DNA from: Scenedesmus sp. PABB004 | Lineage: Eukaryota | Assembly: GCA_014905635.1 (NCBI GenBank) | Contig: JABVCE010000002.1 | Location: 1-64,000 of the forward strand | Direction of reading: 5' to 3' | DNA length: 64,000 nt | Shown: in pieces, positions 1 through 64,000 of the stretch | Position numbering within the stretch: position 1 is the first letter of the stretch | How the letters are laid out: the number at the start of each line of letters is the position of its first letter | Notes under the pieces: generated by a model | Database searches by the model: none | Told to the model about the DNA's origin: nothing | What the model saw: the letters and a program-made list of their open reading frames with translations, nothing else | Program-made: the position numbers and the translations under genes

Positions 1-383
1 CGGCCTTGGAGCCGACCGCGGCGGCGAGCGAGGCGTGCAGGCTGGTGGCGGCGTCGGCGATGGCGCTGGCGACGAGCTGCTGCGCGGCGATGGTGCGGTC
101 GCTGTCGTAGGAGGTCATGCCGCCCGTGGAGCGCCGCGCGTCGTCACCGCCGCCGGGCTTGTCAGCGGCGGCCAGGCCTGCGTGCGGGGCGGCGCGGCAC
201 GGCGAGGGGCGGGGTCAGCGGGTGCGCCTGGCGCGAGCGGCGGCGCTGCTACAGCGCAGGCGCACGCGGCAGTCGCGCTGAGGCGCGGCGCGGCAGGCCA
301 GCAGCGCGCCGGCGCTCACCTGCCAGGCTGGTGACGAGCAGCAGCGCGACCGCGGCGGAGGCGGCGAGCGTGGGGCGCGCCAT
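1..383 (-). CDS. Secreted RRLL-repeat precursor, copy A (3' part outside window)
   Basis: Exon 1 383-320, GT-AG intron 319-178, exon 2 from 177; same structure as the complete copies. Confidence 0.8.
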
Positions 384-1672
384 GCCGGTGGTGACAGTGG
401 GGCGTGAGGCCAAGCGCGATCTCTATGCGAGCTTGAGCGATCGAGGTCGAGGCGAGTGAGCAGGAGGCTGCTGGTGAGCGAGGGTGCTTGAGCTGTCTGC
501 TTGAGAGAGCTGAGTGGTGAGGCTGGCGCCCATCGCGCCCTATATGCTCCGGGAGGCCACCGAGCGGTCGCGGTAAGGGCGGGGGCAACAGGCGGGTCAC
601 CGCCGGCCCAAGCGGACCAAGGCGGTCAGCGGCGGGTCCGCTCGGACCTGATGGTCCTTGGAGAGTGCTCAAAAGAAGTTCCAGGGACCGCCGTCGCTCC
701 GCCCGCAGGCGTGAGACGGGCGCGCATCACGGGCCCGCATCACGGGCGTGCATCACGGACGGCCGGCGGGCCCAGCGGCGGCGGCCGCCGCGGCGGCAGC
801 GGGCAGCGCTGCCGCTGCGGCCGCGCGCCGCGCCGCGCGCCGCGCGGTCGGGCGGGCGGAACCGCGCTGCTGCTGCTCGGCTGGTCAGCCGGCGGCGTTA
901 CAGCGGCGACAGAACTCGGGCCGGCGCGGCGGCTGGGCGGGGCGGTGGGCGGGACGCTGCCAGCGGGGGCGGCACCACCAGTTGGCTGCAGCTGCTGCGG
1001 GGTCGAGCGGTGCTGCAACAGGCACCCGCCGCGCGGCTGGCGCGCTGGGGAACTGCGGCGGGCTGCGGCCGGCGCGCGCGCAACGTGGGCCAAGAGGCAG
1101 TTACCAGTTGGCGATCGCAGCCACCCAACCCTTGCCGCGACGCGGCTTCGCAAACCGACTGAATTCACCCCCACCCGCCGACAGCGTCACACAACTCCGC
1201 AGCAAGCAACGGCCAGCAAGCACATGGCTATGGTGCGGCCAATCCCAACGGTGCGCGGCCTGCCCCGCCCCAGCGCCATGCGCGCGCCTCTTTTGCAGAG
1301 GCTGCGGAGCGCATGCGCGCACAACAGGGGGGTCAGCACAGCGCGCGTTGTGCACAAGCGGCGGCAGGCAAGCCGAGTCAACAGCTGCACAACCCATCCT
1401 GCGCGGCACGCGGCGCCGCGCCTGCCCGTCACCGCCACGATGGCGGCGGTGAGCGGGTGCGCACCACCACACAAGTCATCCTGCTGTACACAAGCATGTG
1501 TGGGGCTCGCGACCATGTGCGCTCTACAGCCGCACCCCGGCGCGGCGGCCGAGGGGGCAAAATCAGTCAGCCAGCCAGTCAGTCAGTCAAAAAGCCAACT
1601 CAGCGCGCGCGCCCGCGCCTGCAGTCCCGGCGCGGCGCGTGCGCGTGCAATGAAAGCCCCACCGCTCTGCAC

Positions 1673-2755
1673 CTAGGGCTTGCGAGCCTGCAGGCCAGCG
1701 AGCGCAAAGTCGCTGGGCAGCGCGCTCTCCTGGGAGGCCAGGCGCGCGTACAGGAGGCCGCTGCTGGCGGCCGCCTTGGCGCTGCCGGCCTGGCCCGCCG
1801 CCTGGGGCTGCTGCCGCTCAAGGTCGGCGCTGACGGCTTGCCGGATGGCGTCCTGGGCGGCGGTCAGGCCCAGCGACGCGCGGTCGCTGCGCTCCAGCGC
1901 CGACTGCTGCAGCAGGCGCCGCGCGCCGCCGTCGACCGCCTCGGCGGCCAGGCGCGGAGCGCTCCAGCGCAGGGCGTCGACGCGCTCGGGGCTGTCGCGC
2001 CATGCGCTGTCCGGGCGCTCCGGGTCCTGCAGCAGGCGCCGCGCGCCGCCGTCGCGCACGGCCGAGTCAAACTCGCGCTGGCCCGTGCTCTCGGCGGTGG
2101 ACAGCAGCGCCGCCTTGGTGCCGACGGCCGTGGCGAGCGAGGCGTGCAGGCTGGCGGCGGCCTTGGCGATGGCGTCGCTGGTGTGCTGCAGCGCGTTGAT
2201 GGTGCGGTCGCCGGCGTCATACCAGGTGGTGCCGCCCACGGAGCGCCGCGCGCTGCCGCCGTTGCCGGGCTTGCCGCCGCCGCCGCCCTGAAGGAGGCGG
2301 CGGGCGCCACCACTGCTGCGGGCGGCCGCGTCGAGCTCGCCCAGGCCGGCGCCCTCGTCCGTTGCCAGCAGCGCGGCCTTGGAGCCGACCGCGGCGGCGA
2401 GCGAGGCGTGCAGGCTGGTGGCGGCGTCGGCGATGGCGCTGGCGACGAGCTGCTGCGCGGCGATGGTGCGGTCGCTGTCGTAGGAGGTCATGCCGCCCGT
2501 GGAGCGCCGCGCGTCGTCACCGCCGCCGGGCTTGTCAGCGGCGGCCAGGCCTGCGTGCGGGGCGGCGCGGCACGGCGAGCGGGGGGTCAGCGGGTGCGCC
2601 TGGCGCGAGCGGCGGCGCTGCTACAGCGCAGGCGCACGCGGCAGTCGCGCTGAGGCGCGGCGCGGCAGGCCAGCAGCGCGCCGGCGCTCACCTGCCAGGC
2701 TGGTGACGAGCAGCAGCGCGACCGCGGCGGAGGCGGCGAGCGTGGGGCGCGCCAT
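1673..2755 (-). CDS. Secreted 313-aa precursor with internal repeats and three GGARRLLQ motifs, copy B
   Basis: Exon 1 2755-2692 encodes MARPTLAASAAVALLLVTSLA (signal-peptide-like). Intron 2691-2551 has GTGAG, a CTGAC branch and GCAG. Exon 2 (2550-1673) continues in frame into the 272-aa ORF. Confidence 0.85.
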
Positions 2756-2910
2756 GCCGGTGGTGAGCAGTGGGCGTGAGGCCAAGCGCGATCTCTATGC
2801 GAGCTTGAGCGATCGAGGTCGAGGCGAGTGAGCAGGAGGCTGCTGGTGAGCGAGGGTGCTTGAGCTGTCTGCTTGAGAGAGCTGAGTGGTGAGGCTGGCG
2901 CCCATCGCGC

Positions 2911-2919
2911 CCTATATGC
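2911..2919 (-). promoter_or_regulatory. TATA-like element of the precursor gene (in every copy)
   Basis: Minus strand GCATATAGG about 160 nt upstream of the ATG, a rare AT patch in GC-rich DNA. Confidence 0.45.
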
Positions 2920-4050
2920 TCCGGGGGAGGCCACCGAGCGGTCGCGGTAAGGGCGGGGGCAACAGGCGGGTCACCGCCGGCCCAAGCGGACCAAGGCGGT
3001 CAGCGGCGGTCCGCTCGGACCTGATGGTCCTTGGAGAGTGCTCAAAGAAGTTCCAGGGACCGCCGTCGCTCCGCCCGCAGGCGTGAGACGGGCGCGCATC
3101 ACGGGCCCGCATCACGGGCGTGCATCACGGACGGCCGGCGGGCCCAGCGGCGGCGGCCGCCGCGGCGGCAGCGGGCAGCGCTGCCGCTGCGGCCGGCGCC
3201 GCGCCGCGCGCGCGCGCGCGCGCGGTCGGGCGGGCGGAACCGCGCTGCTGCTGCTCGGCTGGTCAGCCGGCGGCGTTACAGCGGCGACAGAACTCGGGCC
3301 CGGCGCGGCGGCTGGGCGGGGGCGGTGGGCGGGACGCTGCCAGCGGGGCGGCACCACCAGTTGGCTGCAGCTGCTGCGGGGTCGAGCGGTGCTGCAACAG
3401 GCACCGCCGCGCGGCTGGCGCGCTGGGGAACTGCGGCGGGCTGCGGCCGGCGCGCGCGCAACGTGGGCCAAGAGGCAGTTACCAGTTGGCGATCGCAGCC
3501 ACCCAACCCTTGCCGCGACGCGGCTTCGCAAACCGACTGAATTCACCCCCACCCGCCGACAGCGTCACACAACTCCGCAGCAAGCAACGGCCAGCAAGCA
3601 CATGGCTATGGTGCTGCCAATCCCAACGGTGCGCGGCCTGCCCCGCCCCAGCGCCATGCGCGCGCCTCTTTTGCAGAGGCTGCGGAGCGCATGCGCGCAC
3701 AACAGGGGGGTCAGCACAGCGCGCGTTGTGCACAAGCGGCGGCAGGCAAGCCGAGTCAACAGCTGCACAACCCATCCTGCGCGGCACGCGGCGCCGCGCC
3801 TGCCCGTCACCGCCACGATGGCGGCGGTGAGCGGGTGCGCACCACCACACAAGTCATCCTGCTGTACACAAGCATGTGTGGGGCTCGCGACCATGTGCGC
3901 TCTACAGCCGCACCCCGGCGCGGCGGCCGAGGGGGCAAAATCAGTCAGCCAGCCAGTCAGTCAGTCAAAAAGCCAACTCAGCGCGCGCGCCCGCGCCTGC
4001 AGTCCCGGCGCGGCGCGTGCGCGTGCAATGAAAGCCCCACCGCTCTGCAC

Positions 4051-5133
4051 CTAGGGCTTGCGAGCCTGCAGGCCAGCGAGCGCAAAGTCGCTGGGCAGCG
4101 CGCTCTCCTGGGAGGCCAGGCGCGCGTACAGGAGGCCGCTGCTGGCGGCCGCCTTGGCGCTGCCGGCCTGGCCCGCCGCCTGGGGCTGCTGCCGCTCAAG
4201 GTCGGCGCTGACGGCTTGCCGGATGGCGTCCTGGGCGGCGGTCAGGCCCAGCGACGCGCGGTCGCTGCGCTCCAGCGCCGACTGCTGCAGCAGGCGCCGC
4301 GCGCCGCCGTCGACCGCCTCGGCGGCCAGGCGCGGAGCGCTCCAGCGCAGGGCGTCGACGCGCTCGGGGCTGTCGCGCCATGCGCTGTCCGGGCGCTCCG
4401 GGTCCTGCAGCAGGCGCCGCGCGCCGCCGTCGCGCACGGCCGAGTCAAACTCGCGCTGGCCCGTGCTCTCGGCGGTGGACAGCAGCGCCGCCTTGGTGCC
4501 GACGGCCGTGGCGAGCGAGGCGTGCAGGCTGGCGGCGGCCTTGGCGATGGCGTCGCTGGTGTGCTGCAGCGCGTTGATGGTGCGGTCGCCGGCGTCATAC
4601 CAGGTGGTGCCGCCCACGGAGCGCCGCGCGCTGCCGCCGTTGCCGGGCTTGCCGCCGCCGCCGCCCTGAAGGAGGCGGCGGGCGCCACCACTGCTGCGGG
4701 CGGCCGCGTCGAGCTCGCCCAGGCCGGCGCCCTCGTCCGTTGCCAGCAGCGCGGCCTTGGAGCCGACCGCGGCGGCGAGCGAGGCGTGCAGGCTGGTGGC
4801 GGCGTCGGCGATGGCGCTGGCGACGAGCTGCTGCGCGGCGATGGTGCGGTCGCTGTCGTAGGAGGTCATGCCGCCCGTGGAGCGCCGCGCGTCGTCACCG
4901 CCGCCGGGCTTGTCAGCGGCGGCCAGGCCTGCGTGCGGGGCGGCGCGGCACGGCGAGCGGGGGGTCAGCGGGTGCGCCTGGCGCGAGCGGCGGCGCTGCT
5001 ACAGCGCAGGCGCACGCGGCAGTCGCGCTGAGGCGCGGCGCGGCAGGCCAGCAGCGCGCCGGCGCTCACCTGCCAGGCTGGTGACGAGCAGCAGCGCGAC
5101 CGCGGCGGAGGCGGCGAGCGTGGGGCGCGCCAT
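4051..5133 (-). CDS. Secreted RRLL-repeat precursor, copy C
   Basis: Same two-exon structure and translation as copy B. Confidence 0.85.
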
Positions 5134-6422
5134 GCCGGTGGTGAGCAGTGGGCGTGAGGCCAAGCGCGATCTCTATGCGAGCTTGAGCGATCGAGGTCGA
5201 GGCGAGTGAGCAGGAGGCTGCTGGTGAGCGAGGGTGCTTGAGCTGTCTGCTTGAGAGAGCTGAGTGGTGAGGCTGGCGCCCATCGCGCCCTATATGCTCC
5301 GGGGGAGGCCACCGAGCGGGCGCGGTAAGGGCGGGGGCAACAGGCGGGTCACCGCCGGCCCAAGCGGACCAAGGCGGTCAGCGGCGGTCCGCTCGGACCT
5401 GATGGTCCTTGGAGAGTGCTCAAAGAAGTTCCAGGGACCGCCGTCGCTCCGCCCGCAGGCGTGAGACGGGCGCGCATCACGGGCCCGCATCACGGGCGTG
5501 CATCACGGACGGCCGGCGGGCCCAGCGGCGGCGGCCGCCGCGGCGGCAGCGGGCAGCGCTGCCGCTGCGGCCGCGCGCCGCGCCGCGCGCCGCGCGGTCG
5601 GGCGGGCGGAACCGCGCTGCTGCTGCTCGGCTGGTCAGCCGGCGGCGTTACAGCGGCGACAGAACTCGGGCCCGGCGCGGCGGCTGGGCGGGGGCGGTGG
5701 GCGGGACGCTGCCAGCGGGGCGGCACCACCAGTTGGCTGCAGCTGCTGCGGGGTCGAGCGGTGCTGCAACAGGCACCGCCGCGCGGCTGGCGCGCTGGGG
5801 AACTGCGGCGGGCTGCGGCCGGCGCGCGCGCAACGTGGGCCAAGAGGCAGTTACCAGTTGGCGATCGCAGCCACCCAACCCTTGCCGCGACGCGGCTTCG
5901 CAAACCGACTGAATTCACCCCCACCCGCCGACAGCGTCACACAACTCCGCAGCAAGCAACGGCCAGCAAGCACATGGCTATGGTGCTGCCAATCCCAACG
6001 GTGCGCGGCCTGCCCCGCCCCAGCGCCATGCGCGCGCCTCTTTTGCAGAGGCTGCGGAGCGCATGCGCGCACAACAGGGGGGTCAGCACAGCGCGCGTTG
6101 TGCACAAGCGGCGGCAGGCAAGCCGAGTCAACAGCTGCACAACCCATCCTGCGCGGCACGCGGCGCCGCGCCTGCCCGTCACCGCCACGATGGCGGCGGT
6201 GAGCGGGTGCGCACCACCACACAAGTCATCCTGCTGTACACAAGCATGTGTGGGGCTCGCGACCATGTGCGCTCTACAGCCGCACCCCGGCGCGGCGGCC
6301 GAGGGGGCAAAATCAGTCAGCCAGCCAGTCAGTCAGTCAAAAAGCCAACTCAGCGCGCGCGCCCGCGCCTGCAGTCCCGGCGCGGCGCGTGCGCGTGCAA
6401 TGAAAGCCCCACCGCTCTGCAC

Positions 6423-7505
6423 CTAGGGCTTGCGAGCCTGCAGGCCAGCGAGCGCAAAGTCGCTGGGCAGCGCGCTCTCCTGGGAGGCCAGGCGCGCGTA
6501 CAGGAGGCCGCTGCTGGCGGCCGCCTTGGCGCTGCCGGCCTGGCCCGCCGCCTGGGGCTGCTGCCGCTCAAGGTCGGCGCTGACGGCTTGCCGGATGGCG
6601 TCCTGGGCGGCGGTCAGGCCCAGCGACGCGCGGTCGCTGCGCTCCAGCGCCGACTGCTGCAGCAGGCGCCGCGCGCCGCCGTCGACCGCCTCGGCGGCCA
6701 GGCGCGGAGCGCTCCAGCGCAGGGCGTCGACGCGCTCGGGGCTGTCGCGCCATGCGCTGTCCGGGCGCTCCGGGTCCTGCAGCAGGCGCCGCGCGCCGCC
6801 GTCGCGCACGGCCGAGTCAAACTCGCGCTGGCCCGTGCTCTCGGCGGTGGACAGCAGCGCCGCCTTGGTGCCGACGGCCGTGGCGAGCGAGGCGTGCAGG
6901 CTGGCGGCGGCCTTGGCGATGGCGTCGCTGGTGTGCTGCAGCGCGTTGATGGTGCGGTCGCCGGCGTCATACCAGGTGGTGCCGCCCACGGAGCGCCGCG
7001 CGCTGCCGCCGTTGCCGGGCTTGCCGCCGCCGCCGCCCTGAAGGAGGCGGCGGGCGCCACCACTGCTGCGGGCGGCCGCGTCGAGCTCGCCCAGGCCGGC
7101 GCCCTCGTCCGTTGCCAGCAGCGCGGCCTTGGAGCCGACCGCGGCGGCGAGCGAGGCGTGCAGGCTGGTGGCGGCGTCGGCGATGGCGCTGGCGACGAGC
7201 TGCTGCGCGGCGATGGTGCGGTCGCTGTCGTAGGAGGTCATGCCGCCCGTGGAGCGCCGCGCGTCGTCACCGCCGCCGGGCTTGTCAGCGGCGGCCAGGC
7301 CTGCGTGCGGGGCGGCGCGGCACGGCGAGCGGGGGGTCAGCGGGTGCGCCTGGCGCGAGCGGCGGCGCTGCTACAGCGCAGGCGCACGCGGCAGTCGCGC
7401 TGAGGCGCGGCGCGGCAGGCCAGCAGCGCGCCGGCGCTCACCTGCCAGGCTGGTGACGAGCAGCAGCGCGACCGCGGCGGAGGCGGCGAGCGTGGGGCGC
7501 GCCAT
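6423..7505 (-). CDS. Secreted RRLL-repeat precursor, copy D
   Basis: Same two-exon structure and translation as copy B. Confidence 0.85.
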
Positions 7506-8419
7506 GCCGGTGGTGAGCAGTGGGCGTGAGGCCAAGCGCGATCTCTATGCGAGCTTGAGCGATCGAGGTCGAGGCGAGTGAGCAGGAGGCTGCTGGTGAG
7601 CGAGGGTGCTTGAGCTGTCTGCTTGAGAGAGCTGAGTGGTGAGGCTGGCGCCCATCGCGCCCTATATGCTCCGGGGGAGGCCACCGAGCGGGCGCGGTAA
7701 GGGCGGGGGCAACAGGCGGGTCACCGCCGGCCCAAGCGGACCAAGGCGGTCAGCGGCGGTCCGCTCGGACCTGATGGTCCTTGGAGAGTGCTCAAAGAAG
7801 TTCCAGGGACCGCCGTCGCTCCGCCCGCAGGCGTGAGACGGGCGCACATCACGGGCCCGCATCACGGGCGTGCATCACGGACGGCCGGCGGGCCCAGCGG
7901 CGGCGGCCGCCGCGGCGGCAGCGGGCAGCGCTGCCGCTGCGGCCGCGCGCCGCGCGCCGCGCCGCGCGGTCGGGCGGGCGGGACCGCGCTGCTGCTGCTC
8001 GGCTGGTCAGCCGGCGGCGTTGCAGCGGCGACAGAACTCGGGCCCGGCACGGCGGCTGGGCGGGGGCGGTGGGCGGGACGCTGCCAGTGGGGCGGCACCA
8101 CCAGTTGGCTGCAGCTGCTGCGGGGTCGAGCGGTGCTGCAACAGGCACCGCCGCGCGGCTGGCGCGCTGGGGAACTGCGGCGACATGGCGGGCTGCGGCC
8201 GGCGCGCGCGCAACGTGGGCCAAGAGGCAGTTACCAGTTGGCGATCACAGCCACCCCTTGCCCAAATGCGACTTCAGTCCCCGATGGCGGGGGCTGCAGC
8301 GCCCCCGGGCGCCGGCGGCGGCGGTGCCTGTCGCAGCACCTCCCGCACGCCGCTGGGCCCCGCAGCAGCCGGCTGCTGCGGCACCAGCGTCCCCCCGCCC
8401 CCAGCCCCAGCTGCCGCTG

Positions 8420-9206
8420 CTACTTGCGCCCATACCTCGCCGCCAGGCCGAGCGCGCTGTGCCGTATCGTGTTGCGCCGCGCGACCATGGCCGCCGCCTT
8501 GGCGGCGTAAGCGTCGCTCCAGTCGCCGTTGAGCGGCAGCACGTCGATGAAGCGCCGTTCCTTGGCGCCCGCGGCGCCCCGCCCCGGCAGCACGACGCGC
8601 TCGCGCCGGAACGTCACGAGGCCCACGCTCTTGGAAAAGAGCGTGAAATCGGTGCCCTGCCGCGCGGCGGCGGCGGCGGCGGCGGCGGCAGCGGAGACAG
8701 TCGCGGGCGGCGGCGGCGGCCGTGGCAGCGGCACGACGATGCCGGCTCCGCGCGCGCCGCAGCCGCTGCCGGCTGCGGGCGGCGCGGCGCCGCACCATGC
8801 CGACGTTGTGCCCCGGCTGGAAGCGCGTGCCGCGCTGCTTCACCAGCACCTGCCCCGGGAACGCGAGCTGCCCGTCCGACATCTTGGTGCCCAGGTACTT
8901 TGGCTGGCTGTCCTTCTTGTTCTTGGTCGAGCCGCCCTGCTTCTTGGTGGCCCAGCGCTTGCCCAGCCACTGCGTGAACTGGTCGGGCTGCAGGGCATCG
9001 GTGGAGCCGCGCACGGCGACGCCCGCGGCAGCAGCGCCTGCGGTCGGCGGTCGGCGGCGGTCGGCGGCGGCAACGGCGCGATCGCGCGGCGGCGCTGCGG
9101 GGTCGGTGTCCGCCGGCCGCGCGCCTGCGCCGAGCTGCGCCTGGAGGCCAGAGGAGCAGCAGCGCCCGCTGCTGCTGGCCAGGGCGTGCGAGAGGGCGCG
9201 GAGCAT
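8420..9206 (-). CDS. RPL27: Organellar (probably mitochondrial) ribosomal protein bL27
   Basis: RWATKKQGGSTKNKKDSQPKYLGTK..PGQVLVKQRGTRFQPGHNVGM|GTDFTLFSKSVGLVTF; intron 8795-8657; Arg/Ser/Leu-rich presequence MLRALSHALASS. An upstream intron is likely. Confidence 0.93.
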
Positions 9207-9452
9207 GGCGCTCGTGCGTGCGTGGCGTTCGGGTCGCTCCTGGAATGGCGCGGCGGGTGTGGGCGGAAAGGCAGACCGCGGCAGCAGCAGACCCTGCTCC
9301 TGGGCCTCGGTCTTCTGGCGCCGCTAGGCCGCGCCCTTCCCGCGCCGCCCAAGTCTCAGGTTACCGGTTGGGTTAGCGCGATCCCGTGGCGACCCCAGAC
9401 CGCGCCCGCACCGCGCAGCCGGCAGGCGCATCCCCCGAGCACGCCGAGGAGC

Positions 9453-11248
9453 ATGTCTGACGAGCCCCGCCGGCCCCGCCTGCAGCTGAAGCCCCGGGAC
9501 GAGACAGCGGCCAAGCAGCTCGACCTGCAGCGCTCCGCCAGCGGCAAGGTGGGCGGGGGCGGGCTGGATCGGGCGGCCGCTCTCGACACCGCCCCGCCGC
9601 CCGCCCCGGTCGCGGCAGCCGCCCCCAGCCCGCCAGCTCCCGCCTTATCGGCCGTGCCACGCACCGCGCGTGCCGGTGGGCCTCGTCGCACGCGCAAGCG
9701 CGCCTGACGGCCCGCGCCGACGGCCGCTGCTGTTTCGCGCCGCTGCCGCCGCCGCCAGGTCAACCCCTTTGGCGATGCCAAGCCGCGCGAGCGCGTGCTC
9801 GCCTCCCGCACCGGGAAGAGCGAGACGGAGATCCTGGTCGAGGAGGTGAAGGCGGAGAAGCCCAAGGTGCGGCGTGGCGGCAGCGACGGCGGCAGCGCCG
9901 GCGGCAGCAACGGCGGCAGCGGCGCCGGCGGCGGCAGCGACGGCAGCAGCGCCAGCGCCGCCGCCCGCGCGCCGCTCCCCGGGCCGCACTCACCGCCCGC
10001 GCCGCGCGCCGCCGCCGCCCGCAGCTGCGCCTCTCGCCTGCGCAGGCGGAGGAGAAGCGTGCGGCCGAGGCGGCGATCGACGAGGTCAAGGAGCTCATCG
10101 ATGCAGAGCCGACCGAGGACGGCAAGACCGCGCTGCGCGAGGAGCTCGCGAGCCGCCAGACCAAGCTCGACGAGCTCGTGGAGGGCTTCGAGGCGCGCCG
10201 CCGCCGCCGCAGCGCCGCGCCGCGCCGCGCCGCGCCGCGCCGCGCACAGCGCGCGCCGCAGCGCCGCGCGCGGGCGCCCGGTCCGCCGGTCCGCCGCCCG
10301 AGCCGCCGCGCCGCCGCGCGGCGCCGCGCAGAAGCTCGCGTTTGAGGCGGCGCTCAAGGGCGAGATCATGCGGCCGAGCGAGCGCCGCCGGCAGCAGATG
10401 ATGCTGGAGAGCCAGGGCAGCGGCGCGGGCTACGGCACGGGCGACCCCGCCGCCGACGCGCGCGGCTACGGCGGCCACGGCGGCGGCGGCGGCGGCTACG
10501 ACAGGTGCGCAGCGGCGGCAGCGGCGCCGGCGCGCGGCGTGCGGCGGCGGCGTGCCTCGCCGCGGCGGCGCGGACCCCGACGGCCTGGGCCTCGCTGCGC
10601 GCCGCAGGGACGGCGGCCGCGGCGGCGGCGGCTACGGCGGCGGCGGCGGCGGCGGCGGCTACGGCGGCGGCGGCGGCGGCGGCGGTGAGCGGGCGTGCGC
10701 GCGCGTGCGCGCGCGGCCCCGCGCCGCGCCGGCGCCGCTCGCGCGCGACGGCCGTGCGCGCGCGCGCTCACGCGGCCGCGGCTCGGCGCAGGCTACGACC
10801 GCCCGCGCGGCTTCAGCGACTACCGGGAGCGCGGCAGCATGGACGAGGGCCGCCGCCGCGGTGGCGGCGGCGGCGGCGGCGGCGGCTTTGGCGGCGGCGC
10901 GGGGTACAGCGAGCCGCGCGAGTACCGCGGCCCCTCGGACTACCACAACGAGGAGACCTTTGGCGCCGGCGCGGCGGGGTGCGGCGCGCGGCCGGCGCCC
11001 TGCGCGCAGCGCGCGGCGCGCGCCCGGCGCCCAGCGCCCGCGCCCCGCGCGCCCCGCGCCGCGCGCTCCGCGCCGCGCTGACGCGCCCGCGCCCGCGCAG
11101 CTACGGCCGCGACCGGCCGCGCGGCGGCGGCGGCGGCGGCCGCGGCGGCGGCGGCGGGCGCGGCGGGCGCTACGGCACTGGCAGCTTCGAGGACGACTTT
11201 GGCGGCTACGCCGGCGGCCCGGGCGACGCGCCGCAGGACCGCTACTGA
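9453..11248 (+). CDS. Plant-type eIF4B-like / RGG-rich RNA-binding protein (about 7 exons)
   Basis: RPRLQLKPR and NPFGDAKPRE motifs typical of plant eIF4B, a coiled coil, then a DRYG/RGG-rich tail. GC-AG intron 10193-10331. Confidence 0.7.
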
Positions 11249-11578
11249 CGCGCCTGCTGCGGCAGCGCTGAAGCGCCGGCTGGGGGCGGGGCGTCCGACG
11301 GAGGGGTGCGGGCGGCGTCGGCGTGGGAGGGGCGGCCGGCGGGTGCTGATCGCCGCGTGTGGGGCAGGGGACGGGACTCTGGGCCGGGCGCATCTGTTTT
11401 TGGCTGCGGCGGCTGTGAACGTAAAAACGCGCGAGCGACGGCGTTCGAACTTGCCGCCAGCGCCGAGCAGCGCGCCCCAGTCGGCGCACAAACCCGCCCG
11501 CCCCCCCGCCCGCGTTTTCGGAACCTCCCGAAATAACGTTGCCGCGCTCGGCGGGCGTGCATCGCGGTGGTGGGCGCG

Positions 11579-14500
11579 ATGGCGGCGCCGGCGCTGGGCG
11601 CGATGGCGCCGCCGCTGCGTGCCCACGCCGTCGAGCTGGGCGTGCGCGTCCGCAAGCAGTTCCTCTCCGATGAAGAGACGCCCGCTCTGGTCTGGTTTGA
11701 AGGGCGTGTGATGAAATACGATGGCCGCTGGCAGAGGTGAGGCAAGCGGCGCGCCGCCGCCGGCGCTGCCCGGCGCGGGGAGCGCAGCCTCGTCCTCGGG
11801 CCGTGCATTGCGCAGGGAGCGCAGCCTCGTCCTCGGGCCGTGCATTGCGGGTCCGGGATGCGGCGCGGTGCCGGCGCCACCCCGCGCCGCGGCGCGCGCG
11901 GCGCGGCGCGCGGCGCCACCCCGGCGCGGTGCCGGCGCCACCCCTGCGCCGCTCACGCGCGCAGGTACCTGGTGGAGTATGAGGACGGCGACAGCGAGGA
12001 GATGACGTGGGGCGAGCTGCGCCGCCACATGCTGCCGCTGCACGACCGCGGCGCGCCAGGTGCGGCGTCGCCACGTCGGCCAGCGCCGACGATCGGCGCC
12101 GACGCGGGGGGCGGCCAGCGCTGCTGAGCCGCCGGCGCTGCCGCCGCGGAACGCCGAGCGCCGCCCACGGCCGCCTCGGCGACCTCACTCCGGGCCCGCC
12201 CGCAGGCTCACCGGCTGCGGCGGCCGCCGAGCCGGCGCCCACGCCGCGCGCCCGCGGCGCGAAGGTGCGCCGTGCGCTGGCCGCGCTGCGCGGAGCTCCC
12301 TCCGCACAGCAGCCCCAACGCCCCCCGCCCCCTCTGGGCCCGGCCGCCCTGCTGCAGGCCAAGGCGGGCACCACCGACAGCTGCTCGCGTGAGGGCTCCT
12401 GCGACGTGGCCGCGGCTGCGGCGGCGGACCAGAGCAAGCGCAGCGGCGTGGCGGCTGCAGCGGCAGCCGCTGCGCCCGCGGCGGCCAAGCCCGCGGCGGC
12501 CAAGCGCGCGGCGGCCAAGCCCGCGGCGGGCAAGCCAGCGGCGGCCAAGCCCCCAGCAGGTCCTCAGCGTGCGCGGCCGGCGCCGCGCCCGCCGCGCTCG
12601 CCGGCAGGCAAGGCAGCAGCCAGCGGCGGCACGTCCGGCGCCGAGGAGCGCAGCAGCAGCGCCGAGGGCGGCAGCCCAGGCCCGGGCGACGCGCCCGAGG
12701 CGGCTGCGGCCGGCGCGGCGGCTGCGGCCGGCGCGGCGGCTGCGGCCGGCGCGGCGGCACCAGGGGCTGCTGCGGCAGGCCGCAAGAAGCTGCTGGCGCG
12801 CAAGTCCTGCAGCGGCGCGGTGTGCCGCGTGGCGGCGGGGGCCTTCCTGAAAAAGGCACGCATGGGCGACGGCGCGGTGGGCGGCGCGGGCGGCAAGAAG
12901 AAGCGCGGCGGCGGCAGCGGCAGCGACGGCCCTGCTGCAGCAGCGGCTGCTGCGGCTGCAGCGGGCGCGGAGGGCGGCGGCCCCGCCGTCAAGAAGCAGC
13001 GCAAGCAGAAGGGCAAGCAGGCCGGCGGCGGCGCCGCGGACGGCGCCGCCGCGGACGCCGCGCCGCGCGGCGGCGGCGCCGGCGCGAGCAGCAGCGGCGG
13101 CGCGAAGGCCAAGCCTGACCGGCGCACGGTTGCGCTCGAGGGCTTTGCGCCTGCGCGCGTGCTCGAGGACGCGTTTGTGGCGGCGGGCGCTGACTTTCTC
13201 TCCGGCCTCAGCGCGGACGAGGCGGCGGGCGCCGGCGCGGAGCCGGTGGTGCTCGCGCAGTGCGGCAAGCCGCTGTGGGAGATCAGCGAGGCCGACGTGC
13301 CGGTGGGCGGCGCCGGCGGCGGCGCGGGCGTGCGCTGCCGCGGGGCGAGGCGGCGGGGCGCGGCCGGCAGCGCGCGCGGCCGGCTGGCCCCCGGACGGCG
13401 CTCGCGCGGGCCGCCCCTCCCCTGACGCGCGCGTCCCGGCGTGCGCCGCGCGGCGCAGGTCAAGCCGCCGGAGCAGATGCTGGCGCACCTGGTCAGCACC
13501 GCCAAGGAGTTTGCGCCGGGCAAGGAGCCCTGGCGCCGCTTCATCGGGCTGTCGCCGCAGCCCGCCGCCGGCGGCAGCGGCGGCAGCGACCCCGGCAGCA
13601 GCGCTGGCGCCGGCAGCGGCGCCGGCGGCATCACCTGCGAGCGCGCCGCGGCGGCGGTCGCGGCCGGCAAGGCGCTGTGGGTGGCGGAGGCGCCGTACGC
13701 GGACGGCGACGCCGCGCTGGCGGGCGCGATGCAGGCGGCGCGGGACGAGTACTGGCGCGAGTACAGGCTGGTGCGTGGGGTTTGTGGTTGTGTGTTTGAA
13801 GGGGGCGTGACGGGCACCGCGCACAGCGCGCAGCGCGCAGCCGGCCCTGGCCAGCCTGCGCCGGGCGGGGCCGTTGACGCGGCCGCCCGGCCGCGCCGCC
13901 CGCGCGCCCACGCCCGCCGCCCACGCCTGCCGCCCTTGCCGCCGCCGCCGGCGCAGGCGCGCGCGTCCGAGGCCGAGCGCGTCGCGCGCGTGCGCGCCGA
14001 GCAGGGCGGCGCCAAGGCGGCAGCAGCGGCGCCCGAGCCGGGCGACGACGCGGGCGGCCAGGAGGGCGGCGGCGAGGCGGCGGCGGGCGGCGACAAGGAC
14101 AAGCTGCCGAGCCAGCGGCCCGACCGCGTCGCCGAGTCGCGCATGCTGCTGGACCGCGCCGTCAACGACCGCGGCGCGTGGGGCCACGTGCCGGGCGTGC
14201 GCGTCAACACCACGTGCGCGGCGCGCGCGCCCGCCGCGCCGCCGCCCGCCCGGCCGGCTGGCGGCCGCGGCGGCGCTGGCGGCGGCGGCCGCGCGGCCCT
14301 GGCGCGCCTTCTCATACGTGCGCGCCGCCGCCCGGGCCCCCACCCCGCCCCGCCCCGTGCTGCCCCTCCCGCACACACACACACCACACGCAGCTACATG
14401 CTGCGCTCCGAGGCCAGCGTCCTGGGCGTGCACAAGTCGCCGCTCTGCGGCATCGTCGCCGCCGACGTGCCGGGCGCGATCGGTGCGCCCCCGCACGCGC

Positions 14501-17500
14501 GCGCGCGCCGCGCCCGCGCCCCCCGCGTCCTCACACCCCCTCGCCCCCTCCCTCCCCCCTCTCCCTGCCCCGCCCTGCGCCACGCGCTGCGCCAGAGGTT
14601 GGCGGCGTGTCCTACCGGGGCGTGCGCGCCGCGACGAGCGTGGTGATGAGCGGGTGCTACGAGGACGACACGGACAGCGGCAGGGCGGAGATCGTCACCT
14701 ACACCGGTGCGGGGCGGCGTGGGGGGGGGTGTGGGGGCGGGTGCGGAGGCGGTGGGCGGGTTGTGTGTGCGGGTGGGTGGCGTGGGCGGGTTGTGTGTGC
14801 AGGTGGGGTGGCGTGGGCGGGCGGATGGTGTGCAGGTGGTGGGTGGTGCGCGTGTGTTCGGGAGGCAGGCGAGGCGCGGCGGCGCGCGCCCGCGCCCACG
14901 CCGCGCGCGCGCCCGCTCACGCGCCGCGCCCCGCGCGTCAGGCGAGGGCGGCAACGACCTGCTGGGCCGCAAGCTGCAGGTGGCGGGGCAGACGCTGAGG
15001 CGCGGCAACCGCGCGCTCATGGCCAACGTCGCGCTCGGCCTGCCCGTGCGCGTGCTGCGCCGCAACGACGACCCCGCCGCGCCCACCGCGTCGGTGCTCT
15101 TCTACGATGGACTCTACAGCGTGGTGCGGCCGCTGCGGGGCTGTTGTGGGCGTGTGTGGTGTGTGTGGGTGGTTGGTGTGGGTGTGGGTGGAGGGGGTGG
15201 AGGAGGTGCGGCGTGCGAGCGTGCCGGCGGGCCCTGCTCGACGCGCCCCACCGCCGCCGCGCCGCCGCGCGCCGCACGTACCAGGTGTCGTGGGTGAAGG
15301 CCCTGGGGCGCCAGGGCAAGGAGGTCTACGTCTTTGGCCTCAAGCGCCGCCCGGGGCAGGACCCGCCGCTCAGCAAGCCGGTGCGGGGGGCGCCGCGCCG
15401 CGCGCGTGTGCGGCCCACGCTCCGCGCCCCGGCACACCCCCCCCCCCCCCCCCACACCCACCCACACGCACACACACACACACACACCCGCGCCCCGCCC
15501 TGCGCCGCCCTGCGCCGCCTGCACCCCTGTGCCGGCAGATCCCTCACTTCAAGGCCGTGGGCACCGCCAAGAAGGGCGTGAGCGTGCAGCTGCGCGAGCA
15601 CATCGTGTGCAGGGACGTCTCCAAGGGCGCCGAGGCGACGCCCGTGGTCGCGGTCAACGAGGTCAGACGCGGCGGGGGGTTTGGGGAGAGGGGAGCCCTC
15701 TGCGGCGCCCGCGCGCGCCCGCGCGGGCAGCCGCTCGCGGCGCCCACGCGGCCGCTACGCCGCCGCCGCCGCCGCGCAGGTGGACCGGGAGCTGCCGCCG
15801 GGGCTGTCGCTGCCGGACGACGCCGAGTGGGTGGTGGACGACAAGGACAGCAAGGCGCGGTGAGCCCGGCGCGCCGCCCGGCGCTCGGCCCCGTCCCTTC
15901 CCTCTCCCTGGCTCAGCGCCGTGCCGCTTCGGCTCACGCGCCGCGCTGCGCCGCTGCCCGCGGCAGGCCGTTCAGCGCGAGCGGCCAGGTCTTCCGCTAC
16001 ATCACCTCCAACGAGTACGGCGCCGGCGTGGCGCCGCCGCGGCCGCCGGTGGTGCTGGACGAGGGCAGCCGCGAGGCCGCGGCCGCGATGGCGGCCAGCG
16101 TGGCGGCGGTCAAGGCCGAGGCCGCCGCGGCGGCCGCACGCGCCGCGGCCGACGCCGCGCGCGACGCGGCGCCCCGCGGCGCGGCGGCGCGCGACGCCGG
16201 CGCGGCGGCGGGCCGCGCGGAGGCCGCGGCGGACGCCGCCGACGCGGCGGCGGTGGAGGCTGCGACGCGCGACGCGGCGCGCGCCGAGGCGGCCGCCACG
16301 CGCGCAGCGCAGGCCGCGGCGCGGGCCGAGGCGGCGCGCGGCGACGCCGAGGCCGCCGCCGCGCGCGCGGGCGCCGGCGACGCCGCCAGCGCGGCGGCGG
16401 CGCGCCGCGCGCGCGCGCCGCGCGCGGCCGCGGTCCCGGGCGCCGCCGCCGGCGCCGCGCCGCCGTGCCCCGACAACGGCGCGCGCTGCGCGGGCGCGTG
16501 GGTCAGCCGCCACGTCGCGATCCGGCGCCCGGGCGAGTCGCCGCACGGCCTCCTCGCACGCATCAACCACGGGCGCCTGCCGTACGAGCCGCGGCTGCAG
16601 GCGTCGCGCAGCGAGCGCGGGCCGCTGCTGCCGGTGGTGGACCGCGTGTACCCGGTGCTGACCGAGTGCGGCGACTGGACCGGCTGCGACGACGCCGACT
16701 GCAAGCAGCGCCAGGCGCGGGCGGCGCTGGGGCGGGGCTGGCGGGCGGGGGGGGGGGGGGCGGCGGGGCGGCTGGCTGGCGGGCGGGGCCGCGGGCGGCC
16801 GCGCCGCCGGCGCGCAGCGCGCCGAGCACCTCCCCCGCCCGCGCCGCCCCGCCCCGCCTGCGCCCCCGCCCTGCAGGCGCCGCGCGGGCTGCGCTACAAG
16901 CTGGAGGTGTTCAAGACGGCCGACAAGGGCTGGGGCGTGCGCAGCTGGGACGGCATCAAGGGCGGCACGCTCGTGTGCATCATGTTTGGCACACACGTGC
17001 GGTGAGTGGGCTCGTGCCGCGGCGCCAGGGGGCCGGGGGGGCCGGCTAGAGCACGGAGCACGCGTTTGGCAGTCGTCGGGTCGTGGGCCGGAGCGGCCGG
17101 CCGCCTGTGGGGCAAGGCCGGCGCGGCGGCCGACGCGGCGGCCGCGCACGCCGCCCCGCCCCGCGCCCCGCAGCGCGCGCGACGTCGGCGACGGGCGGCT
17201 GCTGAGTGACAGCGCCTATTTTTTTGACGTCGCGCCGCGCCCCGACGGCCTCAGCGACCCGGACGCCGCGCCGCCGCCAAAGTGCGCGCGCGCCGCGCGG
17301 TGTGCCGCGCGCGCGCTGTGCGATGCGCCCGCCGCGCGCGCGCGGACGCCCGCTCCTCCGCCGCCGCCGCCCGCGCCGTCAACCTCCACCCGCTCCAACC
17401 GCCGCGCACCAGGTACGTGCTGTGCGCGCGCGACCAGGGCGGCGTGGCGCGGTTCATGAACCACAGCTGCGACCCAAACCTCTACGTCCAGCCCCTCTGC

Positions 17501-17799
17501 GCGGGGCACACCGACACCGACAAGCTCAGCATCGGGCTCTTTGCCGCGCGCCACATCCCGGCGTTCACAGAGCTCTCGTGCGCCGTGCCGCGGCGCGCGC
17601 GCCGCGCTGCCAGCTGCGCGACGGCCGCGTCGCGGCGGCTTGCACGCGCCGCGTCGCGGGCTGACCCCGCCGCCGCCGCCGGCGCCGGTGCAGGTACGAC
17701 TACGGCGCAAGCTACATCGAGAGCAACCTCGGCGGCGTGTGCCTCTGCGGCGCCGACTCGTGCCGCTACAAGCCCCGCGCGCGGCGGGGCGGCACGTGA
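11579..17799 (+). CDS. SUVH-family histone H3K9 methyltransferase (N-terminal Tudor-like, SRA/YDG, pre-SET, SET, post-SET)
   Basis: SRA: GHVPGV, SVVMSGCYEDDTD, YTGEGGNDLLG, GNRAL, PVRVLR, FYDGLY. SET: LEVFKTADKGWGVRSWD, ARFMNHSCDPN, ELSYDYG. Post-SET CLCGADSC. TGA 17797-17799. About 14 introns. Confidence 0.9.
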
Positions 17800-18079
17800 G
17801 CAGGGAGCTCGATTGGGTGCGGCGTTGTTCTCCGTTACAAGGCCATTGCATTTGGGGCGCGCGTGTGCATAGGGCGCGCTGAGCGAAGCGCGCGTGCAGG
17901 CCGGCGAGCTGGTCGGTCGGGTGACACGTTGGTCGTCGGTCCCCTGCCTTCCTTCCCAGTCCCCAGAGCTGCCAGCACGCACACGCGACTGCGCCAGCTG
18001 GCGACTGCCCCAACGGCCGCGGCGGCGGCGGCGCGAGAGGCAGCAACCAGGCTCGCAACGCGCAGCGCAGCCGGCGATG

Positions 18080-19554
18080 CCGGGCCTGCACACAGAGCCT
18101 AGTGCTCGAACGGGCCGCGGGCGCTCTGAGCGGTCCGAGCCCATCTGAGCTCTACAGCTCTGCGTGCAGGCTCGGGGCTGCTCGGCCACCACGCGCGCAC
18201 TGCACCCAGCGCCTGCCGCCCGCCACATGCCAACCTGCGCGCATCGCCCGCATCGTCCGCGTCCACGCGCTGGCGCGCCGCCTCGTTCTGCCTGGCGGCG
18301 GCCGCGCGGTCGGCGGCGCCGACGCCCGCCGGCGGCGCGCCTGAGCCGTGCGTGGGGCTGCCGGGGCGAGGCGTCGTAGCCGTCGCCCTTGAAGGGTGCT
18401 TCAGCGCGAGGGCCACGACGCCTGGACCGGCAGCCTCGAGGCCGGCCGAGCACCGCGCGCGCCGGTGTCGGGCGCCACCAGGTCCGACTTGGTGGCGCCG
18501 GACACCGGCGCGGCTCCTCGGTGCGGCGCGCGTTGAAAGACAAAAGCCACCGACGCCAGGAGTCTGGCGGCTTTTATGGCGACGGTGGCTCTGCCTTTGT
18601 CTTCCACGCGCGCCGCGCCAGCCTCGTCGTCCACCTCCGGCAGCTGCGCAGCTGCGCAGCTGCGCAGCTGCGCAGCTGCGCATGCGCGGGAGGGTGGGGC
18701 GGCGGGGCGGGACGGCGCGCGCGGGCAGGCGCGGCAGCGGGCCCGTCGCAGCGCGGCGCGCTGGGCGCCGCCAGCCGGGCGGGGCGATGTGGGGCGAGCG
18801 CCGCCTCGCTTCAGCAGGCGCTTCAGCTCGAGGCGGCGCTCGCCCTGTCGTGTTGGCAGCGGGCGACGCGAAATGCTGGCCACGCGCGCGCGCGCCGGCG
18901 CAGCGCGCAGCCGCGCCCGACGGCGGGGCCGCGCCGGTGGCCGGCGCCGCGCACCTCGTGGTTGAGGTCAAAGATCGTGGCGCCACGATTTTTGACCTGA
19001 ACCACAAGGCGCGGCCGCTTGGGCTGCCCGGCGCGCCCGGCGCGGTGTCGTTGCGCGAGACCCGCATGTGGGAGGCGGCAACGACACCGCGCCGGGCGCG
19101 CCGGGCGAGCAGTGCGCTGCTCGCTGATCTGCATGTCTTGGTGCTGGCACGTCGCGTGCCGACACCAGGCATGCCGGTGAGCGAGCAGCGGTTCTCGCGC
19201 AAGGACCGCGCGCCGCGCTGCTGTGCTGCTGCCGCCGCTGCCGCGCTGCCGCTGCCGCGCCGCCGCCGCCGCCGCTGCGCCTCACCCTCGTCGGTGAGTG
19301 GCTTCACAGCCACGTGGCTTCACAGCGACGCGGTCGTCAAGCCGTTCACCGACGCGGGCGAGGCACGGCAGTGGGGGCGGCGGCGGCGGGCCGTCAGCAG
19401 CTGTGCGCGTGCACCTGCCGCCCCCCCCCCCCAAAGACGCCCCGGCGCAGCGCGACGCGCCCGAGAGTGGGATCGCAGCCGGCGCGGAGGGCGCACTGCG
19501 GCGCAGGCGCGTCGGCGGCGCAGGGCTCGCGCGTCGCGACCGGCGCCGTCGACG
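18080..19554. ncRNA. Candidate structured non-coding RNA: cluster of at least 9 long hairpins
   Basis: Inverted repeats checked base by base: 18080-18175, 18369-18423, 18458-18512, 18523-18616, 18792-18845, 18958-19005, 19026-19106, 19115-19190, 19279-19364, 19510-19554. The repeats are observed; transcription is inferred. Confidence 0.5.
18640..18680. repeat. Self-complementary octamer microsatellite (GCAGCTGC)x5
   Basis: gcagctgc repeated five times in tandem; each unit is a palindrome. Confidence 0.9.
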
Positions 19555-19868
19555 ACGGGCCGCGCCCACGCTCCGGACTTGAGAGTGCCCTGCCCGCTCC
19601 CGCACCGGCGGCGCCCGGCCCTCGCGCGCGATCGCCGGCCGCGCGGCGCGCGCACGTGCGTCGTCGCCGCCGCCGCGCCGCCAGCAGCGCAGCAGCGCGC
19701 GCTGGGCGAGGCCGGGAGGCGGACGCCTGCAAACAGGCGCGTGGCGAGGGCGGGGGGCTCGGATCGGCGCGCCGCCGGCGCCCGGCGCTGTTGCGCGCCG
19801 CCCCACCCTCGCCGCCGCCGCTCGCCGCGCGCCACAGCGGCTTGGCGCGCGCCGCACGTGTGGGCGCG

Positions 19869-22800
19869 ATGCCGCTGCAGGTCCTGGCCGAAAAGGTGCG
19901 CAGGCGCGCGGCTGGGTGCCGCCGCGCCGCGCCTGCGCGCGCCGCGCTCCGCGGTGCGGGGCAGGCCGATGCGCACGTGCTCGCGGCCGAGCTGGCGGCT
20001 GTCGCCGACGCGCTCGACGTGCCGCAGATGCGGCAGACGCTGGGCGTCGAGTCTGCCACCTTCCAGCCGATCAGCCTCGAGCGCTACCGGCAGGCGGCGG
20101 GCGACCTGGAGCGCTTCGCCGACTGGCTCCGCGGCGCGCAGGCGGCGCTGGAGCGCCTCGAGGCCGACCTCGCGGGTGCGCACGTGCTGCGCAGCGCGCG
20201 TGGGGCGGCCGGGCCGGCCGCCGCACGCCGCGCCGCCAGCCCGCGCGCCGCCGCCCGCGCTGCAGCCCCCGCCCGCCCGCCCGCCCGCCCGCCCGCGCCG
20301 CGCCAGGCTTCTGCGCGTCCGCCGCCGCGGCGACGGCGTCGTGCCCGCTGCCCGCGCTCTATTCGGAGCGCGCCGGCACGGGCGAGCTGCGCGCGCTGCC
20401 GCGCGCGTCGCCGCCGCCGGCGCATGCGCACCTCTTCGCGCTGCCCGCCGCGCACGCCGGCCCCCCGGACGACGCCAGCGCGGTCAGGGGGCTGCCCGCG
20501 TCGCTGCACGGCAAGCTGCGGGGCGAGGCGCTCGCGCACATGGAGCAGTGGCTGAGCGCGTGCGCCGACGCCAGGGTGCGTCGCCCCGGCACGCGGGGCG
20601 GGCGGCGGCGCCCAGGTCGTTGCGCGCGCGGGTGCGCGCCCGCCGCTCACCGCGGACTGAGCGTCTGGCCCCTGCCGCCTGCGGCTGCCACGCGCCGCCA
20701 GGCGCGCCTCGCGGCGCTGGACTCGCTGCGCCTGCGCGTCGACGCGCAGCGCCGCAAGGTCGAGCGCCGCAGCCGCCACTTCCTCGCGCTGCACGCGCAG
20801 CACACGGCGGCGCAGCGCGGGCGCGGCCACGGCGGCGCCGCGCCGCCCGCCGACCGCGTGCTGGCGCTCGCCAGCGGCAGCGGCAGCGCCCCGCCGGGCG
20901 CCGCGGCGCAGGAGATCGCGCTGCTCGGGCTGATGCCCGAGCCCGGTGCGCGCGGCGCAGCCAACGGCGGTGCGCGCGGCGCGGCGCGGCGCGGCGCGGC
21001 GTGGGCAGGGCCTGCCCGCCCGCGCCGGTGGCGGCCGGCGTGCACTGAGCGCTCCCACCGCCGCCGCGCCGCGCTGCCAGGCGGCGACGCGAGCGGCGAC
21101 GAGTCGCCCGCCAGCGGCGACGAGGAGAGATGGGCGGCGGCCGTGTACAGGCGGCGCGGCGAGCGCGGGCTCCTGGCGGCGCACGAGATGGTGGAGCACA
21201 AGCTGCAGCGTGAGCGGCGGGGGGCGCGCACGGCGACGGCGCCCCTGCGCTGCGCGGGGACGGCCGCACGGCAGCGCGCGCGGCCTGATCGTGCACTCGC
21301 GGCCTGATCGTGCACTGCTGCCGTCCGCGTGTCTGCGCGTGCTGCCGCAGCCCTGCTGACGGAGTTCCAGGAGGCTGAGCTGGCGCTGTCGACCCTGCTC
21401 GGCTGGCTCGTGACGCAGGTGGGTGCAGGCCCCCAGCACCCGCGCCGCGCCCGCCGCCGCAGCGCGCCCGCCGCCGCAGCGCGCCCGCCGCGCGAGCCGC
21501 CACGCGCGCGCGCCCATGCGAGCGACCGCACCGCGCGCGCCGCGCAGGCGGCGCGGCTGCGGGCGCTCCTGGTGGCCATGCTGCACACGGCGGCCGCCGG
21601 CGTGGAGGGCTGGGCAGCGCCGCAGGGCCTGCTCGAGCCGGTGCCGCCGGGCTTCGCGCCGGGCCAGTCTGCGGGCGCCGGCGCCGCCGCGCAGGCTGCG
21701 TCGCTGCCGAGCGGGGCGGCGCCGGCGCCAGAGGGCGCGGCGGCGGAGGTGCCCGGGCCGCCTGGTGCTGCGCGCTCGTCCCAGGCCCCTGCGGCGGGCC
21801 CGGGGGCGGCCGGCCTGGAGGGCCGGCGCCCTGCAGGCTCCGGTGCGTCCACGCTTGAGGCGGTGGCGGCGGCAGAGGGCTGCCCCGTCGCCGCGGCCGC
21901 GGCCGCGGCCACGGCCGCCACCGCCGCGGCCACGCGGCGCGCGGTGCTGGGAGGCCTGCAGCGCCACAGCAGCAGCCCTGCCGAGCAGGGCGGCCAACAC
22001 GAGCTCAGCGCCCGGGGCGGCGCCGTGGCGGAGGGGCGCGAGGAGGGGCCGGGCGGCAGCGGCAGGCCCGGGCTGCCGGCGCCGCCCGCGGCCGCCGCGC
22101 TGCCCGGCGACGGCGCGGTGCCCGGCAGCCCCATTGCTGTCGGCGACGACGCCGCCAGCGTGCGCCGCTCCAGCAACGCCACGCAGCGGTCGTCCTACCT
22201 CTCGGCCATCTCCAGCTGGGAGATCGGCGGCGAGTCGCCCCCGCACAGCGCCGACGCCACGCCGCACGGCAGCGGCAGCTTCCTGCGCGAGGGCGCCGCG
22301 GCGGCGGCCGGCTCGCCGCGACCGCCGCGCCCCGCCCCGGCCGGCGCGCAGCCGCGGGGGGCGCCGGGCGGCGAGCGCCCGGCGGCGCCGCATGACATGA
22401 CCTACCTCAGCCGTGACCAGGCGCTGCTTGCTGGCATGGGGGACGCGGGCGGCGCGGCGCTGCAGCAGGAGCAGGCGGCGCTGCTCGCGCGCGCGGCCGC
22501 GCTCGAGTCGGAGGCCGCCACGCACGCCGCGGCGGCGGCGGAGGCCGAGCGGCTGCGCGCCGACGCGGCGGCGCGCGCGGCGGCCATCGAGCGCCAGCTG
22601 CGCGCCGAGCTGCCCGACAGGCGGGCGGCGCTGCTGCGCCAGCAGGAGGTGCGGCCGCGGGCTGCGGCAGGGCACCGTCGCTGCCGCTGCCGCCGCCGCC
22701 ACCCGCGCGCGAACCCCTGCACCCCTGCCGCCGCGCGCGCAGGCCGCGTCGGCCGAGCTGGCGCGCCTGCAGTCGGAGCGCGCGGCCGTGCTGGAGGCCG

Positions 22801-25013
22801 TGCGGTCGCTGGAGGGCCAGCTGGGGTCGCTGGTGGAGGAGGAGCAGCGCCTGGTGGAGCAGCGCCTCGAGGGTGACGCGCCTGCGGCCAGGCGCCGCGC
22901 GCGGGCGCGCTCCCTGGCGCTGCGCGCGCCTTGCGTCGGCTCACGCGCCGCCGCCGCCGCCGCCGCCGCCTCGCCGCCGCTGCCGCCGCCCCGCGCAGCC
23001 GGGCGGCTGCGGCGCGAGATCGAGGCCACGCGCGAGGGCATCGCCGCGCGCGCCGCCGAGCTGGACGCGGCCGCGGCGGAGCTGGCCGAGCGCCGCGACG
23101 CTGCGCAGCGCGCCGAGGCGTCACACGCGGCTGAGCTGGCGGAGGTGGAGCAGGGGATGCTCGCTGCTGCGCACGCGCTGGCGGGCGCCGAGGCGGCACG
23201 GCAGGACGCGAAGCGGCGCATGCACGGCGCGCAGCAGAGCCTCGAGCACGGTGGGTCGGCCAGCGCCTGCGCCGGGGCGGAGGCCCGGCGGCCGTGACCA
23301 CGTGATCACGCACGCGCCGGTGCCGCCGCGCGCCTGCGCCCGCAGCGTCCGGCGCGCTGGCGGCGCTGCAGTCTGAGCGCGCCGTGCGGCGGGCGCGCCT
23401 GGAGGACATCGAGCTCCACGAGGTGCCCGCGCTCACCGCGGCGGCCGAGGCCGCGGCGGCGGCGGCGCGGCTGCTGCACGAGCGCCGGCTCGACCCGCTG
23501 GCGGCGCAGCTGGCGGCGGCGCAGCGCGAGGCGGCGCAGGAGGCGCGCGCGGAGAAGGAGGTGGCGCACGCGTGAGTGGGAGAGGGGTGAAGAGCGCGCG
23601 TGCGCCCCCGCTGGGCCAGCTGGGGGTGCCTCGCGTGCCGCTGAGCCGCCGCGGCGCCCCCGCAGGTCCGACGCCGCGGCCGCGCGGCTGTCGTCCCTCG
23701 ATACGCACGCGGCGACGCTGTCGTGCCGGGCGGCAGCCGCCACCGCGCGCGCGGTCGGCGCGGCGGGCCTGCACGAGAGCGAGGCGGCGCGCGCGGCGGC
23801 GGCGTCCGCTGAGGCGCACGGCCTGAAGGTGCGCTGTGCGCCCCCGCGCGGCCCTGCCGCGGTCCACCCGTTCCCCCCTCCCCCAGCTCTCAGCCGCTGA
23901 CTGGCTGCGGCTTCCCGCCTGCCCTGCTCAGGCGGCCGCGGCGGTGCTCGACCGGCGCGCCTGGGTGGCGGCGTCGATGCCGGCGGGAACGCAGCACGTG
24001 CACGAGGTGGGCGCGGCGCACGGCAGCCCGCTGGGCGCGCGCGCTGCGCGCCTGCTGCTGCGGCTGCCCTCACGCACGCCACGCGTCGCGCTCGCCCGCC
24101 AGGCGCGTGCAGCGGGCGCCAGCGCGAGCACGCCGGCGCTGCCGGTCGTCGCCCCGCCGCGCGTGGCCAGCGCCAGCGCCCCGCCGCGCCTGACCCCGGT
24201 GCCCGAGCTCGCCACGGCCGCTGAGGCCGAGTCGCGCGGCGCCGAGCTGCGCCGCGCGGCGCTGCTGGAGCGCGAGCCGCGCGAGGCGCGGCGCCCCGAG
24301 CGCGCGCCCGGCGCCGCGCGCCCGGCGCGCGAGGAGGAGGCCGCGGCGCTGGCGGAGGAGCAGGGCATCTCTGAGGCCGCCGCGCGCCGCGTGGTGGGGC
24401 TGCAGCCCGGCGGCGCGCCCGCGGCGGCGGGCGGCGGCGGCGTGCCGCAGGAGGAGGGCCGGCCGTCCGGGGCCCTCGCGCTCGACGCTGCCTCGACCTC
24501 CGTGCAGGCCGGCAGCGAGCGCGGCGGCGACGCCCCACCCGCGCCGCCCGGCGCGGCGGCCGCGCGCCGCGCCGCGCGCCGCGCCGCTCGCGAGGCGCGC
24601 GCCGCGCGCGCCGCGCTCGAGCGATGGGAGCGCTCGCGCGAGCTGCGGGCCCGCTGGGGCCCCTCGCGTCCTGGCAGGTCACGCCGCTCGGCGGCGCGCC
24701 GGACGAGGCAGAGGAGATCGCCCCGCCCCGCGGCGGCGCCGGCGGCGGCTTCGCGGAGGAGGAGGAGCCCGCCGCCGCCGCGGCCGGCAGTGCCGAGCGC
24801 GCGCCCGCGCCCGCGCCGCGCGGGCCGCTCGCGGGCGATGGCCGCCCCCGGGAGCTGCGCGACGCGGCGCCAGCGGGGCAGGGGCTGGACCAGGGCCCGC
24901 GCGCGCGCCGCGGCAAGCGCGAGCAGGCCGCGGCCGCAGCCGCGCCGGCCGGCGCAGCGCCCGCTGCGGGCGCTGGCCTCGGCCCGCTCGCGCGCGGCGG
25001 CGCAGAGTTTTAG
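19869..25013 (+). CDS. Large helical protein: BAR-like N-terminus, low-complexity linker, long coiled coil
   Basis: Exons MPLQVLAEK|ADAHVLAAEL.., ARLAALDSLRLRVDAQRRKVERR, QQEQAALLARAAALESE.., GAAGLHESEAARAAAASAEAHGLK with consensus splice sites. The 3' end needs a +1 C near 24662. BAR call is tentative. Confidence 0.6.
22451..23109 (+). repeat. Near-identical inverted duplicate of 40768-41418
   Basis: Parts of three exons and two introns match the reverse complement with few substitutions and small indels. Confidence 0.95.
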
Positions 25014-25279
25014 GGTGGCGGCGGCTGCGGCGGCGGCGGTGGGCATGTGTGGCGACCAGCGCGTTGTGGATGCAAGAGTTGAAGCGCGGCGGTTCCGGCG
25101 CGGATCGTTCCGCGCTGGCGGTCCAGTGCGCGGCCGCGGCGGCGGCGCCCCACAGCGGTGGCCAGCGACCGACGCGCGCACGGACATCGGCAGCCGCAGC
25201 GTGCGCCGCCGTGCGGCGAGCGGCAGCAACAGCAGCGGCGCCTCAAGGCCCGTTTCCGCGCGGTCCCGCGCGCCCGCCG

Positions 25280-26477
25280 ATGTCGTCGCTCGGGTTCCGG
25301 GCGCCGCGCTGCGCGGTGCCGGGCGGCGCGCCGCAGCTGGCGGCGGCGCCGGGGCGGCCGCTGAGCGGGTGGCGCGGCGCCGCGCGGCCGCGGCGGGCCG
25401 CGTGCGCGGCCAAGAAGGACGCCAAGGCGTGCACGGTGTCGGTGGACCCCATGTACGAGCCATCGTGAGTCGCCGCCACGCCCCGGCCGCGCGGGGGCAG
25501 CGCCGAGCGCCGCTGCAGCGCAGCTGCCGCGCGCTGCTGCCGAGCCGCTGCCGCTGCCGCGCCGCCGCAGGACGCTGATGATGCAGTGCAACGGCCCCAC
25601 CTGCCGGATCCCGGTGACCCTGTTCGCACTGGGGGCCATCGGCGCGGCGTACTGGTTCAAGCGGCAGGCGGAGGAGCCGAAGAAGAAGCTGCCGGAGGCG
25701 TGGCCCGAGGCGCGGCCCGCGGCGGCAGCGGCAGCGCCCGCCCGCGCGCGCGGCGCAGCGGCGGCAGGGGCTAGAGGCAGGGGCCAGAGGGCCAGGGGCG
25801 GCCGCCGCTGCACGCGGCGCCACGCCGCGCCCCAGACGAGTCGGTCCGCGCGGCGGCGACGCCGCAGATCCCGCGGCCCGAGTCCGACCCCGTCGCCTAC
25901 CAGAAGGCGCTCGCGCGCACGCGGCAGGCGCAGGACGTCGCGCGCGCGGTCAGCCACATGGCGTCCGGCGAGCCCGCGCGGTGCGCGCACGCGCGTGGCA
26001 GCGGGCGCAGCCGCGCCGCGTGCCGCGCGCAGCGCGCAGGGCCGGCGCTGCCATGCTGCCGCCGGCGGCGCGCCCGAGCGCGCGCCGCCTGCTGCGCGCG
26101 CAGGGCGATGGTCGAGCTGCACCGCGCGCTGGAGGAGAACTCCATCTGCCGCTCGCCGCTGCTGGACGGCCACCAAACAAAGGCAGAGGTGCGCGGCGGC
26201 GGCGGGCTGGCGCGCGTGGGGGCTGGCGCGGCGGCTGGCGAGGCGGCCTCGCAGCCCGCAGCTCTCACCGCGCCCGCCGCGCGTGCTGCGCCGTGCCGCG
26301 CCCGCCGCGCGCGCCGAACAGCTGGTGGGGCTGTACCGGCTGCACATTGAGAACACGGAGGTGCCGCCCAACTTTGCGGTGCTGCTGCAGCTGCGCCAGC
26401 TGCTGGGCCTCGAGCGCGGCGAGGCGGAGGCGATCGAGGAGGACGTGCTGCGGCAGAGCCAGGCGTTCAGCATCTGA
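25280..26477 (+). CDS. Plastid-targeted hypothetical membrane protein (5 exons)
   Basis: Transit-like MSSLGFRAPRCAV.., hydrophobic VTLFALGAIGAAYWF, ordered C-terminus AMVELHRALEENSICR..LLQLRQLLGLERGEAEAIEEDVLRQSQAFSI. Needs GC-AG intron 25710-25867. Confidence 0.75.
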
Positions 26478-26734
26478 CCGCAGCCCCGCCGGCGGCGGCG
26501 GCCGTGTACAACAAGCATCACCAACGGAGCGCGCGGGGGGCGCGGGCGCGCGGGGGCGCCATCAGTTACGTGCGGTAAGCGCGTGCGCCGCCGCGCGCCC
26601 TCTCTCGCTCGCCGCCCTCAGCAGGCGCAGCTGGCGCCACATGAAACGCGCCACAACGGGCGGCCGCAACTCGCCTCCAAGCACGCCGGGCCGCGCGGGC
26701 CCGGCCGCGCGCGCGCGGGGCACACGCGCGCCGC

Positions 26735-27265
26735 TCAGCGCCGCGCGGCCTGCTCGGGCGACTTGGCGTCGATGAGCGCCTGGCGGCTGCTCGCGTCGAC
26801 GCCCTCAAACTGCCCCGCGTTGCCGCCGCGCTGCTCGTCGCCCTCGGCCGCCGCGAGCACGGGCGGCTTGGGCGACAGCGCCTCGCTGGGGTTGGGGAAC
26901 GCCTCCGTCACGACGGCCTCCTGCTCCGTTATGATCTCGATCGGGCGCTGCGTGTCGCCGACCGTGCGCGCCTGCTTGCGCTCGGCGGCAAACGGGTCCT
27001 CCTCGACCCGCTTGGGCAGCGCGGCCTTGATGCGGTCCAGCAGCGAGTCACCGCCGCCCTCGGCGAGCACGCACGCCTCGGTCGGGGCTGCGCGCGCGGG
27101 CGGCGGCGCGGCGAGCGGCGACGCGGCCAGCAGCAGCGCCGCGGCGGCGCCAGCGGCGCCCGCCGCGAGCTGCGCGCGCGCCACGACCGCGGCGCGGCGC
27201 GGCGGCGGCGCCGCAGCGCGGGCGGCGCGGGCGGGCGCGGCGCGGGCGAGCGAGCAGAGCGCCAT
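26735..27265 (-). CDS. Hypothetical thylakoid-lumen protein, single exon, 176 aa
   Basis: GCCATGG start; bipartite targeting peptide (RRAAVVARA, hydrophobic AAAALLLAA, A-R-A site); acidic mature part with coding-like codon use. Confidence 0.75.
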   Translation of the reverse strand: MALCSLARAAPARAARAAAPPPRRAAVVARAQLAAGAAGAAAALLLAASPLAAPPPARAAPTEACVLAEGGGDSLLDRIKAALPKRVEEDPFAAERKQARTVGDTQRPIEIITEQEAVVTEAFPNPSEALSPKPPVLAAAEGDEQRGGNAGQFEGVDASSRQALIDAKSPEQAARR

Positions 27266-27477
27266 GGTGGCAAGCGGGGCGGCGAGAGAGTGGCGAGAGG
27301 GAGGTGGGGCGGGCGAGCGGAGTGGCGGGGCAGGCGCGTGCTCGCTGCTTCGCGGCAGCTGCGAGCGTCGGCAGTGACGTCACCTCGGGACGCGCTACAG
27401 CGGCGCGCCGCGCCGCGTCCACGCCAACCCGCGTCGACGCCCGGCCGTGTTCCCGCCATGCCTCCACTCCGCACGGA

Positions 27478-29234
27478 ATGCTGCGCGTGGCCTCAAACGC
27501 CGTGATCGTGCCGCCGTTTGAGTGCGCGTGGCTCTCGCTGCACGACTATGGCCTGGACGGCGCGTGCTGCCTGCAGTTCGACTGCCGTGGTGTGCGCACG
27601 GGCCGGCACCAGCGCGGGGCGCGCTGCCGCTGCCGCCAGCAGCAGCGCCGCCGCTGCTGCTGTTGCCGCGCCGCCGCCCACGCTCTCTCTCGCCGCCCGC
27701 CGCCCGCAGGCGAGAACGACGTGACCATCATCCTCAAGCCCCTGCCCGGCGCCAAGCGCTGGCAGCACCTCGCGCGGCAGGCGGGGCCCGGCGGCGAGCT
27801 CGCCGTCGCGGTGGAGCCCAACTACACCGTCATCATCGGCAGCCACCGAAACAGCAAGCTCAAGATCGAGAAGAATGGCGAGGAGGTCGTCTCGGTGCGC
27901 GCCGCGCCGTCGCCAGCCGGCCGGCCGGCCGGCCGCGCGCCGCTGCTGACGCCCCGGCGTCAGCGGCGCTCGCTCGCCGCTCAGCGCCGCCACGTGCGCC
28001 GCGCGCCGCGCCGTCGCAGGCGGCGGGCCTGCCCGGCTGCACGGTGGACCCGCAACAGTTTTCGACGTGCTGGATTAGCTACGCGCCCGGCTGCATCGCG
28101 GTCGGCGCCGGCGCCGCGGGCAGCGCGCTCAGCCTGCTCTGGCGCGACCCCGCGCCGCCCATCCCCGACGTGCGGCACGTCGGCCTGAGCGCCTGGGACA
28201 AGCACGTGAGCTACCGCGCCGTCGCGCTGCTGCCGCCGCTGCCGGACGCGCAGCTCGCGGCGCTCGCGGCGGCGGCGGCGCCGCAGCAGCCGGCGGGGGC
28301 AGGGGCGCCAGAGGAGCCACGGCCGCGCGAGCAGCCGGCGGCGGCGGAGCAGCAGCGGGCTCCCCAGCCGGGAGCTGACGGCGGCGGCGGCGTGCCCAGC
28401 TTGCTGGCGCTGGTCATGGCATCCGCGGCGGGCAGCGCACTGAGCCCGCCGCGCCTGTTCCACGTGATGCACCTCTCGGAGCTGCTGCTCCCCCGCTCCC
28501 AGCCGCTGTACGAGGCGGCCGTGCAGGCGGCGGGGCGGTGCTTCGGCCTGCTGGTGGAGCGCCACCTGTCGGAGCTGGCGGGGCTGTCGCTGGACGTGCT
28601 GGCCGACGTGCTGCACGAGCCGCTGCTGGTGAGCGAGGCGGCGGCCCCGCGCGCGCGGCGCGGCGGAGCGGGGGCCCCGCTGACCCGACCGACGCGTGCC
28701 CACGCTCTGGCCGGCGCTGCGCGCGCAGGATGTGCCCGAGCTGCTGGTCTTCCGTGCGGTGGTCGCGTGGTGCCTGTGCGGCAGCGAGCAGGCGGCGGGC
28801 GACGACGACGCGGCCGCCGCGGAAGCGAGCCAGGGCAGCCCGCCCTGCCAGGAGGGCGCGCAGCCGGGCCTGCAGCAGCAGGGCTGGCAGCAGCCGGAGC
28901 AGCAGCAGCCGGAGCAGCAGCCGGAGCAGCAGCAGCCGGAGCAGGAGCAGGAGCGGCCGGGCGGCGGCGGCGGCGACGCGTGGGCGGGCGGCCTGGCGCG
29001 GCCGGCAGGGGAGGTGCTGGAGGCGCTGCAGCTCGTGCGCTTTGCCTTCATGTGCGACGCAGACAGGGCGGCCGTGGCGGCGCACCCCTTTGCGGCGCGC
29101 TGTCCGCTCGTCGCGCGCTGCGTGGAGGAGGAGCTCGCGCGCCTGCGCGACGCGCACCGCGCCGACGGCGGCGGCGACCCGGGCGGCGCGTACACGTTTG
29201 AGCAGCGCCGCCTCGTGCGCACCGCCGCGGCGCT

Positions 29235-29265
<31 letters not shown>

Positions 29266-30158
29266 TCGCCCGACGCGGCGCCGCCCGGGAGCGACGCGGG
29301 CGCGCTGCAGCGCGCCGGCAGCGCGCCCGCCGCGGCGCCGCCGCGCGCGGGGGGCGGCGCGCGGCGCGGCCCGCGCGCGTGCCGGCGCCGGCTCGCGCCG
29401 TCGTGCCGCGAGCTCATGTTTGTGTGCGCGGGCGACCGCAACGGCGTGGTGCACCACATCGCGACGAGCTACGGCACGCGGCAGTGGGTCAACCCCGTGG
29501 CGAGCCACGCGGTCGAGCTCAAGGCGAGCAGCCCGCCGAGCCGCTACACCGACGCCAAGGCGGTCGTGTCGGGGCAGTTCCTGCACACCTCCTTCGCGGG
29601 GCCGCGCCACGTGCGCGGCGGCGGCGGCGCGCCCGGCGGGGGCGGCGCCCCGAGCAGCTGGTGGCAGCTCGACCTCGGCGCGTGCCACCGCCTGCTGTGC
29701 AATTACTACTGCATCCGACACGACGGCAGCACCGACGGCTTCGTGCGCAGCTGGGCCCTGCAGGCACGGCGCGGCGCGCGGCGGGGGGAGCGCTGCCACG
29801 CGCGGCGGTGCGCGGCCGCCCGGCCGCCGCGCTCGTGTTCCAGCCGCCCGCCCGCCTGCGCGGCCGCGCCGCGCAGGGCTCCGTGGACCTGGTGCACTGG
29901 CTTGACCTGCGCCGCCACGTTGGCGACGCCACGATCCGGCTGCCCGGGCAGTACGGCGCGTGGCCGGTCGGCGGCCCCGCGGCGGCGATGCCGTTCCGCG
30001 CGTTCCGCCTCGCGCTGCTCGGCCCGACGTCGGGCGGGCCCAGCCCCTGGGCCTTCTGCCTCAGCCACCTCGAGCTGTACGGGTATTTCTACAACCTCGC
30101 CCGCGATGATGACGCGCCCGGCGCGGCCGCCCCGGCGGCGGCGGCGTCGCGGCCCTGA
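27478..30158 (+). CDS. At2g30600-like protein (farnesoate O-methyltransferase-like domain, BACK, F5/8C discoidin-like)
   Basis: VPPFECAW, YTVIIGSHRNSKLKIEKNG, VGLSAWDKHVSYR, ELLVFRAVVAW, GDRNGVVHHIATSYGTRQWVNP, WWQLDLG, SWALQ|GSVDLVHWLDLRRH, LELYGYF. Confidence 0.82.
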
Positions 30159-30547
30159 CGGCGGCGGCGCGGGGGGCCTCGCGTGACTGGGGCGGCGGCG
30201 GGCGCGCGCTGCGCAGCATGGGTCGTGACTCGATTGCTTGGTGCGCGCGCCGACGCCGCGGCAACCGTTTTGCCCGCCGCCGCCAACGGGCGGCGGGGTT
30301 GCCGCGGCGGGCGCGGCGGTGATTTTGGGTGCGCCTGAACACACTGCTGACCGCCGCCCGCACCACGTCGGCGCGTGACGCCCGCGGTTTGGCGCCGAGC
30401 CGCTCGCCTGGCGCGTCGAGCTCGCCCGACAGTCGGCAGTGCTCGCCACCGTCAGCCCGCGCAGGCACGCCAGCGCCCACACACCCAGCGCGAGAGCCCG
30501 CCGCCACCGCCGCGCGCCGCCGCTGCGCGCCGGACAGCGCAGCGGCC

Positions 30548-33412
30548 ATGGCAGCAGGTGCGCCTCGCTGCGTGCCGTGGCCATGGGCGCGGGGCGTGAA
30601 CGCGATCGCCGCGCCAGCGACAGCGCCAGCGCGCCCGAGAGCGCGGCGTGAGTGATCATGCGCGCCTCACGCCCGCCCTCGCCGCGCCGCGACCGCGCCT
30701 GCCGCAGCGCACCTGGAGAGCAAGGGAGTGGATGAGGCGGAGGCTGGGCGCCTGGCCGCAGCGTTCAGCGACAAGCTGGGGCTGGAGGAGGGCCCCGCAA
30801 TAGATGTGAGGAGCACGCGCGCCGCCGCCGCCGCTCGCCGCGGCCCTGCCGTCGCGTGCCGGGCGGGCGGCACCCGCCATGGGACCCCGACACGCAGCCG
30901 CCACGGGACGCCGGGTCAGCCGGAGTCCCGCCCGGCGCTGCGGCGGCGGCGCGCGCTGCGCCACGCGCGCCGCTGCTGCCGGCCCGCGCGCCGGCGCGCC
31001 CACCCGTGCCACCGCCCGCGCCGCGCCGCCCGCGCCAGGACTTTCTGGCCAAGTACGTCGCCCTGGGCGCGCCGCTGTCGCTGGCGGACTGGTGCAGCTG
31101 CTTTGCGCGGTGCAACGAGCTGCTGCTGCTGGCGCCGGAGACGCTCAAGACGCACCTCGACGCGCTGCGCGGCGTCATGGCCGTGTCCGACGACGCCCTC
31201 GCGGCGGCGCTGCTCAAGTCGCCTGGCCTGCTGCAGCATGACCCCGCCGACATCGCGGCCAAGGCGCGGCGGCGGCGGCGGCGCGGCGGCGCACGGCGGA
31301 GCAGGGCGCGGCGGCGCGGGCAGCGGCGCGGGCGCGGCGCCCCGCGCGCTCATGGCCGCCGCACGCGCTGCGCGCAGGTGGCGGCGCTGCAGGCGGTCAT
31401 GGCGCTGCCGCCGGCGGAGGCGAGCGCGCAGCTGATCATCGAGCGGTGCGGCGCCGCCCCCGCCGCCGCCCCTGCCCCTGCTGCCGTCCACACAACACCG
31501 CCGCCGCCCTCACCACCGCCGCCGCCGCCGTGTGCCCACGCTCGCCCCGCTTCTCGTCCGCCCCGCGCCCGCCCCGCGCCCGCCCAGCTTCTCCCGCTAT
31601 CCCTCCATCCTCGCGCGCAGCGTGGAGGCGCTGGAGGCGCAGCTCAGCGAGCTCGCCGCCCTGCTCGGCGCCGACCTGCAGCGCGCCGCGCGGCTCGCGT
31701 TCAAGGTCCCCGCGCTCGCAGCGGCGACGCCCACGGAGCTGCAGGGCCACGTTGACCTGCTCGCCAAGGTCTGGCCGCGGCCGCGCAGCGCGGGCGGCGG
31801 CAGCGGGCAGCGGCGCCGCGCGGCGCGGCGGCGCGGCGGCGGCGCGCCCGACCCCCCGCCGTGCGCCGCCGCCGCCGCAGCTGCTGTCGCTGGAGCCGGG
31901 CGCGGTGCGCGCGCTCGTGCTGCGCCAGCCGTCGCTGCTCGCGCGCACGAGCGAGGGCCTGCAGGGCAAGGTGGACGCGTACGCGGAGGTGTTTGGCCGG
32001 GAGCACCTCGGCCAGGTGCGGCTTGGCGGGTCCCGCTCGCGGGGCGCGCGGTCGCGGGCGGCGGCGCCGGCGCCCGGCTTGCCCACCCCGCGGCTCCGCG
32101 CGCGCGCAGGCGCTCGCGGGCGCGCCGCAGCTGCTGACGATGAAGGTTGAGGCGGTCAAGGCGCGGCACGAGCTGCTCACCGCGCTCGCGGCGGCGCAGC
32201 CCAGCTGGGCGGCGCAGCTCGCGGAGGCGGGCAAGGAGACGCTCGCGGTGTGGCTATGCAGCAGCGAGAAGAAGCTCCGCCGCCTCGAGGTCGCCGCGGG
32301 CAGCAGCAAGCTGTGCCGCCTGCAGCTGTACCGCCTGCTGAGCCACAGCGAGGGCCGCTGGCGCAACGAGCTCGCCGCGGCGGGCCTCGACGCCGACGGC
32401 GCGCCCCTGGGTGAGGGCGCGGCGGCGCCGCCGCAGCAGCGGCCGCGCGGCCGGCGCGCACGCGCCGCCGCTCTCACGCGCGCCCGCTGCTGCGCTGGCG
32501 CCGCGCGTCCACGCAGCAGACGGCGCGGCCGCCGGCCGAGGCGGCGACGCCGGCGACGCAGCGGACGAGGGCGCCGCGCCGGCCGGCCCGCACGGAAAGC
32601 GGCCGCGCGGCGGGCGGCGCGAGCGCGAGCGACGCGAGCGCGCGGCGGCGCGCGAGGCGGCCGCAGAGGGCGGCGACGCCGGCGGCGGCGAAGCCGCGGC
32701 CAGCAGCAGCGACGCCGCGCCGCCGGCCGGCCCGGCGGCGGTGGTTGGCGAGGCCGGCGCGGCCGGCGGCGAGGGCGGCGCCGGCAAGCCCAAGCGGCCG
32801 CGCGGCGGGCGGCGCGAGCGCGAGCGGCGCGAGCGCATCGCGCGCCGGCAGGCCGGCGGCGAGGCCGGCGGCGAGGGCGGCGAGGGCGCGCCGGACTTTG
32901 GCGCCCGCTTCGAGGCCGGCGGCGGCAAGGCGGCCGCCGGCGAGGCCGCGGCCGCCGGCGCCGCGGGCGAGGCCGGCGGCAGCGGCGCGGGCGGCGACGC
33001 GGGCGAGCGCCCCCGGCGGTCGAGGGGCGGCCGGCGCGAGCGCGAGAAGCGCGAGCGGCGCGAGGCGCGCGCGGCAGCCGAGGCGGCCGAGGCGGCCGGC
33101 GGCGGCGCCGCAGCGCCGGCAGCGGGCAGCCGGCCCGCCAGCGGCGGCGGCGGCGGCGGCGACCGCGACGACGACGCCTCCTCGAGCGCCAGCGGCAGCG
33201 CCAGCAGCAGCACCAGCGCCAGCGCCAGCGCCAGTGGCAGCGCCAGCGCCAGCGACGACGCCGCGAGCGGCGAGGGCAGCGGCGAGGGCGGCGCGCGGCC
33301 AAAGCGCGCGACGCGCGGCGGGCGGCGCGAGCGGGAGAAGCGCGAGCGGCTCGCTGCGCGCCTCGCGGCCGCGACCGCGACCGCGGCCGCCGCGGCCGCG
33401 CTCGACGCGTGA
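30548..33412 (+). CDS. mTERF-like helical-repeat protein with Arg/Glu-rich C-terminal repeats
   Basis: Recurring ~35-aa units (LLKSPGLLQHDP, RYPSILARSVE, FKVPALAAATP, LRQPSLLARTSE, GAPQLLTMKVE) over about 8 exons; exact first donor ambiguous. Confidence 0.65.
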
Positions 33413-33822
33413 GGGCGGCGGCGTTGTTGTTCGGCCGGGAGGCGCGCGCGGGTCGGGGCGTTGTGCGCAGCGGCGCATGTTTTGCGGGCCCGCGCGTTGT
33501 GTGACGAGCGGCGGTTCGAGTTTTCGAGTTACGCCCACCTTGCCAGCGGTCAGCGCTCGTCGCGCGACAAGGCACACCCGCCGCAACCACTTTTGCAGCG
33601 CGCGCCCCGAGGTTTTCCAGCGGCGGCGACCGGCGATCGCCGCTGCCCCCCGTGCAGCCGCCGCTTGCACAGCTCTCGCCTGGCAGCCGCGTTCGAGACG
33701 CGCCGCGCCACGCCGCGCAGCTTGCGCTGAGCAGCAGTCGCCGCCGCGCTGCGGCGCGCCCTGATCGTCCCCAGGCGCTGCTCTGGACATCCGGCGCGCC
33801 TGATCAGGCCTCCCGAGGCGCC

Positions 33823-35304
33823 ATGGCCGCGCTGCAGCGCTGCTGCGGGCAGGCGCGGGCCCAGATGAGAGCGTTTGCTGCCGGCCCGCCCCCGCGCCCG
33901 CACGTCGCGCGGCCACGCGCCGCTCCCGGACTGGCCAGCGGCTTCGGGCACCCAGCCCGCGCGACGCCGGGCGACGGCGCGGCCGCGAGCGCAGGCGGCG
34001 ACGCGCAGCAGCGGCAGCAGCCCGCGCGGCGGCAGCGGCGCCCGCGCCGGCGCGCCGCGGCGGCCGCCGCGGCCGGCGACAGCAGCCGCCCCGTGGCGGC
34101 GTCGCTGGCGGGCGGGCTGTCGGCGCTGGACGCGCTCTACCGCTTCACGCGGCCGCACACGATGGCCGGCACGGCGGTGTCGGTCGTGTCGGTCAGCGCG
34201 ATGGCCCTCGCCGGCGCGCCGTGGAGCGCCGCCACGGCGACGGCGCTCGCGCAGGCCCTGGTGTCGGCGCTGCTCATGAACGTGGCCATCGTGGGCATCA
34301 ACCAGCTCTACGACGTCGACATTGACAAGGCGCGCGCGCCCGCGCACGCGCCGCCGCCGCCGCCGCGCACGCCGGCGATGGTCGGCCGCCGCGGCCCGCC
34401 AGTGGCCCCCGCCTTGCTGCGGCCGCCGGCCGCGCACCGCCGTGGCCAGGCCGCCCCCGCCGAGCCCCGCCGTGCCGCCCCCCGTCCCGCCGTAGGTGAA
34501 CAAGCCCTACCTGCCCCTGGCTGCGGGCGACCTCACCATGGCCCAGGTGCGCGCCCCGCGCGGCCGCTCCGCCGCGCTCGGCCCGCCGGCCGGGCCCCCG
34601 CGCGCCGACGCGCGCCGAGCCGCCGGCGCGCGCCGCGCCGACGCGCCGCCGCCGCCGCCGCGCAGGGCGCGGGCATCGTCGGCGCGTGCGCGGCCGCGGG
34701 CCTCGCGGTCGGGTGGCTCGCGGGCTCGCCGCCGCTGCTCGCGACGCTGTGCGGCAGCCTCGCGCTCGGCGTGCTGTACAGCACGGAGCTGCCGTTCATG
34801 CGCTGGAAGCGCTCGCCCTGGCTCGCCGCGCTCTGCATCCTCGCGGTGCGCGCGGTGCTGGTGCAGCTGGGCTTTTTCCTCCACATGCGCGCCGCGGCGG
34901 GGCTGGGGTGCGGCCTGGAGCTGACGCGGCCGCTGGGGTTCAGCGTGGGGTTCATGCTGCTGTTCAGCGTCGTCATCGCGCTGTTCAAGGACCTCCCCGA
35001 CGTCAAGGGCGACGCCGCGGCGGGAGTGACGACGTTCTCAACCTCCCACGGCGTGCCCTCTGTGTTCTGGGCGTGCGTCGCGCTGCTGCTCGCCGCGTAC
35101 GCCGGCGGCGTGGCGTTCGGCCTCACCTCGCCCGCGCCCTGGGCGCGCCTGCCCGTCGCGGCCGCGCACGCGGGCCTCGCGGCGCTGCTGCTCGCGCGCA
35201 GCCGCCGCGTCAACACGGCGCGGCGGGGCGAGCTCACGGCGCACTACATGTTTGTGTGGAAGCTCTTCTACGCCGAGTACCTCATCTTCCCCCTGCTGCG
35301 CTGA
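33823..35304 (+). CDS. VTE2: Homogentisate phytyltransferase (UbiA family, tocopherol synthesis)
   Basis: FTRPHT, NQLYDVDIDK|VNKPYLPLAAG, MRWKR, IALFKDLPDVKGD, YMFVWKLFYAEY. Introns 34330-34495 (GC-AG) and about 34547-34665. Confidence 0.92.
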   Translation: MAALQRCCGQARAQMRAFAAGPPPRPHVARPRAAPGLASGFGHPARATPGDGAAASAGGDAQQRQQPARRQRRPRRRAAAAAAAGDSSRPVAASLAGGLSALDALYRFTRPHTMAGTAVSVVSVSAMALAGAPWSAATATALAQALVSALLMNVAIVGINQLYDVDIDKARAPAHAPPPPPRTPAMVGRRGPPVAPALLRPPAAHRRGQAAPAEPRRAAPRPAVGEQALPAPGCGRPHHGPGARPARPLRRARPAGRAPARRRAPSRRRAPRRRAAAAAAQGAGIVGACAAAGLAVGWLAGSPPLLATLCGSLALGVLYSTELPFMRWKRSPWLAALCILAVRAVLVQLGFFLHMRAAAGLGCGLELTRPLGFSVGFMLLFSVVIALFKDLPDVKGDAAAGVTTFSTSHGVPSVFWACVALLLAAYAGGVAFGLTSPAPWARLPVAAAHAGLAALLLARSRRVNTARRGELTAHYMFVWKLFYAEYLIFPLLR

Positions 35305-36027
35305 CGCCGCCCTGACGCCGCGAGCAGCGGCAGGGCGGCGCGCCCCCGTGCCCGCCGCTGCAGCGGCGGCGCTGGACGGGGGCGAGGGCGGGCGGGCGCG
35401 CAGCAGCGCACGTGGGCGCGGAGGGGTGGGTGCGCGCGCGGCGGCCGGGCGGGGGCGCACCGGCGGCGCCGCGCCGCCCGCCTGTGAGGGCGCACTGCGT
35501 GCACGCACGGCGCGGAGAGGAGCTGCACCAAGCTCCGGGTGCGCAGCAGCACTGGCAGCGGGCAGCAGCACTGCGTTGGCCCTCGAGCCGCCGGGCGGCG
35601 CGCGCCGTACAGGGGCCGCGCGCACACGCCGCCCGCTCGCGAGCACCGGGCCGTCGCTGCCACTGGGCGCCGTTTGCGCCGTCTCTCGGTTGTGCTGTTG
35701 TCGCACGGTGAAGATTGGCCGTGCTGCCGCCGCGCGCCGCCGCGCGCGCTGTGCATCGCGCATCCCCGGACGCCGGCCCTGAGGCCGCCGGGCCAGACGA
35801 ATTCTTCTCCCCCGCCTGTCCGCCGGGGCGGCGTGAATAAGGAGCGGGCGCGGGCGGGTCACGAGCGCGGGGCTGTGTGGCGCAGCTGAGCCGCCGCCGC
35901 GGTAACGCCGCCGCGCGCGCGATCGGCGCCGCCGGCCCTCCACACAGGCCCCCCACTCTGGCGCCGTGATCGCGGCCGCCCTCGTCTCCCAGCAGGCAGC
36001 GAGCTCGGAACACGCAGCAGCAGCAAG

Positions 36028-38046
36028 ATGGCGCAGTCGCTCATCGCCAAGTCGGCGACCAAGACGTCCGTGAAGGCGCATCTGAGCGGTTCCAAGCTGG
36101 TCGTGGTGCCGCACTGCACCGTGACCCGCAAGGGCCGGTTCACCGTGGTGCGGGCGGGCGCTGTGTGGCTGCGTCGGGCGCCGTGGCTGCCAGCGGGCGC
36201 GCGGGGCCGCGCCGGATGCGGCGCGATGGCCCTCTGCGTGGCCCGCAACACGCACTACCTCACGCGCGCGCACGCGCGCTCGTGCCCAGACGGAGCGCCG
36301 CGTGGCGGCCAGCGTGGCGAGCCCGATGAAGGAGGCCTGGGCTGCCAACCTGCACGGCCCCAGTGCGCGCGCGGACCGCCGCTCCCGCACCACAGCACGC
36401 CGCGGCGCCCGATCGGAGGCTGCTTGCATGCGGGCGTCGCCCGCGCGGCGGCGCGGCAGCAGCGGCGGCCGCCGCCGCCAGCGCGGCGCGCGGCCGCGGC
36501 CGCCGGCCCTCCGACGCCGCCCCCGTGCCCCGCGTCGCCCCGCAGCCCAGGAGGTGCTGCGCGCCGACCTGCCGGCGCTCATCAGCAGCGAGGAGATCCG
36601 CGCGCTCGAGGTGTGCGCGCTGCGCTGGCGGCGCGGCGCGGCCAGTCAACGCGTCTGCCCCGCCGCCGCGCCGCGGCACGCGCCCACCGGCGCACCCGCC
36701 CGCTCGGCGCGCCGCCGCCAGGCTGAGCTGGACGCGGGCGCGGGCGTGGAGTCGCTGCGCCGCTTCAACAAGGCCCTGCGCGCCCTGCCCGCCGACAAGT
36801 GGGGTGAGGCCGCCGCCGCCGCGGGCCGCCGCGCGGGCCCAGGGCGCCGCCGGTCGCCGCGCCCGCGCCCGCGCCGCGCGCGCGCCCCCTGCCCGAGCGC
36901 CGCGCCGCCGGCCGCCCGCCCTCTCCCGCGCGCCGCGCGCGCCGCGCAGAGGCGGTGCTGCGCCCGGTGTTCAACGAGCTCTGCTTCAACCTGGAGAGCT
37001 TCAACCCCGCGTTTGCGGCCTGCCTGCTGCAGGTGCAGCGCACCATCGGGGTGAGCGACTACGTGCGCCGCGACCTCGCGCTCAAAAACCTCATCCAGCC
37101 GCTCGCGGGCGAGTACGGCATGCACAACGGCCAGCCCCAGCTCAAGACGCATCGGTGCGGCAGCGCCTGGCGCAGCATGCACCCGCGCGCGACGGCAGCA
37201 CGGCGGCGACGGCGGCGTGCGGCCTGCCGCGCTCGCGCCGTGCTGCGCCGCTGCCCCTCACCGGCGCGCCGCCTCCCTTCTGAACCCCGCCCGGCGTGCG
37301 TGCGCAGGGAGCTGTTCTCCGACTTTTTCGCCAGCCTGTTTGGCTACCCGCTGTCGGACCTGCTCGCCGACAGCCCGCCCCCCGCCGCGGCGCAGCGGCT
37401 GTACGGGGAGATGATGCGCGACATCCTCGGCGGCGGCGGCCACGACGGGCCGCTCGCGCAGGTGTGCGACAGCCCGCGCCTGCGCGCCCGCCGCCGCGCC
37501 GCGCCGCGCCCGCGCTCGTGCCCCTCCCTCCTCCTCCTCCTACACCCACCCACGCCTCCCTGCCACCCTCCCTCCCTCTCCCTCTCCCTGCCCAGGCGTC
37601 GTACGCGCTGGGGTACAACCTGGCGATCGAATACCTGGCCGACTATGAGAAGACGTGGATGCTTGACTCGTTCAGGGACCTCAACGCCCGCGTGTGCGCC
37701 CGCGACGTCGACTGGGTCTTCCTCGAGGTGCGGCATGGGGCAGGAGCAGGGCAGCGCGGGCGTCGGCTTGGCAGGGAGGCAGGCGTGGGGCCTTGGCAGG
37801 GTGGCGGCGGCGGCCGCCGCGCGGGCGCGGCCGCCGACGCGCCGCCGCCGCCGCCCCACGCACACGCGCTGCCCGCAGGTGCACGCCGAGGGCGAGGCGG
37901 AGCACGCCGCGATCGGGCACAGCGCGGTGCTCAACCTCGTCCCGCGCGAGCACGTGCCGCTCCTGCGCCAGGCCATGGCCGACCACGACCGCGACTTTGC
38001 CGCTTTCTACAACGCCCTCGCTGGCATGATGGAGGCAGCGCACTGA
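36028..38046 (+). CDS. Heme-oxygenase-like (PqqC/CADD/TenA fold) iron-redox enzyme with N-terminal targeting peptide (8 exons)
   Basis: All-helical protein with LAGEYG..KTHR, GYNLAIEYLA, FLEVHAEGEAEH (H-x3-E-x2-H). TGTAA at 38224-38228. Confidence 0.7.
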
Positions 38047-38223
38047 TGAGACGAGCGCTGGCGCTGAGGCGCAGGCGGCGCCGAGGCGGGGGCGCCGAGG
38101 GAGGCGGGGGCGCCGAGGCAGGGACGCCGGGCGGCGCGGGGCGCGCGCGGCGCGCGGCGCGCGGCGGGCCCGCGCCGCGGGGACGGCGGCGCGCTGCAGG
38201 TTGTGTGCCGCCGCTGCTGCACC

Positions 38224-38267
38224 TGTAACAACAGACGACGGCGCGCGGCGCAACGCGGCGGGTTACA
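38224..38267. terminator. Facing chlorophyte poly(A) signals of convergent genes
   Basis: TGTAA on + at 38224-38228 and on - at 38267-38263, between stops at 38046 and 38386. Confidence 0.75.
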
Positions 38268-38385
38268 TGCGGCCGCAGCTCGCGCGCCGCCGCCCAACTC
38301 GGCTCAACTCGCGCGCGGCGCGGCGACAACGGGCCTAGTAGTGCACACGGTGCAGCCGCACGCGAGGGGCCCGCGGCCCCCCGCC

Positions 38386-41300
38386 TCACTTGGCGCCGCC
38401 CGGCAGCAGGCGCGCCACCTTGCCGAGCAGCCCGGCCTTGCGCGGCGCGCCGCCGGCGGCGGCACCGGCCGCGGCGTCGCGCTCGAGCGCGACGTCGCCC
38501 GCGTCCGCCGCCGCCCCGCCCGGCAGCGCGCCCGGCTCGGCGCGCGCCGCCTCCGCGTCGGCCCGCTCCGTGGCGAGACCCTCCTCCTCCACACCGCGCT
38601 CGTGCCCGACCGCGCCCGCCAGCGGGGCCGGGAGGCTCTCCAGCTGCGCCGCCGCAAACTCGGCGGCCTCGCGCGGGCTGGCGCGCGGGCCGGGCGCGGC
38701 GGCGGCGCTCGGCGCGAAGCCCGCCGGCACGCCCGGGAAGACCTGCCGCTGGGCCTGGAACTCGACCTCCTCTGCTGGCACGCCGCCCGCGACGGCCGCA
38801 GCATAGTCGGCGCGCTCCTCCTGGCGCTCGGCGCGCCGCGCCGCAGCGTCGGCCAGGGCCGCGCGGGGCTGCGCGAGCGCGTCGCGCACGCGGCCGAGCA
38901 GGCGCGAGCCGCTGCGGGGGCCGCCGCCGCCGCCGCTGCCGTCGCTGGCGGTGTCGCCCGCGCTGGCGGCGCTGGGCGGCGGCTCGAGCTCGCCGCCGCC
39001 GGGCGGCACGCCGGGCGCGTCGAGCTTGGCGGCGGTGGGGTTCAGCGCGGCCGCCATGGCCGCACCCTGGTCCTGCGCGTCGAGGTGGCGCTGCACGTGG
39101 GGCGGCTGGTGCAGCAGGGTCGCGGGGTGCAGGCCCGACGGCCGCGCGAGCGCGGCGTCGCCGCCGCCGGCCTCGAGGCCGGCGGCCTCGGACGGCTCAC
39201 GCGCTGCCGCGGCGCCGAGGCCCGGCTCTCGCGCGCGGTCGCCGCTCTCCAGCTCGGTCGGCGCGAGCGCCACCGGCGCCGCTTCGACGCGGCCGGCAGT
39301 CAGGGGCTCGTGGCCCGAGCCCTCGGCCGGCTGCGTGGCGCCGTCGCGCGCGGCCGGCCGCGCGCCGCTGCGGCCTGCCGCGAGCGGCGGCGCCGCCCCC
39401 TGGGCGGCCATCTCCATGCTAGCCGGCACGCCGCCGCTGCTGCTGGAGCTGGAGCTGGAGCTGGAGCTGGTGCCAGCGCGCTGCAGGCCCGCGCCGCGGG
39501 CCGCAGGGGCGGCCAGCCCGCCGCCCGCCACGCCGGCCGCGGCCGGCTCGACGCCGCCGTGCACGGCTGCGCCGCTGATGCGCGGCCCCTGGCCACTGGT
39601 CGCTGGCCCCTGGCCGCTGGCGAGCGGCACCGCGCCCTCGCCGAGAGCGGCGCCCGGGCTGGCGGCGGTCGCCGCCGCGGGCACCACCAGCAGGGAGCGC
39701 GGCAGGTCGGACTGCGCGTCGAGCGCTGCGCTGGGGCTCGGCTCCACCAGGGCGGACTCCGCAGCGCCGCCACCGCGCGCAGTTGGCGCGGTGGCGGCGC
39801 CGGGCGCGGTGGCGGCGCCGGCGCTGGCGCCGACGCCGGTGGCGACGCCAGCGCCAGTGACGGCGGCGGCGCCGTTGGCCGCCAGGCCGTGGTGCGGCTG
39901 GGCGGCGTCCGCCAGCGTGGCGGCCGCCTCCTGCCGGCGGGGCGGCCGCGGGGCAGCAGCCGCGCGGTGAGACGTGCGCCGCGCGGCCGCCGCCGGCGCC
40001 CCACCCCCTCCCCCTTTGCCCGCCGCACCTTGAGCCCGCGCGCCTCCACCTCGGCCACCGCCGCGCGCGCCGCCTCGCCCTCCTGCAGCCCCGCCGCGCC
40101 CGCGGCGCGCGCCGCGGCCGTCACCTGCTGGCAGGCGAGGCTGGCCGCCTGCGCCTCGACGTCGCTCAGCTGGGCGCCGGCGTGGACGGCCCTGCGCGAC
40201 ACGGCGGCGCGTGAGCGGGGCCCGCTGCGCGCGCGCGCGGCAGGGCGGCGCGGTCGTGGCGAGCCCGCGGCTCACATCGCCGCCATGTCCTGCTCCTGCA
40301 CCGTGCGCGCGAGCTCCTTCGCGCGCACGCCCTCCAGCTCCTGCGTGAGCTGCTGCGTGGCGCGGCGCGCCTGCTCCTCCTGCGCGGTCAGGTCGCGCGC
40401 GCGCGCCTGCACCGCCGCCAGCTCCTCCTGCTCGAGCACGACCATGCGGCTCAGCTGCGCGCCGCGCTCGTCCTCGAGCGCCGCGAGCTCCGCGGCGGCT
40501 GCGGCCGCGCGGGGCAGGGATGGGCGGCAGGGGGCGGGCGGCAGGGCGCAGCGGGCGGGGGGATCTTGAGCGCGCCCCGGCGGCCGACGGGCCGCCCACG
40601 CCGCCCGGCGCACCCCGCGCGCGCACCCTGCTCCTTCTCGGCCCTGGCCGCGCCCACCGCCTGCCGCAAGGCCTCGCGCCGCGCCTCCAGCTCGCGCAGG
40701 CGGGCCGCCGCGGCCGCGACCTCGTGCTCCGCCTCGCTCACGGCGGCGCCCGCAGAGGCCAGCCGGTGCTGTGCAGCGTCGCGCCGCTCGGCCAGCTCTG
40801 CCGCGGCCGCGTCCAGCTCGGCGGCGCGCGCGGCGATGCCCTCGCGCGTGGCCTCGATCTCGCGCCGCAGCCGCCCGGCTGCGCGGGGCGGCGGCAGCGG
40901 CGGCGAGGCGGCGGCGGCGGCGGCGGCGCGTGAGCCGACGCAAGGCGCGCGCAGCCAGGGAGCGCGCCCGCGCGCGGCGCCTGGCCGCAGGCGCGTCACC
41001 CTCGAGGCGCTGCTCGACCAGGCGCTGCTCCTCCTCCACCAGCGACCCCAGCTGGCCCTCCAGCGACCGCACGGCCCCAGCACGGCCGCGCGCTCCGACT
41101 GCAGGCGCGCCAGCTCGGCCGACGCGGCCTGCGCGCGCCGCGGCAGGGGCGCAGAGGGTTCGCGCGCGGGCGGCGGCAGTGCCAGCAGCGACAGTGCCCT
41201 GCCGCAGCCCGCGGCCGCACCTCCTGCTGGCGCAGCAGCGCCGCCCGCCTGTCGGGCAGCTCGGCGCGCAGCTGGCGCTCGATGGCCGCCGCGCGCGACG

Positions 41301-41920
41301 CCGCGTCGGTGCGCAGCCGCTCGGCCTCCGCCGCCGCCGCCGCGTGCGTGGCGGCCTCCGACTCGAGTGCGGCCGCGCGCGCGAGCAGCGCCGCCTGCTC
41401 CTGCTGCAGCGCCGCGCCACTGACGCCCCCCTCGCCGGCGCAGACCGCGCACTCGTCAGCCAGGGGCGGGGTCAGGAGCGGGTTGCCGGGCGACACGCGC
41501 GGCAGCACCTCCAGGCGCACGCCGCGCGGCGCGGCCTCATCGTCGGCCGCACCGCCGGTCGCGCCCGGCGCGGAGCGCGGCAGCGCGGCGCTGAAGCCCT
41601 CGCCGCCGCCGCTGCTGGAGCTGCTGCTGGAGCTGGCGCTGCCGGCGCGCGTGCCGAGCGCGGGCGCGCTCGCGGCGTGCGCGCGCACGGCGGCGGCGCT
41701 CAGCGGCTCGGTGGCGGCGCGGGGCTCGACGATCGCGTGCTCGGCCATCCCCGCGGGCGCGGAGGCGACCGGCGGCGGCGCCTTGGCCGCCAGCGGCGCG
41801 TGCGGCGCGCCCGGCTCGGTCGCCTGCGGGGCGCGGGGCGCGGGGCGGCCGCGCGTGAGTGCGCGGCGTGCGGCGGCGGCGGCGCGCCGCGGCGGCGGGG
41901 CGCGCGGGGCGCGCCTGCAT
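38386..41920 (-). CDS. Coiled-coil protein, paralog of the C-terminal half of the 19869-25013 gene (frameshifted near 41076 as assembled)
   Basis: GCCATGCAG|GC first exon at 41920; same exon series as the paralog (AGAAGLQEGEAARAAVAEVEARGLK); ends LLPGGAK*; one base missing versus the paralog (CTGGGGCC vs CTGGAGGCC). Confidence 0.65.
40768..41418 (-). repeat. Near-identical inverted duplicate of 22451-23109
   Basis: Reverse-complement match including introns. Confidence 0.95.
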
Positions 41921-42440
41921 GGCGCCCTGCAGGCGGGGCTGCACGTGAAGGGGCTGGGCGTGGCGCGGCCTGCGCAGCGGCGGGCCGGCGAGCGACGTCG
42001 TCGCCGCGCGCGGACTTGTGCGGGGCCTGGGCGCACAGGGGGGGGGGGGCGCGGGGCTGGTCCCCGGGGTGCACCAACGCCGCGGAGAGTGGCAGCCGTG
42101 CAGCGGCGGCGCGTAGAGGGGTCGCGCGGCGTAACGGCACGCCGCGTCACGACTTGCCGCCCCGACCGCCGCGCCGGCAGCGCCTCGTCCTGCGAGTCTC
42201 CCTCGCCCCCACTCCAGGCGGACGGAGCCGGGCACGCTGGCGCGGCGGGCCCGGCGAGCGGGCGCAGCGGCAGTGCGGCGCCGGCAAGTTGCACGCTGCA
42301 GCAGCGCCTCCCCGCACACCGCACGGCGCGCCCGCGCCGCGCGGCTGCCGCCTGCTGCCGCCTGCAGCCGCGCGCGCCGCCGCCGCTGCCGCCGCCGCGC
42401 GCTCGCGCGCGCCATGGGCCCCGGGGCCGCGCCGCGCGCG

Positions 42441-44980
42441 TCAGTTCATGCGGATCTCGTAGTTGCCTGCGGTCGTGATGTAGCGCACCCAGGGCAGGGC
42501 CTGGTAGCCGCTCTTCTCGATGACCTTCAGGTACCGCACCTGACCATGACCAGGTGACCAGGGGAGGGGGAGGGGCACAGCCGCAGGTGCACAGGGGCAG
42601 GCACAGAGGGGTGCGGGCGGAAGGCAGGGCAGGAGGGGGCAGGAAGGGTGAGGAAGGGTGCGGGTGCGAGGCGGCGAGAGGCGCGCGCCGGCGGGGGCGC
42701 AGCGTGCGTCGAGCCGCCGCGTCCGCCGCGTCCGCGCCGCGCCGCCGTGTCGCGTCGCGCCTGCATGCCGGAGACGGTGAAGTAGGGAATCTCAAACTTG
42801 ACCTTCACCGGCGGCATCTTGCTGTGGCTCTCCTCCTCCGCCTCGACCGACGGAAGGTTGAAGTGCGCGCTGCGGCGCGGCGCGGCGGCACGCGGCGGCG
42901 GCGGCGGCGTGGGCCGCGGCGCCGCGGGCTGCTGCCGCCCGCCGCTGCGCGCCGGCGGGGGCGAGGGCTGGCCGCGCCGAGGCCGGCTGCGCACCGCAGC
43001 ATGTACTCCTTGCCGCCAGGGAAGTTGCGGATGTGCCACACCAGCGCGCTCTTCTCGGGGACGTACGTCGCCGCGCCCTGCGCGCGCCAGCCCCGCGGCG
43101 CGCGCCACGCGCTGTCGGCGCCAGCGCCCCCCCCCCCCCCCGCGCCGCGGGCGCGCGCGTGCGGGGCCAGTGCCCCCCCGCCGCGCCGCGCCGCGCCGCC
43201 GCCGCGCCTGGCTGCAGCGCGTGACGGGCGCGGTCGCGTCGCTGGGCAGGGGCAGGATGACCTCCACGTTGGTCGCGACGCTGCGCTCCTTGAACTGGCT
43301 CCGCGCCTTGACCACGTAGTCGGTGCGGCTGCGGCTCGGCCGCTCGACCAGGCACTCGACCCAGATCAGCGGCCTGCGCGCGGCCGGCAGAGGCCGCCGT
43401 CGCGGCAGCGCTGCCGCGGGCGCAGACGCGCTGCACGGGCGCGCCGCGCCTCTCGCCCGCCGCCCCGCCCCGCGCCGCGCCGCGCCGCGCCGGCCCTGCG
43501 CCGCGCCGGCCCTGCGCCGCGCCGGCCCTGCGCCGCCCCGGCCCGCCCGCGCCGCGGCGCGCACTTGATGTTTTGGCTGAGCCGGTAGCTCATGAGGTCA
43601 AACGCGCCGTCCGGGGGGATGAAGCTGATGGTGCGGTCGTTGTCAAAGCGCGCGAGGCGCACGCACTGGTGGAACTTCATGTCCTCCAGGTCGACCGCCT
43701 TGGACCGGTTGTTGCGCCCCTGCGCCTCAAACAGCACCTGCGCGCGGCGGCGCGCGCACGGCGGCGCGCGCACGGCGGCGCGCGCGCGGCGGCGCGTGGG
43801 CGGCAGCGCGCAGCGCGCAGCGCGCAGCGCGCACGCCCCGCGGCCGCGCCCGCCGCCGCCTCGCCCGGCCCGACGCGCGCTCCCGCGTGGCCACGCGCCC
43901 GACGCGCTGCCCCCCATCCAAACCATCACACCTACACACACACGCGCACCTTGTCGTTGAGCCCCAGCTTGCACTCGGGCATGCCCGAGAGGTAGGTGCG
44001 CATCTTGAGCACGCCCGCGACCTCGCTCAGCACGACGGTGCCGTTGGCGTTGACGAGCAGGTTGACACTCTCCACGACGTCCAGGAAGACCTCGTTCTTC
44101 TTGTGCCGGATGCCCTCGCTGCGCCACGACACCGCGTTGGTCACCGCCATCGGCGGCTTCACGCCCACCTGCGCAGCACACGAGGGAGCGAGGGGGGGCG
44201 AGGGGGCGGGGCAGGCGCGCGGCGGCGGGGGGCTCGGGCGCGGGCGCCGGCGCGGCCGGCGATGCTGCCGCAGCTGCTGCTGCTGGTGCCGCCACCGCTG
44301 TCTCTGCCGCTGCTGCCGCCGCCCATGATCCGGCCCCGCTGCCGGCGACCCGGCCCCGCCACCGCGCGCCGCACCTCCATGCGGTACGAGTCGGTCTTAA
44401 TGAACTCCTGCAGGATCTGCGCCTCCGTGAACTGCGGGTACCCGTAGTCCATCACCTGGCGACGCCGGCGGCCCCCGCAGCAGCGGCAGCAGCGGCGCGG
44501 CGTCGGCCGCCGCGCACCGCCCTCCTCCCTCCCTCGCGGCCGCGCCGCGGGGCCGCCCCGCCTCAGCAGCGCCGCCGCCGCCTCAGCGCGGCGCCGCGGG
44601 CGCCGCGGGCGCGCGCGGGCGCCGCTGCGCGCCTCGTCGAGGAGCTCATACACGGTGACAAAGTTGTCGCGGATGCTCTCCTCCTCGACGACCTCGAAGT
44701 AGTGCTTGAACATCTCGACGAGGCGGTGCAGGAAGACGACGACCGACGCGGCGTTGACGTTGGCGCGCGTGACGGCGAGGAGGTAGACGTTGGCGGTCTG
44801 CAGGTACACGTACGTCACGCCGTCGTCGTGCAGCACGGGGCTGAGCTTGCCGCTGTCCTCGCTCTCGTTGACCTTGGTCATGAAGCGCTCCGCGTAGCGC
44901 GTGCTCACGTCGCCGCGGTAGTCGCGGTAGATGAGCACGCGGCCCTTCACGTCCAGGATGAACAGCGCCGACACCGACAT
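42441..44980 (-). CDS. AP1M: AP-1 clathrin adaptor complex mu subunit (8 exons)
   Basis: RDYRGDV, EESIRDNFVTVYELLDE|VMDYGYPQ, VSWRSEGI..KKNEVFLDVVE, DMKFHQCVRL, FIPPDG, FEIPYFTVSGMQ|VRYLKVIEKSGYQALPWVRYIT. Confidence 0.97.
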
Positions 44981-45580
44981 CGCGACGCCGACGGTGGTGG
45001 GGGCGGCGGCGCCGCGCGCCGGCGCGCCGCGGCCGGGGCCCGCTGCCGCCGCCGCCGCGGCGGCGCCGCCGCGGCGCGGCGCTGCTGTCGCGCGCGCACG
45101 CGCGCCCGCCTGCCGCGCCCCTGCTGCGCCGCGCCGCCGCTACATGCGGCGCCCCAGGGGCGGGCTCGGGGCGGGGCTGGCCCGGGGCGCGGGGGCCGCG
45201 ATCGGGCGCGGCGGGCGGGGCGGGGGTCCGGGCGCGGTGGACTGCTGCAGCGGCCGGCCGATCGCGGTGGCGGGCGTGCTGCTTGCCGGTGCGTGAGGCG
45301 CGTGGCGTGCTCTGGCGGGTGGGCGGCGCCGTTCACCGGTCGGGCGCAGGGAGCCGCGGAGAACCGCCTGTCAGATGGGGCGTGGCTCTTGTCATGCGCC
45401 CCGCGTGCTCCTGCCGCGCCGCAGAGCGCGTGCGTCAATCCCCGACGCCGGACCGCGCGCCCACGCACCCCCCTGTGCGCCTGGAGAGCCCGGGGGCGCC
45501 CCCGCCGGCCGCGAGCAGCAGCAACCGAGCCTCGCGCGGTTGCCCCGGCCCGCCCGGCGCGCGGCGCGGCTTGCGGCGCC

Positions 45581-46446
45581 ATGGAGGCGACCATCGTGTG
45601 CATTGACAACAGCGAGTGGACGCGGAGCGGCGACTACGCGCCCACGCGCTTCCAGGCGCAGGCTGATGCCGTGAATCTGCTGGCCGGCGCCAAGACGCAG
45701 GCCAACCCCGAAAACACGGTGGGCGTGCTCACCATGGCCGGCAAGACGCCCCGCGTGCTGGTCACGCCCACGCCGGACCTGGGCAAGGTGCTGAACAGCA
45801 TGACCGACATCAACATCGAGGGCGACGCCAACATCGCGACGAGCGTGCAGATCGCGCAGCTCGCGCTCAAGCACCGCCAGAACAAGAACCAGCGGCAGCG
45901 CATCGTCATCTTCGCGGGCAGCCCCGTGCGCGAGGACCGGGTGCGGCGGCGCGGAACGCGCGAGCGCGCGCGGCGGTTGGCGCGGTTGGTGCGCGCCGCC
46001 GCTGCGCGCGGGCTCTCTCTCGCGCGCGCGCACGCAACACACACGCCCCACTGCGGCGCCGCGCCCCGCTTGCAGGAGACGCTGGTGAAGATCGCCAAGA
46101 AGCTGAAGAAGAACAACGTCGCCGTCGACGTGGTGAGCTTTGGGCACGAGGCCGAGAACGACGAGCTGCTCGCCGCGTTCCACGGCGCGGTCAACAGCAA
46201 CGACAACAGCCACCTCGTCACCGTGCCGCCCGGGCCGGTGCTCTCCGACGTGCTCATCGGCAGCCCCATCTTCCAGGCGCGCCGCGGGGGCGCGCCGCGG
46301 CGCGGCGCCCGCGGCGCGGCACGGCGCTGCGCCCGCTGCAGGCGGGCGGGCCAGCGGCCGCGCTGCTCGCGCACGCTCGCACGCGTGCGCTCACCCGCGC
46401 GCGCCGCGCGCGCCGCGCCGCAGGGCGAGGGCGGCGGCGCGTTTGG

Positions 46447-46477
<31 letters not shown>

Positions 46478-47242
46478 GGCGGCGAGGGCTTTGAGTTTGG
46501 CGTGGACCCGAGCCTCGACCCGGAGCTCGCGCTGGCGCTGCGCGTCTCGCTGGAGGAGGAGCGCGCGCGCCAGGCCGCGGCGCAGGCCGCCGGCGGCGGC
46601 GCCGAGGGCGGCGAGGGCGCGCCCGCGCCGGCCGCCGCCGCGGGCGGCGAGGCGCCCGCCGGCGGCGCGGCTGCAGCTGCAGCCGGCGGCGCCGGGGGCG
46701 ACGGCATGGAGCTGGACGAGGACGCGCTGCTGCAGCAGGCGCTGGCGATGTCCATGGCGGTGAGGGGGCGGGCGGCGCGCCGGGGGCCGCCGGCGGGCCC
46801 AGCGCTCAGCAGCAGCCGCAGCGCTGCGCGCCCGACGCCCTGCAACGCGTGTGCGCGCGCGCAGGTGGACGAGCCCGCGCCGCCCGCGGGGCCCACGCCC
46901 GCGGCGCCGAGCAAGCCGTCCGGCGGGCGCGACGCGCCGATGATCGACGGCGACCTCGACGACGACCTGCAGAAGGCGCTGGCGCTGTCGATGCAGGCGC
47001 GGCGGCGCGCCCGGCGGCCGCCGCCGCGCGCGCGCACGGCACGAGCGGTCCCCCGACGCCGCCGCTGGCGCCCCCGCCGCGCCGCGCAGGAGGTGGTCGA
47101 TACGCCCGCCGCCGGCGCCGCGCCCGACGCAAGCGCCGCGATCGCGGGCCTGCCGGGCGTCGACCCCAACGACCCAGCCGTGCAGGCGGCGCTGCGCGGC
47201 GTGCAGGGCAAGGACGGCGACAAGGACAAGGAGGCCAAGTGA
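45581..47242 (+). CDS. RPN10: 26S proteasome ubiquitin receptor RPN10/PSMD4 (vWA plus 3 UIM)
   Basis: MEATIVCIDNSEWTRSGDYAPTRF, LALKHRQNKNQRQRI, GVDPSLDPELALALRVSLEEE, LPGVDPNDP. Introns 45941-46075, 46277-46423, 46760-46864, 46997-47089. TGTAA 47276-47280. Confidence 0.97.
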
Positions 47243-47524
47243 CGCGCCGCGCGCGCTGCAGCGGCAGGCGGTTGGTGTAACGGGCCGCGCCGGGCGTGGC
47301 GAGCGTGCTGCCTGCCACAGCTCCGCCCATTGTGCATGCCCGGCGGCGCGCAGCCCGAGAGCAGTCGCCGCCGTCCGCCGGGCGCGCTGGTCAATCCCCG
47401 CCCCAGCGCAGCTCCAGCAGCAGCAGCGTCGCTGAGACCGTCTGCTACGCTCGCGGACCAGCCCTGCGAGCACGTCAGCGTCTCAGCAGCGCCTCTGGCG
47501 GGGATTGCAGCGGCCGCGCAAAAC

Positions 47525-50500
47525 ATGGGCGCTGACGCGCGCTCGCGGCCGTGCAGCGCTCAGGCGCGTGGCCTTGAGGCAGGCGGGTCACTCCCCTCGC
47601 GATGGGCCCACGCACAGCCGTCGCCGCCGCCGTGGCCGCAGGCGCCGGGCAGCGCGCTCTGCAGCGGGCCTGGAGAGCGCGCGGCGGCCTTCCTCGCGGC
47701 GCACCGCCCCAGCTCACCGGCCCGGACGCGGCCCAGCTCCCCATCACCTGGCGCCGGCGGCGCGGCGCCGCACCTGGCCACGGTGCGACGGTCAAGCGCG
47801 GCGGCAGCGGTCGCGCTGCCGGGCTGCGCTGGACACCTCGCCGCCCAGCGCCCACCGCCCGCGCGCAGGTCGACGACGCGCTGGCCTTCTTCGCTGAGCG
47901 GGGGCTCGACGCCGCACCGCGCCTGGTGCACTGCATCCCGGTTGGCGGCGAATCCTCGCCGTTCTCGCTCGCCGTCGCGCCGCGCGGCGCCGCGCTGCCG
48001 GCGAGCCGCGCGACGGTCACCGCGGCGGGCGTGGTGGTGGTGCACGGCGATGCCTCCGGCGGCGCCGCCTGCGAGCACACGCCCGTGGGGCGGTGGGTGC
48101 GCGGCGCGAGCATGCACGCGACGCTGTGCGCGCTGCGCGCGGCGGCCGCGCTGTCGGCGGGCGCCGCGCTCTCGCGCTGGCGCGCCAACGTGCGCCGCGC
48201 GGCGTTTGTTCGCGCGCGGGAGGCGCTCGCGCGACGGCTGCTCCCCCTCCGGCCCGCGTTCCTGCGAAGCCTGGTCGAGGCGCGCGCGAGGCTCGCGGCC
48301 CTGCGCGACGCGGGCGCGCTCGGCCCGCTGCCGCCGGCCGGCGCCGGCGCGCCTTGGCGCCTCGACGCGCTCGTCGGCGCGCAGCGCGAGCACCAGCAGT
48401 CGCGCCTCGCGCCGCTGCTCGCGCGCACGGTCGGCGGCGTCGTGGCGGACGCCGTCGCGCTCGCGGCGCGGCTGCAGGGCAGTGAGGCGGCGCTCGGCCG
48501 CGAGCTCGAGCAGTACACCAGGGACCGCTCGGGCGGCGCGGGCGCGGGCGGGAGCACCGTCAAGTTTGCGGCGCAGCGGGACGCCGCCGCGGCCAAGCAC
48601 GCGGCGGCGCTCGCCGACCTGCGGCGCCTGCCCGCGCTGCTGCGCCTGCAGTCGCTGCTCGCCATGCAGGCGCGAGGGCGGGCGGGCGGGGGGGGGGGGG
48701 GAGGAGGGGGGGGGGGCGCCCGTACGCGCGCCGCGTGCACTCTCGCCGCCCCGGGCCGGCCTGCCGGCGATGGCCCAGCGCGCCGCCGCCGCCGCCGCCG
48801 CCGCCGCGCAGACCTGCCTTGACCTGCTGCTGGACGCGGCGGCGGGGCTCAAGGCCCATGTTGAGGGCGGTGGCCTCACGGTGGAGCTGCTCCTGGAGCC
48901 AGGCGGCGTGCGGCTGAGCCCCGACGCGCAGGCGCTCATGCGGGTGCGCCGGCGGGCCGCGGGGCGGTCAACGTGCAGCAGCGAGGCGCCCCGCCCTGCG
49001 GCCGCTCCACGTGCCCCGCCCCACGTGCCCCGCCGCCCGCAGGGCCTGTCCAAGGGCGTGATCGAGCAGCTGGTGGGCGTGCTCAAGGCTGCGCCGCGGC
49101 CGCTGCGCCACCCCACGCTTGCCGCACTCCTGCGCGACCCCGTCGCAAGCACCGTCACCAGCGGCGCCGTCAGCGCGGCCGCCGCCGCGGCGCGCCAGTC
49201 GACGACGTGCGCCGGCGGCCCGCATGGGCCCGGCCGCGGCGAAGCGGCGGCGCGGCGCGTCAGCAGCAGCAGCCTGGCGCTCGGCCCCGCAGCGGCGGGC
49301 GGCGAGCGCCGCGCGAGCGCCGCCAGCACCGCGGCGAGCGGCGGCAGCGGCCCCGCTGCCGCGGCGGCGCTCGTCGCGGCCGCGGCCGCCGCGCCGGCGC
49401 CGCTGCCCGCGTGGCTCGCGGAGCGCGAGGACGGCGGCGGCGGCGAGGGTGGGGCGCTGCTGCTGATGCTCGTGGGCTCGCAGGAGCTGCAGGACCTGCG
49501 CCGCGCGATGGACCAGCAGGCGCGCCGGGTGGCGGGCGGCCCCGGCCGGCGGCGCTGGCTGGCTGCGCGCGCAGCTGCAGCTGCCCAGCTGGGGCCGGGG
49601 CCGGCGCAGACCGCCCGCCGCCGGTGCCGTGCCGCCGCCAGATCATGCGCAGCTACCGGGAGGCCGGTGCCGTGACCGACGCGCTGGGCGAGCTGGCCGC
49701 GCTGCAGCGCTTCGTGGCGAGCTTCGACGCAGCCGCCTACAAGGCACAAGGCGCCCGCACCGTGGCGCAGCTGCGCCGCGACGCCGCGCTGCTCACGTGC
49801 GGCCGGGCGCGGGCTCGGGCCGCGCGCGTGCGCGACGGGCGCCGGCCAGCCGCCGCCGCGGCCGCCACCGCCGCGGCGCAGGGAGTGGGCGGCGCAGCTG
49901 TCGGCGGTCGCGGACGCACGGGGCGTGGGCGTGCTGGCGCTGCAGACGACGTCCCTGCGCGCCGCAATTCAGTCAAAGCTCGGCGCAGCGCAGGCGGCCG
50001 TGACCATCATGCTCGTCGCGGCGGCGCGGCGCGAGGCCCAGGCGGCCGCCGCGGCGCTGCACGCGCTCACGCGGTGCGCGCCGCCGCGGGCGGCGGGCGC
50101 CCACGCCGCTGCGGCAGCCGCAGCGCGGCGTGCCCGCCCTGGCCCCGGCCGGCGCACCCCGCTCACCCCACCGCCGCCGCCGGCCGCAGCGAGCTGGGCG
50201 CGCAGCCCACGCACCTGCGGCAGTTCACCGCCTTCTGCCAGCGCGTGCGCGAGCTTGCCGCAGACAGGGACCGGCTCGCCGGGCTGCGCGTCGCGCAGGT
50301 CTCGGAGCTGCAGGCCGTCGCGGCGGGCTGGGCCGGCGGCCGCCTGCCAGGTCACGCCAACCAGGCGCTGCTGGACGACCTGCGCGACGCGGCGGCGGGG
50401 TTTGGTCGCGCCCTCACGGCCGCCCGCGCGTTTGTCGATAGCCGGCACGCCGGCCTGGCCGCGGTGCTGGACCAGCAGGCCAGGGACGTGCTGCGCCGCG

Positions 50501-50759
50501 CGCAGGAGCTGCTGGCAGCGCTGGGGCGGCCGCCGCAGCGCAGCGCGCGGGCGGCGCAGCCGCGCCGGCCGCCGGTCTCGCCGAGGCGCGCGCCGAGCTC
50601 GGCGGCGTCGCCGCGGCCGCCGCGGACGTGAACGCGTGCGAGGCCCAGCTGGGCGTCAAGCCGACGCGCTTTGCCGACGCGCTGGGCGAGGCCGGGCGGC
50701 TGCTGGCGGGGCTGGACGGAGGAGGGGCAGGCGCGGAGCGCGGCGGCGGCGGCGGCTGA
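47525..50759 (+). CDS. Protein resembling the N-terminal tail of axonemal inner-arm dynein heavy chains, without a motor domain
   Basis: SPFSLAVAP..ATVTAAGVVVV..EHTPVGRWVR, SRWRANVRRAAFVRAREALARRLL, LGAQPTHLRQFTAF, VNACEAQLGVKPTRFADAL. Similarity is from memory. Needs a +1 G near 50525. Confidence 0.5.
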
Positions 50760-51364
50760 CCGCCGATTCTGCGGGCCGCTTGTTACAGGCGGCGGCGACC
50801 GCGTCGTGTACAGCGAAGCGAGCACACACCCAAACCCGGCGCCCCCGCGCGCCAGCGGCAGGCGGCGGACGGCGCCGGCGCTCCAAATCGTCGACCGTGC
50901 AGCTCGAAGGGCACTTGAACCGCAACCGCGAGGCGGAACTCTCTGATCAAAAAAGGCGCTCCGCGCGCAGCCTAGCGGAGAGAGTGCAGGCTCCAGGCTC
51001 CAGCGCCAGCCGGCAGGCCGGGAGGCCCGGTGCGGCGCACGCAACGCCCGGCGGCAGGGCGCGGGTCCCAAACGATTGTTTGCTAGCGAGGCACACGCAG
51101 CAGCAGCGCGCCGCCGCGGCCGCCGCGGCCGCGGCTGCGCGCTGCTGAAAGGGACCCCAGGGGGAGCGCAGCGCAGGGGAGAGAGAGGGAGAGGCCGCCA
51201 TGATGTACAGAGGAGAAGCAGACGCCGTGGATGTACACGGCGCCCCGCCGCCCGCGGGCGGGCCGCAGAGGGGGCGCGGCGCGGCGCGCGCGCGCCGCGC
51301 GGAAAATCGCGCCCCCGCCTGCTGCGGCCGCCGGGGGCGCGCCGGGCGCCGGGCGCTGGCTGGC

Positions 51365-52007
51365 TCACTGCTGGTGGCGCAGCTTCTTCATGCGCTTCTT
51401 GAACTTGTGCTGCGCGGGCAGCAGCAGGGGGCAGCGGCGGAGCAGGGGGCGGCGCGTCGGCCCAACCGGCGCGCGCGCACTCCGCCACCACCAGCGCCGG
51501 CCGGCGGCGGCAATGGCGCGCCGCGGCGCGCGCGTGCGGCGCGGGCGGCGGCGCCGCTGCTCGGCGCGCGCGATCGCGGCGCACCTTTTTGATCTTCATG
51601 CGGCGCTTGCGCTTCACGCTGTCCGCCAGCAGCCCGTCCTCCTCGCCCGGCTCCGCCTCCAGGGCGTCCAGGTCGGCCGGGCTCAGCGCGGCGCCCAGGG
51701 GCGCGAGCCCGAGGCGCTGCGGCAGCAGCTGCACGCCGTGCGGCGTGAAGGAGGCGCTGAAGCTGCCGCGGTGGGGCAGCAGGCTGCGCGCGGTGGAGAG
51801 CTCCAGCAGCAGCGCGTGCCGCGAGCCCGAGGGGTGCGGGAGCTCCCAAAAGCTCGACGAGCTCATCCGCCGCGCGCCGCCAGCGCCGGGGCAGGCGCCC
51901 GCGACGCCGGGGATCGCGGCCTCACCGCCCGGCACGGCGCCGGCGCGCGCGAGGCGGGCCATGCGGGCGAGGAGCGGGGCCCCGCCCGCGCGAGCGGGGC
52001 CGAACAT
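51365..52007 (-). CDS. Mitoribosomal small-subunit protein mS38 / Cox24 (DUF1713) family
   Basis: C-terminal ADSVKRKRRMKIKK|HKFKKRMKKLRHQQ* joined across one GT-AG intron; Arg-rich presequence. Confidence 0.85.
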
Positions 52008-52299
52008 GCCGCCGCGTGAAGCGCCTGTCGCGAGGGCAGCGCTGAGATTAGGGGAAGGATCAAGGGAGGGCGCGGCGCGGGCAACGGCCCTGCGCGTGGC
52101 GGGCTGGGGGCGTGCGGGCTCTCGCTGGGCGCGGAGGGTGGCGTCGTGTGTGCGGACGGGCGCCAGGCCGGGTGGCAGCGCGGCAGCGGCGCGGCGGCGG
52201 CGCAGCTGAAGCGCGGCGCTTCAGGCCGGCCGGCGCGCGCCGTCACACCCGTGCGCGCGGCGCGCGCGCAACCGCAACTCGGGCCCTCCAGCCCCTCCA

Positions 52300-55200
52300 C
52301 TACGCGGCGCCGCTGGTCTCCGGCGGCGGCGCGGGCAGCACGCCGCCGTCGCTCGGGTGCGCGTGCGGGGGCGCGTCCCCCTGCTGCTGCTCCGCGCCGG
52401 GCTGCTGCTCCGCGGGCGCCTGCGCCGGCGGCCCGCACTGCTCCTGCTGCTGCGCCGGCGGCGCCGGGGGCGCCTGCTCCAGCGGCGGCTGGTCCGGCTG
52501 CGCCGCGGGCTGCTCCGGCGCCGCCGCGCCAGCTGCCTGCTGCTGCTCACTGGCAGGGGCAGGTGGCGGCTCGGCAAACCCCGCCACCGCCGCCTGCCCC
52601 GGGCCGGGCTGCTCCTGCTGCGGCTGCTGCGACTGCGGCGGCTGCGGCTGCAGCAGCCGCTGCTCCGGCCCGCCGCCCAGCGCGGCGCCCGGCGCCGGCC
52701 CCTGCTGCGGCTGCTGCTGCGCGAGGCCGGCCGCCCCGCCCCCGCCGACGAGCGCCGACACGCCGACCATCTGCATGCTCGCCAGCGTCGCGCCCTGCTC
52801 CTGCGCCGACAGCCGCTGCGGCGGCGGCAGGCCCGCGGCCGCGGCCGCGCCCGCGCCTGCCGTGGCTGCTGACACCGCGATGCGCGCCGCGGCCGCAGAC
52901 GCGGCCCGCGACGCCTCGAGCACGGCGGGGTCGGTCGCGGCCGCCAGGCCCGGGTTGGGCACGGCCGCGTCCCTGCCGCCAGCCGCCGTCGGCTCTGCTG
53001 CGGCCACTGCAGCCTCGGCCGCGGCAGGCGCCGCCGCGTCGGCCGGCGGCGCCGCGGGCTCCGCCGCGCCAGCCTCGGCCGCGGCGGGCTCGGCCGCGGC
53101 GGGCTCTGCCGCGCCAGCCTCGGCCGCGGCGGGCTCGGCCGCGGCGGGCTCGGCCGCGGCGGGCTCCGCCGCGCCAGCCTCGGCCGCGGCGGGCTCGGCC
53201 GCGGCGGGCTCCGCCGCGCCAGCCTCGACCGCGGCGGGCTCGGCCGGCGCTGGGCCGTGCGGGGCGGGCACAGCCGGCGCTGCGCCGTCCGCGGCGGGCA
53301 CAGCCGGCGCTGCACCGTCTGCTGCCGCGCCGCCGTCCGCTGCGGCCGCGCCGCCGTCCTCCGCGACAGCCGCGCCGCCGTCCGCCGCGACAGCCGCGCC
53401 GCCGTCCGCGGTCGCGCTCGCGGCCGCCGCGGCGCCGCCCTCGCCGTCGGCGGCGCGGCCGCCGCGGGCAGCGGCTTGACGAGCAGCTGCGTGCCCGGGA
53501 AGATGAGCATGCGCAGCTCCTTCTTCACGCCCGCCTGCTGCTCCTCGGGCATGTGCGCAAAGCCAAAGCCGTGCACCCACGTGTTGAGCGCCGCGTCGGC
53601 GGCGGGCAGCGCGAGCGCGCGCACGCCGAGCTGCACCAGCGTCGCCTCGATCGCGCGCACGAGCACGCGCGCGTGGCCCAGGCGCCGCGCGTCGGGGCGC
53701 GTCGCGACGAGCGGCAGCTCCGCGAGCTGCTCCCCAAACACGCGCACGACCGCCGCCGCGACGGCGCGGCCGTTGAAGCGCAGCAGCACGGTCAGCATGT
53801 TGCTGAAGTCCCACTCGCGGTACGCCTGCGTGACATCAGGCGGCGCGCGGGCGGCGCGTGGGCGGCGCGCGGGCGGCGCGCGGCGGCGCGCGGGCGGCGG
53901 GAAACGGGCGGCACGCGGCGCTCGGGCGGCGCGCGGGCGCACCCTGGCCTGGATGATGAGTGGCAGCAGGTCTGTGTTGTTGGTCGCGTCCATGATGGGG
54001 TCAAAGCTGCCCTGCAGGATCGACATGCACGCGCGCATCGACATCTCAACCTGCGCCGGCGGCGGGGCGCCCGCGGCGGCGGGGACAGCGTCAGCGGGGG
54101 CGGCGCCGGCGGCGGGGACGGCGCCGGCGGCGGCCGCGGGGGAGGCGGCGGCGGACGGGCGCGCGGCGGCGCGCGGCGCGCGGCGCGCGGCGCGCGGCGC
54201 GCCGCTCTCACCCGGCCGGCGCTGTGCTTGCCGCGCAGCACGTGCCAGCTGTGCTCGCCGTGCGGGCCGATCGACATCTCGCCCGCGGCCACGAGCGCGC
54301 CGAGCTGCGCCTTGATCGACGTGCACGCGGCACCGCAGAACCAGTCGCCCTCGGGCAGCTGCGGCGCGGCGCAGGGGTCGGCGCGGCGCGGCGCGGAGGT
54401 CGGCGCGGCGCGCCGCGGCAGCACCGCGCCGGCGGCGGCACCACGTCAGCGGGGCCTCACTCACCGCCTTGAGGTCTGCCGCGCCGGCGTCGCGGAGGCA
54501 GCCGACGTGGAACTCGCGCTCGCAGGTGTCGCAGATCATGATCGTGCGGTCGCCAAACGCGCCACGCAGGAAGTCAGGCTCGTGGCAGAGCACGCACCCC
54601 GCGCCGAGGCCGTCGGTGTCGTGCACCACCTCGGGCGGCCTGCCGCGCGGGCGGGGGCGGCGCGGGCGCGTGGTGAGCGGCGCGCGGGGACGCGCCGCGC
54701 GCCGTCAGGGAGCGAGGCGGCGCGGCGCGGGGCGGAGCGAACAACGCACGTGCGCGGCGAGGCGGCGCGCGCGCGGCGGGCGGCGGCGCGGCGGCGGTGC
54801 ACCCACCCGCTGAACTCCTCCACGCCCTCGTCGTCGTCGTAGTCGCCAAACAGCGCCTTGCGGCTGGCCGCGCGCCGCGCGTAGTCGACGCCCTGGCGGT
54901 GCGAGAGAGGAGGCGGGAAGGGAGGGTGTCAGGCTGAGCCGGGCGCGCGGGGTCCGCCGGCAGGCGGGCGCAAGGTGGCCGCCGCCAGGGGCCGCAAGAG
55001 GCTTTGAGCCGCACCTTGCGCGCCACGAGCGGCGCGACGCCGCCGCCGCCGTCGCCAACGGGCAGGCGCTCCGCGAGGCGGCGCAGGCTGGTGCCGTCTG
55101 CTGTGAAGATGAAATCGTAGGGCGCCCGCCGCGCGCCGCGCCCGCGTGCGCCTCAAACTGGCTGCAGCTCACGACCTGGACAGAGGGAGAAGGGCGCGCG

Positions 55201-55873
55201 GCGCGGGCGCGGACGCGGCCGCGTGTGAGGCGGCGCGCGGGAGGTGCAAAGGGAGTGCGGCAGGGAGGGAGGGGCGCGCGCGCCGCCGGCCGTCGCTCGC
55301 GTGGGGGCGCGGGAGGGGCGCGCGGGGGAGCGGCAGCGCAGTGCTCAGCGCGCGGCACGCACACACGCACACACCTGGTTGCAGCAGTCGCAGCGAATGC
55401 CGCTCACGCCGGCGGGGTTGATGACCGCGACGCCGCTGCGCAGCAGTGTGCCGTCCACGGCCGTCTTGTACGACAGCTCCTGCCCGTCCTCGAGCGCGCC
55501 AGGGCCGCCGCTGAAGAGGTGCTTGTGCTTGTTGTTGTTGCGCTCGCGCCGTGCGCCTGCGGGCGGGCGCGCGGGCGGGCGGGCGGGCGGCGGCGGCGCG
55601 GTGTCGCGGTCGCGCGGTCGCGCGGCGCCCGGGGCGCCCCGCCCTCGCGCCCGCCCGCGCGGCCCGGCGCGCACCCGAGCCGCCCATGCGCTGCGGGCAC
55701 ATCATCTTCACGCGCCCGCTGTCGGCAAACCCCTCCAGCGCGTCCAGTTCGTCCAGGCTCAGCCCGCTGCCAAAGCTCCCGCTGCGGCCGCGCCCGCGGC
55801 CGCGGCCGCGCCCGCGCGCGAGGCCGCCGCCCCAGCCGCCGCGGCCGCGGCCGCGCCCGCGGCCGCGCCCCGG

Positions 55874-55906
<33 letters not shown>

Positions 55907-58900
55907 GCCGCGCGACGCCGCCGCGAGCGCGGCCGCCGCGTTGCGCGCCGACGCTCGCGCCGAGGCGCGCATGGGGATGCCCGGCACGCCCACCGCGCCG
56001 GGCAGCACGACTGCGCTGCCCAGCCGGTTGTAGCCGGGCGGCGCCACGGGCGGCAGCCCCGCGGTCGCCGCGCCTGCGCAGCGGGCGCAGGCGCGCCCAG
56101 GGGCAGCTCAGCGCGGCGGGCGCGCCGGCGCGCGGCGCTGCGCTGCGCCGCGCTCCTCCCCTGCGCCGCGCGCGCCGCCGCCGCGCGCACGCACCGGCCT
56201 GGCGCGCCTCCTTGAGCTGCTGGCGCACCGCGTCCATGCCGCGCTGCGTGGCCTTGAAGACCTCGCTGTCGCGGTAGCCGGGCGGGTCGCGCCCCGCCTG
56301 CGGCCGGCGCGCGCGGGGCGTGGGCGCCCGCACCTGCGCCCGCGCCCGCGCCTGACCGGCGGGCCGCCGCGCGGCCGCCGCGGAGCCCGCCCGCGGCGCG
56401 CCGCGCCGCCGCGCACCTGCACGCAGGCGGGGCAGAACCACTCGCCCGCGGGGACCTCGGCGAGGCCGAGGCACGGCGTCGGGTGGTATGCGGCGGGGCA
56501 GCCGTCGCAGCACATGAGGTCGCCGCCGTTGCGGCACTGCACGCAGTAGTTGATGTGCGTGTCGGTGAAGTCGCTGTTCACGAGCGTGCCGAGCTCCTTG
56601 AGGCTGAGGTTGAAGGCGCTGAGGTAGGTGAACTGCGCCGGGCGGCGCACCTGGCAGGCCGGGGCGCGGCGCGCGGCGCGCGGGCGCGGCGCGCGCGACG
56701 TGGGGCGGGGCGGGCGCGGGCGGCGCTCCGCGGCGCGGCGTGCGGCGGCGCGGGGCGGGGCGGCGTGCGGGCCGCGCCGCGCGCGCCTTGCTGCCGGCGT
56801 GCTCCTCGAAGATGCTGTTGGGGATGCGCAGCGCGCCGTTGCAGCGCGTGCAGAAGCAGGTGATGTTGCCGTCGTCCGCGACCGTGCCGCGCAGCAGCTG
56901 CACCCCGCCGCCGCCGCCCATGCGCCGGTACTCGACCGCCTCGCCTGCCAGGCAGTGCGGCGGCGCGGCACGTCAGCCCGCGGCGGCAGCGGCCCGCTGG
57001 CGCGCGGCGTGCGGCCGCGAGCGCGCTGCGCGCGCGCGCGCCGCCCGAGCCGCAGCGTGCGCGCGCCTCACCGGTGAGCGCGCCGCACTTCAGCAGGTGG
57101 GCAACCTTGTAGGCGCCATTGGGGACGGGCACCTCTGCCAGCGCCGCCCGCACCTTTTCTGCCAGCGCGTTGCACTTGACGTGCCACGACGACGCGCCGC
57201 CCCCGTCGGGCGCGCCGGCGCCGCCCCCGGCTGCCGCGGCGGCCGCGGCGGCGCCTGGGTCGTCGCCGGCCGCGCCGCCGGCGCCGCCACCGCCCGCGTC
57301 GCCCGCTGCGCCCTCGCCCTCCACCTTGGCCGCCGCCGCGGGCGCCGCGCTGGCGCCGCCCGCCTCCGCCTCGACGGCGGGCGGCGCCGCAGCCGGCGGC
57401 TGGCTGCCTGCCTGCCCGCCGGCCTGGCCGGCCGCCAGAGCCGCCGCTGCGGCGCCGTCCTGCCCCGCCGCGGCTGCACCGCCCGCCGCGTCGGCCATCT
57501 CCGCATCGCCACCGCCGGGCGCGTTGGCGGCTGCTGCGGCCGCGCCGTCGCCAGCATCCGACGCCTTGCGCTTGCGTGTTGCGCGCGGCCCCGCTGCGGC
57601 CGGCTTCTGCTGCTTGGCGGCCGGCGCGCCGCCCGCCGCGTCGCCCGCTGCGCCCGCCGCGCCGCCAGCTGCCGCGCTGCCAGCTGCCGCGCTGCCAGCT
57701 GCCGCGCTGCCAGCTGCCGCGCTGCCAGCTGCCGCGCCGCCAGCTGCCGCGCTGCCAGCTGCAGCGCTGCCAGCTGCCGCGTCGCCGGCCGCCGCATCGC
57801 TGGCGCCCGCCGCCGCCTTGGCCGGCCGAACGCGGACCCTGCCGGCCTTGGCGCCCGACTTGGCGAGCGCCTGCTCGGCGTCGGCCGCGTCGGACGTGGC
57901 CCCGGGCTTGGCCTTGCCCGACGCGGCCTTCCCAGGCGTGGGCTTGGCGGGCGCGGCCTTGGCGGGCGTGGGCTTGCCCGGCGTGGGCTTGCCCGGCGCG
58001 GCCTTGGCGGGCGTGGCCTTGGCCTTGCCGGGCGTGGCCTTGCCCGGCGTGGCCTTGGCGGGCGTGGCCTTGGCGGGCGTGGCCTTGCTCGGCATGGCCT
58101 TGGCCAGCGCGGCCTTGGCTGCGGGCGTGGGGTCCTGCTCGCCGGCCTCCGAGCGCCTGCCGCGCGACTTGCCTGCGCTCGTGGCGGCGCCGGGTTTCTT
58201 GTCCGCCGCGGCGCCCCGCTTCCTGGGCGCCGCTGCCGCCGGCTGCGCGCCGTCCTCGCCCGCCGCCGCGTCGCTGCCGCCCAGCGGCGCCTCGCCGGCG
58301 GCGCTGCCGGCCGCGCCGCCGCCGCCCGTGGCCGCCGCGGGCGCAGAGCGCCGCCGCTTGTCGACGCGCCCCCCGCCGGCGGCGCCGCTCTCGCGGGGGC
58401 GCTTCGGCGGGCGCGGCGCGCTCGCGGGCGCGCCCGCAGCGGCGCCGGCCTCGCCCGCCGCCGCCGGCGCGGCGCCTGGCGTGGCGGCGCGGCGCGGCCG
58501 GCCGGCGGGCGCGTCGGCCGCGCCGGGCCAGTTTGCGTCGATCGCGAGGCCCTTCAGCTCCTTCGCCGACACGCGGCGCCCGCGCGGCGCCCGCGCCGCC
58601 TTGGGCGCCGCCGCGGCGCCGTCGGCCGGCGCTGGCGGCGGCTGCGCGCCGCCGCCGCCGCCGCCCGCGCCGTCGCCGCCCGCGCCCGCGTCGCCCGCGT
58701 CGCCCGCGCCGCCTGCGCCGGCCGCGCCCGCGGCGTCGACGTCCATCGGCTCCGGCGGCGCGCCCGCGGCAGCAGCCGCGGCCGGCTCGGGCGGCGGCGG
58801 CGCGCCGTCAGCAGCAGCGGCGCCGCCGCTGCTGCCCGCGCCGCCGCCGCACGGCGCGTCCCCGCCCTGCGCGCCGTCCCCCGGCGGCGTCGCGTCACTG

Positions 58901-59046
58901 GCCACGCCCTGGGCGCCCGCCACGGCGCTGGGCTGGCCCCCCGCAGCGCCTGGGGCGACGGTTGTGGCGGGCGCCGGGACCGCCGCGCCGCCCTGCTCGC
59001 TGGCGGCCTCGCCGCGCTCCACGCCCTCGCCCTCGCCGTCCGCCAT
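52300..59046 (-). CDS. IDM1/ROS4-family chromatin protein: two Tify-binding-like Cys/His domains, two PHD fingers, GNAT acetyltransferase
   Basis: ITCFCTRC..FEEHAG; CVQCRNGGDLMCCDGCPAAYH..WFCPAC; GIRCDCCNQ|VVSCSQFEAHAG; CVLC..RTIMICDTCEREFHVGC..WFC; RVFGEQLAELPLVAT..LALPA..TWVHGFGF..FPGTQLLVKPL. Two apparent 1-bp deletions (near 55140 and 53455); start may lie further upstream. Confidence 0.85.
53050..53245 (-). repeat. Coding 15-bp tandem repeat (AEPAA / AEAGA)n
   Basis: Repeated ggctcggccgcggcg units in the last exon of the IDM1-like gene. Confidence 0.85.
57660..57780 (-). repeat. Coding 15-bp tandem repeat (AAAGS)n
   Basis: gctgccagctgccgc repeated about 8 times. Confidence 0.9.
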
Positions 59047-59667
59047 CTGCCGCGCCGTCCGCCTGCGCGCGCGGGGGCGGGGGCGGCGCGAGCGCTCTGT
59101 TGTGATGGCGCGCCCGCGCCAACAGGCGCCGCGCGCGCCCTGGGCGCCCATGCGGCGCGCCCGGCGCGTCCGGAGCGCCCCGTGGCAGCGCTCTCGCCCT
59201 CGACACGCCTCCCAGGCGGCCGCAGCGCGCCCCGGCGCGGCGCGAGCGCGGGCCCGCCCGCCCGCGCGCCCGCACCTGGCGCTGCGCCCTCCCTCGCGCG
59301 CTGCTCAGGGCGATGCGTGCGTCACCATGCGCGCGCGGGCACCAGGGGCGAGGATGGCGCGGTGCGCGCCACGCTCAAACTTGCGCTCGCCCTGCGCCGC
59401 GCCGTGGCGTGGCGCGCCTGCTCGTGGCCCTTCCTGCTCGTGGAGCCGATCACTGGCCGCTGCCGGCGCCGCGGGCCGCGGGGAGCGCTGCGAGAGACAC
59501 AGTCGAGTGTTTTTTTGCGCTGCACCTCGGGCTGCACATACGCTCTGCCCCAGTCCGCCCGCGTCACTGCCTCCTGCCAGCCGGGGTCCGGCGGGACCGC
59601 CGCCGCCGCCGCCGACCGCCGCCGACCGCCGCCGCTGCTGCCGCTGCTGCCGCTGCGCCCGCCGAGC

Positions 59668-60900
59668 ATGCGCGCCGCCGCGCCGCCCGGGGCGGCGCTC
59701 CCCGGCGCCGCCCGGGCGCCGGGCGCTCGGAGCGCGGGAGCGGCGCGGGTGCTGCCGCGCCTGCGCCGCGGCGGCGCCGCGGCCGCGGGCGAAAAGCTCG
59801 CGCGCGAGCTGCTGGACGTGGTCACCGCGGGGCCCAAGATGCGCAAGTGGTACGGCCAGCAGTCGTCCCTGCCGCGCGACGGCGGCGAGCCGCCGGAGCA
59901 GCAGCAGCAGCCGCAGGAGCAGCAGGAGCCGCCGGAGGACGGCGGCGCGCGCGACATTGTGCTCGTCACCGACGCCGACTCACCCACGGGCGAGCTGGTG
60001 GTGCTGCAGCTCATACTGCTTGGGTGCGCAGCTCGCGCGCGCGCGGGCGGCGGCGCGGCGCGGGGGCGGCGCGCCGGCGCGGCGGCCGACCGCGCCGCGC
60101 CGCGCGCAGGGCGCGCATCCGCATCCTCGTGCGCGACACCGCCGCGGCGAAGCAGGGCTACGGGCCGTATGTGGAAGCCGTGTCGGTGGACCTCGGCAGC
60201 CCGCAGGGCGCGGCGCGCGCGCTGCGCGGCGTGCGCGCGGTCGTCGCGCTCGGGCGCCTCGGCGCGCTGCTGCCCGCGGCCGAGGCGGCCGGCGTGGAGC
60301 GCGTCGTGCTGCTGTCCACCGCGGGTGCGGCGCGGCGGCGGCGGCGGCGGCGGCGGCGACTGGACGGCCGGCAGCGCGCAGCGGCGCGCCCGCGCAGCAG
60401 GCGGGCGCGCCGCTCGCCGCAGCCGCCCGCCGCCGACCCGCGCGCCCCGCCGGCCCGCGCCGCGCCGGCCCGCGCCGACCCGCGCAGGCATGCCGCAGCC
60501 GGGCGGCCTCGCGGCGCTGTTCCAGGACGCCGCGGACGCGGGGCTGAAGGACCCCGCGCGCGAGGCGGCCTGCCTGCGCAGCGCCATCCCGCACGTCGTC
60601 GTCAAGGCCGGGCCCATCCGGGACGTCCCTGGCGGCGCGTCGAGCATCGCCGTCGCGCCCGCGCCGCCCGCCGGCGCCGGCGGCGCGCCCGGCGGCGCCG
60701 CGGGCGGCGGCGGCGGCGGCATCACGCGCGAGGACCTCGCCTCCGCCGTGGTCGCGGCCGCGACGGCGCTGCCGGGGCTGGACGGGCGGCGCGGCGCGGG
60801 GCTGGTGTTCAGCGTGTCCGAGGCGGGCCCGGGCGCGCCGCCGGCCTCGTACGACGCGCTGCTGGAGGGGCTGCTGGCCGGCGAGCAGGCGCGCGCGTGA
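59668..60900 (+). CDS. Plastid NAD(P)-binding Rossmann-fold protein (atypical SDR-like, 3 exons)
   Basis: GPKMRKWYG, IVLVTDADSPTGELVVLQLIL, IRILVRD, GVERVVLLS, GITREDLA; transit-like N-terminus. Confidence 0.8.
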   Translation: MRAAAPPGAALPGAARAPGARSAGAARVLPRLRRGGAAAAGEKLARELLDVVTAGPKMRKWYGQQSSLPRDGGEPPEQQQQPQEQQEPPEDGGARDIVLVTDADSPTGELVVLQLILLGCAARARAGGGAARGRRAGAAADRAAPRAGRASASSCATPPRRSRATGRMWKPCRWTSAARRARRARCAACARSSRSGASARCCPRPRRPAWSASCCCPPRVRRGGGGGGGGDWTAGSAQRRARAAGGRAARRSRPPPTRAPRRPAPRRPAPTRAGMPQPGGLAALFQDAADAGLKDPAREAACLRSAIPHVVVKAGPIRDVPGGASSIAVAPAPPAGAGGAPGGAAGGGGGGITREDLASAVVAAATALPGLDGRRGAGLVFSVSEAGPGAPPASYDALLEGLLAGEQARA

Positions 60901-61099
60901 ACGGCCGCCGCGCGGGCGGCCCGCATGGGCTGCCTGCAGGATGGGGAGGGCAGGGGCAGCAGCGGCAGCGTTCTGGGGGGACAGACATTGGTCGGGTAAT
61001 CGGCGGGCCTCGGCCGCCGCGCAGCATGAGTAGCGTTACGCCCACACCGCGCCGCCGCCCACATCGCCGCCCCAGCGCTCCTCGCCCCGGCCGCGGCCG

Positions 61100-62265
61100 T
61101 CAGTGCTCCGCGGCGTCCAGGTCCTCCAGCGGCTCCTCCGGCAGCTCCTGCGCGCCCGCGGCGAGGCTGACGACGCTGCGAAACTCGCGCTCGGTGAGGC
61201 GCAGCTGCTCGAGCCGGCCGAGCTCGCCGCCGGGCGGCGCGCCGGGCGGCGGCTGCGCGCCGGGCGCGGCGCCGGGCGGCGCGTCGGCCACGACCTCGAG
61301 CGGCTCCACCAGCTCCTCCCACGCGTGGTTGGCAAAGAGCTGCGCCACGACCGCGTCGTCGGAGAGGTCGATCTGCGCCAGCGACCCCGCCTCGGAGCGC
61401 GGGAGGTAGTAGCAGTAGCCGCCCGCGTCGCTGCGGCGCGCGCACACACAGGGCGGCGGCGGCGCGGCGCGGCGGGCAGCGGCGGGCGGCGGCGGGCGGC
61501 GGGCGGCGGGCGGCGGGCGGCGCGTTGGTCCCACGCCGCGACACACTGTCGCCCGCCCCGGGGGCTGAGCCGCAGCCCCCATGCCTGCCCGCGGCCCGGG
61601 GCCGCACCGCAGCAGCAGCAGGCCGGGGACGCCCATGTCGTTCTTGACCGCAAACGGCTCGCCGTCCTCGCTGAACAGGAACACGCGGCCGTCGGGGCTG
61701 CGGTCAAAGCCGACGCTGCGGCGCAGCTCCGACAGCTGCCGCGCGTTCTTGACCGGGCCCTGCGCGGCGCGCCGCGCCGCGCGGCGGCAGGCGTCGGCGC
61801 CGGCGCCGGCGCCGGCGGCGCGGGCCCCGGGCGGCGCCAGGCACGCGCCCGCGCGCCCGCGTGCCCGCCTGCGCGCGCGGCGGCGGCGCGCGCCTTGGTG
61901 GTGGTCTCCATGAACCGCATGAGCTCCGGCGGCAACGCAAAGTCCTCCGTCACGTCCTCCGCCATGCTGCCCGCGTCGCGATCGTCCGGCGCGAGCGCCG
62001 GCGCGATGGCCTGCGCGAGCTCGCCCACGACCGGCGCGGGCGCGCGCGCCGCGAGCGCGGGCGCGCCCGGCAGCAGCAGCGACAGCGCAGCCGCCGCGGC
62101 CGCGGCGCCGAGCGCCAGCGCGCTGCGCTGCTGGGGCGGCGGCTGCTGCTGCTGCTGCTGCTGGGGCTGGCGCGGCGCCGCGCGGCACACCGCGCGCGCG
62201 CCGCTCCGCTGCGGCGCCGCGCGGGCCGCCGCGGCGCCGCGCTGCTGGTGGCACAGGACGCGCAT
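61100..62265 (-). CDS. Hypothetical thylakoid-lumen protein (3 exons)
   Basis: Bipartite peptide (ARAVCRA, AAAALSLLLPGAPALA); mature region GFDRSPDGRVFL..PGLLLLR|..YYLP..QIDLSDDAVVAQLFANHAWEEL; GC donor at 61893. Confidence 0.75.
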
Positions 62266-62821
62266 CTCCGCTGCCCGCGGTCACAGCCTGCGGGCGAGGA
62301 TGAGGGGCGGCAGACGGTGTCGGCGCGGGCAATGAGGCTGCGTCGCGGGTCCGCCGGCGAGCCGCGGCGCGCAGGCGGCGCGCCGCTGCTGCCGCGGCGC
62401 CCGGCGGCCCGCTGGCCGCGGCGCCAATCTCAGCAGACAGACTGCTCCAGATCTCTCGTCGGGCGGCAGCCGGTGAGCCCCGGCCGGCCCGGACTCGGTC
62501 GGGCGAGCAGCAGCAGCCGCACTCGGGCCGAGTGCGGCTGCTCTGCGACGCGCCCCGGCCACGCCCCTCGCACGAGCGCATCCCGATGGCCCCCAGCAGC
62601 ACGCACCTGATGCGCGGAGCTGAGAGCCGGCTGCTGCCGCTGCTGCCGCTGCTGACGGCGGCGGCGGCCGGCGTGGGGGCTGCGCGCTGGCGGCTGCTGT
62701 CGCGGTGCCGCCGGGCGGTGGGAGTAGGGCGTGCGGGACCGGGCACCTGCTGGCCGGCTGCCGCCAACAGGGCACGCCACGCTGAACCGCCGTTACGCGC
62801 TCGGCCCACCACCACGCCGCG

Positions 62822-64000
62822 TCACCGCCGCTTCTTGCCGCCCCCGGCCGCCTTCTTCCTGCCGCCCCCGCCGCCGCCGCCGGCGCCGCCCTTGCGCGCG
62901 GCGGCGAGCTGCTGCGCCGCGTGCGCCGCGGCGTCGACGCGCGGGCGCGTCGGCAGCGCGGTCGTGAGCCAGAGCTGGAAGACAAACTTCTCGGCGCCCG
63001 GCTCCGCGTCCTCCGCGGTGTGCAGCGTCCGCGCGTCGGGCATGCCGCCGGAAAAGGCGGGGAAGAAGAGCAGCGCGCGCCCCCGCGCCGGCGCCACGGC
63101 GACGCCGCAGTGCTCGAAGCGCGTGCGGCCGCCGGAGGGGACGTCGTTCAAATACACCAGCAGCGTGCCGCGGCGCTGGTAGCCCTTGGCCAGCGCGACC
63201 GACGCGGGGAAGCCGTCCTCGTGGGCGAGAAAGTGCTGCCCTGGCGGGCGGGCCGGGGGCTCGTGTGCGCGTGAGTGCGCGCGCACGGGGAGGCGCGGGC
63301 GCGAGTCGCGCGCGCGCGGCGACCAAGGAACGGCGCGGGGCGGCGCGGCGCGGGCGCCCCCCCCCCCCCCCCCCCGCGGCGGCGGCGGCGGCGGCGGCGC
63401 CGCACCGGGCAGGTAGTGCGCGACCTGGGGGAGCTCCGGCGCGAGCTGCGTCGGCGACGTGGGCCGCGCGAACGACGCCGCGCCGGCCGCGAGCGCCGAG
63501 CAGTCGAGCCCCGGGCCGCCGACGAGCGCGCCCGCGCGCGCCAGCACCGCGTCGAGCAGCGGCCCGAGCTCCGGCACGGCCGCGACGACGTCGCGCGTGA
63601 GCGCGAGCGTGCTGCTCGTGCGCACGTCGGCGGGGCCGCCGGCGCCGCCGACGGCGCTCGCGGCCATGCGCCCCGAGGCCGCCGCCGCGGCGACGAGCGC
63701 GTCGCACGCGTCGGGCGGCAGGAAGCCGTCCACGGTGATGACGGGCGGGTCGATGTTGAGCACGCGCAGCCCCGGGTGGGCCAGGTTCACGGGGAGGTAG
63801 CCCTTCGCGAGGCTCGCGCTGAAGCCCGACAGCGCGTCGGCCGGCTGCGTCGCGGGGTCGAGCCCGCCCGCGTCGAGCAGCGCCGGCGAGATGCGCACGA
63901 TCTCGGTCGGCGGCCCGCCGACGGCGCGCGCGCCGGGCGGCGCCGCCGGCGCGGGCGGCGGCGGCGGCGGCTCCTCGGCTGCTGCGGCGGAGTCGGTGGC
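62822..64000 (-). CDS. Prolyl 4-hydroxylase-like 2OG-Fe(II) dioxygenase (5' end outside window)
   Basis: VLNIDPPVITVDGFL, VRTSST, PQVAHYLP|GQHFLAHED (HxD), TLLVYLNDVPSGGRTRF, GRALLFFP, RTLHTA, EK..QLW; one intron about 63405-63242. Confidence 0.9.
   Translation of the reverse strand, partial: ATDSAAAAEEPPPPPPAPAAPPGARAVGGPPTEIVRISPALLDAGGLDPATQPADALSGFSASLAKGYLPVNLAHPGLRVLNIDPPVITVDGFLPPDACDALVAAAAASGRMAASAVGGAGGPADVRTSSTLALTRDVVAAVPELGPLLDAVLARAGALVGGPGLDCSALAAGAASFARPTSPTQLAPELPQVAHYLPGAAPPPPPPPRGGGGGGARAAPPRAVPWSPRARDSRPRLPVRAHSRAHEPPARPPGQHFLAHEDGFPASVALAKGYQRRGTLLVYLNDVPSGGRTRFEHCGVAVAPARGRALLFFPAFSGGMPDARTLHTAEDAEPGAEKFVFQLWLTTALPTRPRVDAAAHAAQQLAAARKGGAGGGGGGGRKKAAGGGKKRR

Follow-up and report, generated by a model that had tools for sequence, protein, structure and literature searches.

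The question raised by this locus is whether a dense array of unrelated hairpins, lying in a non-coding gap next to the gene for a chromatin-silencing enzyme, is the precursor of small RNAs or the trace of events at the level of DNA. The array lies in a stretch of 64,000 nt from Scenedesmus sp. PABB004, and this whole stretch is referred to as the window. The original prediction described about ten stem-loops and read them as a miRNA/siRNA cluster or as a structured 3′ extension of the upstream gene that could feed back on the enzyme encoded there. In this work we have analyzed the genomic setting, folding, origin and uniqueness of the array and the signs of a transcribed strand.

The G+C content is ~80% across the whole window, which is mostly coding and displays a strong third-position GC periodicity over most of its length. 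Pfam matches identify AP-1 mu adaptin, a UbiA prenyltransferase, a VWA/UIM protein and an IDM1-like PHD-GNAT protein among the genes of the window; the AP-1 mu exon shares 95% identity with Scenedesmus sp. and 84-89% with other named green algae, which points to a chlorophycean, Sphaeropleales-like alga. Upstream of the array the domains SAD_SRA (14860-15159) and SET (17288-17527) have been found, both on the + strand, and these Pfam matches confirm the upstream gene as one for a SUVH-type H3K9 methyltransferase. The two genes that flank the array, both on the + strand, adjoin it as follows.

17411..17799, + strand: last two coding exons of SUVH (from translation, Pfam and codon periodicity)
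17411-17578, + strand: SET exon of SUVH, with the intron boundaries taken from the sequence
Stop codon 17797-17799, + strand: end of the post-SET exon of SUVH, with the post-SET motif seen in the sequence
19869..20180, + strand: start of the downstream gene, ATG at 19869 (from translation, with periodicity back from ~19800)

No Pfam domain was found in the downstream gene on 19878-20237. Codon periodicity is absent from ~17750 to ~19800 and returns on the + strand thereafter, and the gap of roughly 2.1 kb that bears the array is the largest one in the window without such periodicity. The view that this gap contains no credible exons is thus borne out, and a coding-region reading of the array was rejected on the same ground. 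ARAGORN detected no tRNA in the array region.

Ten distinct unbranched hairpins of 26-64 pairs each, designated H1 to H10, have been recognized within 18078-19398. They are listed here together with a partial copy of one arm and with an eleventh stem-loop of the original prediction; the z-scores compare the RNA fold of each with 200 dinucleotide shuffles, and the folded span is given in brackets.

18078..18177, unstranded: H1, 39 pairs with a 3-nt loop; z -4.70 (18076-18179)
18360..18431, unstranded: H2, 28 pairs with a 4-nt loop; z -6.26 (18360-18432)
18455..18514, unstranded: H3, palindrome with 27-nt arms and 1 nt between them; z -7.71 (18452-18518)
18520..18619, unstranded: H4, 42 pairs, nested palindromes; z -7.47 (18516-18623)
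18630..18698, unstranded: H5, built on the palindromic tandem repeat (GCAGCTGC) x5.4 at 18640-18682 with 100% matches; z -5.85 (18628-18700)
18786..18849, unstranded: H6, perfect arms of 17 nt, 20 nt apart; z -5.80 (18786-18851)
18912..18948, unstranded: third, partial copy of the H3 arm, from self-comparison
18944..19018, unstranded: H7, true palindrome with arms overlapping at the centre; z -9.01 (18944-19019)
19023..19110, unstranded: H8, perfect 29-nt arms; z -10.08 (19019-19113)
19115..19190, unstranded: H9, 33 pairs with a 3-nt loop; z -7.47 (19111-19194)
19245..19398, unstranded: H10, core 19279-19364 flanked by outer arms of GCC/GGC repeats, 64 pairs; core z -7.59 (19275-19368)
19508..19557, unstranded: eleventh stem-loop of the original prediction; z -1.95 (19505-19560)

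All hairpin coordinates of the original prediction were reproduced by an inverted-repeat search, and its list needed correction at several points. The ten hairpins H1 to H10 are significant (z from -4.70 to -10.08, with 0/200 shuffles as good for each); the stem-loop at 19510-19554 folds like chance, 6/200 shuffles being as good; H5 (18630-18698) had been overlooked, and H10 reaches 19245-19398, beyond the span listed for it. The stems comprise 26-42 pairs in nine of the ten hairpins and are almost bulge-free, the terminal loops measure 3-6 nt across the array, and eight hairpins are paired to the centre. Arm identity ranges from 100% down to about 73%. The arms of H8 (19026-19054/19078-19106) are 100% complementary and those of H6 (18792-18808/18829-18845) contain no mismatch; the arms of H3 (18458-18484/18486-18512) are 93% complementary with 2 mismatches; the palindrome of H7 (18950-19013), relatively A/T-rich at 63% GC, is 88-89% complementary with 2 mismatches in its 48-nt core 18958-19005; and the 75-nt arms of H10 are 73% complementary.

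No other part of the 64-kb window deviates in folding as strongly as the array. In a sliding scan, in which the minimum free energy (MFE) of 120-nt segments was regressed on GC (2130 segments), the nine best + strand segments all start at 18451-19261. Values of z < -3 were reached on the + strand by 9/41 segments inside 18060-19400 vs 0/2089 outside, and on the - strand by 5/41 vs 0/2089. On the + strand, the mean z ranges from -0.55 to +0.47 in 16 other non-coding gaps and is -1.39 in the array. The claim that GC bias is an unlikely cause therefore stands, as the GC-corrected scan still singles out the array, and the outcome that was to count against the original prediction, folding no stronger than in other intergenic DNA, has not been observed among these gaps. 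When the whole 1451 nt were folded, all ten hairpins persisted on either strand. A stringent ungapped inverted-repeat scan of the 64 kb returned 6 hairpins, 4 of them within 18458-19106 and the remaining 2 being low-complexity repeats of 89-98% GC. Isolated weaker hairpins are present elsewhere in the window, e.g. near 30254-30310 and 52550-52607.

Among the sequencing runs on record, two matched the stretch, here called X1 and X2, both of DNA and with only 5% of the sampled words; no RNA run among those on record matched. The short contigs from the two runs cover 17684-18141 and 19034-19364 only. X1 comes from a relative ~96-97% identical and provides low-depth contigs over 17684-18141 and 19034-19237, the second of which extends to about 19343 when the alignment is read on the mirror arm; a difference at 19334 was excluded because the piece concerned aligns in the opposite strand orientation, with the palindrome's mirror arm. 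The metagenome contig from X2 shows 0 differences over 19047-19243. No long piece from either run covers H2-H7, and the summed depth is lowest in bins 18138-18871. An assembly artefact was rejected, since independent X1/X2 contigs match parts of the array (17684-18141 and 19034-~19343), and H8-H10 are already carried by X1. When metagenomes were searched, the first exon of the downstream gene had no match; the SET exon gave 12 loci (50-55% identity, 47-56% GC), none with a hairpin array beside the gene.

The hairpins have most probably arisen, and this is well supported by their sequence, as small duplications of local DNA, both inverted and direct, that occurred repeatedly and not all at one time. 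This origin is indicated by the palindromes that pair to the centre, the mirrored tandem duplications, the copied H3 arm and the graded arm identity. The gap between the arms is 0-4 nt, or the arms overlap, in H3, H5, H7 and H10, and eight of the ten hairpins are paired down to 3-4-nt loops; the minimal loops reflect the DNA origin and not RNA design. In H8 a 9-nt tandem duplication is found in each arm (19026-19044 and 19088-19107), so that adjacent arms with mirrored features, as left by template switching or fold-back, are observed; the core of H10 contains a 16-nt tandem duplication (19298-19330) of a unit that is itself palindromic. The copy at 18912-18948 matches 18494-18530 in inverted orientation (83.8% over 37 nt) and 18458-18476 in direct orientation (89.5% over 19 nt). 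It has been reported that template switching in replication makes perfect hairpins in one step and counts among the known origins of new miRNA hairpins (PMC10710096). The hairpins described in that study (Monttinen et al. 2023, PMC10710096) are likewise one-step inverted repeats from adjacent sequence with later point mismatches, and it has been suggested that new miRNA genes may be formed from them. They are isolated events inferred on phylogenies, whereas here ten products are clustered in 1.3 kb.

The same features argue for the reading that competes most seriously with an RNA function, namely that repeated inverted duplications have simply piled up in the largest untranscribed gap and that the array has no RNA function at all; we consider this quite possible, though on balance doubtful. 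The piling up could be due to hairpins being tolerated only there, or to palindromes stalling replication forks and seeding further events. Eight of the ten hairpins keep their palindromic symmetry up to the centre, where the arms are 0-4 nt apart or enclose a loop of 3-4 nt, H8 is built of mirrored tandem duplications, H5 of a palindromic repeat and H10 of a duplicated palindromic unit, a third copy of the H3 arm lies 430 nt away, and the gradation of arm identity is what births at different times followed by decay would leave. One-step formation by template switching (PMC10710096) speaks in its favour, as does the fact that both strands fold equally well. The divergence of X1 points in the same direction. 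Over 19034-19237, 7/204 positions differ (3.4%), a rate equal to that of the non-hairpin 3′ flank. Among the six differences listed, one falls in a loop (19066) and one in a linker (19198); the changes 19095 G>T and 19172 T>G break stem pairs with no compensating change listed, and at 19130 and 19175 both sides of one mismatch have changed with no + strand pair restored.

The location of the array is, however, not explained by a uniform neutral process, given the extreme clustering. With 0/2089 scan segments elsewhere below z -3, a locus-specific cause is needed, which this reading has to postulate, and the 16 other non-coding gaps average z about 0. The stems are also fairly uniform (26-42 pairs in nine of ten) and nearly bulge-free. 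A further point against neutral accumulation has come from the mismatches, which were counted from structure-free arm-against-arm alignments. Read on the + strand, G.T pairs number 25 vs 13 A.C pairs, and G.G pairs 17 vs 6 C.C pairs, i.e. 42 vs 19 for G.T + G.G against A.C + C.C (binomial p 0.004, a value that is somewhat optimistic as several asymmetry measures were examined). Keto and amino bases at mismatches stand at 100 to 54, compared with 216 to 214 in the 430 nt of linkers. Such an excess of G/U-type mismatches on the + strand, absent from the linkers, is unexpected under strand-symmetric decay and, judged from sequence, would fit wobble-type mismatches tolerated in a + strand RNA. The original remark that many mismatches are G-U on the + strand thus holds weakly, at 25 vs 13.

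Other strand signs are divided. Folding energy favours neither strand: the MFE of the whole region is -1066.5 kcal/mol (+) vs -1063.0 kcal/mol (-), and the per-segment strand difference equals background (mean -1.83 vs -1.36, p 0.49). The pentanucleotide TGTAA is a poly(A) signal in chlorophytes. It occurs 8 times in the window vs 2.1 expected (0/100 shuffles reached 8), and seven of these copies lie 61-789 nt downstream of coding segments on the same strand. The remaining copy is the sole one near the array.

17835..17839, - strand: TGTAA found by motif search, which may serve as poly(A) signal for an antisense RNA running through the array

Because the sole nearby TGTAA is on the - strand and the motif is enriched near coding ends, a - strand non-coding RNA through the array is possible.

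A second alternative, which we hold to be unlikely, makes the array a cis-acting structural element and not a source of small RNAs: a terminator or insulator between tandem + strand genes, acting through co-transcriptional cleavage of the RNase III type or polymerase pausing, or an element working at the DNA level, e.g. by forming cruciforms at a replication origin or at a hot spot of recombination. The array does occupy precisely the interval that separates two genes of the same strand, in a window that is densely coding, its stability is equal on either strand and as DNA palindromes, and nine Chlamydomonas mRNAs have been reported whose fold-backs are DCL3-sensitive but yield no clear small RNAs (PMC4817775). 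Against it, nothing similar occurs at any other tandem gene pair in the window, and no motif is common to the loops.

The remaining alternative concerns mobile DNA. Self-comparison of the 64 kb (blastn) revealed no hairpin copies elsewhere, the outside matches being (GCC)n low complexity only, and the only similarity between hairpins was that of the H3 arm with 18912-18948; the statement that no hairpin is a copy of another is therefore right for the hairpins as such, which are unrelated, and has to be qualified for this partial third copy. Near-matches of array 20-mers elsewhere in the window number 78, compared with 63 in the reversed control and 62-263 in other segments, so that no excess of targets or source sequences in the window above controls is observed. 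Target-site duplications were not detected: flanking direct repeats reach 2-4 nt at best, with an offset of <=3 nt, and one of the ten hairpins is without any. In organelle and nuclear DNA of Volvox carteri, according to Smith and Lee 2009 (PMC2670323), green-algal non-coding DNA is likewise rich in hairpin-forming palindromes, which form one class of many similar copies, whereas the hairpins here share no sequence and thus do not show the mutual resemblance of a selfish palindromic repeat family of this type. A nest of fold-back or MITE-like elements from ten families, or of selfish palindromic repeats of volvocine type, is therefore very improbable: the palindromic units of 60-150 bp do have MITE size, and short palindromic repeats have reportedly spread in Volvox organelle genomes with copies in nuclear DNA (PMC2670323), but the hairpins are unrelated to each other, have no copy elsewhere in the 64 kb apart from (GCC)n matches, stay at control level in 20-mer near-matches and lack target-site duplications beyond 2-4-nt chance matches. 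Within the 64-kb window the original exclusion of one MITE family is upheld, the hairpins being unrelated and single-copy there, and the matches to MITEs that would have spoken against an RNA role were not encountered.

The reading we prefer, tentatively and with somewhat less than even confidence, is that the array is a transcribed set of candidate Dicer-like substrates. It is preferred to neutral palindromes because the clustering, together with the asymmetry of the mismatches, turns the scale. It also gains support from taxonomy, since the Chlorophyceae, the class of this alga, also contain Chlamydomonas with its DCL3-cleaved mRNA hairpins; this placement makes it plausible that Dicer-like and Argonaute proteins are encoded by the genome. 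According to this reading, ten independent hairpins would have been built by serial local inverted duplications, through fold-back or template switching. The array would be transcribed, with the + strand as the likelier one, and the RNA could be a lengthened SUVH 3′ UTR or a non-coding transcript of its own. A + strand transcript is favoured because both flanking genes are on the + strand and the mismatch skew points the same way. Each hairpin on the transcript would then be a substrate of a Dicer-like RNase III, and its cleavage would yield duplexes of 20-22 nt that are either miRNA-like or hairpin siRNAs. Should the array lie within the SUVH mRNA, such cleavage would also cut and destabilise this mRNA, comparable to the action of DCL3 in Chlamydomonas; a feedback of the array on SUVH is pure conjecture.

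The geometry of the hairpins agrees with this. The criteria of Axtell and Meyers 2018 are said to demand an unbranched fold-back of <=300 nt containing a 21-nt duplex with <=5 mismatched positions, <=3 of them in asymmetric bulges. All ten hairpins, which are 66-154 nt long, offer such a 21-nt duplex on either strand, with 0-3 unpaired positions and 0 asymmetric ones. A search of Rfam gave 8 matches (E up to 1), all to miRNA models and at 23-35.7 bits vs gathering scores of 72-100; these are generic miRNA shapes below threshold, and no described family is assigned. The original small-RNA cluster reading is thus supported in part, by the duplex geometry of ten out of ten hairpins, and is weakened by the sub-threshold Rfam matches and by the equal folding of the two strands.

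Polycistronic miRNA clusters of animals and plants, e.g. mir-17~92, consist of ~60-100-nt hairpins with conserved members and sizeable apical loops. By analogy, the density and spacing of the hairpins may be said to resemble such a cluster: unrelated hairpins are found within 1-2 kb, with short spacers, each able to give a ~21-nt duplex. Unlike those clusters, the loops here are of 3-6 nt, and the 8 Rfam matches all fall below the gathering scores. Stems of 35 bp with loops of >=10 nt are reported as preferred (PMC10710096).

A closer precedent is provided by Chlamydomonas reinhardtii, and here the original appeal to small RNAs from UTR hairpins in chlorophytes has proved justified. In this alga DCL3 is reported to cleave 3′-UTR hairpins of mRNAs directly, which yields small RNAs and lowers the host mRNA, and 13 mRNAs with miRNA hairpins in UTRs and 26 with siRNA precursors have been described (PMC4817775). 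As presented by Valli et al. 2016 (PMC4817775), the hairpins of this likewise chlorophycean species are near-perfect stem-loops in non-coding sequence at coding transcripts, located in UTRs and introns of mRNAs and processed by DCL3. The Chlamydomonas cases differ in that a single hairpin is present per transcript and in that they are backed by sequenced small RNAs and dcl3 genetics (PMC4817775), whereas the ten back-to-back hairpins here are known from DNA alone.

Several observations weigh against the Dicer-substrate reading. Loops of 3-6 nt and pairing to the centre are typical of DNA palindromes and at odds with the long apical loops preferred in animal miRNA processing, neither strand folds better than the other and the nearby TGTAA is on the - strand, two stem changes in X1 are uncompensated with a divergence as in the flank, and the array 20-mers show no excess of near-matches in the window. 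The full form of this reading, a ten-member polycistronic precursor that was assembled by serial template switching, resides on a 3′ extension of SUVH, and on dicing both yields small RNAs and tunes the enzyme, is improbable as a whole. If true, it would connect RNA silencing with chromatin silencing in a compact feedback via the level of SUVH, and would be a live case of miRNA-cluster birth.

A search of the literature by title and abstract found no polycistronic hairpin cluster or nuclear palindrome array reported for green algae. If the array is untranscribed, it would be a clear natural palindrome-generating hot spot in a compact genome of 80% GC and would bear on template switching as a shaper of non-coding DNA. 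If the small-RNA reading is right, the array would join the hairpin small-RNA loci of chlorophytes, among which its ten-fold back-to-back layout would be unusual. Transcribed and diced, it would constitute an unusually dense hairpin small-RNA locus adjoining a chromatin-silencing gene, and its graded arm identities would show a small-RNA cluster built stepwise from local inverted duplications.

At the base of H10, the last hairpin of the array, lies a (GCC)n and GCT-rich tract (19238-19278) that is apparently about 22 nt shorter in X1, the relative of approximately 96-97% identity, and the metagenome contigs X2 carry small indels at 19242-19243. This tract is a microsatellite of variable length. 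Between the array and the start of the downstream gene, 12 consecutive C residues (19424-19436) precede AAAGAC.

Isolated hairpins with perfect stems of 13-14 bp have been found beyond the array at 30254-30310 and 52550-52607, and the 131-nt folds around them gave z values of -2.7 and -4.1, respectively. Single hairpins are thus present elsewhere in the window and arrays are not.

The pentanucleotide TGTAA occurs eight times in the window against 2.1 expected, one of the sites being 17835-17839. Location of seven of the eight sites 61-789 nt 3′ of coding segments on the same strand suggests that some genes of the window use TGTAA as their poly(A) signal; the majority of genes in the window are devoid of it. 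At the beginning of the window (1-8262), a unit of 2372-2378 bp is repeated in tandem approximately 3.4 times, the copies being 98-100% identical across most of the unit. Each copy encompasses a minus-strand coding segment, for which no Pfam match was found, followed on the same strand by TGTAA about 789 nt 3′ of the segment.

Two other features were recognized in the window:
60343-60435, minus strand, predicted tRNA-Ser(GCT) of 93 nt, surrounded by a stretch with coding-type periodicity on both strands
53385-54704, minus strand, IDM1-like gene encoding a PHD finger and a GNAT / IDM1 C-terminal domain (E 1.3e-35)

With the IDM1-like gene and the SUVH gene both present, the window contains two chromatin-regulator genes less than 40 kb apart.
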